Assembly (NCBI GenBank): GCA_024679065.1 | Contig: JAGIQG010000001.1 | Location: 48,918,001-48,982,000, forward strand | Length of the DNA: 64,000 bases | Direction of reading: 5' to 3' | Source: Sphyrna mokarran | Lineage: Eukaryota | Shown: positions 1 to 64,000 of the stretch, in pieces | How the letters are laid out: the number at the start of each line of letters is the position of its first letter | Numbering within the stretch: position 1 is the stretch's first letter | Notes under the pieces: model-generated | What the model was told of the DNA's origin: nothing | What the model saw: only the letters and a program-made list of their open reading frames with translations | Database searches by the model: none | Translations under genes and position numbers: made by a program

Positions 1-186
1 CACAGTAAGGGCCAATTTAACCTAACCTGCACACCTTTGGACTGTGGGAAGAAACTGGAGCACTCAGAGTAAACCCACGCAGACATGGGAAGAATGTGCA
101 AACTCTACACAGACAGTCACCTGAGGTCGGAATTGAAGCTAGGGCCTCGGCGCTGTGAGGCAACAGTGCTAACCACTGTGCCACTG
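1..186 (-). mobile_element. HE1/V-SINE-type tRNA-derived SINE (cut by window edge)
   Basis: Minus strand reads GTGGCACAGTGGTTAGCACTG (A box)...TTCAATTCC (B box), then the TGTGTAGAGTTTGCACATTCT central domain shared by more than 20 copies here. Confidence 0.85.
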
Positions 187-980
187 CTTACCAAAGTGAA
201 ATGTAAAATTGTAATCAGGCATATGAGGAAAGGAAAAAGTGAGTATGCACTCTGCTCCACTTAGCTACCCCAGGTCAGGCACCACTGGAAGAAGCTGTAT
301 GTGTGAATGAATTGACAGGGAAATCCAATTTTGAAACAAATTTGGTTCTGTAACAAATGTATTATACTTCCATTTGTCACATACAGCAACTATTTAATTC
401 CGCAACATTTTCCACATGTTGAACATTGATTATATCCAGCCAATTTAAGGAAGGAGCAGATGATTTAAATTTAAGGGAAAAGCGCAAACATTTGAAGAAG
501 TTGCTTGGGGGCTCATCAGTGAAATTATTAAACCACAGCCACATTATATGGTGAGACACTAAGCCCATGGACTCCAGTTTTCTGCTCTTGTTGGTGTGCT
601 CTGTGCAGTGTAAAGGAGCAGTTGTGGTCAGGCCTCCCGCTGGCAAACAACAAAGAAATCCAGAATTACTTAGGGCTCCTTCCCACAATTGCCAGAGGGG
701 CAGAACACTTGATTCATTTTCATGCACATTTTTCAATAATCTGATTTCCATCATCAAAAATACCTTTCTCAAAAGTTTATCAAAAAAATCTAAATAGCGC
801 TTAGGGATAATTAACTCTCAACATAATTGGTAGTGACTGCAAATTTCTCTTAGTAACTAATTGCATTTGGTTTCTCCTGCATTTGGGATTATTAATCTTT
901 CCATGAGGTTTGTAATGCACCAGTAACGTGGAATGCACTAGCATTTGCTCTGTGTGTGAACAGCTACTGTTGATGTAGAA

Positions 981-1314
981 GATGATTAGAGGTTTAGATA
1001 GGGTGGACAGTGATAGCCTTTTTCCTAGGATGGAGAAAGCTAGCATGAGGGGACAGAGCTTTAAATTAAGGGGTGGTAGTTATAGGACGGATGTCAGAGG
1101 TAGGTTCTTTACCCAGAGGGTGGTAAGGGTATGGAATGCCCTGCCTGATGCAGTTGTAGATGCGCCAAGTTTGGTGGCGTTTAAGAGGTTAGTAGATAAG
1201 TTTATGGATGAAAAGGGAATGGTTTAGGTTAGAGGGTCATTGCTTTTTCTTAATTGGTCGGCGCAACATCAAAGGCCGAAGGGCCTGTTCTGATCTGTAA
1301 TGTTCTATGTTCTA
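981..1314 (+). mobile_element. Young CR1 LINE, 5'-truncated 3' end
   Basis: ORF2 C-terminus RGRFFTQRVVRVWNALP; (TTCTATG)n tail; TAGAA at both junctions (976-980, 1315-1319). Confidence 0.92.
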
Positions 1315-1380
1315 TAGAATTCAGGCCCTAAGTACATTCTAAATAAATCTACCACATATATAATTAACCATGCCTGTATT

Positions 1381-1430
1381 ATAATCTCAGGATATTCCAA
1401 AGTGCTTCATAGCTGATGCATTACTTATAT
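1381..1430 (-). mobile_element. Old Deu-domain SINE (SacSINE1/AmnSINE-like) fragment; continues at about 3154-3330 after the CR1 insertion
   Basis: CTCAGGATATTCCAAAGTGCTTCATAGC resembles the reverse complement of the Deu-SINE 3' end seen at 43090-43375. Confidence 0.5.
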
Positions 1431-3147
1431 ACAAAGAACAAAAAACAAAACAGCACGGGAAACAGGCCCTTCGGCCCAACGAGCCCGCGCCACCACCCTG
1501 ATGTTCCCACTCTACCCGTGATCCCTGTCTATGTTTATAGATCTATGGATTAAAAACCAAATTTGATAAATTTAGGGAGAATTTGTTTTGCCAATTAGCC
1601 GAAGAGCACATCTTTGGGATGTGGGAGGAAACCAGAGCACCCAGCAAAAACCCACGCAAGCACGGGGAGAATACACAAACTCCCACAGACACAGGCCCAA
1701 ATCCATGTATCTGCACAGCACAGCGATAGTCACTGAGCTGTCGTGTTGCCCATCAACTGGTCCAGGTCAAGCGTACACTAACGACGTGAAGCACTAGGAT
1801 ACTCTCGAAAAATCCAAGAGCAGCCCTCTCACGACCCATCGCGTGTATGCCCCTCGTTAGACAACAAGGTGGACCAAAGCACCTGTAGGATAAAAACAAG
1901 TACATCAATATCATCATCTATTTACACACTTCCCAGGGACTCTCAAGGCTCATGATCCCTATTTTAAATCAGTTTTCTACACCCCTCCATTCCCATTCTG
2001 TTCATGTGCCCATCTGAGTATTTCTTAAATAACTCCAGAGTGTCTGCCTCCACCACTTTACTTGGCAGCACATTCCATACCCCCATCACCCTCTGTGTGA
2101 AAAAATTCCCTCTACCATCCAAATTATACCTTACCCCCTCACCCTAAGCCCGTGACCCCTCGTGCTATTCGAGTCCATCCTAGGAAAAAGCTTAACCCTG
2201 TTTATTCTATCTATACCCTTCATAATCTTGTACACCTCTATTAGCTCTCCTCTAAGTGTACGTCTTTCTAAGGAAAAAAGTCCCAATTTGCCTAACCTCT
2301 CCTCGTAACTCAGACCTTCCATACCAGGCAGCATCCTGGTAAACCTCCTCTCTACTCTCTCCAGAGTCTCCATGTCCTTCTGGTAGTAAGGCAACCAGAA
2401 TTGGACACAGTATTCCAAATGAGGTCTAAGCAATGTTTTATACAAGTGCAACATTAAAGGCCAGCTCTTGTATTCTATACCCCTTCCTATAAAGGCTAGC
2501 ATACTATTTGCTTTCTCCACAACCTTCTCTACTTGCTCTGCCACTTTCAGAGACTTGTTCACCTGCACCCCCAGGTCCCTCTGCATTTCTATACTCTTAA
2601 TAGGTCTACCCTTTATCATAAATCTCCCCCCTACATTCTTTCTCTCGAAATTCATCACCTCGCATTTATCAGGATTGAATTCCATCTGCCATCTTTCTGC
2701 CCAAGCTACCAGCCTATCTATGTCCTGCTGCATCGCCTGACAATGCTCCTCACTATCCGCAAGTCCAGCCATCTTTGTATCGTCTGCAAACTTGCTGATC
2801 ACTCCACTTACTCCCTCTTCCAAGTCATTTATATATATTACAAATAGAAGAGGTCCCAGTACTGAGCCCTGCAGCACACAACTAGTGACTGACCTCCAGC
2901 TAGAAAAACACCCTTCCACTATTACTCTCTGTCTCCTATTACTAAGCCAATTTCTTATCCATCTAGCTACCTGTCCTTGTATCCTATGAGCCTTGACCTT
3001 CTCAACTAGCCTCCCATGAGGGACTTTGTCAAACGCCTTACTGAAATCCACATAGACGATATCAATAGCTCGCCCTTCGTCCACCATTTTCGTCACCTCC
3101 TCAAAAAATTCTACCAGATTTGTAAGGCACGACCTCCCCTTAACAAA
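1431..3147 (-). mobile_element. CR1 LINE (RT region plus ~550 bp 3' UTR containing a V-SINE-like domain), 6-bp TSD TTATAT
   Basis: ORF 2131-3096 has DFSKAFDKV, QGSVLGPLLF and KFADDTK; frameshifted C-terminus runs to about 1978; TTATAT at 1425-1430 and 3148-3153; (TTCTTTGT)-like tail at 1431-1450. Confidence 0.9.
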
Positions 3148-3670
3148 TTATATGTATGAAGGTGGCAACTGTGCTTGCAGCAGAGCCCCACAAATGGCCT
3201 AAAATAAAGAGTCAAATAATGTTTTGTGAGTGTCAATCAAAAAAAAAGGCAGAGTCCTGAGGAGACATCTCAACTGTGTCTCCTCCTCTACCTAACATAC
3301 AGTTACATGGGCTCTGGAAGTTCTTTAGTACTTCCCCATAATGACTATTCCTCATTCAAGGGACTAAACAAGAAATCAGACATGGGATTTGGAGTAAACT
3401 GAGCTTATCATGTGCAATGTCCAAAAATCTACTCTTTCCTGCATAAATGTCTGAATAGGCATCAGCTGCAAGAATCTGGGTGGATTCCTCATTTCATAGA
3501 TCAGAAATGTATAAGTCCCATGGCTGTTCTTCTAGCCTGGAAATTCCTCAGCATTGTGATTTCACAAGTTGGGCAGGGATTCTGGAACAGTGAGTAACCT
3601 TTGGCGGAGTTTGAGCTGCTGATCTGCTCAACACGACCTTACCTCCATCTTTTATGCCCTAGTCCTCAAT

Positions 3671-5308
3671 TTATTTATTTGGTCATTGAAAAGTCTCTAA
3701 GCCAAGCAATTTCTTCTGATCTTGCTTTGTTGACTGTAAAGAGGTGTCTGCTGAGTCTGTGGTTTGGACAGTGTTCTATGATGTGGTGCACAGTTTGCTC
3801 CCTCCCACAGGTATATAGGGGGCTGGAACAAATGCACAACTGTGGAGGTTGAACAAGCAGAGCTGTGGCCAGTTCTGAACCTGTTGATGGCGGACTGCTC
3901 TTCCCTTGGAAAGTTGAACCAGACAGCTGTTGAGTTTACGATCAGATTCTTGTTTGTCATATCCAATGATTCCCATTTATTTGTCCATATGGAATTTTGT
4001 TGACCCTCTGCATGGAAGGCCTTCTGCAGGTCAGCTTCTTGATGGAAGTCATATCTTCGATGGGCTGAATAGATCAGCGTGGAGTAGCAAGTTGTTGGGG
4101 GGGGTGCAGAAGCATTATGAATTTTTTCTATAATTTTGTGGGTTGTTGCATATCGGTGGATATGTGGAGGAATGGTGTTTGCCAAGGCAATAGCCAAGAG
4201 ATGTCAGTGGGAGTCAAGGAATCCAAGGAGTCCAGAAGGATAGTGTTCTATTTAGGACACTCTGAAGCATGTTGGAGTTGGGTGGCACTTTAACTTGCAA
4301 CCATTCATTTGGATGTTGAACTCTTATGTGCTTTGACTTTGTGAAGATTGAATAAGCTGGATACTGTTTCTGCAGGTTTTAATTTGAATTACCATGTGTT
4401 GCAGTATTGTTCAAGATCAGGTCAATGAGATGAGGGCTTGGGACCTCATGGTTCCATAAATTCTGGCACAGTGTAGTTATATATGCTACTGTTTTGCCCC
4501 ACTTGAAGCCCTGTAGGACTTTCTTTAGTTAAGCAATCTCAAAAGGAGTGAGGTTGATGTCTTCCCTGTAGTACTGATGACATTGTCTTATTCACCCTAG
4601 ATGTTTCTTTTGGTGTTTTTACCTAGTGTGTCTGAGCAATGGCAAGCAGATGGCTGGAGAGGCGGTTTTGAGTGAGTGGTCTTGGGCTGCTGCAAGGTAA
4701 TGAATTAGATTCCAGCACTTCCTGCTGGAGAGTGTAAAGTTTAGCTGTGTTATTATTTCCTCCTACTTGGTGCAATGTGCAGCACTGAGGGATTCAATCA
4801 GATGGTTTTCTCCCTCTGGTCCCCTGATGCTTCCTATGTCTTTAAGAGGGCAGCACTCTCTTCAAGTAAGCATGAGATGTCGGTTAATTGGTAGCCTCAG
4901 AGAATCGTCATGCTGGTTGATTTGTTCATGGCATTACAGACTTCATTAACAGTGATGTTCTGCAGGCGTTCATTGAGATGCTGCTTTCCAAGGTTCATTG
5001 TAACTTGTCCAGTTAGGTTTCTGGCAGTTCCATTGCATCTTCTTGGGGCTGTTGACTACTTAAAGATGCAGGCCTTTGTGAACAAGTAGAAAACGATGTT
5101 AGCTAAGTGGGAAATCACCTAAAAATGTGCAGTATGGGGAGTCCTTTCAGAGAGCTGACCCCCAGCACAGGTCAGGGGAAATAATCCCTATGCCATCTGG
5201 CTGACTGGAATGTTCCTTGCTGTTGGGGGTCATGTACAAGTGTCAGATCATTTCTGGTTGCCCACATTGAGGGGCGTGGCATGAATGCTATCCGTTACTC
5301 CCCAATAG
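3671..5308 (-). mobile_element. Degenerate, internally deleted Vingi/Ingi-like non-LTR retrotransposon
   Basis: EN remnant DLTLVHDPQQQGTFQSARWHRDY; C-terminal LANTIPPHIHR and FNFPREEQSAINRFRTGH; (AAAT)n tail; GTCCTCAAT direct repeat at 3662-3670 and 5309-5317. Confidence 0.7.
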
Positions 5309-5512
5309 GTCCTCAATAAGTCCATTGGTCCATTGTTTTCTTTTCCACACCACTACTGTGGCCCCTTTCTCCCTTCTCCTTTTAAGTTCAAGTGACCAAG
5401 ACATAACTGTATATTATTGACGAATTATTTATCTATTCTTCACCATATCTGACTAATTTGCATAGTTTTAGTCACTGCTGCTAAAACTATTCATGGAATA
5501 CAAAAATAATTT

Positions 5513-5735
5513 TGCCTTCAGTTGAGCAGCTCTGGAATCCTTTCTCTAAACCTCTTTGACTTTCTATCTCTCTTTTCTTCTTTTAAGATGCTCCTTAAAA
5601 TTTATCTCTGTGACCAAGTTTTTAGTCATCTGCCCTCTGTTCTTAGGTGGTCCACGGTCAAATTTTGTTTGTTTCTGTGAACCATTCTTGGAAAGCTTTA
5701 CTATGTTAATAGTACCATTTAAAGTTTGTTGTTGT
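5513..5735 (+). mobile_element. L2-type LINE 3' end
   Basis: CTCTGGAATCC...TTTAAGATGCTCCTTAAAA...GACCAAG and a (TTG)n terminus. Confidence 0.6.
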
Positions 5736-6354
5736 CAATCACACCCAGTGCATTGACTCCACCAAACTGTGGGGTGAAGGAACTTGTGGCAATTTTTTAT
5801 TGTCCGCTTAGAGAATCCTTAGAATCCACACAGACTCTGATGGCTGTGGCTTTGCCTGTAAATAGACTTCTTGCTTGCACAGAGTGTTGTGTTTTATCAG
5901 CATTGTCCCAACATTGATGAAACAGAACCTTTTCAATTCCTTTATTTCCAATTATTAAATGCAGCATTTTGTGAACAATAGCCAGCTGACATACAATCCA
6001 CTCTAATGCTGAAAACATTTAGAATGAGAATAAGAGAAAAAGAAGTGAAATTTAATACACACTGTAGCAGTTCATAGTAACAGCATGATTCTCAGATGGG
6101 ACATCAAAGAGGTCAGATATTGGATGGTTAATTTTTATAGTGATATTATCTTTGAGACAATGAGGCTTATTATATTTGACCTAGAAAATGTTGCTCCGTT
6201 ACGAGAGAATGGTTTTCATTCTTTGTGTCCAGCAGGGGATCTTGGCTCGACAAGGTGTATAGGTACAACATGTCTCCATATTAAATAGTGGCATTTTATT
6301 TATGTTACAGCTTTAGATGGCATAAATAGTGATTATAAAATTGTCTAACAGCTT

Positions 6355-6626
6355 CATTAGCACAGTGGTTAGCACTGTTGTTTCACAGCACCAGGAGCCT
6401 AGGTTCAACTCCTGGTTTGGGTCACCATCTGTGTGGAGTTTGCACATTCTCCCCATGTCTGTGTTCTCTGGGTGCTCTGGTTTCCTCCCACACTCTGAAA
6501 GATGTGCTGGTTAGGTGCATTGACCCAAACAGGTACTAGATTATGGCAACTAGGGGAATTTGACAGTACTTCATTGCAGTATTAATGTAAGCCTTATTTT
6601 TGACTATTAAATAAACATTAACTTTT
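6355..6626 (+). mobile_element. V-SINE, tail type B (hairpin-AATAAA tail)
   Basis: tRNA head, central domain, then GGCAACTAGGGG...CATTGCAGTATTAATGTAAGCC...TGTGAC..TAAATAAAC. Confidence 0.85.
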
Positions 6627-7644
6627 AACACATTCTCTCAATTTTTCCTGAAGCCAAACAAACATTCAGAGGGACTTTAGATTGGGGTACAAAGGGATAA
6701 AGCCCACTAATAGAGAAGAATATAGCTAATTATCCTGAGATTATTTAGCTTAAAAATGCATTGATACCAATAGCTTTGCCAGAGCTTTAATAATTCAGAA
6801 CAATTCTATGAGATTATTTTTCATTTATTCAGTCCTGCAGGGCACTTGTGACTAGTTTGTTGGTTTAACAATTGTACTTCACACTGCTGCAACAACATGA
6901 ATTTATGGTCATGCCTTCAAGAAAGTATGAGCTTGCATTTATGTAATATCTCTGGGTAGTTCAGAATTCTGTGGTGATTATTTTTTAAGCTTCAGATTCA
7001 GATGAGTTGTTCTAATGTGTGTTTTTGGCAGCAGTTTATCTGAAAGGGAATAGTTTCCCCAGACAGTCCCATGCTGAGGTGACCATCCATCTGAGGGCAG
7101 ACAAAAGATGATTTAAGTGTAGCATGAACAGTTGCTTTGCACAAACAGTAAATCCATTTGTTCACAATTCCTGGCCTGCTTGGCAACAAGTTGCACCTTA
7201 AGTGTTGTCAAATTTGTCTGATCTCTGCTAATCTTTGAAGGGAAGCTTTTAATGAATCAACACAGGTGGGAGCAGGATAGATGTGTTAAGCCTGTTCAGT
7301 AACACTTTGTGTCCCAATGTTAATTAAACATACAGCAAAGTGTTCTTTGTTTTGGAATGATTTGCAAACAGAAGCAGAACTTGTTGCACCAAATGACTTA
7401 AATTGGATTCAATATTGCAGTTGCTCTGGTAGTTACTGGTAAACAGTTTCTGGCCAAATCAAAAGACACCTTGGCGAGTGTTAACACCGCCCATTTTCAG
7501 AGAGATTATATGTTTCATATGGGGTTTCATCATTATATGCACAATTCTTGCTCCAGTGGGAGCAGAAACAGGGTTGTAGAGACAATTTCCATAAAAGTAG
7601 GCAGGCAACCCAACCACAACTACAATTAATATAAGGCAATAATG

Positions 7645-7983
7645 CATGAATTCTCTACTTGCAGAAGGAGGACATTCAACCCTTCGGGCCTGCACCAACA
7701 CTATTACAGAATATCTCTCCCCTACCCTATCCCTGTAATTCCACATATTTACCATTAATCCATATAACCTACACATCTTGGGACATTAAGGGACAATTTT
7801 ATTTTATCATGGCCAATGCACCTAACCTACACACCTTTGGATTGTGGGAGGAAACTGGAGCACCCAAAGGAAACCGAAGCAGGCATGTGGAGAACGTGCA
7901 AACTCCGCACAGACAACCATCGGAATCAAACTCTGATCCATGATGCTGTGAGGCAGCAGTGCTAATTGTGCCACCATTTTGCC
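7645..7983 (-). mobile_element. HE1/V-SINE, tail type A (CR1-like tail)
   Basis: tRNA head at about 7983; tail CCTCCTTCTGCA...GAATTCATG. Confidence 0.8.
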
Positions 7984-8001
7984 CTATTATACTCTCTAGA
8001 A

Positions 8002-8442
8002 CAGGACTTCCGAAACTGTGGGTTGTGATTCCTAGTGGAGTCACACACACAGACTTTGGGGTCACAAGTTCTGAGATAGTGATGGGTATTGCGTATCTTG
8101 GACTGATTACCAACAACTATGAAGCTCTTTTAAACCCTTGCATTGTTTTGTGATGGTGGATGAGTCCAAAATCTTTGAGAACTGATTTCTGCTGTGAAAA
8201 ACAACTGTGACAAAATAGGTGGGGTTTTGCAACCTGCAGTTAAGAACTTCCCAACCATACCCAACCTCATTTCCACCTCGCACCTCCTCCCCTCACCACC
8301 CCACATTATTGGCAGCTGAAGACCATCCCCCCACCCACCTCTGCCCAATGGCTCTCCCAACCTCCATCTCCACTCTGGGTTCAACCTGATCATCGGAGCC
8401 ATTAAAATGGGATCACACAAGTAAAATATTAGGGAAGCACTG
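8002..8442. mobile_element. Old hAT (Charlie/MER5-like) non-autonomous DNA transposon
   Basis: Imperfect TIRs CAGGACTTCCGAAAC / ATTAGGGAAGCACTG; 8-bp flanks CTCTAGAA and CTCTAAAC fit the NTCTAGAN target consensus. Confidence 0.6.
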
Positions 8443-9077
8443 CTCTAAACCTTGGGAATTGCAGCAACGCTCATGGGAGTCATTAGTTAGACGTATCCAG
8501 GAGTAAAGATCTGCAAATATTTATAACATCTAGTATGGAGACAAATAACCCCATAACTATATGGCAGCTGTATGAGTGACACAGTAAACCTGGTTTATTT
8601 TGGCATTTGTCTGGGGGTAGGATTCATGAGCATTAATTGTAATTGAGTGCTCCGCCTTTCGGTGTACAAGCTTTGATGCTATGTAGACATGGGAATGGAT
8701 ATTTTTGATTTTGCGTCTGATTTATCTGGGGTGGTTTGTCATTGTATAAATAGAAGCCGTTGTTGAATTTGGATGTGGGATAGTCAATGGAACCAATTCT
8801 CATATCTTCAGTAGATGGGAACAAGGTGCTAGTGTGAATAAAATAGCAGCGTAGCATTTCTCACCCTGTTACTACTGGTTTATAAGTCACTACCATTTTA
8901 CTCAGAACCTTAAAGTTGACATCATAGCTCTCACCAGAAACGGGCAGATGTCTCATAGGTCCATGCAAATTCTATGACATCATTAGTGTAACTTTATATT
9001 TTTTGTGTTTAATTATAAATATGGTTGGACATTAATTTTTTTGTATTCTATAACATATACAAAAATATACAAAGATG

Positions 9078-9262
9078 GGTGACAGGGTGGCACGGTGGCA
9101 CAGTGGCTAGCCTCATAGTTTCAGGGACCTGATTCAATTCCAGCCTTGAGTGAGTGTGTGGAGTTTGTTCATTTTCCCCGTGTCTGTGTGCATTTCCTCC
9201 CACAGTCCAAAGATGTGCAGGTTAGATGGATTGACCATGTTAAATTGCCCCTTCATCTCAAA
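9078..9262 (+). mobile_element. V-SINE, 3'-truncated
   Basis: GGCACGGTGGCACAGTGG head and central domain. Confidence 0.8.
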
Positions 9263-9758
9263 AAAGATTAATGAAATCTAATTCCAGGATCCCTGGATCA
9301 GTACCAGTGTTTAAATTGCTGGATTGTGCTTGATAATACTTGGACTATCTCCCATTGGCTATACAGATGAGTGTTCAGCAAGGAGACTAGTTACTCACAT
9401 TCTGGGTTAGTGTAGTCTCATATGTGATATTAAAAGTTTTGACTTGAAGAGCTGATTGCATATATTACCTATAAACTCGCTATTGCGATGGTGGTTGAAG
9501 ACAATGACTTGTCCCATAGGAGACTGAATCTTTTCTCCAAAAGTGTTGAAGTTACTTCATGAAAAGGACTTCTCCATTTGGAACTGTCCAGAGATTTTGT
9601 TCTTAAGTCTGACTTGCAGGCTTTAACATTGCTTTCAGACTAGTTTGAGTTTCAGATATCCTATAGTCCAAGTTCCCATGCTCAGCTAGTTTTTCAATGC
9701 CAGACAATCCTTCACATGCACCATATAAGTGACCCAGCTCAGCTGAATACTTTGATTT

Positions 9759-10182
9759 ACATAAAAATATTGAAACATAGAAGATAGGAGCCGGAGGAGG
9801 CCACTTGGCCCATCGAGCGTGCTCCACTATTCATTATGATCGTGGCTGATCATCCAACTCAATGGTCTTCTTCCCTATAGCTTCTGATCCCGTTTGCCCC
9901 AAGTGCTATATCCAGCTGCCCTTTGAATACATTCAATGTTTTGACATTAACTACTTCCTGTGGTAATGAATTCCACAGGCTCGTCACTATTTGGGTGAAG
10001 AAATGATTTCTCACCTCTGTCCTAAATGGTCTATCCTGAATCCCCAGGCTGTGATCCCTGGTTCTGGACTCCCCCACTATCGGGAACATCCTCTCTGCAT
10101 CTAACCTGTCTAGTTCTGTTGAAGTTTATAAGTCTCTCTGAGATCCCCCGGCATTCTTCTGCACTCCAGCAAAGACAATCCC
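9759..10182 (-). mobile_element. CR1 LINE 3' end
   Basis: ORF 9859-10089 (NHFFTQIVTSLWNSLPQEVV); TTCTATGTT-type tail. Confidence 0.85.
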
Positions 10183-10680
10183 ATTTGATTTGATTTGATT
10201 TATTATTGTCTATTAGTATATAGTATTATTTCACTGTATTAGTATACAGTGAAAAGTATCATTTCTTGTATGCTATACAGACAAAGCATACTGTTCATAG
10301 AGAAGGAAATGAGAGAATGTAGAACGTAGTGTTATAGTCTTTGTTAAGGTGTAGAGAAAGATCAACTTAATGCAAGATAAGTCCATTCAAAAGACGGATG
10401 GCAGCAGGCAATAAGCTGTTCTTGAGATGGTTGGTACGTGACCTCAGACTTTTGTGTCTTTTTCCCAATGGAAGAAGGTGGAAGGGAGAATGTCCAGGGT
10501 GCTTGGGGTCCTTAATTACACTGGCCGTTTTGCCAAGGCAGCAAGAAGTGTCATAGTCAATGGATGGAAGACTGGTTTGTGCGAAGGATTGGGCTACATC
10601 ACAAACCTTTCTAATTCCTTGTGGCCTTGGGCAGAGCAGGAGCCACACCAAGCCATAATACAACCAGAAAGAATGCTTTA
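10183..10680 (-). mobile_element. Rex1/Babar LINE 3' end inserted in a CR1
   Basis: KDPKHPGHSPFHLLPLGKRHKSLRSRTNHLKNS; (AATCA)n tail; ATTTG at both junctions. Confidence 0.8.
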
Positions 10681-11650
10681 TTTGGTCTATGCTCTCATGA
10701 GCATAAGCTTGATACCAGGTATGCTGTACTTTGCAAGGGTCAATAGTATGTTAATTATATTATTAAGATATACAAGTGAAGGACATTGTTCAATTGAGCA
10801 CTTTGAGCATATAAAGAAAAGGAGAGAGCTAGGACACTGGGTATGGCAGAAGAGAACTATAGGACTGAACAAAGTCAATAAATGCTCTGTGAATAAAAGC
10901 TCTGTGTATTAGTTTTGACTTCACCAACCAACTTGGATTCTATTAACAGCAAGAATTTAGATGTTACGAATTTTGTCTAGCCAAGCAGAAAGACTTTAAG
11001 CACTGGAGATGGAATTCATCTAGTTACTGTATGTGATGCCAGAATGTTGTCCATGTCTCACAAAAATATCGAAGTGATAGTTTTTAAATGCAGAACAGAT
11101 TCATTAATATGTTACCTTGATTCACTAAGTAAGGCTGAAGCAATATTAAGGAACATAAAAGTCCTACTTGTCTTAGGTCTGTTAGTAACAACACATTGCT
11201 ATCAGAAAAGAGTAGTAATGCATGTAAAATGGTTGGAATGAACCATTTATAAGTTCTGACACAGTCTCTAGTCAGGTGTACTGTAAAGAAACCTTTTATG
11301 AAAAGGCAACAAATGAAACTTGACATGGAATATGATAAGGCAATTATTTATGGAAAGTCTGAGATTTGCAGTTTAAGCATTATTATAACTCTTTAATAAA
11401 TCCTGATGTTATTTATTAGAATGTAAGTATTAAAGCCATTGGGTGATAAGAATCAGCAAGAGAGGGAAAGACCAAATGTTTTCAAGGTCCACAAACTTAC
11501 CTACTTGTAAATTATTTCAAAACTTGCTTTAGAAAGCTGCTGTCATTGAAAAACAGTTACAAATATGAAGTAGAGATTAGTGATAAAAACGAAACATAAG
11601 CCTTCCGTTAGCATGCGACTTTGACAAAGTAGCTGTCATTGATCCAAAAG

Positions 11651-11958
11651 TGGGGCGGCACACTGGCACAGCAGTTAGCACTGCTGCCTCACAGCAGTGG
11701 ATCTGTTTCAATTCCCGACTTGGGTCACTCTCTGTGTGGACATAACACATTCTCTCTGTGTTTGTGTGAGTTTCCTCCAGGTGCTCCAGTTTCCACCACA
11801 ATCTGAAAGATGTGCTGGTTAGGTGAATTGACCATGCTAAATTCTCTCTCATTGTACCCGAATAGGCGCTGGAGTGTGGCAACTAGGGGATTTTCACAGT
11901 AACTTCATTGCAGTATTAATGTAAGCCTTATTTGTGACATTGATAAATCAACTTTATA
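11651..11958 (+). mobile_element. V-SINE, tail type B
   Basis: Complete head, central domain and TTTTCACAGTAACTTCATTGCAG tail. Confidence 0.85.
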
Positions 11959-13417
11959 AAAGCTTTTTAAGAGCTGCTGCACTGATGATGCTATCTTCTC
12001 TAACAGAACACTTTAGATATGAAAATTGCACAAAGGAAATGATTAAGAATATGGAATTTAGTTAACTCTGTGGAAGCTGGTGAATATAACCTTCCATACA
12101 ATGAACACATATGTGCAGATGAATTCTGGCCCAGTATTAGAGTTGTCCCTTAGAGTTTTGTCCAACACAATCTCAGCTGTAAATTGCTACTTGCATTTGG
12201 GCTGTCCTGCCATAGGACCACAAATAGTTAATATTCAGTGGCTTGTCATGAAAGAACCACATAGGATATGCTTGTACTGATACCATGGAAAGGGCAACAT
12301 CAAAGAGGTTACAGATAGCGATAGAACATTTTGTGACACTTGGAGTATGTACTTGGCACAGAATAATGTTCTTCTCTGTACAACATTCATTTGATCAAGG
12401 TTTGGATCAAAGAAAATTGGGTTGTGCAGCCAGCATTAATTCTGTCTGTTTTAGCTGCCATGCTGATTGCATTGCGCTTTTAGGGAAGTTGTTAACAATA
12501 CAGCCCATCCCTCTACATTGCATATACTAACACCGGCACATATCGGAGTTTTGTTGCAGAAGCAATCAGTTATCAACTGCATGTAAAACTGTACCCTTAC
12601 AAGTGCTCTCCTTTGCAAATGGTTCCATTGACCAGTACACTGTGGCACAGTAGTTCAATGATTTTAACAGTGCTTCTCAAAACATAAGTAACAATAGCTA
12701 ACAAACAGGTGCACATTTACCTAAATTCCTTCAATAGTCAGCAGTAAACCTTTAACATTTTGCATCAACTGCAGTTTCCAGAATTTAGAATTATATTGTA
12801 TTGATTGCAACAATTTCTGAAATGCGAGAGAAAGCAATCATTACACCAACTGCTCAGTAAATGACTTTTAATAACTCCTTTATCTGCCCAATTATGTACT
12901 CACCTATTTAGTCATCCTGAGACACTCACTTTTCCAACCAGTCATGCAGGGATACCCACTCAGATTTCTTCCCCTCACCCAACATTCACAAACCTCAGAC
13001 AATATTTCTTTATGAAGTATTTTAAACAAGCAAATTTTAATATAAACACCAGCGCACTTAGCTCTGATGCACGTATATTTTGTCTGAGCGCTGTTATTAT
13101 CTGCAATCAGACTTCCTTCATCGCTTTTCCATTCTGTACTTCAGAAGGTTTGTAACTGTCACCACTAACCTCTTAATTAAAAACTGTAGTACAAGTAACA
13201 TGTATGTGATTCAAGTACTCAATGTAGCAGAACAAAAATATACTCGCATCATAGGCTTGGTTGAGGATGAAAAGATTGTGAAATATGCACTTTATATTGC
13301 TGACTGAAAGGTAAAGAAGATTTTGGAATTACGTGGTTTCATTTGAATGGGCATAGCTAATGTGGTAAGATTTTGAAACAAGAAAAAGTAATTGCCTCTC
13401 TGTTTTAATCATAGAAA

Positions 13418-13830
13418 GAACTCAGTAAGAATTTAGCAACATCAATTTTAAATCCAACCGATTTATTTGATAGTAAATTTGCGAGCTTTCGACACTCTTG
13501 TGCCTTCGTCAGGCAAATACAGTGTTCTGGTCTGCAATAGCACACGTATCAACACAGACAGTCATTAGAATGCGAATCCTTACATCTAACCTGCTATTCA
13601 AGTGTTAAAGTGGCTAACAATGTGTGTGAATGGAATCCTAAGCATTGGTTAGAGAATTGTGTATTTTCTCCAGACAGCACAGTAAGAGAGGTTTTTTGCT
13701 AACCCAGGCAAGTTACGGGGATTACAGATCGCAAATTTACTATCAAATAAATCGGTTGGATTTAAAATTGGTGTTGCTAAATTCTTACTGAGTTCTTAAT
13801 ACCCCAGTCCAACGCCGGCATCTCTACATC
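13418..13830. mobile_element. Short inverted-repeat Penelope-like element (family 1) with 13-bp TSD
   Basis: Inverted arms 13416-13484 and 13729-13797 differ at one base; 33-nt 3' extension; TTAATCATAGAAA at 13405-13417 and 13831-13843. Confidence 0.85.
13477..13518 (-). ncRNA. Minimal type-I hammerhead ribozyme motif (intact core)
   Basis: AUUUGC-CUGACGA-A-GGCAC(AAGA)GUGUC-GAA-AGCU-C-GCAAAU: 6-bp helix I, 5-bp helix II, palindromic AGCU helix III. Confidence 0.8.
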
Positions 13831-13832
13831 TT

Positions 13833-14170
13833 AATCATAGAAACCCTGCAGTACAGAGAAAAGCCATTTGGGTTATTGACTCTGCACCGATCACAATCCC
13901 ATCCTGGCCCTACACCCACATCCCTACATATTTACCCACTAATCCCTCTAACCTACACATCTCAGGGCACTAGGGACAATTTAAGCATGGCCAATCAACC
14001 TAACCCGCATGTCTTTGGACTGTGGGTGAAAACTGGAGCACACAGAGGAAATCCATGCAGACACAAGGAGAATGTGTAATCTCGACACAGCCAGTGACCC
14101 TAGTTGAGAATCGAACCCAGGTCCCTGGAACTGTGAAGCAGCAGCGCTAACCACTGTACTATTGTGCCGG
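13833..14170 (-). mobile_element. HE1/V-SINE, tail type A
   Basis: B box GGTTCGATTC, central domain and TTTCTATGATT tail. Confidence 0.85.
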
Positions 14171-14312
14171 TTAAAAATGAAGACAGACCGATCTCACTAT
14201 TGTTCCATTGTTTCTACGGTACAAGATTTATCTTCTTATGTCCTCTATACCTCCCACTTACCTCATAGTACTTACAGGGCCCCAACTGCAACCAAGATAA
14301 ACTCCAGATTAA

Positions 14313-14540
14313 GGCAAGATATTACAGATGCTGGTTCTGAAACAAAATGCTGGAGAATCTGAGCAGGTTTGACAGCATCTGTGGAGAGAAAACAGAGCCA
14401 ACGTTTTGAATCTGGATGATCCTTTGTTAGAGCTGGTGAAAAATCTGGTGAAGGATCATCTGGACTCAAAATGTTAGCTCTATTCGCTTTCCTCAGAAGC
14501 TGTCAGACCTGCTGAGATTTTCCAGCATTTTCTGTTTTTG
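14313..14540. mobile_element. Palindromic Penelope-derived element (family 2) with two decayed hammerhead motifs, 15-bp TSD
   Basis: Inverted arms around about 14437; CTGGTGA-AGGATCATCTGGACTC-AAAATGTT and an opposite-strand copy; TAAACTCCAGATTAA at 14298-14312 and 14541-14555. Confidence 0.75.
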
Positions 14541-15339
14541 TAAACTCCAGATTAATTGTCCATCTAATCTATTTATTTAGGCCCATAGACAGCTTCCCTC
14601 CTCTGAGGGCTGCTTTACGAACAATTTGTACAGAGCTTATACATCAAGAATAAAACTTTCCTTCTGGGTTCAGGGTCCTGACCCCACATCATATTGGTAA
14701 TAATTGGCCAATACAATTTAATGGCTGGGGGATATACTTGCTATCTAATTAAGGATGATGGGCAGGCTCTCAAAGATGTCAGACCAACTCGAGGTCTTCC
14801 ACCATCATATCCTTCTGTTACATGTGAGGGAAAGAGATGATAGCTCCGTACTGATTTACTTTCTCAGACCATTTTGCATAATGGAAGAAAAGAAATGCCC
14901 ATAGGTGTTAGATTACCTTTGAGTTGGGGAAATGATACCACAGGAAAGTCTGTGGCTGCAGTGTAGCCAGGTAGTTTTCCTCATGTTAGAAAATCTGCAT
15001 CATGGCAAAAACGTGGACCAAATCTTTTTAAAATTGGTAAATTTTGTCTTTGGTATCTGATGGAAAGAAATCATCAAATTCAGTCTGAGTGATTTTGTCT
15101 ATGGCATCATTGTAAAATCAGATTTGATACTTTCACTTTCAAATCATCTCTCCACAACAAGTTATCTTCCTCTTCATCTATTGAAGACCACCAATACCAA
15201 GCACCAAAATAAATCATCAGAAGCATCAGCATTGCAATTTTACAATCCGAGATGTACAACTACTGTGGAGATAGACAGAAAGATCTGGGGTTATACAAAC
15301 AACAAAAAAGCAAACCAATTGTATTTGTTTGAAAATATC

Positions 15340-15566
15340 TGTGCATAACACAATCCAATTACTCCATCATTCAAAGGGCACATTAGCTTTAGTGTTTGGA
15401 ATCATATATTTTCATACCTATCTAGTTGGCATAAAATTTGTGTTAGATATCAACCACAAGCCACTGAAGATGATTTGGCAAAAGCCATTGTGCAGTGCAC
15501 CACCAAAATTGCAAAATTGTGAAGATTCAAGGTTCCAATCGTGACATTAGGTATAAGCCAGGTAAT
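15340..15566 (+). pseudogene. Ty3/Gypsy pol RNase H fragment
   Basis: LALVFGIIYFHTYLVGIKFVLDINHKPL..KPLCSAPPKLQ...IRYKPG. Confidence 0.75.
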
Positions 15567-15604
15567 CTGATAGACCTACCAGAGGAAATTTTTCTGTCCC
15601 ATCC

Positions 15605-15873
15605 ACAGTAGTACAGTGGTTAGCACTGCTGCCTCACAGTGTCAGGGGCCTGGGTTTGATTCCCGGCTTGGGTCACAGTGTGGAATTTGCATGCTCTTCC
15701 CATGTTTGCATGGGCTTCCTCTGGGTGTTCTGGTTTCCCCCCACTGTCTGAAAGACATGCTAGTTAGATGCATTGACCCAACCAGCTCTGGAGTGTGGCA
15801 ACTAGGGAAATTTCACAGTAACTTCATTACAGTATTAATGTAAGCCTTACTTGTGACTAATAAATAAACTTTA
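15605..15873 (+). mobile_element. V-SINE, tail type B
   Basis: Head, central domain and tail TCACAGTA...TACTTGTGA-CTAATAAATAAAC. Confidence 0.85.
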
Positions 15874-15924
15874 AAACATTCCTGAATTGGAGATTCTGCA
15901 TTTTCTGATCCATCCGATGATAGT

Positions 15925-16230
15925 GAATAAAAGCTGTTCCCACTAGCTGACGGCACAAGATCTTAGGGACACATTTTTTAGATTTTGGGCAAGTGATGCA
16001 GTGGGCTTGTGAGGAAAGCCATCTTTAGAAAATGAGATGATGACTATTTACAAGACTGGCAGAAATAGACAATCAATGATTTTAAAAGGAAGTTAGGTCG
16101 ATGCTTGAAGGAAATAAATTTGTACGGCTACGAGTGTACAGTGAGGGAATGGAATAGACTTAATTGCTCCATGGAGACCAGGTATATGCTTGATGGCTGA
16201 ATGACCACTTTCTGTGCCATAAGTGAATTT
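15925..16230 (+). mobile_element. Old CR1 3' end
   Basis: AAGCTGTTCCCAC...GGCTGAATGACCACTTTCTGTGCC resembles CR1 3' ends. Confidence 0.5.
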
Positions 16231-16961
16231 GTGGCTCATTTTGTTCTCTCAAAGCATCGCACAATTCAAAACCATACAAAATATTAAATGGGCAGCATAT
16301 TTTTACTATTTCATTTCAATGTGATTGTTGTTTTCTCTGCCAACTGTGCACCTATCCCATTCAGTGTAAAGATGATTCTTGAATTTTTGTTGAGGTACAC
16401 AAAAATCCAGGCCTAACATGTGTCTGTGAAACAAATCTTCATACTTCATGTCTTTCATTCTCAGGCTACTTCCACTTTTAAAACTTTCTCCATTTTTGGT
16501 TTGTAAAATCCTAACACTGTGGATGCTTTTAGTTTGTGCAAACAGTTTAACTCCAAATCTACTTCTGGCATTATTTTCCCACCTCCCAGCTTAAGATTTG
16601 CTCTTGCAAGTTTCCATTTGAAATTCTGACTGCCTTTGCATGGGCTTGCATGCCTGTGCATGTCTGTGTCTCAGTGTGATTTTGTTTTAAATCTTTGTCT
16701 GTTCACTATCAAAACACAACTCAGTGGATTTGAGGTGTTTATCAATTGCTGAGACAAGCTAATACTTTGTCAAATATTTAGATTCAGTGGAGATTCATTA
16801 TCCAAGCCTTTTCTTTATTTGGTATCTGGCCAATTTTCATTCATTTCAATTTAGATTTAACCATTCTTTTTGAAAATTCTTTCTTTGGAATAATGATCAA
16901 GAATTTTGAAAAGAGACATCTTGATTTTCTTTGTCCTCTATTGTTCAGCCTCCAAGGTTCT

Positions 16962-17350
16962 CCCTGCTCTGCCCAAGACTGCAAAAAATACAAAAGGTCA
17001 TGAATGTAGCTCAAACCAGCCTCCCATCCATCGACTCTGTCTACACTCCTCAGAAAAGCACCCTGGACATTATCTGTTCCATCTTCTTCTGTAGGGAAAA
17101 AAGTCACAAAAGTCTGAGGTCACGTGCCAATCAACTCAAGAACAGCCTCTTCCCTTCTGTCGTCAAACTTTTGAATGGACTTACCTCACATTAAGTTGAT
17201 CTTTCTCTACATCCTGGCTATGACTGCAACATTACATTCTGCATGGTCTCATTTCCTTCTCTATGAGCAGTATGCTTTGTCTCTATAGCACGCAAGAAAT
17301 AATACTTTTCACTGTATGCTAATAATGTGACAATAGTAAATCAAATCAAA
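16962..17350 (+). mobile_element. Rex1/Babar LINE 3' end
   Basis: KSLRSRANQLKNSLFPSVVKLLNG; TGTGACAATAGTAAATCAAATCAAA terminus. Confidence 0.8.
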
Positions 17351-19699
17351 CTAAAATTCATCGTGAAAATGACAAAAAAAATGCCAGTTTAGATTGTTTA
17401 GATTAGATAATTTAGATAAATAGCAGCTTCATGTAGCTCACCAAATGGGTCATCTTAAAAATATTTGACAATGATGGTTAACATGATGTAGACACATTAC
17501 TGCTTTTTGAAAGAATCCACATGTAGAACAGTTTATTGAAAGCAAAAGGTGAATCATATATACTGTGTGATAGAATGTGTCAATTTAGCCTGTGGCCATA
17601 TTCAGTCTGATTGAAACCAGCCCAGGCTGGTTGGAGAATGGCCTTTGCTGGCTGTAAGGCTGTGAAGGCACTAAGTAAACTCAATCTCAAAATAACTTCA
17701 GTTAGTCCATGTCAACAGTGCAATAGAGACTATCCTACTCCAGCAGATATAAAGAGCGGCTGTTGGAAAAATGGAAAGTTATCCATTAGTGTTATAAGGT
17801 TAGTTATTACAGCACAATATTTGGGTACAATAAAGGAAACTCTGCTCTGCAACTCTTGCTGTGTCTGGTTTGGGAGTGGATGATAAAAGTGGAAACTGGA
17901 CTTAATTCTTCAGCACTAATGCATTTTTACTTGATGAATACAAAATTCCCACAAATAGTACATAGGATTGCATAAGTGGTTTTTCAAGAATGTGTATTTA
18001 TTATGTACTGGGAAGTTGTTATAGCAACTTCTCAGTCTAAGGTGACTGAGAACCACTATGCTGTGTGCATCCTAATTGTCTAATAAGGAATATATTAAAG
18101 AGTCACAGATCATTGCATTTTGTTGAAAAGGTTTGTTGTTTAGGCATGAACCAGTTCATTGTTGTTACTTGTGTGTGACTTATGCACACAATGCAGCCCC
18201 AGTGAAAAAGCTGACGGGTAGTGCTGACTTGACAAGTGTTTTATTATGACAGAAATCTTTCATCCAGCTATTTCTAAGAAATGACCAGGAAACGTGTCTC
18301 TGACTTTGACATAAGAGACGTCAGTCAGAATTGACTGTATGTGAAGTTTAGAATCTATTCAGTTTTGCAAAGTAAAGTACTTTTATCAGATTAACTGCAA
18401 TTCTTTTCCGATTAATTGGTTACTGTGCTAGCAAATCAAAGCGTCATTATGTTTAACAGCAGTATACCGAAGGTTCTTTTCACAAACTCATCTAACAAGA
18501 TACGGGGAGAAGAACATAGGAGTTCAGTATGACCAGGCTGGAACTGAGCTCCTTTGAAAACTCAGGTTTGACTCTTTATTTGAAAGGACAATCTGAGAGG
18601 AGAAAATTCAATTGCCACTCATTCCTCCATTTCATTTCAAATAATTTTGTCAATTGTAGTATTCATTTTGCCTTGGAAAATCTTTTATTACAGATTTACT
18701 CTCACACCAGCAATGTTGGCTATAGTTTGTAGATGAGCAGATTCACATAATGTCTAGAAATTCGCATTAAGACCAGCTGGATGGTTATCCATCTCAAGTT
18801 CAACTTCCGGGCATCTTGAAGCGCCACTTCTCAAATTCCTCTATGGACTGATTGTAACATGCAATATTAAGACATCGCCCTGCTTTGAGAGGAGACATAT
18901 GCTGCAACCTATTAGAGCTACAATTCCTACTGACTGTTAACAATTTCCTGTAGTTTTCCTGAATTGGCTTCGTTGTTTCCTTGCATTGTATTTGTACATT
19001 AGTCAGCCCAATCCAACAAAGCCAATGTTATATATATAATTTTTGGAAGACAGTGCTTTGACTGCCAATGACACCAGTAATAGAAAGCCATAATGTTGAA
19101 AATGTATTTATTATTTTAGTATGAAAAATATTGTGAAGAAAGGTTAAAAAAAACCTTTGAAAAAGAGGGATCTTTAGGGTTTTAAATATTTGTGCATTAC
19201 TTTAGTCCAGTGCAATAACAAAATAATGCAGAAGAGGAATTCATCACATCTGAAGTAATCCAGCCAGAGCTTTCAAGATTATGGAGGAATTTAGAACTGC
19301 AATGAAATTGATGGAAAATGTGAGGATCAGATGTATATTACTGTTGATGTTAATAGGATATTCTTGTTTGAGAAAGTTCTCTAAGTAAAAAGACAACAGG
19401 GATAGTTGGCTGAGTTTAAAACCAGCAACTGAAAGCCTCAGTAAAGGAAATTCAATAGAAAGGTCCAAATGCATCTAAAAATGTTAGGAATGCACAAGGT
19501 GATAAAACATAACAAACTCATTTTTTTAAATGATTAACCTTTAATTAATTAAGATGGTGGGTACGGTGGCAGGTGGGTAGTGGGATAGCTGGAAAAAGAG
19601 GAAGCGGGTGAGTTGATTGGTAAGTGAGTAGGTAGTCATGTGATCAAACGAGAGAGTTAGGGGAGTTGCTAAGAATAATTGGCAGTTGTTTAAAAATAA

Positions 19700-20026
19700 A
19701 GGGCAGTGTGGCACAACAGTTAGCACTGCTGTCTCACATCACCAAGGATCCAGAATTAAACCTTGGGTGTCTGTGTGGAGTTTGCACGTTCTTCCTGTGT
19801 CTGCATGGGTTTCCTCCCAGTATTCCGGTTTCCTCCCACAGTCCAAAGTTGTGCAGCTTAGGTTGATTGACATGCTAATTGCTTTTTAGTCTCCCAAGAT
19901 GTGTAAGTTAGGGGGATTAGTAGGGTATATACATGGGTTACAGGATAGGAGTTGGGTGGAATTGTTTTTGTAGGGTCAATGGGCCGAATGGTATTATTCT
20001 GCACTGTAGGGATTCTATGATTCTAT
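19700..20026 (+). mobile_element. HE1/V-SINE, tail type A
   Basis: Ends GGGCCGAATGG...CTGCACTGTAGGGATTCTATGATTCTAT. Confidence 0.85.
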
Positions 20027-20328
20027 AATATTTTTCCCAATCCTTCTCTTACCATAAACATTTCCAGTTTACTTAAATCTAGTCCTATTGTTTGCTTCAA
20101 TAGATTTCCCCAATAACTTAATGTAAAAAATAGTTGCCTTTTCTTCTTTAAAATATCTATCCAACTTCCATCTTGTTACTATCTTGTTTTAAGTTGTTGT
20201 GCTTTCATATTTGTTTTCCTCAGCAATGGTAACAATCAAATTTGCAGAACAAAGCTCCTCCATATACTTGAAAAATTCAAATGACAAGAGGTGGCCTTAT
20301 CTACTGGGGAATTAGAGACTGATAAAGT

Positions 20329-21205
20329 TCATAGAATTATTGAATGTGGTTGTGCACAAGGAGGCCATAAAGCCCATCGAGCATGCGTCAAAACAATTTC
20401 ACCTATGCCCCATCCCTGTAACCCCTCGCTATTAGGGCAGAGGCTAGGAATAGTGAGACAAGTACCTCACTTCCTCACTCCCAAAGCCTGTTCACCATCT
20501 ATAAGTCACAAGTTAGGAGTGCGATAGAAAACTCTCCACTTGCCTGGATGGGTGCAACTTCAATGACACTTAAAAAGCTTGGCTCCATTCAGGACAAAGC
20601 AGCCCGTTTGCTAAGTACCACATCCACAAGCATCCACTCCCTCCACCACCGATGCTTAGTAGCAGTGTGTACTATCTACAAGATGCACTGTAGTAATTCA
20701 TCAAAGATCCTGAGATAGTACTTTCCAAATCCATGACCACTTCCATCTATTAGGACAAGGGCAGTGGGTACATACGATCACCAATACTTGCAAGTGCACT
20801 TCCAAGCTTCTGACCATCCTGACTTGGAAATATATTGCCATTCCTTCGCAGTCACTGGATCAGTGTTATGGGTCAGCCTTACAGTACAATGACTGTAGTG
20901 ATTCAGGAAGGCAGCTTACCATCATCTTCTCAAGGGGTAACTAGGGATAGGCAATAAATGCTGGCCAGCCAATGATCCCTATTTCCCACGAATGAATTAA
21001 AAGAAGTCCTTATTGGCATTAAGGGACAATTTAGCATGGCCAATCAACCTAATCCACACCTCTTTGAACTATGGGAAGAAACCAGAGCAAATCCATGCAG
21101 TCACAGGGAGAATGTGCAAACTCCTCATAGGCAGTGACCCGAGGCTGGAATCAAACCTGGGTCCCAAGAACTGTGGGGCAGTAGTGCTAACCACTATGCC
21201 ACTGT
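20329..21205 (-). mobile_element. V-SINE type A split by a LINE insertion (parts 20329-20435 and 21008-21205)
   Basis: Tail and head halves are collinear on either side of 20436-21005. Confidence 0.7.
20436..21005 (+). mobile_element. CR1/L2-group LINE 3' end (second family)
   Basis: Frameshifted GQRLGIVRQV...IYKSQVRSAIENSPLAWMGA...IQDKAARL...SLHHR; tail CTAGGGATAGGCAATAAATGCTGGCC...GAATGAATTAAAA. Confidence 0.7.
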
Positions 21206-22294
21206 GCTGCGTGGGTGGTAGGGAGGAAAGAAATCTATGTTAAGCAGAATCAACAGCACAGAAAATGATCATTTGCCCCATCTGATTAGGTGATGACTAT
21301 GTCTTCCAGAGTCAAATTGAATTTTTATCTTAAAATAGCCCTTAAAAAGTGCAAATAGTGCCAACAGTGGAGCTCATGTTATTTTTAGTGTCTGTGTATC
21401 TAAGAACAGCTTGTGTAGATCATTCAGGATTTAAGACAGTAGTCTGAAAACTTTGGTATTTTTAAGCAGTAAGACTGTTAGATTGATGTCACTGATATAA
21501 GAATTACTTCAATAAAATAAATAGGGGTCACTAACCAAGTTAAGATTCAAAGGAAGATTTATCCACTGAGGCACACTTCCATTAACTTACGAGGTTACAA
21601 ATATTTGTCGTAAAAATAGTACAGATATAAAGCAGTGGCAAGTCTCAGCATTAATAAAATAATCTGTATTTATTGAGCATTAAAAGGCCACTGGGAAAAA
21701 TTTGTGGAGAGGACATGTTTAATTTGTCATTTTTTTTTCAATTGAAGGTCAAAGTTCCTTTTATCTCATTTAATTATGTAAATAATTTCTGTTTGCTTTG
21801 TATAGATAGTCAAGGACATCTTGCATATGAATGCCAATAAAGTTTTAATGGTCCCTGTGATACATCATGCATGTTTTTTCCATACAATGGCAATATGCCT
21901 ATAAATAATGATCTTTCTTAGCTGACATTTTCACTCAGTAGCCATTAACCCTTTAGGATTTCTATTAAAGATAAGGTTTGTCTTAAATCTCTGTCATTAT
22001 GGAGATATTTTTAATGTTTTTTGTATTGAGTACAGTGTACCAATAATCACTTTATCCTCAGTAAAAGCAAGTAATTTATACAATGGTAAGGATCTCATAA
22101 ACACATCTGTTTTTGTCAGATTTATATCTGCAATTGCTTAAAGATTCTTCTTATTGTTACAAAATCTCTTTTAAAATTACATTTTCTTCTATTTACTTCA
22201 CTCTATTGTATCACATCCTCAGGCCAAGTGTGAAAGCACCCAATTCTGATTAGAAATTTGAATATAATTCATTTCATTTTTGGACCCGTGAACA

Positions 22295-23610
22295 TCACAG
22301 TATCAGAGAATTGTTATGGCTCATTGTGTCTACACTGGCTCTCCAAATACGCATCATGACTTAATGCTATTCCCCTGCCTTTTACCCATATCCCTGCATA
22401 TTTGCATTCAAGTAATTACCTAGGCTAAAGGTAAAGGTGAAGTCTTGTGGGGGTTAACAGGGATAGGGCGCTGGAGAAGGCGTGGGTAAGACACTCCATC
22501 AGACAGTCAATGCAGACTCAATGGGCTGAATGGCCTCTTTCTGCACTGTAAAGAGTCTGATTTTATGAGGTCCCAAGTGACTCTTGACCACTTTCAACTT
22601 TGGGGAGGGAGAGATGACTGGTGGCAATTTAACTTGAGGATCACCACACTTCAGGCAACAGGCAAGGTTGAGAAAACCTACACGAATAACCTCAGCCCTT
22701 AGGTGTGGGAATTGAACCCGTGCTGTTGACATTGCTCTGAATCATTATGAGCCATCCACCCAAAAAATTATCTAATATTCTTTGGAATGACTTAATTAAA
22801 CCTACTTGCAGTATGCTTTCAGACAGAGCTTTCCAGACCTAAACCACTCGTTATGTGAAAAGTCTTCTTACATTATATTTGCTTTTTTTTTGAAAATCAC
22901 TTTAAATCTATTTCCCCTCATGCTTAATCCTTTGACAAGTGGGATAAGTTTCTCCCTATCTACTCAGTCCAGCCATCTCTTGACTTTGAAGATAGAATCA
23001 TAGAATCCTACAATGCAGAAGAAGGCTATTCGGCCATTGAGTCTGTGCCGTCCACAATTCTACCCAGACTGTATCCCTATAACTCCATACATTTATCCCA
23101 GAGAGCCCCCCTGACACTAAAGGGCAATTTGGCATGGTCAATCCACCTAACCTGCATATCTTTGAGCTCTAGGGGGAAACCAGAACACTCAAAAGAAACC
23201 CACACAGTGACCAAAGTAGGGAATTGAACCCTGTCCCTGGTGTTATGAGGCAGTAGTGCTAACCACTATGCCATTGTACTGCTCTATCTCTGTTTAATCA
23301 TCTCTGAACCTTCTTCTCTCCAAGGAAAACAATCCAACTTTTCTAATTTGTCCTCATAACTGAGGTTTTTCACCCCAGGAAATAAGTGAAGTTTCTCATC
23401 CCTCCAAAACTTTTCTACATTCTGTCCAAAACGTTCACATCCTTCCTATAGTGTCAGAACCATACACAATACTTCAGCTGAGGCATATACTTGAGTCTTG
23501 CATAAGTTCTGCATGATGTCCTTCTCTTGTACACTATGTCAGTATTAGCCCAGGATACTATATACTTTATTAACTGGTCTCTCTATCTTTCCTGTCATGT
23601 TCAATGAAAA
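22295..23610 (-). mobile_element. Old CR1 3' region interrupted by SINEs (22430-22570 tail, +; 22575-22760 other tRNA SINE, -; 22993-23280 V-SINE A, -)
   Basis: Collinear CR1-like pieces (TTCTCCCTATCTACTC, CTCCAAGGAAAACAATCC, CCTTCCTATAGTG) between recognisable SINEs. Confidence 0.6.
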
Positions 23611-23649
23611 CAAAGGGGTCAAGGTGGGGTAAAAATTAATCATCTGAAG

Positions 23650-24155
23650 ACCCCTTTGTCTTCATTTTATTTAATTTTTTACTGTTCTTACCTTTTATTT
23701 ATTGTCTTTCTTTGTTCTTCATCCCTCCATTCTTTTCACCTATTTATTCCCCCTTTCCTTACGTTTCATCCCCCTTGCTTCCCCTTTCCTCTTTTTCTAA
23801 CTTTAATCTCTCTCCCATACATCCCCCCCCCCCACCCTTCCCCAACTTCATCTGTCAGAATTTACCTCTGATTTCACTTTTTCTGCCATTTGGCCATTCA
23901 CACCCTTTATTCATTCTACAGAATGCCATTAGCAACCTTTCTTCCGGTTCCAGTGGCTATGACTCATCTTTCATTCCCCCTCCCTCTGCAGTATAAATAT
24001 CACCCAGTTTCTTTGCCTTTTAGCTTTGACAAAGAGTCATCTGGACGTAAAACATGAGCTGTTTTCTCTCCCTACAGATGCTGCCAGATCTGCTGAGATT
24101 TTCCAGCATTTTCTCTTTTGTTTTCAGTTTCCAGCGTTCATAGTAATTTCTTTTA
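23650..24155 (+). mobile_element. Penelope family-2 3' end: pyrimidine-rich tract plus decayed hammerhead motif
   Basis: TTGACAAAGAGTCATCTGGACGTAAAACATG followed by CAGATGCTGCCAGATCTGCTGAGATTTTCCAGCATTT, as at 14450-14540. Confidence 0.65.
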
Positions 24156-24189
24156 ACCCTTCCTTTTACCTCCACAAAAAACTCAAGCA

Positions 24190-25890
24190 AGTTAGTAATT
24201 TTTTTATCAATCTATGATAGTTCTTCCTAATCAACTCACATTTTCCATTTCTAGAAGCTGATGTTAAACTAACTGGTCTGTAATTGCTGGGGTTATCTTT
24301 ACAACCTATTTTGAATGAGAGCATTATATTGCAATTCTCCAGTCATCTTGCACGTCCCCTGAGTCTAGAAAAGACTGGCCAGTGTGCCTACAATTTCGTT
24401 CTTCACTTCCTTCAAGATCCTTGGCTACATCTCATCTGGTCTTGGTACCTTATCAACATTCATACTGAAAGACTATTTAATACTACCTCTTTATCAATTT
24501 TGAGCCCCTCTCAGGATAAAGTTTCCTTCCTTACCACCTTGGCCTGGGTAGCATCGACCTCCATCATAAAGATATAAGGTATTCAATTAACACCCCGGTT
24601 ATGCTCCCCAGTCTCCATGTGTAAATTCCCTTAAATCCCGAATCGGCCTTACTCATTCACTTACCACCTTTTACTATTTATATGTCTGTCAATGACTTTG
24701 GGATTCCATTTTAAGTTGGCTGCCAGTCTTTTCCCATAATCTCACTTCACTTCTCTAATATGCTTTTGTTCGCTTCCTGCCTGAGCCTTCTGGATCCTTC
24801 TTGGTTCTCAACTATATCTACTACCTGACACCTATTATGAGCATATCTTTTCTTCCTTATATTAATTTTTATCTCCTTTTTGATCCTGGGAACTCTGGAT
24901 TTGATTGCCCATGCCTTGACCGTGTCTGAACCTTTCCTTTTTCGAAGATAGTCCATGTTCAGCTACAGTTTTTCCCACCAATCTTTCATTCCCACCCAAC
25001 CTGCCCAGCTCTGTTCTTGTCTCAGTGAAGTTTGCTCTCCCCCAGTTAATTATTTTTTGCCCACTGTCCTTTTCCAATATCATCCTAAACCTTGTTATAC
25101 AATGATCACTATCTCCTCAATGTTCCCCCACTGACTCTTGATCCATTCAGTCCACCTCATTTCCAAACACCATGTTCACAATGCATTCTGTCTTGTTGGA
25201 GTGGGCGCACAATGCTGTAGAAAATTGTCCTGAATGCAATCCAGAAACTTTTGCCCCTCTCTACATGTTACACTAATAAGTATTTTTTAAATGGAGTGGC
25301 ACAATGGCACAGTGGTTAGCACTGCTGCCTCCCGGGGACATGGGTTTGATTCCAGTCTTCGGACACTGTCTGTGTGGAGTTTGCACATTCTCCCCATGTA
25401 TGTGTGGGTTTCTTCTGGATGATCCAGTTTCCTCTCACAGTCCAAAGTTGTGCACATTCAATGGATTTGCCATCCCACATTCTCCCTCACTGTGTCCAAA
25501 CAGGTGCTGGAATTGGCAACAAGGGGATTTTCACAATAACTTCATTGCAGTGTGAATGTAAGCCTAATTGTGACTAATGAATAACATTTAACTTTTATTA
25601 TACTACCACTGTCTCTGTGTACATTTGGATAATTAAAGTACACCATTATAACTACTCTATAATGTCTATATATCTCTAATTTCCCTGCAGATTTGTTCCA
25701 CGACATCTTTCCCACCAGTTGACAATCTATAGATTGTAACTGCACTTGTTATATTCCTCAGTTCTAGCCACATTTATCCTGTTCTTGAACTGTCTGGGAC
25801 ATTCTTTTTCTTTAGCATTGCAATGCTCTCCTGAACCAATACCACCATCCCTCCTTTTTTACTTCCCTATCCTTTCTGAATGTTCTGTGC
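24190..25890 (-). mobile_element. Old CR1 ORF2 endonuclease/linker region, split by a SINE
   Basis: RVVIMVYFNYPN (decayed GDFN motif); INWGRANFTETRTEL. Confidence 0.65.
25293..25597 (+). mobile_element. V-SINE, tail type B
   Basis: Head, central domain and hairpin tail. Confidence 0.85.
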
Positions 25891-26139
25891 ATATTGTCTT
25901 TGAACTGATGGTTAAATAATGAAAATTGAATTATCCTCTGATTTTACTAACCCAATAGGAACCATGTCACCTATAGTTAGCTTCTCCTTAAAACATTTGA
26001 TCAGCATTGGGAGTCACCATGTGAGGAACTTTGGATACTTTTGTGTCTATTACAATAAACTAACTCAACAATGCACTGTCCCATCTGCTCCTGTAGTGCT
26101 GTGAAAAGTTCCAGTTCGGTTTTCTTTGTCCTGTAATAG

Positions 26140-26745
26140 TTTGAAATTACTTGACATTTAACTGGAAATGCGTGGGTGCCGCATCTGTAGAATAGGCACA
26201 AAAGCAACAAATTAGGCAGGGCAAAAGCGCTCACACGTCTGGTAAAAGTTGGTGACTTAACTCTAAGGCTAGTATAGAATTAGCTGTTAGGTCCTTGGTA
26301 TATGAAAATCATGGCCCAATGCTTGTTTTGGACCTCCTTTACAAAATCTTATTGGTGACTGAGCACAATGTGTGCTTTGCGTTCTCTAATCAACATTTTC
26401 AATATTAACATATTTATATTCGTAAACATATTACTGAATATAATCTGTGAAGTGGTTTATCTCGAGATGCCATGAACTATGGATGCTGGTTGCCAATACA
26501 GAAAAACATGAAATAATGTCCATTTAGGGAGACAAACTAGAAGCAGTGACCAAAAGCATTGGTAGGTTTTAAACAGTATCTAGGGAGGTGACAAAGTGAT
26601 GAAGCAGAATGAGTTGGGAAGGGAATTTTAGAGAACGTAATTAAAATTATCGCTGTCAGACATGGGTTGAAAAAAAGTGGAAAGAAAGGGAGAGTTGGTT
26701 TGAGAGTAGAGATTGTACGATGCTCATCGGATTTTAATTAACTTT
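26140..26745 (+). repeat. Local direct duplication, copy 1 (includes an L2-like fragment)
   Basis: Collinear blocks shared with 27798-28705. Confidence 0.75.
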
Positions 26746-27797
26746 TTTGAACCCAGCTCCACAGCTTACCTAGCAGTCTAGCCATAGTCAGACCAGGCCA
26801 AATTTAATTTAGTTTTTAGGGGCCAGGAGGAGCAGAATTTCTCCTCATTGCTTCAAAAAAGTAACTTTGGCATCGGCTGCAAGATTATCCTACTGCTCCT
26901 AGGAATGTACAGCCCATCCCCTCCATGGAGATTCTGGCTGAACTGTCTGATGTTACAGCACAGTGGCAGACCAGAATGGATTATCTGTTCAAGACTGCTT
27001 TGTTTCCACTCACAGTTTGGCAGACCTATATTAATGAGGATCAGCCGTTACAAATGGATTGGGCCTCTGACACTAGCAGTTGGAGAAGAGAGAGATTTGT
27101 GTCAGTGCTTAATGTTAAACTTATGTAAGTGCAGAGTTATTCTTTTCCTTTAAAAGGAGTTAAAAACCTCCAAGCCATCTCTTCAATGCTTTGTGTATAT
27201 TTTCATAAAATATTATTTGTAGAATGTCAATTTTTGACATGTCGTATTATTTTCTGGTTTCTGTCATATCTCCAACAAGGTAACTAACTCAGATTCACAG
27301 CAATATAACAGACAATGAGACATTTTAACGGGCAAGTGAAGAAAATGTTGATATTATTGTGTGCCAACAATATGTGTGTTAACACGATCGACTTGGAACT
27401 GATGGTGTAAGCACAATTTCAATTATAAAGTAGAACTGTAGAAATTACTATTTATTGATAGTAGAATAAGTAGAGGCATTACTGTGTTCTTACAGCCACC
27501 CACATTTTGCTGTAACAGGCTATCAAATGTCATCTGCCAATTAGTTAGATTTCCCTTCCATGTTTAGGCTTTTGGATTTTTTTTTGTGTGGTAAGTTGCT
27601 GAAGGTGCCAGCTGATAGCATCACAGTGAGGGAAACTGAGTATTGGGTTAGGAACTGTTACCATCTTAACCAATCAGACTGACGTAAGTTAATCAGCATA
27701 AGGGCTGAGAATGAAGTGGGAATTGGAAAGGGTGAATGCAGTGTCAAATCCAAAACATGCAGTGACAGGGAGATCAGACTGGGAGAGAAATGTTTTT

Positions 27798-28705
27798 ATT
27801 TAAATTACCTACATGCAATTGGAAATGTAGTGGCGTTACATCTGTTTTACAGGTGGAGTAGAATGGGCACTAAACCAACTAATTTGGCAGGGCAACAAAC
27901 GCTCATATATTTGTTGACCCTCATTTGGTAAATTAGCTGGTGAATTAGCAGCCAAGGTTTGTCCAGGAAATAATTATTTGGCCTTTTTCATATGAAAATA
28001 GTGGCCCAAGCCCTCTTCCAGACTTTGTCTACAAAAATCTGTTGGTGACTGACAGACACTCTGCCTGCTCCAGTCCGTATTTTCTATATTGACATATTTA
28101 TAGAATCGCAGGAAAACTACAGCAAAATATGTCCTTTGGCCTACAAGTTGCGCCGATTGCATCTCTACCCACTAGGCTTACCTATAACCCTGAATACTAT
28201 TAAGCTCCATTACTCATTCGGAATTTCTTAAAAGACCCTAATAATTTGCCTCCACCTCCCATAGTAACCTGGGGTACATCCCATCCAGTCTTGGCGACTT
28301 ATCTTGATGCTATTCAAAAGCTCCAACACATCCACTTTCTTAATGTCCACACACTCAAGCTTTTCAGTCCACCGCAAACCTGCAGTACAATAAAATAAAA
28401 TATTACTAATATAAACTGCAAAGTCACTCATCATAATAGTATTCTAAACTATGGCTGCTGGTTTTCAATCCAGAAAAAACATGAAAAGATGAGGACAAAT
28501 ACTAGAAAGAGCAGCCAAAAGCAGAGGCAGGCTTTGAACAGAATCTCGGGAGGTGACAAAGTGACAAAGCAGATGGGATTTTTAGAGAACAGGCTAAAAG
28601 AATGGCTGTCAAACATGGGCTGAAAAGAAGTATGAAGAAGGAGCGATTCAAATAAATTGGTAGTTTGAGAGTAGAGGTTGTACAATGCTCATTTAAATTA
28701 ACATT
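27798..28705 (+). repeat. Local direct duplication, copy 2, with a CR1 fragment inserted at about 28100-28388 (-)
   Basis: Shared blocks include GGCAGGGCAA, ATATGAAAAT..TGGCCCAA, GGGAGGTGACAAAGTGA and TTTGAGAGTAGAG.TTGTAC.ATGCTCAT. Confidence 0.75.
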
Positions 28706-29019
28706 AAAATCTCCAACTTAATTTAAACATGAAGGAATGAGATTCAATACTTCAAACATGTAACTTTCAGTGCCAGAGGACTTGAGGTTGATTTACTGTA
28801 ATTAACACTTATTACATCAATTAAAGGCTACTTGTTCTACAAGTGACGACATTTAGTTTTTTGTGGCCTGTTTGGTTTGTATGTACCACAGTAAAGTAAC
28901 AACTTCATGCCATTCAATGCATTTCAGTGATGACACAGATATGATGCTGCTTTTGTGAAGTTAATGGGGAAGTGCCACATCTCAGACCGACACTTTTACT
29001 GTTAGTGGGAACAGTAATC

Positions 29020-29903
29020 TTGTTTACAAAAGCAGAGAGGCCACAATGCAGATGTATAGAACTTTGGTGAGGCCACAGCTGGAGTACAGTGTGCAGTGCT
29101 GGTTGTGATATTATAGGAAGGATGTGACCAGACTAGAAGGGATGTGGAGGAGATTCACCAGGACATTCCCTAGACTGGAACAGTTAAAGAGTTATAAAGA
29201 GAGGCTGTAAAGTAAAGTTTATTTATTACTACACAAGTCAGGCTTACATTAACACTGCAATGAAGTTACTGTGAAATTCCTCTAGTTACCACAGTCTGGT
29301 GCCTATTTGGGTCAACGCACCTAACCAGCATGTCTTTCAGAATGTGGGAGGAAACCGAAGCACCCAGAGGAAACTCACACAATGGAAACAAATGTACAAA
29401 CTCCACATAGACAGTGACCCAAGCCGGGAATCAAACCCAGGTCCCTGACGCTGTGAGCAGTGCTAACCACGTGCTGCTGCGCCATCTACAGATAGGCTTG
29501 GGTTGTTCTTGTTGGAGTGGAGAAGATCTGATTGAAGTGTCCAAAATTATCAGGGGCATGGACAGGGTGGACAGAGAGCAGCTGTTCCCCTTAGTTGAAG
29601 GGTCAGTTACAAGGGGACACAAGTTAAAGTGAGGAATTAGAGGTTTAGGTGGGATTTGGGTTAAAAAAAATTTCCTCAGAGTACAATGATGCCTGGAATG
29701 CATTGTCTGGCAGGGTAGTGGAAGCAGAATATCTTACATCTTTAAAAAATACCTGGATGAGTACTTGGCATGTTATAATATTCAAGGCTATAGGCCAAGT
29801 GCTGGTAAGTGGGATTAGATAGGCAAGCCAGGGCTTTCATGCATCAGTGCAGACTCGATAGGCTGAACAGCCTCTTCTGCACTGTAGTATTATGTGATTC
29901 TGC
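29020..29903 (+). mobile_element. CR1 3' region split by a type-B V-SINE (29208-29485, -)
   Basis: TLVRPQLEYSVQ and EDLIEVSKIIRGMDRVDREQLFPL; CR1-type tail. Confidence 0.8.
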
Positions 29904-30144
29904 AAATAAGCAGGTTAATGCCTCAAATTATGATAGTTGGCAGAGGAATTTCATCTCAACCTATTAAGTAGCGCTTTCACCATTTTTGCCAAGTGACTGT
30001 AACCTTATGAGCAATTAGATATAATTTTATTTCTAGAATCAGACATTATTTTTCTTTGGTCAATAGATTTGTGTTGTGGATCTATGTTGACAAGAAACTG
30101 GGCTGAATGTCAAAATTATCACTCAATTAATCTGATAAAGAGAC

Positions 30145-30246
30145 ATGAAATGGCCTAACAAGCCACTCAGTTCGAGGGCAATTAGGGATGGGTAATAAAT
30201 GCTTGATCCAGGCAGGCACTTCCAGGTCCCATGCATCAATAAAAAA
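30145..30246 (+). mobile_element. SINE/LINE tail fragment (GGCAATTAGGGATGG family)
   Basis: Same tail as 20930-21005 and 58300-58365. Confidence 0.6.
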
Positions 30247-31067
30247 CAAGTCAAAAAATCTGGTTCATATCATACCTTACACTATTTTGAATGAACAGGC
30301 ATACCTCATGATAACTGTCATTGCTCACACTGCCAGCAACATCTCCAGTGTTTAGTTAATCCACTTTAGGGATGCTAAAGTGAATGTTGGTTGGCTGTTT
30401 TCCAAATGGAACACAGCAGCATAACCTTGCTCAATGTTCAGACATGTGCATTTACAGCAGGGTTTACTAAATAGCATTTTGAGGAATGAAACATAATGAT
30501 GTGTTCTGGACAACATTTGTCTCTCGAGCAACTTGTACTGAAAAGGCTATTTTACCTAATTGCTGTGCAAAGACTGTATAAATAATAATTGCATTTCAAA
30601 AGTACTTCATTGATTGTGAAATGCTTTGTTGCAATCTGAGGTGGCGAAAGGTGGTATAATTTTTCTTTTTTTTCCCAAGCCCTTGTCTCATGAGCCATGG
30701 TGCTTCTCACCCACAGAAAGTCAGCAAAGGGGTCAAATACTGGACTTCCTTTATTTTAGGTTCAATCCTATTTATCAAAATAATCATGGTTTCCAACAAT
30801 AGGAAGTAGAAGAAGGGTTACTGATGTAGTTCAATGACTTTCAACATCCCCCAAAATCAAACTTGATCATCACGGGCCACTGACAATGAGGGTGGGTGGC
30901 CCAAGTTAGCTGGATGGAAAATAGCAATCATCCTTCGGAGCACAACCCAATTATTTCAATGAGAACGGAGGTCAACTTTAGGCATAGCTTTGCCCACCCA
31001 ATACAAGCAGGTTCTGAAAATGTGTTCTCATTTATGTACCTGAAGCAGCTTAGAAAGAATTTCTATC

Positions 31068-31388
31068 TCATAGAATCATAGAATCCCTGCAGTGCAGAAA
31101 GAGGCCACTTGATCTATCAGGCCATCACTGACAAAATCCTAGAAAGGCCCTATACCTATAACGCCACAGATTTACCCTGTTAATTTCCTTGACACTAAGG
31201 GGCAATTTAGCATGGCCAGTCCACCTAACCCGCATATCTTTGGATTGTGGGAGGAAACTGAACACCCAGGGGAAGTCCATGTAGACATGGGGAGAACATG
31301 CAGACTCCACACAGACTGTCACCCAAGGCCAGAATTGAACTGAATCCTTGGCATTGTGAGTCAGCAGTACTGACCACTGTGCCCACCC
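31068..31388 (-). mobile_element. HE1/V-SINE, tail type A
   Basis: Full-length head to a (TTCTATGA)n tail. Confidence 0.85.
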
Positions 31389-31474
31389 TTCTCAACGTCT
31401 GTTATGTTAACTTTTACCAGTTTTTCTTTGACATGTCAAATATACATCATTGGATTCTTTTGTTCATAATGTCA

Positions 31475-31757
31475 TATGAACATTCAGAATAGGAGCAGAC
31501 ATAGGTCATTCAGCCCCTCAAGCCTGATTGCCATTCAATAAATCCATTTATTTGGTTTGAGCTCCACATTCCTCATCCAGCCCTGATAACCTTTGATTTT
31601 CTTGCCCAAAAAGAATCTATCTACCTTCACTTGAAAAATATTCAATGATCCTACTTCCACTACCATCTGAGGCAGAGTTCCAAATTCAGTCAGTGCTCTG
31701 AGAAAAGAGATCTCCTCACCTCTGTCCTCTAAAGGCAATCAGTAATTTTAAAACAAT
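31475..31757 (-). mobile_element. Old CR1 3' end
   Basis: LPQMVVEVGSLNIFQVKVDRF. Confidence 0.7.
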
Positions 31758-31975
31758 GGGCCCAATTTTACCATCAGGTTGTGCCCATTTTTGGCCTCAA
31801 AAACTTGATGGAGTCAGGCATGAGGCGAGTAGCGCAATCATGTCCACCTTTGTGCCGGTCCCCCCTTTACCATGGCTGAAAGTGGCCGTGATCAGGAGCA
31901 TGTCCAGATCTGGTGTGACAGCCATTTAAATGTATTTGTATGCATTTAAATTGACTTAATGGGCTGCACACCCAG

Positions 31976-33143
31976 CACCTCACTGTACCGCAAGCCCACG
32001 GATAATCTCACAATTCTCTAGCTCTCCAGCTTCCACTCTAACCATATTAAAGAAGCCATCCCCTACGGCCAAGTCTTCCATACACATAGGCTCAGGTGAG
32101 GAGGATTGCAACAGACACTTCCAGATGCTGAAAGACGCCCTTCTTCTTATATGACGCTCAATTCTTCTATTGACAGTTCTGATGCACTACAGCCAAAAAC
32201 CACACCGATCTCCTCACAAACACAGGACACGATGGATAGAGTATCCTTCGTCGTCCAGTACTTCCACAGAGTGAACAGACTATGACATCTTCTCTGGAGC
32301 CTTCAATATGTCATTGATGAAGATGAACATCTTGCCAAGGATTTCCCCACTTTTTGCCTTCAAACAACCCCACAACTTCAAACAGACTGTTGTCCGCAGC
32401 AAACTACCCAGCCTTTAGGAAAACAGTGATCATGACACCACACAACCCTGCCACAGCAGCCTCTGCAAGATGTGCTGGATCATCGACATAGATGTCATCA
32501 TCTCACGTGAGAACATCACCCACCAGGTACACGGTACATACTCTTGCAGCTCAGCCAATGTTGTCTACCTGATACACTGTAGGAAAGGATGTCCCAAGAT
32601 ATGGTATTCTGGGGAGATCATGCAGACACTTCAACAATGGATGGAACTGCTCGACAATCACCAGACAAAACTGTCCTCTTCCTGTTGGGAAACACGTCAA
32701 TGGTCACGGGCATTCGGCCTCTGATCTTCGGGTAAGCATTCTCCAAGGTGGCCTTCACAACACACGGCAGCACAGAATCACTGAGCAGAGACTGATAGTT
32801 AAGTTTCACACACATGAGGATGGCCTCAACCGGAATTTTGGGATCATGTCACACTTCTGTAACCCTCACAACTTGCTTGGATTTGCAAAATCTCACTAAC
32901 TTTCCTATCTAGAAACATCTTAATGCTCTCTCCAGTCACATTGTCTGTACCTTTAAGACTTGATTAGCTGTAAAGACTCACATTCCAATCATTATTTGTG
33001 TAAATTGAGCTTGTGTTTTTATATGCCCTGTTTGTGATCAGAACTCCCACCCACCTGATGAAGGATCAGCCAGTTCCGAAAGCCAGTGGCATTTGCTACA
33101 AATAAACCTGTTGGACTTTAACCTGGTGGTGTGAGACTTCTTG
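31976..33143 (+). mobile_element. Penelope-like (Neptune-type) element: RT thumb, GIY-YIG endonuclease and pLTR with a mutated hammerhead at 33051-33089
   Basis: LYRKPTD...HIKEAIPYGQ; GTYSCSSANVVYLIHCRKGCPKIWYSGE; CCAC-CTGATGA-AGGATCAGCCAGTTCC-GAA-AGCC-A-GTGG. Confidence 0.85.
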
Positions 33144-34364
33144 CACTGTTCACATCAAAGGTCATAGCTTGAAAACGATCGACAAATGTTCGAAAGGGTT
33201 AGAATATACTACTTGAAAAGATGGCGGAAGCTGGCTCTGTGAATAACTTTGAACAGCAATTGGGCAGGTACTTGTGGATGAGGAATTTACAACTGCAGAG
33301 TGAAAAAGGGATCTCAGACTAAGTTCTCCTAATGAGCCAGTACAGGCATGAGAAGCCAAACAGCCTTCAACTGAGCTGTGTGTTTGTATGTTTTGAGTAA
33401 TATTGCTCTCTTGCCTGTAAATGGATGCGCAGAATGCTCTGAATGATGTTGCTCAGTAATTGTACAAGCTGGGGCTTCATGTCTTCCTTGGCTACTTTTT
33501 TACTTTCGGATTCCTTATTAAAAACCTTTGCTTTGCACTTAAATGTTTCCTATCAGTTTTCTTCTTGTATTACCTTCTGAAGTTTCTCTCATCTGCTATG
33601 TGTCTCTCCTCATGTGCTGTTGTTATTTTGACATCAGCATTTTTATTAAACAAGATATAATTTATCCCTAATTCGAGTAGCTATTTGGATTGGAGAATAA
33701 AGTGACATGCTTATATCAGTGGCAGCTTCTCAACTCTGGTTCACTATAGATGTGGATCACACAGCCTGGTCTCGTAACACCTGTACATCTCATATTACCA
33801 GCGGTGTTTCACATCCAGAATAGATCCACGTCACACATACGTGCTTCTGATGCAGGCAGGCCATGTTGGACATCATCTTGGTTGGTATTAAGACTATACA
33901 TCAGATGCATGCAAGTAAACAGACTGTGACATCCATCACATGTAATAATAAATTTGACTCAATTGCTGCTACTTTCAACCTCAATGCTCTAACTTTTGGA
34001 ATCTCTTAACCTGGCACAGCTGACCATATGTTCAGCAGCAGAAAGCTCTCTCTCTCCGCAACCCCTGCACCCCACCCTTGTCAACTATGTTCTTAAGAGG
34101 GATCATCAGCAACCTACAGGCTAGTTGCTGATTAATTTCACTTGGCTGTTGTTGAATTAGTTGAAGTGTTTAGTGGTTTGTACTGTCACTTAAGTTTTGT
34201 GGTGTATAACGAGTTGTGTGCTGGGAAGTGATAGTCTTTCTTTTAAGGTATCAGCCCTGACCACTTGCTCCCAGTCGTGTGTGGTGTGGTTTCAATTCTC
34301 CTTTAGCTTGCAACATGATGCAGAGAATGAGCAGGGGAGGCATAGAGGAGAATGAGAAGACAGA

Positions 34365-34790
34365 GGAGGGGAAGCAGAGAGCAGACAATGGATCTTTTCT
34401 GAAGTGTCAGGCAGTGACTAGTTGGTCTTGCAAGGATCAGTGCTTGGACCACAGCTATTCACAATGTACATTAATGATTTGGACGAGGGAACAGAAAATA
34501 ACATTTCCAAGTTTGCCGACACCACAGTAGTTGGTAGGAATGTGAGGAGGATGTAAAGAGGTTTGAAGGCATTTTGGACAAATTGAGTGAGTGGGTAGAT
34601 GTCAGATGAAGTATAAAGTGTATAAATATGTATTTATTCATTTTGAACAGAGAAACAGAATGGCAGAGTATTATTTAAATAGTGATTGGGAAATGTTGAA
34701 CATGTAGGGACAAGCAAATAGGAGAGCAAATGGTACGTTTGCCTTCATTGCAAGAGGACTTGAGTACAGGAGCAAGGATGTCTAACTACA
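34365..34790 (+). mobile_element. Old CR1 RT fragment
   Basis: QGSVLGPQLFTMYINDLDE and SKFAD in a shifted frame. Confidence 0.75.
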
Positions 34791-36319
34791 GTAATGCTGT
34801 TGTGGGAACCTCTCCAATGTCTTCATGGAGTGTGGAAGTGCTGCTGGGGAACCTGCTGGAAGACCTTTGGGGTTTACCCGGCGGTCTCTTGATGTGGCAG
34901 CTGTGTCTCTGAACACTAAACTGCTGATGAGGTGACCCTTAATTGGGCACTTTATATTGACATGATTAGGTGCCTGGTAGGTTGCTGGCCTCTGAGGTGT
35001 TCACTGTTGCTGATGTGGCATAACAGAGGGAAAACATCAGACAGCAATCTCTCTTCCACAGTGCTATCCCGGGGCCTTCCACTGCCAAACCTCCCCCTTC
35101 CAGCCCATCTCCAAAGGGTGATAAAATCCAGTCCTATCTTTCCGTGCCAACCTCGTAAGAGTACTATGAGAATTCCTTACTGAACACTATAACATGCATT
35201 TAATTTCCAGCACCTGTGGGCTGTCTCATTCTCCTCTACCCCACGCCCAGGAACTGAACTGAAATTGCTCAGATCCTGGTTCATACAGGAGCTTCACATT
35301 CAACAGGTAGAGGTCAGTCTAGGTTGGATTTAAGTTCAGGACACATAGGTGAAAGACCAATATTTAACTTAATCTATTGTTACCTCTTGATTCAAACATT
35401 TGAGAGAATCATTTATTTGGAATGTACTTCTCCTTTATAGGCTTTCCCTTTTAAGCTTCTCTGCAATACAAACGAAAATACGTAAGCCAGTAACTCGTTT
35501 TACTTAAGAATGAAATATTATGTTACTTTTACAATTCTTACCCATCTTCTAAATAACAATTGAATATTTGTACTCCAATACAAATTTGTTCAAAGTGTTT
35601 GCATCATGAAAAAGTATTCCATCAGGTTTCTGTTTAATATGTTGATCCAAAGCCACACATCATTGGAGAGGACTTATTTACTTTATATCCCATTGATAGT
35701 GATCTTATAGAAAACTAAAATGCTGTCATTAGTAAAGAAATTACAGTGTGAAAAAGCTCAATGCGAAGTTTTGTTGTTATTGGCATCCAATTAGTTTACT
35801 AAAGCCTCCTTATGGAGCTGCCCTATGTATTAAAAGTTCACTGTTTTCTGAAGGCGATATGCATTGAGAACACCAAGAGAAAAGAGAATAACATCTTGTT
35901 TTTGCTACTTTTTTGATCACACATGCAAATTAGCATGCGATAAAATGGGTAGTTTTTAAAATTTCTTTTCCTCCTGTTGAAATAAATGATCAGCTATTAA
36001 TTTTTTCTCCTAAAAAGTTACTGCATTGGAGCTTCTTAGATTCTTTATTATGCTAGCATTTATAAATGATTATGTTTTTAACTATTCCACTGTTTTAACT
36101 TATAATTACAATTCTCTGGGGATTTTTAAAAACAATTACAACTTTCCTGGCCTATTTGTGGAGTCTGCATAAAAGTGATTCTATTTCAAAGTTGTAAATC
36201 ATACTGACCTGTTTTTTGGTCGATGAAATGGAGGTTTGTGCCTACAGTTCTTCTCACACATGCTGTTGTCCTTCATAGTAGTCAACAAGATAGATCTCAG
36301 GCTCATCCATATTTTTAAA

Positions 36320-36560
36320 ATTCATTTATGAATTTGTGGGTTTTGCTGACTACACCAGCATTTATTTTCTATTCTTAATTGCTCTTGGTGATGAACTGCC
36401 TTCTAGAACTGCTTCAGTCCATAAAATGTAGGTACACCCTGGGAATTCCAGGATTTTGAACTGGTGACAGTGAAGGAACAGTGGTGTATTTCTAAATTAG
36501 ATTAATGAATGGCTTGGATGGGACTCTGTGGTGGTGGAGTTCCCAGATATCTGCTGCTCT
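36320..36560 (-). mobile_element. 3' end of the LINE family seen at 20436-21005
   Basis: Reverse-complement similarity to 20750-21005. Confidence 0.55.
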
Positions 36561-37399
36561 TTCTGAGCTGCCAGACCAGTTGGAAATGGGGTGGGGAATG
36601 ATGCATCAATTTTTTAAAGGAAGGCTATTTACTTAAAGTTCATATCCGTAAGCTACCAAGGCATACTAAACTTTGGATTTTTGAGGCTGCTGCAACACAG
36701 GAATAGTGAGGAGACTTGGGGAGGCTGCTCTCCATTAAATGTGGAGTGATCAAGACATTGGTAATTACCTGTCAAACAATGAAAGCACTCAGAGAACGAG
36801 TCCTTTGAGCATCAGCCTCTCAATGACCATGGTTGGAGTCCTTCAGCATAACTGATCAAAACCTTCCCAACTAGTCAGTTTCATTATAAAAAGCTTTTCC
36901 TGCTCATAGTCGCTTCGGTGAACCTGGTGAGTTGCCAATAGGTCAGGAAACAGGCATCCTGCCTGAGAAATCCAAAATAAGGGTAATTACAATTCTTAAT
37001 TGGCTTCTTAATTGCCTTGATAATTTACGTGTCAGAAATGTGGATGAGAATGGAAAGATGGCAGAATCCCAACCAACAACAATTTCAATGAAGTTAACTT
37101 CTATGTGCATGCAAATCTGCCTCCCTATATCTGCGATTAATCTTCCCAAATGTCAGAGTTCTCTATAATTCAGTGGGATCATATCCTGCACTTCCAAAGA
37201 TTTGAGTCTCCACACAATGGATAATGTCGGAGTTTGTATAGGTATCACAAAGAATGGTTACTTGGGAAGAAGTCCAATAAACGGAATTGGTGGCATGCTG
37301 GTATTGTCACAAAGTGAATAGGTCCAGCCAGGGTAATGCTTCATGGATTGGCATTTGAATCCCACCAATCAATTAGATAAAAATCTGAATTTAAAAGTC

Positions 37400-37762
37400 T
37401 GAATCGTAGAATTTATACAGCGCAGAAGGAGGCCATTTGGCCAATGGAGTCTGTACTGAAATTCCAACAGAACATCTTTCCCAGGCTTTTTTCCCTATCC
37501 CTGCAACCCTGGTAATCACCCTAATCTATACACCTTTGGACACTGGGATCAATTTTAGCTAGTCAATCAGCCTAATTGCACATCTTTGGGTTGTGGAGTA
37601 ATCCAGAGGAAACCTTTGCAGACACGGTAAGGAGGGGGGGGGGGGGGGGGGGGTGGTGGCAGAATGCGCAAACTCCACATGGATATCATGCAAGGCTGGA
37701 ATCAAACCCGGGTCCCGGGTGCTGTGAGGCAGCAGTGCTAATCACTGTACCAATGTGTTGCC
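37400..37762 (-). mobile_element. V-SINE type A with an internal G20 run, inserted in another tRNA SINE (about 37290-37940, +)
   Basis: Host SINE is collinear across it (AAAATCTGAATTTAAAAGTCT | AATGACTATGAAAACCA). Confidence 0.75.
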
Positions 37763-38084
37763 ATAATGACTATGAAAACCAATTGTGGTAAAAATATATT
37801 TTGCTTCACTAATGGTCTAGCCTACTGTGACTATGACTTCAGATCCACAACAAAATGGTTGACTTAAATGCTCCTGAAATATTCAAAAGCAGTTAGGGAT
37901 GAACAATATCAAGGATGTCTAAACCCAAGAACGAATAGCATGAGCACCAATGTTGGATGTTGTACCTTCTTGTATATGCAGAGTGCTCAGAAAATGCAAG
38001 TGAGGTGGGCACTTAAAATTTGATGGAATTTAGAAAGTATCTTTCTGACTTTACATTGACTTTGGCATTGATTAGGATGGGCTC

Positions 38085-38785
38085 AGTAAAAAGTCTCACA
38101 ACACCAGGTTAAAGTCCAACAGGTTTATCTAGCAGTATGAGCTTTCAGAGTGTTGCTCCTTTATCAAGTGAGTGAAAAGTTGCATTCACAAATAGGGCAT
38201 AGACACACACATATATTTAATTGCAAGATAATGGTCGGAATGCAAGTCTTTACAGGTCATCAAGTCTTTACCCTCGAGTATGACATGAACCCAAGATAAC
38301 ACCAGGTTTAAGTCCAACCGATTTATTTGATAGTAAACTCATAAGCTTTTGGGGTTTGTCCCTGACTTAAACCTGCTGTTGTCAGACTTCTTACTGTGTT
38401 TACCCCAATCCAATGCTGGCATCTCCACGTCATGAACCCAAAATCCCAGTTGAAGCCAGATTTTGAGTTCATGTCACATTACATGTAACCCCCACTATTT
38501 GGCCTGGGCTTACAAAATCCTACTAATTGTCCTGGCTTGAGATAATTCACACCTTTTTTAACCTGTCATTATCCCTCTTTCCACTTGCATTGTCTGTACC
38601 TGTGAAGATTTGATTATCTGTAAAGGCTTGCATTTCAACCATTATCTTGCAATTAAGTTTATATCTATATATGCTCTGTTTGTCAATCCAACGCTCCACT
38701 CATTGATGAAGGAGCAGTCCTCCGAAAGCTCATGTTGCCAAATAAATCTATTGGACTTTAATCTTGTGTCATGAGACTTCTCACT
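38085..38785. mobile_element. Inverted Penelope family-1 element containing a nested mini-element (38298-38431)
   Basis: 38085-38271 is an imperfect inverted copy of about 38600-38785; decayed hammerheads on both arms; inner element flanked by ATGAACCCAAGAT / ATGAACCCAAAAT. Confidence 0.8.
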
Positions 38786-39814
38786 TATTTTAAATGTTCA
38801 TTAAGATCAGCAGCAGATCTTCACAAGATCTAAGCAGAAGGGCCAGGATTAGTGACCTGCAGATAGCTTTCCTTTCTTGTTATTTCTATGACGATGTGGG
38901 GGTGACCCCTACATTTATCACTAAATTTTACTTCAACAATTACTTTCTTGCTGCATTTTCCCAGTGTATCTTCTCTCTGTGTAAACAAAAAATATTGACA
39001 CAACCATGAACCCTATTTAGAATACATGACCTTTACAGGTTAGATTTATATTATCTTTTTGCTTTCCCATTGGTGTTACTACCATATTGTGTCTGCAACA
39101 GGGGCAGTGCCAAAATGTAATGTAATTTTCAAAATATTCCCAGCACCAAATGCATCACTTTAGTTACATATTGTCAACAGCAAAGATAATATTGATTCTT
39201 AATTCAAAAGTTGATAAGTCTAACTTTTATTGCAGTCGGAACAAGCCATTATCCTTAGAAAATTCAGTTTTAGAGGCTGATTGTCTCATCAGTTCTTCTG
39301 AATCAATAAAAGTGTTACTGACAGTCCAAGACTGCTAAGTCATGTTCCACTCATGCAGTTAGGTATACATGGATAGAATTCCTCATTCACAACATAGCAC
39401 AGTAAACAGGCCCTTACTGCTTATTTTCACTTGAAGCAAGATTGGCAATGTGACATGTTTCTCAAGGCTTCGAGTCTCCAATCAGCTTTTTTCCTCGTAT
39501 CCAATTTTTTAAAAAACTAATAAATGAAAGCACTCTAGAAGTAATGAAGAAGAAAACACATTTTTTTATTTTTGCTAGAATGATTATTCTTTCCCCTGGG
39601 ATGCCCATAGTAACTTGAGTTTAATCTTCCATCCCTGGAGACTACCTATCAATCCTGGAGGGCTAGCAATCCTACTGTGCAGCAGCATCAAGGAACTAGA
39701 AAGATCTGGGGCAAACTTGGATTATGGGCTGGCAAGTAACTTATAGTTTTGACATGATTTTTGTTACAATTTCAACTTAACTGCACCCCATTTTAGATCA
39801 TTGAAACCATTCTG

Positions 39815-40250
39815 AAGAAGAACTTGCATTTATACAGCACTTTTTTAAAATGATCAATTGCTTCAAAGAAGAATTATAAAGCAGAATTTAACGCTGAGCT
39901 ATATATTGTCATAGATATTGTTGGTGTAGAGTCGATGGGCTGATGAGTTTTTTTCTATAATTTATTGGGAGAAATAATTAAATGCTCAATCAATGATGTA
40001 GATTTTGAGGATAGTCTTGAAGGAGAAAAGTAAGGTGGAAATATTGTGGCAGTGAATTCCAGAATTTGTAGGTAAAGGCATTATCAACAACGTTGGAATA
40101 GTTAAATCCAGGATGTTTAAGAGGCTATAATTAGAAGAGTACAGATATCTGAGAGTTTTATGCAGCTGGAGGATATTATTTGGAATGAAAGTTGCTCTAT
40201 GAGAGAAGAATTATAGGAGATGGGAAGTATTTTAAAGATGTGAGAAAAAG
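39815..40250 (-). mobile_element. L2-type LINE 3' end
   Basis: AACTTGCATTTATACAGCAC terminus; GTGAATTCCAGA. Confidence 0.55.
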
Positions 40251-40578
40251 CATCACACATTTAAGTGGCTAGGCTGAAGGTCACATTGGTAAGGGGAGAA
40301 TGAAATGTAATCTTAAAAAGCTTAGGAGAGAAATAATAGAGGGAACAAAAACTGTGATTTTCAGATTCACAATACCAGTGAGAAGCCAAGTTCCCTGGCA
40401 CCACATGATACAAATTATGGGCAAAGTGCCAACAATTTAACAGATGGAAGATCATGGGTGGTATGCCCACAAATTTCCAATATAAGCGACTGTGTGTGAT
40501 CATAGTCATTGGTAACACGAACTCAGAAAATTATCCCAAAATGAAAAAAATTAGTAATTACAGATGGTATGAAATGTT

Positions 40579-41650
40579 GGCCATGATTCTCCCTAAAGTG
40601 CTGAATTGGTGGGAGAACTGTTCTAAATCTGGACTGTTCTATTATTTCAGCTTCTCATCTGAATCTCCGCACTCTGTGCATTGAAGACGTCCCTATCTTG
40701 AATCTCATTAAAAACCTAGAGGGGCATGGGGCCTATTTGCACTGGAGTTTGACAGTTCTGGAGCTCTGTGCATGCACAGTGGCTCCAAATTATCAACCTC
40801 CTGTTTACTGGCCAGCTCAATTGCTGGCCAGCCTAGGATCATCGCAGTGCTGCCCCTGCAGGCCCACCGCAGTCCGATCGCGGGCTCCACAGAAATTCCC
40901 AGGCCAGTCTTGACCGCCCCTGTCCTGAGCACTCCGATGTTCAGGCCCCACTCCTGAGCAGTGACATTCCGCCTTACCCTGGCAGACTCACTGACCTCAC
41001 CCGGGGCCAGACCTCTCCTCTGAAAACATGCTCGTCACACTCAACCTGCCCCAGTTGCTGCCTCCCTCTATCCCAGACCTACTCTGTCTGCAGAATGGAA
41101 GCAGGACCTCCCTGATCACCCCTAGACCCTGCCCCATTGGCACTGCCTGATGCTTGATGGGCAGTGCCAAGGTGACCCTTAGGCATGAGCACTTTGCTCC
41201 TTGGGCAGTGCCAGGAGGCACAGGCTGGCATTGCCAGGATGTCCATACCCAGGAGACATCACTCCCTTGCTGCTTGACCTCCTGGGGGTCCAGATGGCTC
41301 CCAGTTCACTCCGGTGGAATTTCTTGCTCGTTCTCTGAACATGGGGAGCTAGTCTGAACCCTGCCAGAAAGAAGTACTCCTGGTGGAGTAGGAGATTCAA
41401 TTGGGACCTGAAAGGTCCTGATAATTAACTAATATGCACATGTAAAACAGATTAAAAACAGATTTAAATGACTTACCTGCCTTCCCGCTGGTTTCAACAT
41501 GGTCTGACCGGTGGCTGTTTGTCAGTTCTGGGAAATGCACTTGCATTCCCAGTGTATGTGCAAATCCCTGTTCAAGGCCACCAATGCGCAACGCTCCTCT
41601 CACTGCAACCCCACAGAAAAGTTGCGTGTTGCGATGGGAGAATCGCGGCC
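40579..41650. mobile_element. GC-rich non-autonomous TIR element (PIF/Harbinger-like MITE)
   Basis: TIRs GGCCATGATTCTCCC / GGGAGAATCGCGGCC (13 of 15 match); no clear TSD. Confidence 0.55.
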
Positions 41651-43089
41651 ATTATAATTTTTCTTTAAAATATTGTTTTAGTAATGTAGTAATTTACAAT
41701 TCATTTTACTGTAATGAACCTACTTGTGATGGCTGATTAGCCGTATTATTGTAATATTAAATCTTTTTTCAGCATCACAGTGTGCACTGGAGCAAAGAAA
41801 ACGTGTTTAAATTTTAAGTTTTTATTTAAGTTTATTTATTTGTGTCACAAGTAGAGTTACATTAACATGGCAATGATGTTACGGTGAAAAGCCTCTGTTG
41901 ACCCAAGAGGGACAGGAATCTCCTTGAATTTTATATTGAAGAGGCAGTTCAATAATAGCATTGAAGAACTGGTAGTATTAACAATATAATGTCAATTTTC
42001 CTATCTTTTCCAGGGAATAATGATGCAAGTTTGGTGGTTATGGCTTCTCATGCCATGTGGCAATGGCCAAGTAAACTTGTTATAGGCCTGATTATGGCAG
42101 ATAAAAAGAGGCCAGTTGGAATTTCCCAGTTGGTCTCCAGTTTCCCACACTAGTGTGAGTCGCTTTAAATGCCAAGAGGTGGGCATACAACTGCAGGACA
42201 GGGGACCAGCTACAATCCTCCATATAAAGGATTTCACCCTCACAGTGGTGGTCTGGCTGTTTCATCTAATTTTACTTAAAAATGTAAAGGAGGTAGTGAG
42301 AGTGCATCTTCATGTTGAAATGTTCTCTCTGTTACTTAACTTCTCAAGCAGGAAGGTCCCTGATTAACCTGCCAATTTCGATAGTCCATCCATGCCTTTG
42401 ATTAGATGGAGAACTGGTCTCCAAGCCAAATAAAGGGCTGCCCTTCTGTAGTTGCAACTGTTTCTTCCTGAGGTGGGATTAAGCTTGGCCGCTGTTTCGC
42501 ACTGCTGGCATCTACTTGCCGCTGCTGCAGCTTTATTAATGGTAGGGAAGGCATTGGCTAGGCTACTTGCCTGTGCGCCAATTGAGGCTGTTATGTGGCC
42601 AGTTAATGTGGCCACTTAAAGATCTCTCTCTTTCATATCTGGGATTTTACTGATGAAGATAGGGAGTATTGGGGAAAGCACATGGGGAAGGGAGGGAATG
42701 GTGGGAGGCAGGGGGTTGTTGGTGACCAGCAATGTCAGGTCTGTGTCTGGGCAATGGTGAAGTGGGGTGACCTCTTCTTTGGCTCCCAATGCCTGCTGGA
42801 GCAGCCTCATCCCTCCCCCTTCCCAACACTTCCCTCTGCACACTTCCCTTTTCCTCCTGCTCTATCTACATCAGGCCTCACCCAATTGGCAAGGCATTTA
42901 GCCTGACTCTAGATTTATCTCACAACCTGGTCCCCATTGCAGCAGACATCCATTAGCTGTCACAGCTCTCCAAGGATGAGCTTTCTTCTTTCCAGAGGCT
43001 GGGAGTCCCACCTCAAACCAAATGTAGCCTGACGAGGCACCAACAGCATGAAGTTCATCCTTAAGATGGCAACGTAGATTAACGTTGCT

Positions 43090-43375
43090 AAAACACTGAG
43101 GGTCAATAAACTGAAGCCCATTTATCATCTCAAGTGGATTTGAAAGATCCCTTGGAGCTTTTTAAAGAACAGCAGCAAGTTCTCACATTTAGCCCTCAAT
43201 CACCATCATTGAAATAGATGTTCTATTCTCTGTCTCATTAATGTTTCTGGATCCTTGCTGAAATTGATTGTCACAGTTCCCTACATTACAACAGTAATAC
43301 ACTGCAAAGATCTTAAATCGGCTATAAAGGACTTAGGAATGTGCTAAGGTTATAAAAATTGCTATGCAAATATTG
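43090..43375 (+). mobile_element. Deu-domain SINE (SacSINE1/AmnSINE-like)
   Basis: AAAGATCCC...TTTAGCCCTCAATCACCATCA...TTCCCTACATTACAACAGT. Confidence 0.65.
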
Positions 43376-43736
43376 AACATGTGTATATGCCACAACTCCT
43401 TTAATTCAAAAAATTACTAATATATCACTGCAGTATTTACATTTGCAAACAAGTTTAAAGTGACTGTTTGATTCCATTTACCAAAAACATATGCAGTTAT
43501 TTTCTTATGTATTCTGATGCAAATAACAGCCCATTAGCCATAAAATTCATTATCAGAAAACCAGAGCTGCTACAACCAGAAGTTATTAGTCCCTGGTGAA
43601 ATATTATTAAACTGCTGCAAAATATTAGCTCAGCTTCCTCACATCATTAGCCTGATTAACTCCTTACTTGCTAATGCCTCAGCAAGCAAATGGAGCAGAA
43701 TGAGTTAATAGAAACAGAACATAAACTAATAGACAT

Positions 43737-44180
43737 GAGGCGTCGCAGTGGTAGAGTGGTTAGCACTGCTGCCTCACAGCACCAGAGATCCAAGTTCAAT
43801 TCAAGCCTCGGGTGACTGTGGCTGGAACTCTACCACCTCGCCTGTTGCGGGATTGGTGAAGGCAAGGATCCGACAACAGAAATCCCTCGGATAGGAATTT
43901 CCAGTCTTGCCCGAGGGAGACCATAAAATCTTGCCCCATTTGTGTGGAATTTGCACCTTCTCCCTTGTCTGCATGGGTTTCCTCTGGGTTTCCTTTGGTT
44001 TCCTCCCAGGGTCCAAAAATGTACAGATTAGGTGGATTGTCCATGCTAAATTGGCCCTTATTGTCAGGGGAATTAGCAGCTTAAATGTGTAGGGTCACAG
44101 GAATAGAGCTTGGGATAGTTTTCAGTGAGGTTTGATGCGCCAAATGCTCTCCTTCTGCAGTATAGAGATTCTGATTCTAT
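43737..44180 (+). mobile_element. V-SINE type A with a ~117-bp MITE-like insert (43820-43936)
   Basis: SINE reads GGGTGACTGT | insert | TTTGTGTGGAATTTGCAC. Confidence 0.8.
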
Positions 44181-44227
44181 CTGATGTAATCTTAATTTTC
44201 ACTTTACAATAATTCCTTAAAAGAATT

Positions 44228-44728
44228 ATTATAAGAAAGATGTGGAGGCATTGGAGAGGGTACAGAGGAGGTTTACCAGGATGTTGCCTGGTATGGAAGG
44301 CAGGTCTTATGAAGAGAGGCTGAGGGATTTGAGGGTGTTTTCGTTAGAAAGAAGGCGGCTAAGAGGAGACCTTATTGAAACATATAAGATGATTAGAGAT
44401 TTAGATAGGGTGGACAGTGATAGCCTTTTTCCTAGGATGGAGAAAGCTAGCACGAGGGGACACAGCTTTAAATTAAGGTGTGGTAGTTATAGGACGGATG
44501 TCAGAGGTAGGTTCTTTACCCAGAGGGTGGTAAGGGTATGGAATGCCTGCCTGCTGCAGTTGTAGATGCGCCAAGTTTGGTGGCGTTTAAGAGGTTAGTA
44601 GATAAGTTTATGGATGAAAAGGGAATGGTCTAGGTTAGAGGGTCACTGCTTGTTCCTAATTGGTCGGCGCAACATCGAAGGCCGAAGGGCCTGTTCTGCA
44701 CTGTAATGTTCTATGTTCTATGTTCTAT
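44228..44728 (+). mobile_element. Young CR1 3' end
   Basis: ORF 44242-44565 is nearly identical to the ORF2 C-terminus at 49154; TATAAG at both junctions; (TTCTATG)n tail. Confidence 0.92.
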
Positions 44729-45404
44729 AAGTACTGGATAGTACGGTCATTTAATACCTTGCCTTGTGAGCTGGTTTCCAATAGAATGGTACTGATATAT
44801 TTTCCTGATTGTTTATAGCAATCTGATTGTGTAGTTTCAAAATGTTTCTTAAAGGATAATTGTCCAAGATAAAAGCGGAAGCTTGTTAAATTGTTATCTT
44901 ACATAGAAAGATGAAAAGATATTTTGTGCGTGAAGTGAAGGGACATGGGGAACAGTTGCTGACTTGTTGCTGCATTGTTTGGCCAGTGTAGCAGAAGCTT
45001 TACGTTGTGTGAAATCTGATGCTTCAAATACCCAACATTAACATCCTGCATTCCAGAGCACAAACATTTGCTAGAGATCTAAATCAAGAAGGGGCACTAA
45101 TGGAGAGACTTCTTCTTAATAGAATTGAGTGATATGCAATTTAAATGACACTTATTTTTTAAATGTTGTTCTCGTGCATATTATGCTTTAACATCAGGAT
45201 ATCAAAAGAAGGCAAGAAGCCTGCAGAGATGCTAATAATAACCTTTGAAACCTGTCATGATTTAAGAATAGTGCCATTGCATTGGAAAATCATGAGCACT
45301 ATCTTTCGCACCAACAGGATCGATGCTGCCGATTGTGCACCCCCGCTCTGTGTTTCCCGGTGGAGTGGGATGGGCTCAGTGGGAAATCAGACCACAAGGT
45401 TTCA

Positions 45405-45727
45405 AAGGAACATCAACAGTCAGGGAGCAAAACTGTGGCAAATGGAGTTCAATGTGAGCAAGTGTGAGGTCATCTACTTTGCATCCAAGAAAATCTAATC
45501 AGATCATTTCCAAAGTAGTGATACATTGGGAAGTGTAAAGAAGCAAGGAGATTTCGGAATCTGTGTACAATTAAACAGTAAAGCTAGTGAACTACAAAAA
45601 AAGTAATCAAAAAGCCAATTGAATCTTGCTGGAATTCAAGAGAGCAGAAGTATTCTACTTGTAATCAGCCTTGTTCAAGTCTCTAAGAATGATATGTTGG
45701 ATATGGAGGGACTGCTTTTCAGATTTT
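45405..45727 (+). mobile_element. Old CR1 RT fragment
   Basis: AKLWQMEFNVSKCEVIYF. Confidence 0.7.
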
Positions 45728-45733
45728 CCTCCA

Positions 45734-46186
45734 TACCAGGATGTTGACTGGTATGGAGGGCAGGTCTTATGAAGAGAGGGTGAGGGATTTGAGGTTGTTT
45801 TTGTTAGAAAGGAGGCGGCTAAGAGGGGACCTTATCGAAACATATAAGATGATTAGAGGTTTAGATAGGGTGGACAGTGATAGCCTTTTTCCTAGGATGG
45901 AGAAAGCTAGCACGAGGGGACACAGCTTTAAATTAAGGGGTGATAGTTATAGGACGGATATCAGAGGTAGGTTCTTTACCCAAAGGGTGGTTCGGGAGTG
46001 GAATGCCCTGCCTGCAGCAGTTGTAGATGCGCCAAGTTTGGTGGCGTTTAAGAGGTTAGTTGATAAGTATATGGAAGAGAAGGAAGTGGTTTAGTTTGGA
46101 GGGGCATTGCTTTTTATATTGGTCGGCGCAACATCGAAGGCTGAAGGGCCTGTTCTGTGCTGTAATGTTCTATGTTCTATGTTCTA
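45734..46186 (+). mobile_element. Young CR1 3' end with a fold-back 5' junction
   Basis: ORF 45741-46094; (TTCTATG)n tail. Confidence 0.92.
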
Positions 46187-46188
46187 TT

Positions 46189-48500
46189 TATAGAAACATA
46201 GAAACTAGAAGTAAGAGTAGGCCATTTGGCCCTTTGAGCCTGCTCTGCTATTCATTATGATCATGGTTGATCATCAAATCCTATATCCTGATCCGTCCTA
46301 CCCTGCTTCCCATACCCCCCCCCCCCCTAATATCCCATGATCTCTTTAGTTCCAAGAACTAAATTTAATTTTTTCTTGAAATCAGGCGACATTTATGCCT
46401 CAATTACATTCTGCGGTAGTGAATTCCACATATTCACCACCCTCTGGGTGAAGAAATTTAAAGTTAAAGTTCGTTTTAATAGTCACAAGTAGGCTTACAT
46501 TCACACTGCAATGAAGTTACAGTGAAAGTCTCCTAGTCACCACACTCCGGTGCCTGTTTGGGTGCACTGAAAGGGAATTTAACATGACCAATGCACCTAA
46601 CCAGCATGTCTTTGGACTGTGGGAAGAAACTGGAGTGTCTGGAGGAAATGCACGCAGACAGAGAGAGAACATGCCGACTTCACACAAACAGTGACCTGAG
46701 GCCGCAATGGAACCTGGGTCCCTGGCGCTGTGAGGCAGCAGTGCTAGTTAGCCACTGTGCCACCGTGAGAAATTTCTCCTCACCTCAGTTCATAGAAATC
46801 ATACAATGCAGAAGAAGGCCATTTGGCCCTTTGAGTCTTCACAGACAACAATCGCACCCCAGAACCTATACCACAACCCCACACATTTAACCTGCTAATC
46901 CCTCTAACCTATGCATCTTAGGAGACTATGGCCAATTTGGCTTGGCCAATCATTACAACACGCACATCTTAGGACTGCAGGAGGAAACTGGAACTCCCAA
47001 AGGAAACCCACACAGAAATGGGGAGAATGTGCAAACTCCACACAAACAGTGACCCAAGACAGGAATCGAACCTGGGTCCCTGGAGCTGTGCCACTATGTT
47101 GTTCTAAAATTTGATTTGATTTCATTTCATTTATTATTGTCACGTGAAAATTATTGTTTCTTGCATGCTACATAGACAAAGCATATCATTCGTAGAGAAG
47201 GAAATGAAAGAGTGCTGAATGTAGTGTTACACTCATAGTAGGGCATAGAGAAAGATCAACTTAATGCAAGATAAGTCCATTCAGAAATCTGACAGCAGTA
47301 GGGAAGAAGTTGTTCTTGAGTCTGCTGGTACATGACCTCAGACTTTTGTATCATTTTCCTGACAGAAGAAGGTGGAAGAGAGAATGTCCAGGGTGCATGG
47401 GTCCTTAATTATGCTGGCTGCTTTACTGAGGCAGGAGGAATTGTAGACAGAGTCAATAGGTGGGAGCTGGTTTGCATAATGGATTGGCTACAATCACGAT
47501 CTTCTGTAGTAATTGCGATCTTGGACAGAGCAGGAACCATACCAAGCTGTGATACAACCAGAAATAATACTTCCTATGGTGCATCTGTAAAAGTTGGTGA
47601 GAGTCATAGCTAACTTGCCAAATTTCCTTAGTTTTCTGAGGAAGTAGAGACGTTGATGGGCTTTAACTATAATGTTGGCATGGGGGGACCAGGACAAGTT
47701 GTTGGTGATCTGGACACCTAAAAACTTGAAGTTCTCGACCCTTTCTACTTCATCTCCATTGATATGTATGCTCCCCTTTACGCTTCCTGAAATTGATGAC
47801 AAGTTCCTTCATTTTGTTGATATTGCGGGAGAGATTATTGTTGTAGCACCAGTCCATCAGATTCTCTATCTCATTCCTGTCCTCTGTCTCCTCATTGTTT
47901 GAGATCTGATCCACTATGGTGGTGTTGTTAGCAAACTTGAAAATCGAATTGGAGGGGAATTTGGCCACACAATTATAGGTCTATAAGGAGTATCGTAGGG
48001 AGCTGAGAACACAGCCTTGTGGGGCACTGGTGTTGAGGATGATTGTGAAAGAGGCCTATCCTTACTGATTGTGGTCTGTGTGTTAAGAGGTTCAGGATCC
48101 AGTTGCAGAAAGAGATGCCAAAACATTTATCCCTTATCCTCAAATCATGACCCTTAGTTCTGGACACCTACCATTGGGAACATTCTTCCTGAATCTACTC
48201 TTTGTATCCCTGTTTTATATGTTTCTATGACATCCATTCTCACTCTTCTAAACTCCAGTAAATATGATCCTCACCAACTTAGTCTACTCTTATAGACTGA
48301 GTTGCCATCCCAGGAATCAATTTTCGCTCTACCCCTTCTATAACAAGAAAATCCATTTTCAGATAAGGACACCAAAGTTGTATACAATACTCTAGATGTG
48401 ACCTCACCAATGGCTTATACAATTGCAATAAAACACTTCTATTGCTATACTCAAATCTTCTCGCTATGAAGGCCAGCATACAATCAGCCTGCTATACCTG
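46189..48500 (-). mobile_element. Old CR1 3' region split by V-SINE B (46459-46765), V-SINE A (46790-47098) and Rex1
   Basis: MLAFIARRFEYSNRSVLLQLYKPLVRSHLEYC at 48279-48479; pieces rejoin collinearly; AGAAATTT duplicated around the first SINE. Confidence 0.75.
47111..48115 (-). mobile_element. Rex1/Babar LINE RT and 3' end
   Basis: IFKFANNTTIV (decayed FADD), FKFLGVQITNNLSW, KAHQRLYFLRKLRKF, LTNFYRCTI; (AATCA)n tail. Confidence 0.85.
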
Positions 48501-48524
48501 CATTATCAAAATGGTATTCATCCA

Positions 48525-48610
48525 AAAGCAATGTACTACAGATGCTGGAAATCTGAAATAAAACAATGAAATACAGGAAAACCTCAGCAACTCAGGCAGC
48601 ATCTATGAGG
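48525..48610 (-). mobile_element. Penelope family-2 terminal fragment
   Basis: CAGATGCTGGAAATCTGAAATAAAAC...GGCAGCATCT; a similar fragment lies at 63545-63615. Confidence 0.55.
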
Positions 48611-49062
48611 ATGAGCAGAATTTTCCCTTCCAAGACTAAGAGCAGAATTCTCCTTTTTGTCTGAGAATGGTGTACGTGGATCTGATGGTGCTGTTCCCAA
48701 TAGCCTGAATGAGTGGACTCGTGCCTGATTCAGCTCTTGGAGCCTTATTAATTATTCACAAGCAAGCATTTTTCTGAGCATCCTGCAGGCTGAAGGCTGA
48801 GAGCTAGCGGATTCGAGGGTCTGGACACCATATCTAAACTCCAGTCTAGCATGCTCTTGTCACTCCCTCCAGCCTGCCTGTTGCCAGGAGGCCTTGCACT
48901 GATCTGGAATCCAGAAGCAAAAGGTTAGAAAGGCAACAATAAAAAGAAATTAAAATTAACTACAATAATGGTTGTCTCAACAGTATGTTTAAATTGTACA
49001 GATACAGCATTCTGAGTGAAGACATTTCTACTCATCTCAGTTCTAAATAGCCTACCCCATAT

Positions 49063-50580
49063 AGAACATAGAACATAGAACAATACAGCACAGAACAGGC
49101 CCTTCGGCCTTCGATGTTGTGCCGACCAAAATAAAAAGCAATGCCCCTCCAAACTAAACCATTCCCTTCTCTTCCATATACTTATCAATTAACCTCTTAA
49201 ACGCCACCAAACTTGGCGCATCTACAACAGCTGCAGGCAGGGCATTCCACTCCCTAATCACTCTTTGAGTAAAGAACCTACCTCTGATATCCGTCCTATA
49301 ACTCATACCCCTTAATTTAAAGCTGTGTCCCCTCGTGCTAGCTTTCTCCATCCTAGGAAAAAGGCTATCGCTGTCCACCCTATCTAAACCTCTAATCATC
49401 TTATATGCTTCAATAAGATCCCCTCTTAGCCGCCTCCTTTCTAACGAAAACAACCTCAAATCCTTCAACCTCTCTTCATAGGACCTGCCCTCCATACCAG
49501 GCAACATCCTGGTAAACCTCCTCTGTACCCTCTCCAATGCCTCCACATCTTTCTTATAATGTGGCGACCAGAACTGCACACAATACTCCAAGTGCGGCCG
49601 CACTAGAGTTTTGTACAGTTGCAACATGATGCTGCGGCTCCTAAATTCAATCCCCCTACCAATAAAAGCTAAGACTCCATAAGCCTTCTTAACAACTTTA
49701 TCCACTTGACTGCCTACTTTCAGGGATCTATTGACGCATACACCAAGATCCTTCTGTTCCTCAACACTATTAAGAGCCCTACCATTAGCCCTATACTCTA
49801 CACATTTATTGTTCCTGCCAAAGTGCATTACCTCACACTTTTCCACATTAAACTCCATTTGCCACCTCTCGGCCCAGCTCTGCAACTTGTCCAAGTCACT
49901 CTGTAAACTAAAACACCCCTCTTCACTATCTACCACACCACCAACTTTAGTATCATCTGCAAATTTACTGATCCATCCCTCAATACCCTCATCCAGATCA
50001 TTTATAAAAATTACAAACAGCAGGGGCCCCAAAACAGACCCCTGAGGCACACCACTTGTCACCGAACTCCACGATGAATATCTCCCATCAACCACCACCC
50101 TCTGTCTTCTATCTGCCAGCCAATTCCTAATCCAATTAGCTAAATCACCCTCTATTCCACACATCTGCATTTTCTGTAGAAGTCTTCCATGGGCCACCTT
50201 ATCAAACGCCTTACTAAAGTCCATATATACTACATCAACCGCCTTACCCCCATCCACCTCTCTGGTCACTTTCTCAAAAAACTCAATGAGGTTAGTAAGG
50301 CATGACCTACCCTTCACGAAACCATGCTGACTATCCCCAATCAATTCATTTCTCTCTAAATAACTATAAATCCTATCCCTAATAATTCTCTCCAATACCT
50401 TGCCCACAACAGAAGTAAGACTCACTGGCCTATAATTCCCTGGAAGGTCTCTCTTCCCCTTCTTAAACAATGGGACCACATTCGCTATCCTCCAGTCCTC
50501 CGGAACCACACCCGTAACCAACGAGGACCTGAAGATCAGAGACAGAGGCTCTGCAATCTCCTCTCTTGCCTCCCAGAGAA
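49063..50580 (-). mobile_element. Young 5'-truncated CR1 with an uninterrupted RT domain, nested in an older CR1; ATAT TSD
   Basis: NYRPVSLTS, QHGF, DFSKAFDKV, PQGSVLGP and KFADDTK in one open frame to the stop at 49154; ATAT at 49059-49062 and 50581-50584. Confidence 0.95.
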
Positions 50581-52180
50581 ATATCTTGAAACTGTGACCC
50601 ATTGTTCTAGACCATCCAACCAGAGGAAACAATATTCTGGTATCCTGTCTGTCCAGCACTGTCAGAATTTTATACATTTCAATTAGGCCCTCATTCACTC
50701 TTCTAAGTACCAATGTATACAAACCCAACTGATGCAATCTCTCCTCATATGCTAATTCTGGCATCGTATAAATCAGTCTGATGAACGTTGCCTCCATGAC
50801 AAGTACATCCTTTCTTAAATAAGGAGACCAAAACTTCACAGAATACTCCAGATATGGTCTCTTATAAATGTACAGCTGAAGTAAGATGTTCCTGCATTCA
50901 AATCCTCTTGCAATAAAGGCCAACATAAGTAATCTTCCTAAATGCTTGCTGTAACTGCGTGTCTGCTTTCAGTGATAGATTTCATTATATATCAACATTT
51001 CTCAATCTATCACCGTTTAAATAATACTGTCATTCTGTTCCTCTATCCAAAGTGCATATCCATATTATACTATATCTATCAAATTTGTCCACTCACTCAA
51101 CTTGGCTAAATCACAATGAAGCCTTTTAACATCCTCCTCACCACTCACTTATCCACATGTTTTGTGCCATCAGTAAATTTGGAAATATTACATATAGTTC
51201 CCTCACATAAATTATTGATGTATATTGTGAAAAGCTAGTCCCAAGACTAATCATTGTGAGACACCATTTGTCACTGCGTGCCACTTTGAAAAAGACCCAT
51301 TTATTCTTATCCATGCCAATCCCAAGCACTTTAACTTTGCATATTAACATCTTATGTGCTTGATCAAAAGCTTTCTGAAAATCCAAATACATGAAATCCA
51401 CGGGCTTATCCTTGTCTATTCTACTAGTAACACCCTCAAAAAACTCAGTAGGTTTGTCAAACGTATTTTTCTCTTTCATAAATCCAGGCTGACTTTGTCT
51501 AATCTCATTGATCATTTCTAAGTATCCTATTATCACATCCTTTAGAATAGATTCTAGCAATTTCCCTGCTACTGACATTAGGCTAACTAATCTGTGTTTC
51601 CGTGTTGCCTCCATCTTTTTTTAAATATTGAAGTACATTTGCAACCCGCTATTCTGCTGGGATATTCCAAAATCTATAGAATTTTAGAAAACGGTAACCA
51701 ATGCATCCACTATTTCCACTATTTCTCCTTTAGTACCTTGGGATATAGATTATCAGTCCCTGGGGATTTATCAACTTTTAGTCCCATTCATTTTTCAATA
51801 CTATTTTTCCAGTAATATTACTTTCCCTCAATTCCTCCTCACTCTACTCTTGTTTCCTTAAACTTTTTAGGGAGTTGTTTGTGTCTTCCTCCAGGAAGAC
51901 AGAGCTAAAGTAGTTGTTTAATTGCTTTGCCAATTCCTTGCTTTCCATTACAAATTCTCCTGTTTCGGAGACCTACATTTGTCTTCACTGATCTTTTTTT
52001 TATTATATACTTATAGAAGCATTTACAATCCACTTCTTTTGTTATTTGCAAGTTAACTACCATACGCAATCCCTTGGCCCTCTTTTGCTGAATACTGAAC
52101 GTCTCCGAATCCTCAGGCATGCTACTTTTTCTAGCAACTTTATAGACTTTGTGCTTTGGACCTAACAGCATGCTTCATTT
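50581..52180 (-). mobile_element. Older CR1 (host of the young copy; resumes at about 48995-49062)
   Basis: ORF 51138-51614 (YLDFQKAFD); ...GHSFKI | WGRLFRTEMSRNVFTQ rejoins across the insertion. Confidence 0.85.
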
Positions 52181-52235
52181 CTTATGTAGAAGGAGACTTT
52201 CCTACTCTGTGCTAATCTTTTCGGCAAAATTCACT

Positions 52236-52306
52236 TGTCAGTACTGGGGATCGAACCCACTACTGTGATATTAGCAACACGCTCTAACCTTCTGAGGTAA
52301 CCGACC
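52236..52306 (-). pseudogene. tRNA-Ile(AAT)-derived pseudogene/retrocopy inside a 100-bp insertion with a 12-bp TSD
   Basis: GGTCGGTTACCTCAGAAGGTTAGAGCGTGTTGCTAATATCACAGTAGTGGGTTCGATCCCCAGTACTGACA; damaged D and anticodon stems; TCCTACTCTGTG at 52200-52211 and 52312-52323. Confidence 0.8.
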
Positions 52307-52987
52307 ACTGGTCCTACTCTGTGGTCAGGTGAAGAATCATTTCAGCTCAGTGAATAGACAGTTTGGATTGTACACCTGTAACCTCTTTGATTTGCCTCTG
52401 TAATTCATGCAAATCCCTATTTAAATAGTTACATTGTCATTATAACAGCATTTCTCGGTTCAAGGGCAGATATTGAGAAACCATTTGTTTTTAATTAACC
52501 TAATTAATATAATTAAAACATGTGTTTCCCCTTTCAGCATGCAAACATGCCTTCAAGGGGTTAGATTATAGCAAGTGTCAGTGTCACTGCAGCTATGAAT
52601 TTGATGTACTTTCTATTTTTGCCAAGGGAATAATGTTGCCGACACTAATGTCAACCATGCAATCAAATATATGTTACAACACTGAAAATTAATCTCAGTT
52701 TTCATGTTAATGTTTGTAAGATGGAGGAATTCATTAACATTTGAAAAACAAGTTTTCAGAGGAGTACCATTGGCATTAATTGCTTGCAAATGTCAGGAGG
52801 ATTATATTTGGGATGGAAGCCAATTTAGAGAATTCAAGTTTTGAAGAATTTTATAAATGCAGTTAATCTCCCACAGTGTAAATAACCATCATGGCTACAG
52901 ATGTTAAAAAGATCACCTATAATTCTGAGTTGAGGGCAACAACTGAAGGAGAAGGGCACTTGTTCCAAGTTATATTTAATCACGAGT

Positions 52988-54740
52988 GTACATTGAAACA
53001 TAGAGACTAGAAGCAGGAGTAGACCATTTGGCCCTTCGAGTCTGTTCTGCCATTCATTTTGATCATGGCTGATCATCAAATTCAATATCCTATCCCCCCT
53101 CCTTCCACCCATATCATTTGATCCCTTTAGCCCCAAGGGCACAGTGGTTAGCACTTTTGCCTCACAGTGTCAGGCACCCAGGTTTGATTCCCTGCTTGGC
53201 TCACTGTCTTGTGGAGTTTGCACATTCTCCCTGTGTCGGTGTGGGTTTCTTTCGGGTGCTCAGGTTTCCTCCCACAGCCTAAAGACATGCTGGTTAGGTG
53301 AATGGCCATGCTAAATTTCCCTCAGTGTACCCGAACAGGTGCCTGAGTGTGGCAACTAGGGAATTTTCGCAGTAACTTAAAAATTTATTTATTAGTAAAG
53401 TTTGTTTATTAGTCACAAGTGAGGCTAACATTAACACTGCAAAGAAATTCTGTGAAATTCTCCTAGTCACCTTACTTCGGCTTCTGTTTGGGTCAATGCA
53501 CCTAATCAGCATGTCTTTTAGAATATAGGAGGAAACCAGGGTGCTCACAGGAAACCCACACAAACACAGGGAGAACTTGCAAACTCCACACGGACAGTGA
53601 CCCAAGTCAAGAATTGAACCGGGATCCTGGCGCTGTGAGGCAGCAGTACCATTGTTACTACCGTGCCACCCACCGTTGTCCTACCATGATGCCCTTGCAA
53701 TGATAATTTCATTGTGGTGTGAATGTAAGCCTACTTGTGACTAATAAACCAATGTTACTTAATTTCTTGAAATCAGAAGATTTGTGCTTTAAATGGCAGA
53801 ACCCTTAGGAACATTTACATAAAGTGGGATCTGGGCGTGAGGGTCCACTGTTCCCTAAAAGTGGCAATACAGGTGGCCAAGGTGATTAAGAAGGCACATT
53901 ACATGCTTGCCTTCATTGGCTGGGTCATTGAGTACAAGAGTTGGAAAATCATGTTGTAGCTTGGTTAGGCTGCATTTAGAGTATTGCGTGCAGTTCTGGT
54001 CACCACACAGCAAAGGATGTGGAAGCTTTGGAGACAGTGCAAAGATGGTTCACCAGGATGTTGCCTAGTCTTGAGGGTGTTGGCTATGAGGAGAGATTGA
54101 ATAAACAAGGATTGGTTTCACTGGAAAGATGAAGCTGAAAAGAGATCTGATAGAGTTAAAATCAGGGTGGATAAGTCAGAGGCTTTTTCATTGGTAAATG
54201 TGTCAATTACAAGGGGGCACAGATTCAAGGTGGAGAGGGGGAAAGTTTAAGGGAAATGTGCAGGAGAGATTTTTCATGCAGAAAGTGAAGGGTGCCTGGA
54301 ATGCATTGCCAGAGGAGGTGGTAGAAGCACGAACATTAGCAACACTTAAGAGACATCTGAATGGGTACGTAAACAGGAGGGGAATAGAAGGATCCAAGCC
54401 AAGTAAGGGCTGTTTTTTTTTAGTTTAGGGCATCGTGATTGGCACAGGTTTAGGGGGCCGAAGGACCTGTTCCTAAGCTGTACTTTTCTTTGTTCTTTGT
54501 TCTTAGTTTTGGCCTCAACCAGTTGCCGTGGTAGTGAATTCCAACATTCACCAACATCTGGATGAAGAGATTTCTCCTCAATTTCCTTCCAAACAAATTG
54601 ACCCCTTATCCTCAAACTATGACCCCTAGTTCTGGATTCCCCACCATTGGAAACACTCTTTCTGAATCTACCTTGTCTAACCCTGTTGGAATTTTATACA
54701 TTTCTATGAGATTTCTTCTCACTCTTCTAAACTCCAATGT
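52988..54740 (-). mobile_element. CR1 3' end split by two opposed type-B V-SINEs (53138-53750 + and 53379-53672 -) and a + strand CR1 (about 53800-54502)
   Basis: Collinear CR1 pieces at 52988-53137 and 54503-54740; inner CR1 reads ERFFMQKVKGAWNALPEEVVEA. Confidence 0.75.
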
Positions 54741-56311
54741 TAACTGTAAAGGGTTTACAAGTGGCTAAAGGAATGTATTAGGGATGAAATAGCTCTAATT
54801 CTGCAATTTAAAGGTTTGCATATCCCAACATGTTAACCATTTTTCTGTCCATTGTGAAGTGGATGCTTATACAACAATCCATCTAATGTGCATTAAAACA
54901 GGGAAAGGCTCTGTTATGATGGTACCAAATTGTATGTGGACTTCGCTATTAATTAGATACAATACACAATATTGAAGTGCATATGGGGTTACCTGATCTT
55001 GAAAGTTAGATAATACGCGTCAGTGAATTGGCCTGCATGCTGGATTAAATGATATTGTTCTTGAAGCTAAATCTGTGACTTAGATTGTTATTCTTCCAGG
55101 TTAAGATACAACATTGACAACAAGGATAATTACGGAGAAATTTTAGATTGTGTCATGGCATTTGCTGGAACTGATATGTCTGCGGGTCTGGAGAATTGCA
55201 TTGTTTGATCCCACAAGTGATGCCAGTGTTGTCAACATGAAATGGTATGTGTGACTGTAGGAGCTCAGGGCTGACAGGTGCCTTAGGATGGGGCAACAGA
55301 GGCACACGAAGCAAGACCTTATTGTTGTTCAAAGCATATGCTTGGAAAGGAAAACTTTCAAGACATTGCCTGACAAAGGGAGAAAAGGCAAATTATGAAT
55401 ATGGAATGAAAGCTTTGAAGGAGCATTATTCAGTGATGCCAGAGGCCACATTTCAAAGGCGAGGCAGAAAAAGGAGAATAGATGCAATTATGTTCCATCT
55501 CTGCCATTGGCATGTTGGAAGCTGATTTTAACAGACTGGTACAACAGAATTCAGGTACATGTGAATGTTGACAGCAAAGGTCAGAGAGAGAGAGTGTTAT
55601 AGTCGTGGCAACTTGGAGGAGTTTGGAATAAATGCCTGCTGCCCTGCCAGTTGAATAAAAAAGCAAAAACATAGGCACAAAGACCATTTTGCCAAGAATA
55701 TCAGAAGCAATGTTGAACAGAGCCTGGCTAATCACATGACGAAAATAGAGATGAAAGCATAACTGAGATTAGTCAAAGAAGAGTGAGGACATTTGTAACA
55801 ATCATGGATACATGTTTTCTATCAACAGCAGCAGCCATGAGAAAATTCTAATGATCTGCTGGTGTCAAAATGAGCATTATTGTTGATCTAGCAGTGACAG
55901 TAATGTCATTAACATGTCCTTCCAAAAATGGGAGGAACTGAAGACAAAGAGAATCAAGTGTGCCTCTCAAAAATGTGTCAAAAAGCTCGATTCCCATTCA
56001 TCTAAAACCTCACTTCAAACTCTTAGTGCTTTTTTATGGAGGGGAGAGCTGGGGATCTGAATGTAGAGACAGAATTTTTAGCGACTAAGGAGGATGATGA
56101 GTGTGTTATGAGCAGAGAGACTGCCCAAGCTTTGGGATTGCCACATGTTGGATGGAAAATGAGTTCTCTGAAATCCTGTGTGAAGCTTGGAGAGTTTATT
56201 TGGCCCTGTATTTCAAGGAACTTGGAAGTTTCGCAACTAAGTATGAGTTACCATTAATAAGAATTAGTATTGGCTAGATTCCAGTCTGCAGAACTTGAAG
56301 TAATTTTTCAA

Positions 56312-56671
56312 AGTTCATTCATTGGACATGGGCATTTCTGACTGGCTAGTATTTATTGCCCATTCTTAGTTGCACTTGTTCAGAGGGCAGTTGAGAGTCA
56401 AACACGTTGCTGTGACTCTGGAGCCACATGTAAGCAAGACTAGGTACAAATGACAATTTCTTTCCTTATCAGATATTAGTGAACCAAATGGGTTTTTCTG
56501 ACAATTGACAATGGTTTCATGGACATAATAAATTCATAATTTCAGATTTTTTTTAATTGAATTCAAATTGCATCATCTGCCATAGTGGGATTTGAACCCA
56601 GGTCCGTAGAATGTTAGGTAAGTTTCTGGAGTAATAACCCAGCAGTAATACCACTAGGCCATTGCCTCCCC
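56312..56671 (-). mobile_element. tRNA-derived SINE (GGCAATTAGGGATGG-tail family)
   Basis: Head GGCAATGGCCTAGTGGTATT...GGTTCAAATCCCAC; body matches 58100-58365. Confidence 0.75.
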
Positions 56672-56683
56672 TTAGAAGTAAAT

Positions 56684-56856
56684 AACAAAGAACAAAAAAA
56701 CAAAGAATGACACAACATGGGAAACAGGCCCTTCAGCCCAACGAGCTTCGTCTGCCATTTTAACAATGTGAGTTCCTTCTTCCACCCATGACCCTTGTCT
56801 ATGCTTATGGAAATCCACATTGGAAACCAGATTGAGGGGAGACAATTTAGGGCAAA
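56684..56856 (-). mobile_element. Truncated second copy of the long CR1 3' UTR seen at 1431-1585
   Basis: ACAAAGAACAAAAAA...GGGAAACAGGCCCTTC.GCCCAACGAGC...ACCC.TGA.CC.TGTCTATG.TTAT...AATTTAGGG. Confidence 0.7.
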
Positions 56857-57499
56857 TGATGGCAAGTTGAATCAGAGTTAATGTTTATAAGCCATAAACT
56901 CTCAACGGGCAGAATCAATCTAGCCAAAGATAAGATACAAGCAATATTAAAAACACATGGACCACAAAATGTCAGTGAAGTGATAAATTTTCTGGGATTT
57001 GTGAAATATTGTGTGTGGTATATCCCAAACTTCTTGACCCTGACTGATCCATAAGGAGGTTCATCAAAGCTTCCTTCAGGGCTTTGAAAGACGACTTGAC
57101 GAGTTCTTGAGTCCTGGAATGCCATGATCCAAAAGCAGCAATAAAAGCCGAAGCAGATTATAGACCAATGAGATTAAGAATAGTGTGGGCTGAAGGGCCA
57201 AGAATCATTGCTTCTGTGAGCAGATCACTGACAGATGTGGACAGGAGATATTTTCAGTTGGTGGAAGAGGCCCTAGGATTGCTATGGGCATGTGAAAGAT
57301 TCCATGCATACTGATTCGGCATTGAGTTTGAATTAATGATAGATGAAAAGCCATGAGAGACAATTTATTTTCCCAGATCCAAACCATGTGCCAGAATTGA
57401 GAAATGGGCTTTGAAACTGAGGAGTACAACTACAAAGGGCAGAATACTGCACTCCCCAAACCTCTGGCAGTTTAGAGTATAAGATTGCATGGACAGGAT

Positions 57500-58100
57500 T
57501 CACAGATCCACAGAATCACACAGTGCAGAAGAGTCCTCCAACCTATCAGTTCTATATTAATACATGATAAACACCTGACCTACCTACCTAATCTCATTTA
57601 ATGGCACTTGTCTCAGGACCTTGAATGTTATGTTGTGCCAAGTGGTCATCCAGGTACTTTTTAAATGTTGAGCGGCAACCCATCTCTACCAGCAGGGTGG
57701 CGTGGTGGCACAGTGTTTAGCATTGCTGCCTCAGTGCCAGGGACTTAGGTTCAATTCCTGGTTTGGATCACTGTGCGGAGTCTACATGTTCTCCACGCAT
57801 CTGCGTGGGTTTCTCCTGGGTGCTCCAGTTTCCTCCCATGGTCCGTAAGACATGTTTAGCTGCATTGGCCATGCTAAATTCTCCCTCAATTTACCCAAGC
57901 AGGAGCCAGTGTGTGGTATTTTGGGGATTTTCATTTTATTACACTGTTAGTATAAGCCTACTTGTAACACTAATAAATAAATATTAAAACTCTCTCAGAC
58001 AGAACATTCCAAACCACCACCACTCTTTTAATGAAAAACATTTTTTCTCACATCCACCCTAAAGCTCCTGGCCCTCACCTTGAGCTTGTGTTCCCTTGTG
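57500..58100 (-). mobile_element. CR1 3' end split by a type-B V-SINE (57694-57988, +)
   Basis: CATCCAGGTACTTTTTAAATG...CTCTACC | CTCTCAGACAGAACATTCCA. Confidence 0.7.
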
Positions 58101-58365
58101 AATTCACTAAAAAATCTGGAATTAAAAGTCTACTGATGACCATGAAACCATTGATGATTGTTGCAAAAACCCATCTGGTTTACTAATGTCCTTTAGGGAA
58201 GGAAATCTGCTGTCCTAACCTGGTCTGGCCTACTTGTGAGTCCAGACCCACAGCAATATGGTTGATTTTTAAATGTCCTCTGAACTGGCCTACTCAGCAC
58301 TCAGCAATTAGGGATGGCAAATAACGCTGGCCCAGCCAGTGGGGCCCGCATTCTACAAATAGAAA
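58100..58365 (+). mobile_element. tRNA-derived SINE body and tail (GGCAATTAGGGATGG family)
   Basis: AAAATCTGGAATTAAAAGTCT...CCTTTAGGGAAGGAAATCTGC...GCAATTAGGGATGG. Confidence 0.75.
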
Positions 58366-58374
58366 CATAAACTA

Positions 58375-59363
58375 AAATACTTGGAATTGGAGGTAATGTA
58401 CTGGCATGGATTAAACATAGAATAGAGTGTAAAAATAAATGGGTTATATTTACAGTAGTAAGCAGGAATAAGTGGAGTCACACAGGAATCAGTTCTTGAC
58501 CACAATATACATCAATGATTTAGATGAGGGAACCAAAATTAATATTCCCAATTTTGCTGATGATACCAAACTTGATGGGAATGTGAGTGTTGAGGAAGTT
58601 GTTCGGAGGTTTCAAGGTGATTTGAACAAGTAGAGTAGTGAGCAATTATGATGCAGTATAACATGGATAAATGTGAAACTTCGCTTGAGATGAGAAACAC
58701 AATAGCCAAAGTTGTATAAAGAGTGATAGATTGAGAGATTTTGATGCCAGTCACTGAAGGCAAGCATGCAGAAACTGCAAGCAGTGAAGAGGCAAATGAT
58801 TCATTGCAACAGGATTTAAGTACTGGAGCAAGGGTGTCTCATTGTAGCTGTCGAGGGTCCTTGGTGAGAACACACCTGGAGTATTGTGTGCAGGTTTGGT
58901 GTCTTTATCTGAGAAAGGATTTACTTGTCATATAAAGAGTGTAGCAAACATTTATCAGGCTGATTCCTGGGATGGTAGGATTGTAATATGAAGAGAAATT
59001 GGGTCGATCGAGCTTGCATTCACTGAAATTTAGAAGAATGGGGTGAGGTATAATTGAAACATATAGAATTCTGACAGGGATGATACCATTTTGCATTAAG
59101 ATTAGAATAAATTTCTTCACTCAGAGGATGGTGAAGCTTTTGAATTGTCAAAACACAGAATGCTGTGGAGACCAAAACACCGAATATACTTAAGAAGGAA
59201 ATAGATAGATTTCAAGATAAGTGTGTCAAGGGCTATGGGGAGAGAGCCCTTCTGCTGTGTGGAGAGAGCCCATTTGGTGTAGAGATAGAGGATCAATGTT
59301 GAATGCCAGAGCAAGATTGAAGTGCTGAAAGACCTACTTGTGTGACTATTTTCTATGTTTCTA
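58375..59363 (+). mobile_element. Old CR1 RT and 3' end
   Basis: NFADDTKL, LVRTHLEYCVQVW; TTCTATGTTTCTAT tail. Confidence 0.8.
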
Positions 59364-60684
59364 TAAGAGTCTTTGTTGAAGCTGCTAGAGGTCTTTAGCC
59401 CTGAGGAATTGCTGTAGTGATGTTCAAGGCTGAGATATGTGACCTCTAGACAGCTTCTTTTGTGCTAGATTTATCTCCAGCCAGTGGAGGAGATATCCCT
59501 AATCACCACTGACTTCAAATTTTCCAGTATTTCATGATGACACACTCAGTCAAATGTTGCCTTGATGCAAAGCGTGGTCACTTTCATCTACTGTCCAGAA
59601 TTCAGATTTTTTGTCCATATTTGGACCAAGATTGAAATCAATCTGGAACCAAGTGGTCCTGATGGAATTTAAAGCTGAGAATCAGTGACCAGATTATTGC
59701 TGAGTATGTTTTACTCGATAGCACTGTTGTGATACATTCGATCACTTTTCCTGATAGTTGACTACAACCAAGATTGACAGTAATTGGCTGGATTGTCAGC
59801 TTGATACTAGTGTTGCAGCTGTACTGGAATAACTTGGTTTCAAGAACAGTTCATCTGCAGTTGTCCTGCCATTTATGTTATGAAGGAGACTGTTCATAGC
59901 ACTGCTGAGGATGACACAACATACCTTACATCCACTGAGTCACAGTTGATACAAGAGAAGGATTAACTCCTAAAACGATAAGAACATGTAGAAAGAGGAA
60001 AGACCATTCAGCCCCTTTGAAATCAATCCTTCAATCAGACCTTGTATAATTTGCAATGTTATGGATAATCCCCAATTTACTTCTAATCTCCCTTGGGAAG
60101 TGACCAACTACAAGTAAAAAATCCCCATGTTGAGAAATTTCTTCTTGATTCCAAAATTAAGCAAAAGTTCTGCAATATCAATCAAGGTTACAATCTATGT
60201 TATTCAACCCTTGCCATGTACATTCCACAGATGATATTCCCATAGCCTGATTAAAATGGGAATCACAGTATTCTTGAGAGTATTTGATCAGCTATTTCTA
60301 TTTTTTTTGGAATATACAGTCCTCCTAATAATGTTCCTTTTTAACATTATATTAACTATTTTATAAACAACAACTTTATAAAACAGCTCCTCAAAGACTG
60401 TCCATGTTTGCACTGTTGGTGCACGCCAAGGGCACCACATTGGAAAACATTTCTTAATGTTCTTCACAATTGTTATCTCTAGCTGGAAAAAAATCTCTTG
60501 TCTTGCTTGTTAGTTGCCAGCATCGTACTCACACCCTCCATTTCTGCAATCATGAGAATTTCTATTGGAATACTAGTATTGCCACATTCAAAAAGGTAAA
60601 ACAGATAGTGCTGCTTAAAATCATTCTTTGCTCTGGTCATAAAACAGTCAGACACAGAATATAGTGACTTGGAAATTAATAGCA

Positions 60685-60982
60685 GGCAATACAGTGGAAC
60701 AGTGGTAAGCATGACAGCATCACAGAGCCAGGGATCTGGTTTGATTCCGGGCTTGCATCATTGTCTGTGCGGAGGCTGCACATTCTCCCTGTGTCTGCAA
60801 GGGTTTCCTCTGAGTGCTTTGGTTTCCTCCCACGGTCCAAAAGACATAGTGGTAAGGTGCTTTGGCCATGCTAAATTCTCCTCAGTGTACCTGAACAGGT
60901 GCCAGAGTATGGTGGCTAGGAGATTTTCACAGAACTTCATTGCAGTGTTTAAGCCTACTTGTGACAATAATAAATAAACTTT
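60685..60982 (+). mobile_element. V-SINE, tail type B
   Basis: Ends CCTACTTGTGACAATAATAAATAAACTTT. Confidence 0.85.
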
Positions 60983-62207
60983 GAAGAAAAAAATAAGAAC
61001 AACGAAACAACAACATCAATAATAATATAGCAAAACGTTTCACAGTTTCCTCTCACAGTGCTGCATTTCCAACACAGGTCTCAAGCTTCAAAAAATCCTT
61101 TGCAATTTTCAGGACAATTGTTTGGCATAAAAATGAAAGAATCATATCTTTAAAAAATGTTTTGAGCAGTTGGAACATGACAAAAAGAGTGTTAAGCAAT
61201 TACATTTAAGCATTGCTTCAGTTAGTGGTGAGTTATCACCAACAAAAGCAAATAGCAATTATCTATAAAATAACCATTCAGGCAAGAGGCACTATGCTTG
61301 AGGACAAAATACATGTTGCCATTCCTTTTCTTTCATAACATCGTCACTGTGTTGAGTTGCTTTAGCCAAGTTCTAATCAGCAGCTGGCATCTTTCTAAAA
61401 CATTAAACTACAAGGAAACATTAAACTACAAGATCAACGTAGCAATACCTACGTTAGTAGGGTGGCTACTGACTGAATAGCAAGTATCTCCTATCTTTGT
61501 TCTCATTTGGGAATTATGATGGCAGATTATTTGCAGGAGAAGGTCAGGGCTTGTTACTGTGGTAATTTGCATGGTCACTGGTCACTGAAGTGATTGATTA
61601 TTGATCTATAGGCTCTTGAACAATTAGAGGATGAGAACTCCTGCTTTGGAAATGTTTTGCTATAGGCAACTTTCTTCAGCAGACTGTTTATTTTGAACTT
61701 CTAGGCAATTTTCCTGTTTGTTGGTGTCAGCTGTTCCTGTCAGCAGCCTCCTGCTCCTAAACCATTGACAATGTCAATCAGTGAGATCAGCTGGTCTTTT
61801 CAGCTGGTCTTTTATGCGTTTGCAAGTTCCACCTTGATCTTACTTACAGGACCATTGTTCGCAAGAATGTATGATTGTAGGCATTCTGAAATTCTCCATG
61901 CATAAAACATGTCCTACCCAGCACAGTTGGCATTATAAAAAAAATGTATTCAATGTTGCGCACATTTTGTCATTGTTTGTGATTCTGATCACCTTATGTT
62001 CTTGATGGGTTGAAGACAACATTGATGGAAAAAGTTGCATTTATTTTCTATGCAGTATGTTTTTGCATTCACCCAGAATTGGTAATTTTTTTTATGCATT
62101 CTTGGTTCAGTAACTATCTTTTGACAGGAGCTAACACTTAACATATGATTTGGATCAGAAAAACAACTTGAAATTATGTTAAACTTTATACAAAGCAAAA
62201 GGTCTTA

Positions 62208-62535
62208 GAGTGACACAGTGGCAGTGGTTAGCACTGCTGCCTCAGTGTCACGAAGCAAGGTTAGATCTCATCTTGGGTCACTGTTTATGTGAAGTTTGCA
62301 CATTCTCCCTGGGACTGCATGGATTTCCTCTACATGCTCCAATTTCCTCCCACAGTTCACAATCCAAAGATATACAGGTTAGGTGAATTGGCCATGCTAA
62401 ATTGTCCCTTAGTGTCTGGGAGCTAGTTAGGTTAAATGCATGAGATATGGGGATAGGGCATAGGTGGGATTATGGTTGGTTCAAACTTGATGGGCCAAAT
62501 GGCCTCCTTTTGCACTGTATTATTCTGTGATTCTT
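62208..62535 (+). mobile_element. HE1/V-SINE, tail type A
   Basis: Ends GGGCCAAATGGCCTCCTTTTGCACTGTATTATTCTGTGATTCT. Confidence 0.85.
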
Positions 62536-63177
62536 GAGGCATTTCACTGAAGCTGAGTGAGACAGCAAAGTGATATTGAGTAAGAACTGAGAGCAGGTGA
62601 CCAAAGTTTTGACAAAGAAGAGATTCTGAGGAGAAACTTGATAATGGAAAGCAGTGGAAAAGGCAGCAGATTTTAATCAGCTTCAGCTGGCCACTCAATG
62701 CAGCATTTAACCTGGAGTGTACTCAACTTGCTGTGTCAGTGCGGTTAAATCTGGGCACTGGTAAATTAGAGAGAGAAGTATATAATTCACTCAATTTTTA
62801 AAGATCTGATATGGTGGTCTGGTATGTGCAAGGTCAGAGAGAGGGAACACATAATTCCCTTGAGTTAATGTAGCTTGAAAAGCCAAAATTTAGTTTACGT
62901 TTCAAATTCTTCTGGTCAGTTTTTGGAGGGGTTAGAACACTCCCTTTGGTGTAGTTGATTTAGGCTTGTTCATGTATCCAGCAAAGCCAGAAGAAGGAAT
63001 GATACTTGTTTTAAAAATTATAGAAAGGGGAATTACAAATTCTAGTATTCTTGGAATGAATTTGCTTGAACTTTAGTGTCAGATGTGGACTCTTCCTCAT
63101 CAAAAAAAACATTGACTTGACACAGACAGATAGTCCCTGGATAAAATTCTGGAAATTTCATGGCTTTCCCATGATGT

Positions 63178-63440
63178 GATTTGATTTGAATTAATATTGT
63201 CACATGTATTAGTATACAGTGAAAAGTATTGTTTCTTGTGACTATATGAACAAAGCATACCGTACGTCAAGAAGGAGAAAGTGCAGAATGTAGTGTTACA
63301 GCCATAGCTAGGATGTAGAGAAAGATCAACTTAATGCAAGGTAAACCTGTGACAGCAACAGGAAAAAAGCTGTTTTGAGTTGGTTGGTTTGTGACCTCAG
63401 GCTACCCTTTTCCCAACAGAGGAAGGTGGTCGAGAGAATC
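63178..63440 (-). mobile_element. Rex1/Babar LINE 3' end
   Basis: Matches 10183-10480 and 47111-47380. Confidence 0.8.
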
Positions 63441-64000
63441 ACTTCAGTATGACCACAAATAGAAGGGGCAATTCCATGATCCAGTACTTCCTTTGGAGAG
63501 CCACACTTGTGGGAGTTTCAACTTGAGAGGTGCAATAGTGTAATAATAAGCAGAAAATGCTGGAAATGCTTAGCAGATCAAACAGAGTCTGCAGAGAGAA
63601 AAGAACAGAGTTAACAAACAGGAGTTTTCTGTGGGCTTCAGGAAGAAAGAAGGGTTCTGAGCCATATCTACCAGAATCAGAAGGGAAACAGGGATTTTAC
63701 AGGAGATAGCCTCCTACTTGACTGCCTCTATACTCTGCACTCTATTAATAATGCCAGATAGGCTGGCAACATTGGAGCCTATCACAGGGCTGGAAGATCT
63801 GTAGCTTTAGCAGTCCCACTGAGAGTTGGGTATTGCTGGTAGGAGACTGAGGATGCCTCATCCACAATGTGGAGGTATCCTCAGAGCAGCAAAAAATAAT
63901 GACTTAAGGTGGAAGTGATGGGGGGAAATGGTGATAGGCCCCTCAGATCGGAGAAGGCAAAGGGACACCCTTGATATATCCCACCCTCCTTCAGAGGATG

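Follow-up and report, generated by a model that had tools for sequence, protein, structure and literature searches.

A young CR1 insertion with an old V-type SINE relic inside its 3′ UTR, suggesting a LINE subfamily with a captured SINE

Sequence usually flows from LINEs to SINEs; how, then, did a CR1 LINE come to hold a SINE-derived block in its own 3′ UTR, and does it spread that block with each new copy? The locus lies in a 64-kb stretch of DNA (hereafter the window) that contains many CR1 fragments and many SINEs with one conserved body in common. It is a 5′-truncated CR1 insertion on the minus strand, running from 3147 to 1431 and directly flanked at both ends by TTATAT. A preliminary description had drawn a single target site duplication (TSD) around a CR1 reverse transcriptase (RT), a spacer, a same-strand SINE block, and a CR1-type tail, and this anatomy proved real. 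The two TTATAT copies abut the ends exactly, an arrangement found in 3 of 8843 random position pairs (106 of 8843 with a slack of ±3 nt), and between them lie the truncated ORF2, the spacer, a same-strand SINE relic, a distal body, and a CR1-type stem-loop tail, in that order:

3148–3153, no strand: TSD at the 5′ (truncated) end, TTATAT, abutting exactly
2131–3147, minus strand: CR1 ORF2, RT domain and C-terminal part, 5′-truncated, 338 codons stop-free up to a frameshift
1964–2131, minus strand: ORF2 C-terminus past the frameshift, 55 more codons, stop at 1966–1964
1950–1963, minus strand: possible remnant of an ordinary short CR1 3′ UTR, 15 of 19 bases matching the UTR of the CR1 at 54390–54510
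1753–1949, minus strand: CpG-rich spacer of unassigned origin, unique in the window
1702–1752, minus strand: putative decayed SINE head (A-box region) with the B box lost in an 18-nt deletion, placed by an anchored end-to-end test
1572–1703, minus strand: V-type conserved SINE block, common to 22 free SINE copies in the window
1495–1571, minus strand: distal UTR body, found otherwise only in the copy at 56.7 kb
1431–1494, minus strand: CR1-type terminal stem-loop and short repeat tail, CpGs intact
1425–1430, no strand: TSD at the 3′ end, TTATAT, abutting exactly
56685–56857, minus strand: second, older, 5′-truncated insertion with the same body and tail, without a clear TSD

The 5′ truncation and short TSD are those of target-primed insertion, as in CR1 LINEs, and the truncation removed the endonuclease domain and ORF1. 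In the five other CR1 3′ ends that were aligned, the terminal stem-loop lies within a few tens of bases of the end of ORF2. Compared with these, the focal CR1 has about 450 nt extra between the two, made up of a spacer with no match in the window, the SINE-derived block, and a body of about 80 nt.

The RT assignment also held. On the minus strand the frame is open from 3147 to 2131 and, after the frameshift, on to the stop at 1966–1964, and it begins inside the RT domain (PF00078, E = 6e-23). ORF2 totals 393 codons with no stop, and its single frameshift falls within a run of G and may reflect an assembly error. Its C-terminus is 51–53% identical to those of four other CR1 copies in the window. 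Among the best 120 of 4420 protein-database matches, the highest identity was 67%; named entries from sharks and rays (bamboo shark, zebra shark, stingray, sawfish) were 55–63% identical, and turtle and bird entries about 50%. Judged by the named entries, the host is most probably a shark or ray. By its RT domain, these protein matches, and general features of the group rather than by a tree, we place the element in the CR1 clade. The matches listed also included reverse transcriptases labeled Klebsiella pneumoniae and Proteus mirabilis (64–66% identical), which come from contigs shorter than 1.7 kb and probably represent animal DNA that ended up in bacterial assemblies. The window also contains a second young CR1 family, whose copies are about 88–95% alike and have a short 3′ UTR, at 867–1315, 44226–44728, 45734–46190, and 49058–50560; its copy at 49–50 kb is stop-free over 338 codons, shares 67% identity with the focal ORF2, and lies directly against an older, decayed CR1 at about 50580–51650.

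The block downstream of the spacer was compared with the free SINEs of the window, whose body we take to be the published V domain (V-type by name, not by alignment to a published consensus) and which we presume to be HE1-like. A profile built from 19 of the 22 free copies matched 1703–1572 with E = 4e-24, from model position 70 on only, so the same-strand SINE block described earlier is homologous to the abundant SINE body of the window. Identity to consensus in the V core was 25/30 in each of two segments (82–85% in free copies).

The adjoining head is less well preserved. A head-only profile in local nhmmer gave no match at E ≤ 10, and Rfam and ARAGORN, run over 1300–2200, returned nothing, missing the head at 1702–1752 as well. 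When a 17-copy head model was instead scored end to end on 1700–1775, under three blur settings of our choosing, the alignment ended at 1702, adjoining the V block; 1, 0, and 0 of 1500 genomic windows, respectively, and 0 of 500 shuffles scored as high. The score itself was low (18.7 vs. 37.7–63.7 for free heads), and only 16 of 29 head positions were identical to the consensus. Because the end-to-end score is rarely matched by chance but low, we regard the SINE head, on sequence comparison, as real and badly worn. The A-box-like head of the preliminary description thus survives in the anchored test beside the V block, at less strength than was stated, and the tRNA-derived head with an A box expected of a V-SINE is present weakly. 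The absence of a B box, also claimed, was confirmed: the B box of a working SINE would fall within the 18-nt deletion, and because it is deleted the relic is unlikely to be an active SINE.

The relic lies far from the free copies, in agreement with the earlier account. At non-CpG columns it is 68.7% identical to the free-SINE consensus, compared with 75.7–88.2% for the free copies, making it the most divergent of 20 aligned copies (31% from the consensus at non-CpG sites), and in a tree of the 20 SINE blocks its terminal branch is 0.51 against a median of 0.2. By their tails, 19 free copies sorted into seven of type A, ten of type B, and two unclassified, and the relic grouped firmly with neither type in that tree (57/57 support). 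The two types have the head and V-type block in common and differ in their 3′ parts, the seven having a CR1-like tail and the ten an unrelated one. One free SINE (43740–44059, plus strand) contains an insert of unassigned origin, about 120 nt long (43820–43937), that separates its head from its V block.

The preliminary description had also argued from CpG retention, and here its argument holds for the spacer and tail but fails for the SINE block. The claim that the block keeps many CpGs is contradicted by the ancestral sites: it retains 2 of the 10 that were scored, with 6 now TG or CA, while free copies retain 0–2. It has 5 CG in 186 nt (free copies, 0–5) and a TG+CA observed/expected (o/e) ratio of 1.5 vs. 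1.3 for the window. The spacer, by contrast, is as CpG-rich as claimed. Over 1753–1963 its CpG o/e is 0.73 against a window tile median of 0.2, a value reached by 3 of 303 tiles, one of which overlaps the spacer; body plus tail reach 0.87, and the whole 3′ extension 0.64, a level seen in 1 of 114 tiles outside it (median 0.2). For the other young CR1 copies of the window, CpG o/e is 0.39–0.55. TG+CA o/e ratios of 1.1 for the spacer and 0.99 for body plus tail show little excess (window, 1.3). Because the spacer and tail are CpG-high with little TG+CA excess, they look like retroelement sequence that has not been in methylated DNA for long, unlike ordinary methylated host flank carried along once. 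The spacer had no other match anywhere in the 64-kb window, and its ORFs had neither a Pfam domain nor a protein-database match. The 15/19 match over 1950–1963, for which no significance was computed, is no more than suggestive of leftover ordinary CR1 UTR between the ORF2 stop and the spacer. By eye, the spacer also contains a splice-acceptor-like pyrimidine tract followed by CAG at 1900–1883 (minus strand), and the spacer might derive from a host intron–exon border, or the UTR might be spliced.

The age of the insertion was estimated from ORF2 by a neutral-decay simulation (2000 runs, substitutions only, assumed rates), in which the frame stayed stop-free in 4.4% of runs at 6% divergence, 0.5% at 10%, and none at 20%. 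Since ORF2 is stop-free over 393 codons, it has thus decayed by less than about 6%, and the insertion is young. That the relic is much older than the insertion, its 31% divergence and the loss of its B box having preceded it, is well supported. The evidence likewise supports arrival of the SINE relic together with the LINE as one TSD-bounded unit.

If the SINE came with the LINE, which of the two supplied the 3′ end? The last 53 nt match all four CR1 3′ ends in the window with which they were compared (z 10.8–12.8), as the claim of a CR1-type tail requires, vs. one of six type-A SINE ends (z 6.6, others ≤1.9) and none of four type-B ends. Like CR1, the element ends in a 3′ stem-loop and a short repeat tail without poly(A). 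The tail folds into a nested two-stem form resembling that of the CR1 at 49.1 kb, a fold that is not significant alone (equaled in 11 of 200 shuffles for the focal tail and 18 of 200 for the 49.1-kb CR1). The free SINE family's own 3′ body and tail are missing from the relic (body 0/10, tail 1/10). Because the tail matches CR1 and not the free-SINE tails, the recognition tail is LINE-type and the SINE's own tail lost. These comparisons do not support the view that the LINE adopted the SINE as a new 3′ end; on sequence grounds an internal passenger is the better reading of the SINE, and the simplest reading places the extra DNA between the two halves of the LINE's own UTR.

The distal body, tested as an 83-nt segment (1484–1566), matched none of 10 free SINE 3′ parts and none of 4 CR1 3′ parts (z ≤ 1.3). 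It did match the second copy at 56.7 kb (z 10.2, 0 of 300 shuffles), and as a window-wide query its sole match was that copy. The diverged second copy of the distal UTR noted earlier was confirmed: at 56685–56857 it agrees with the focal element at 121 of 151 aligned bases, and with gaps counted the identity is 69.5% over 164 nt (E = 6e-15). Its first ~12 nt correspond to the end of the V-type block, and it keeps two of the focal element's five CpGs, the other three having decayed. The sequence upstream of it resembles neither the V block nor the spacer (z −1.0 and −0.2, respectively). The second copy shows that the unusual body and tail have moved at least twice and are old, and says nothing on whether the spacer and SINE traveled along. 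About 20 nt past its tail lies an element with a tRNA-like head (56665–56585, minus strand; weak profile match, E = 0.13).

Further copies were sought in the window and beyond. Neither the ORF2–spacer nor the spacer–SINE junction recurs in the 64-kb window, and a 22-nt spacer pattern had no match in metagenome contigs. Scans with ORF2 yielded no relatives in viral contigs, 52 loci in metagenomes, and one in prokaryote genomes, all 53 of them distant. At E ≤ 0.05 none of these loci matched the second copy, the spacer, the head, or either of two free SINE probes; one had a weak 41-nt match to the distal part (E = 0.021). The ORF2 C-terminus and the spacer ORF gave no protein-database candidates, and exact protein look-ups returned 0 of 7. 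Because no source yielded a close relative of even ORF2, these blanks on junction copies say little; the collections hold little close shark DNA. A comparison of 1316–4500 with public runs listed 24 (ten coded organisms plus metagenomes), the best with a share of 0.80, three with 0.20–0.34, and twenty with 0.05–0.13; since these shares are not tied to any part of the element, we do not count them as evidence. A literature search, covering the main texts of mostly open-access papers, found no report of a CR1 or other LINE family with a SINE in its 3′ UTR, and the accessible portions of four papers mention none (PMC13343379, PMC5499810, PMC13295347, PMC11303007). Repbase or Dfam may already contain the focal consensus.

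We consider it probable that the locus represents a CR1 subfamily carrying a captured V-SINE in its 3′ UTR. Observed directly are the single TSD-bounded unit, the age gap between ORF2 and relic, the LINE-type tail, and the second copy of body and tail; as in a LINE with a captured SINE, the relic is both older than the insertion and inside the same TSD. One example is complete, and propagation of the ORF2–spacer–SINE arrangement as a multi-copy subfamily is likely but inferred. The chief rival, which we think rather unlikely but by no means negligible, is a one-off or rare chimera, in which a tailless young CR1 read through or switched onto a member of a third, CR1-tailed V-SINE family (head, V block, body, and tail, plus about 200 nt upstream of the SINE). 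The SINE would then supply the 3′ end, in line with the preliminary description, but no LINE lineage would have been founded, and the 56.7-kb copy would be a truncated member of that third family. That copy indeed comprises only the V end, body, and tail, without spacer or ORF2, and its ~12 nt of V overlap could belong to a truncated SINE of an unsampled family. The methylation decay of the SINE block fits such an event, V-SINEs with CR1 tails exist, according to the text available (PMC4824008, PMC3747384), and SINE/LINE chimeras under one TSD are common in mammals, with 452 Alu/L1 cases in the accessible part of one survey (PMC13174262). Against this, the 19 free V copies comprise 7 of type A, 10 of type B, and 2 unclassified, and across the window the body finds the 56.8-kb copy only. 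Moreover, a CpG-fresh tail and spacer stand beside a badly decayed head, a combination that one old dead locus would not give, and the Alu/L1 chimeras, as far as that survey could be consulted, mostly involve a full-length SINE of a family active at the time (PMC13174262).

Two further readings are both very improbable. In one, the CR1 inserted first and the SINE, with the spacer, later entered its 3′ UTR in place. Nested insertions do occur elsewhere in the window, and a search for a TSD of the SINE block's own produced a sole candidate, an imperfect 10-nt direct repeat at 1960–1951 and 1526–1517. We rejected this candidate as chance, repeats of such quality occurring in 71 of about 1000 random pairs. 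The second copy spans the right-hand repeat, and the inner part has neither a B box nor a SINE tail. It is also older than the outer part, which makes a later nested insertion very unlikely. Equally improbable is that the V-type block is native LINE 3′ UTR from an old CR1 lineage that was itself the source of the SINE body. The long branch and the lack of firm grouping with either free type (57/57 support) agree with this, as do LINEs that have donated middle parts to SINEs (PMC5786205, in the portion available). The donors named in the same portion, however, are 5′ parts of RTE and Vingi only. In addition, the block is immediately preceded by a SINE-type head and is missing from the five other aligned CR1 3′ ends, whose UTRs are short.

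The subfamily reading would imply the following history. Long ago about 450 nt would have entered the short 3′ UTR of a source CR1, downstream of the ORF2 stop and upstream of the stem-loop. The gained DNA would have included an old V-type SINE, in decay either by then or only later, which lost its B box and own tail. Insertion, or a template switch during reverse transcription, may have brought the SINE, or an RNA or DNA piece containing it, into the UTR of an active master. The pol II transcript of the master would now include the SINE segment, while the ORF2 protein would still recognize the LINE's own stem-loop tail and prime reverse transcription there, such recognition of their own 3′ stem-loop being a property of stringent LINEs in the text available to us (PMC3747384). 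In each new copy, tail, body, SINE relic, and spacer would be made before ORF2, and the relic, with no need of its own promoter, would drift as a passenger.

Several known systems resemble parts of this arrangement. Walsh and colleagues reportedly described, in 2013, lineages of BovB whose ends include pieces of other elements. BovB would resemble the focal element in that active LINE lineages can absorb other repeats, and differs in belonging to the RTE clade; a single L1–BovB chimera also appears in the accessible part of another report (PMC6036668). The remaining comparisons likewise draw on the portions of the cited papers that were available. MER6/MER6A, a mammalian Tc1/Mariner MITE with a captured Ac1-like V-SINE that it spread (PMC6887750), is similar in holding a V-SINE inside another mobile element with the working head lost, and MER6 multiplied it as a passenger. 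Its carrier, unlike the coding CR1 here, is a non-autonomous DNA transposon, and for the CR1 multi-copy spread is inferred. Capture of a V-SINE by another element is thus already known, and the focal case is a variant and not a new kind. HE1, the V-SINE of sharks and rays, and its partner LINE HER1 (PMC4824008, PMC3747384) agree with our element in host group (by protein matches), tRNA-type head, V block, and CR1-clade tail; HE1, however, borrows a LINE tail and moves itself, whereas here a dead SINE sits inside a LINE UTR upstream of a LINE-type tail. Alu/LINE-1 chimeras (452 in one survey, each a single event; PMC13174262) likewise combine SINE and LINE in one orientation under one TSD. Their Alu is mostly full-length and of a then-active family. 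The focal SINE, by contrast, is an old one without B box or tail, with a spacer between it and ORF2 and a LINE tail after it. Ingi-3_AC has a 68-nt Ceph-SINE/RTE-like piece in its 5′ UTR, for which the author called recombination only possible (PMC5786205); it is comparable as a LINE consensus possibly gaining SINE sequence by recombination and differs in the UTR concerned, the length of the piece, and the LINE clade.

If the captured-SINE reading is true, the usual direction of sequence flow is reversed, the LINE family having a SINE within its own 3′ UTR. A more specific, tentative possibility is an active CR1 lineage of elasmobranchs whose 3′ UTR has housed a promoter-dead V-SINE for so long that its copies differ by 20–30%. 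Such a LINE would spread the V block and could found new SINE families by gain of a head. Since copying begins at the 3′ end, most truncated copies would resemble odd V-SINEs and be mis-called as SINEs in annotation. The lineage would also be a natural experiment on the role of the conserved V block, a long-open question, in which its retention could be tested directly without the need for pol III transcription. Here the V core is kept and the head worn; if many copies agree, this would suggest that the V block acts in the RNA or retrotransposition stage and not in pol III transcription.

Follow-up and report, generated by a model that had tools for sequence, protein, structure and literature searches.

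A head-to-head Penelope-like insertion with a minimal hammerhead motif in Sphyrna mokarran, and the start positions of its sister arms

The insertion and its hammerhead motif

The window, which is the whole stretch of 64,000 nucleotides analysed here (Sphyrna mokarran assembly GCA_024679065.1, contig JAGIQG010000001.1, positions 48,918,001 to 48,982,000 of the forward strand), contains a 413-bp insertion at 13418-13830. It lies between two 13-bp copies of a target-site duplication (TSD), TTAATCATAGAAA, found on the plus strand at 13405-13417 and 13831-13843; the last 2 nt of the left copy overlap the end of the left arm. Positions within the element are numbered from the predicted hammerhead cut, with +1 as the first base past it (13482 on the minus strand). 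The left, tail-less arm (13416-13729, minus strand) is a nearly whole pLTR (3' UTR) in antisense, from about -258 to +65/+67, without 11 bp at 13564/13565. The right, tailed arm has a segment in common with the left arm at 13729-13797 (plus strand, -2 to +67) and is followed by the 33-nt extension, the Penelope 'tail', at 13798-13830 (plus strand). The matching parts of the two arms (13416-13484 and 13729-13797) are 69 bp each with a single mismatch at 13442, and T13729 is common to both arms. An earlier note on this DNA had described a perfect 13-bp TSD, inverted arms of about 69 bp with one mismatch, a 33-nt extension after the plus-strand arm, retained CpGs and no open reading frame (ORF). 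All of these are borne out: the CpGs are kept, and no ATG ORF of at least 20 aa lies inside the element, though the left arm opens with the final 8 nt, TAA stop included, of the ORF of a Penelope-like family (13722-13729, minus strand). The two-armed anatomy also supports the inverted truncated structure proposed there. Compared with its nearest relatives among L002-L030, the copy has 7-8 differences over 311 aligned positions plus the 11-bp deletion, which suggests that it is fairly young, as had been claimed, but not brand new.

A minimal type-I hammerhead is located at 13477-13518 on the minus strand, with a 6-bp stem I, CUGACGA, an extra A, a 5-bp stem II, GAAA, a palindromic AGCU and C17. 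The predicted cut falls between 13483 and 13482 on the minus strand. A minimal-hammerhead descriptor has one match in the 64-kb window and a mean of 0.0 over 200 shuffles; an Rfam scan of the window, which is uninformative for minimal hammerheads, has no match at the gathering score. In 24 family variants the core columns are invariant or nearly so, with N7 free, and the stems covary: 6 of 11 pairs carry two-sided changes and 90.8% of cells are paired, compared with 24-50% in slid controls, although 10 of the 24 rows were chosen by a pairing-demanding descriptor, so this pairing figure is inflated. The complete minus-strand hammerhead that had been claimed therefore reads as described from 13518 to 13477, and, judged by its sequence conservation, it is genuine as a motif. 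In fold predictions the 42-mer by itself takes an active-like fold with probability 0.08, and with flanks or in the window context no stem pair exceeds a probability of 0.14. Family positions +3..+5, which belong to stem I, and loop II are far more variable among subfamilies than the adjoining sequence. The motif resembles the minimal hammerheads described for metazoan Penelope-like elements, or PLEs (Cervera and De la Pena 2014, PMC4209133), in having no real helix III, a palindromic 15.2-16.2, G10.1-C11.1, an extra base before stem II, high within-genome variability and opposite-strand copies 100-700 bp apart.

The window also has other repeats. An older relative of the element's family lies at 38085-38785; its inverted arms are 78.6% alike and flank a piece in which the tail and an ATG are followed by a jump to the end of the ORF and the pLTR. 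At 53158-53759 there is another decayed inverted repeat. The older palindromic insertion at 14320-14545 belongs to a second repeat family, which we take to be Penelope-like and which has decayed too far to be mapped; its inverted arms are 75.5% alike, and a decayed core resembling a hammerhead lies close to the centre. A SINE-like repeat, presumably resembling shark SINEs, lies just 3' of the 413-bp element at 13864-14170.

Family identity and paired arms

The assembly that holds the window comprises 2.77 Gb. A 27-mer from the arm has 4,065 exact matches in the genome, which sets a lower bound on the number of close arms, and its reversed control has 0. Subsampling a 19-mer by arbitrary flank bases gives 289 and 98 matches, which scale to roughly 18,000-25,000 arms. 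Seven matches with the same flank at G000:C982:9660038-12767367 suggest a locally duplicated block.

In sister copies the left arm runs on upstream into the end of an ORF. In one of these copies (L076), a frame of 696 aa matches RVT_1 (E 6e-9) and, towards its C terminus, GIY-YIG (E 3.6e-4, under the curated cut-off); the window arm abuts the stop of this RT/GIY-YIG ORF. The claimed Penelope-like origin is supported, since the arm is the end of an RT/GIY-YIG element in the sister copies. Full-length copies have the ORF start codon directly after the tail, at +101, and the tail-to-ATG junction has 517 genome matches (up to 1 mismatch); the same pLTR both precedes and follows the ORF. The layout of L076 is TSD, inverted tail-less pLTR, ORF, pLTR with tail and TSD, and the window element reads as this layout minus the ORF. 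By eye, L076 has a CX4CxxC linker (CHSNLCKTC) and CCHH-type C..C..H..H residues, and L065 has a DKG motif (ADKG). A CX2-5CxxC linker upstream of GIY-YIG, DKG and CCHH are marks of Neptune and Nematis elements, with the linker common to both clades (PMC8557442). The motifs read by eye point to a Neptune-type family, the linker being found in Nematis as well.

At L083:3300-3830, both arms alike have an internal part of the ORF joined to its final 8 nt, at the position where the left arm in the window starts. An uninterrupted 881-aa endonuclease-RT-like frame lies inside a pLTR of the family at L102:4005-6650. This frame, which is presumably CR1-type, was rejected as the family ORF because it belongs to a different retroelement inserted in the pLTR.

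Sister arms were sampled in two sets. Set A consists of the loci of the first 100 of the 4,065 27-mer matches, with overlapping loci merged, and set B of 91 of 100 listed 19-mer matches (of 289) plus 30 of the 98 from the second subsample. Mapping with a 19-mer anchor (up to 1 mismatch), which is blind to arms truncated beyond about +40, gave 296 arms, or 295 without L035, a duplicate of L032; L156 was left out as a duplicate of L101. The 3' ends of the 295 arms form two clusters, at about +58..+71 and +99..+107. There are 81 head-to-head pairs. In 75 of them a tail-less arm is combined with a tailed one, and the TSD is at least 7 bp long, mostly 10-14 bp, in 76; either of the two arms may be the longer. 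Head-to-head pairing is thus routine for this family. Short hammerhead-bearing insertions of 140-290 bp with TSDs are abundant. Junctions vary from copy to copy, and the -258/-2 junction of the window has no second case among the 81 sampled pairs. A DNA search of the genome returned 3,197 candidates, and among the 40 that were scored there is no 413-bp end-to-end match except the window copy itself.

Loop II agrees between arms in only 24 of 40 pairs. The arms of some long insertions (L198, L204, L206 and L255) differ by multi-base variants at +3..+5 or loop II, which suggests that two RNA templates may have been used in one event. In L061, L191 and L212 the junction spacers are built from short, repeated stretches of the element, a pattern that several restarts of priming might leave.

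An inverted pLTR with a tail of 30-40 bp is a layout described for EN+ PLEs (Arkhipova et al. 2013, PMC3846280; Craig et al. 2021, PMC8557442). The shark family is like EN+ Neptune-type PLEs in combining RT with a C-terminal GIY-YIG, a CX2-5CxxC linker and a hammerhead in the pLTR, and in forming head-to-head inverted truncated copies with a tail at one end only and a TSD; unlike these elements, the window copy keeps just 8 nt of ORF. The insertion is probably a truncated head-to-head copy of an autonomous Neptune-type PLE, in which both target strands primed reverse transcription of likely uncleaved RNA at two sites and the cDNAs were joined. The target would be cut with a 13-nt stagger, and each nicked strand would prime reverse transcription of the element RNA from one of two internal initiation sites, one at the tail end and the other about 35 nt upstream. 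The two cDNAs would then be joined head-to-head at their 3' ends. For the window copy, one cDNA would have run about 325 nt and the other would have stopped 1-2 nt past the cut site, most likely near it by chance.

The two-strand nicking and extension, the two initiation sites and the uncleaved template are proposed by analogy with in vitro work on Poseidon (PAc) of Anolis carolinensis, whose protein nicks both strands and extends them, initiates internally at two sites bounding the tail and does not require ribozyme cleavage (Frangieh et al. 2024, PMC11167929). As in PAc, the two putative RT start sites of the shark family bound the tail, roughly 60-105 nt downstream of the cut, and both target strands would be used. 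The two belong to different clades, and the PAc start codon is inside the hammerhead whereas the AUG of the shark family follows the tail at +101. The evidence for PAc is biochemical and that for the shark family is genomic.

Arm starts relative to the predicted cut

Starts of the 295 arms are concentrated at -59..-30 (112 arms), with 15 at -89..-60, 18 at -29..-1 and 33 at +1..+30. This hot spot lies just 5' of the hammerhead core and is a candidate RNA 5' end; it corresponds to 13512-13541 (minus strand) in the window, where the left arm reads through it. Both sets show the pile-up, as do arms with and without the tail, and it peaks at -45, -38 and -33. It is not described in the available portions of PMC3846280 and PMC8557442, and a literature search whose coverage leaves most subscription papers and Repbase outside found no description of a truncation hot spot or twin priming in PLEs or of shark Neptune elements.

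The starts within a pair correlate (Spearman 0.67), and 23 of 81 pairs have starts within 2 nt of each other compared with 4.6 by permutation. In several pairs both arms end at the same base with an untemplated spacer between them, and TSD-bounded single-arm copies also start in the hot spot. Taken together, these observations suggest that the RNA physically ends there and that short microhomologies determine where the final join falls. We judge the odds to be about even that the pile-up reflects such a 5' end, probably one set by transcription starting within the pLTR. A TATA-less promoter in the pLTR is described for Drosophila Penelope (PMC2377424). Of 18 copies with at least 900 nt of ORF, only 1 starts at -59..-30; starts lie between -14 and +52 in 11 and farther upstream in 6, which argues against the transcription-start reading. 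The base before the -38 starts is G or A at a ratio of 89:11 in 100 listed of 385; in 54 of these 100 there is a CAG overlap with a partner that stops at -33, and TTG duplications account for another 13, which leaves a G:A of 22:11. G precedes 26 of the 100 listed -45 starts, and the case for a cap-derived extra G is equivocal. Public RNA, compared as assembled contigs (X1, X2, X3, X7 and X8 of 10 runs), contains related sequence and gives no start or end sites. An intron 3' splice site near -45 was also considered and rejected because the upstream sequence is not a shared exon.

It is unlikely that the pairs arise from a single cDNA that snaps back and copies itself, the pile-up then being due to RT stalling at a hairpin or to palindromic microhomologies. 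Such a fold-back would suit the subfamily markers usually shared by the arms of a pair (73/77 and 47/51) and the many junctions on short palindromes or microhomologies, among them the CAG-type overlaps of the -38 starts; a 5-bp hairpin at -54..-36 is partly predicted, and self-priming has been proposed (PMC3846280). However, a fold-back copy has to match its template and can be no longer than it. Yet which of the two arms is longer varies, and the multi-base variants at +3..+5 or loop II set the arms of some long pairs apart. Single-arm copies show the same hot spot, and the pairs that stop at the same base on each side of an untemplated spacer also speak against this explanation.

The preferred reading, in which both strands prime on separate sites of an uncleaved RNA, also has to be weighed against the claim that the start of the right arm records a ribozyme-cleaved template. 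The plus-strand arm does start within 0-2 nt of the end of the predicted cleavage product, as had been noted. Since it starts at T13729 or C13730 (-2 or -1), its first 1-2 nt, C17 among them, lie 5' of the predicted cut, so it includes the base 5' of the scissile bond. Copying from hammerhead-cleaved RNA with a +1 end would therefore need one untemplated base and 1 nt of microhomology, and the extra C equals C17 only by a 1-in-4 coincidence. The partner arm reaches -258, and its template would thus be uncleaved.

The proposed check, a histogram of arm starts, showed no peak at GCAAAT (+1) in the 295 sampled arms, and the pile-up lies 30-59 bases upstream. The mapper places 15 of 295 starts at -5..+5. 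This class was inspected by eye because the mapper over-extends arms through the variable +3..+5 and bins loop II starts at -17; most are joins at +6 or later, and only about 5 start at -2..+3, one of them exactly at +1 (L191). Since sister arms start far more often at -59..-30 than at the cut, ribozyme-cut RNA is likely not the usual template. Start-here patterns have 385 matches genome-wide at -38, 339 at -45, 206 at +1, 81 at +11 and 54 at -5, counts that are not strictly comparable because subfamily ranges differ and small deletions are included. When 30 of the +1 loci were inspected, about 21 proved to be true truncations, and many of these belong to older subfamilies that the sample does not include; with deletions and other subfamilies removed, the +1 excess over -5 is about 2-fold. 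A position-free start pattern has 1,193 matches. Read by eye, the first 100 listed comprise roughly 14 internal variants; starts number 4-7 at each position in -5..-2, 12 at -1 and +1 combined and 13 at +2, and about 39 fall at +3 or beyond. Such a gentle rise, spread over -5..+6 without a spike at +1, suggests that cleaved RNA is at most a minor template and that the window junction is best read as chance.

A minor class copied from cleaved RNA, to which the right arm might belong, is quite unlikely to explain this junction. Apart from the position of the arm start, the window subfamily has a full 6-bp stem I and an intact core, and a few insertions (L191, L273, L275 and L279) have both arms ending at +1..+3. 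More arms start at +1..+30 than at -29..-1 (p=0.05), and the weak excess of about 2-fold at or after the cut may possibly reflect a minor cleaved-template route. On the other hand, the self-complementarity of GC/GCA with stem I alone can favour +1 joins, and the low predicted pairing of the hammerhead in the window context is unfavourable to cleavage.

Finally, the 413-bp palindrome is very improbably a separate non-autonomous retrozyme-like or SINE-like family that copies itself, although the short hammerhead-bearing insertions with TSDs are abundant and animal non-LTR retrozymes are reported as tandem hammerhead units derived from pLTRs (bioRxiv 10.64898/2026.07.22.740005). The insertion is like these retrozymes in being non-coding, with a type-I hammerhead and pLTR-related sequence, but they are tandem head-to-tail units with a hammerhead each, whereas the window copy has one hammerhead and inverted arms, the sampled pairs are head-to-head, and the copy is a single head-to-head by-product of a coding element. 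It has no twin with the same junction among the pairs or the scored candidates, and every common variant occurs in both short and ORF-bearing arms, with subfamily make-up differing modestly between short and long arms (chi-square p 0.004-0.04). The retrozyme-like family suggested in the earlier note is not supported, as the sequence is the end of an RT/GIY-YIG element.

The ribozyme and the biology of the family

Core position 8 is A, with C3 unchanged, in 40 of 206 arms, and in 38 of 40 pairs the two arms have the same base there. Among 1,172 matches, the first 100 include 70 that read CA and 4 that read TG, which indicates that A8 is inherited and is not the result of CpG decay. Stem I is at most 2 bp in 83 of 204 arms. 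A G8A change disables hammerhead catalysis, and A8 is taken to do so here because the C3-G8 pair is lost. The hammerhead of the A8 subfamily is therefore likely dead, yet the subfamily has amplified. A G8C change is described as disabling the hammerhead (PMC11167929). Minimal PLE hammerheads cleave poorly (PMC4209133), and the shark family differs from that set in having large subfamilies with C3 and A8, not the compensated U3-A8 of Schistosoma, and large subfamilies with a 2-bp stem I, both of which have nevertheless spread. These subfamilies suggest that the ribozyme may be dispensable in vivo, as we infer from the distribution of core variants, although a dimer might still be cleaved if the partner has an intact core.

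The insertion itself is an ordinary stump of a known class, and the family-wide statistics matter more. It is a serious but tentative possibility that about 20,000 arms record a mode of insertion in which the two strands are primed at different sites, cDNAs run off at a capped RNA end 33-55 nt upstream of the cut, the ribozyme is dispensable and cleaved RNA is at most a minor template. If so, run-off from starts at the 5'-proximal tail would map the promoter and explain the excess of 140-290 bp insertions, and the amplification of A8 or 2-bp stem I subfamilies by hundreds to thousands would mean that the ribozyme is not needed in vivo. The family pattern bears on how PLEs build their inverted ends and on the role of the hammerhead, both of which are discussed in PMC8557442 and PMC11167929. 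The genome would provide in vivo counterparts of the only in vitro study, with a separate priming site for each of the two strands and cleavage not required, and -59..-30 offers a precise candidate position for the start of the RNA.
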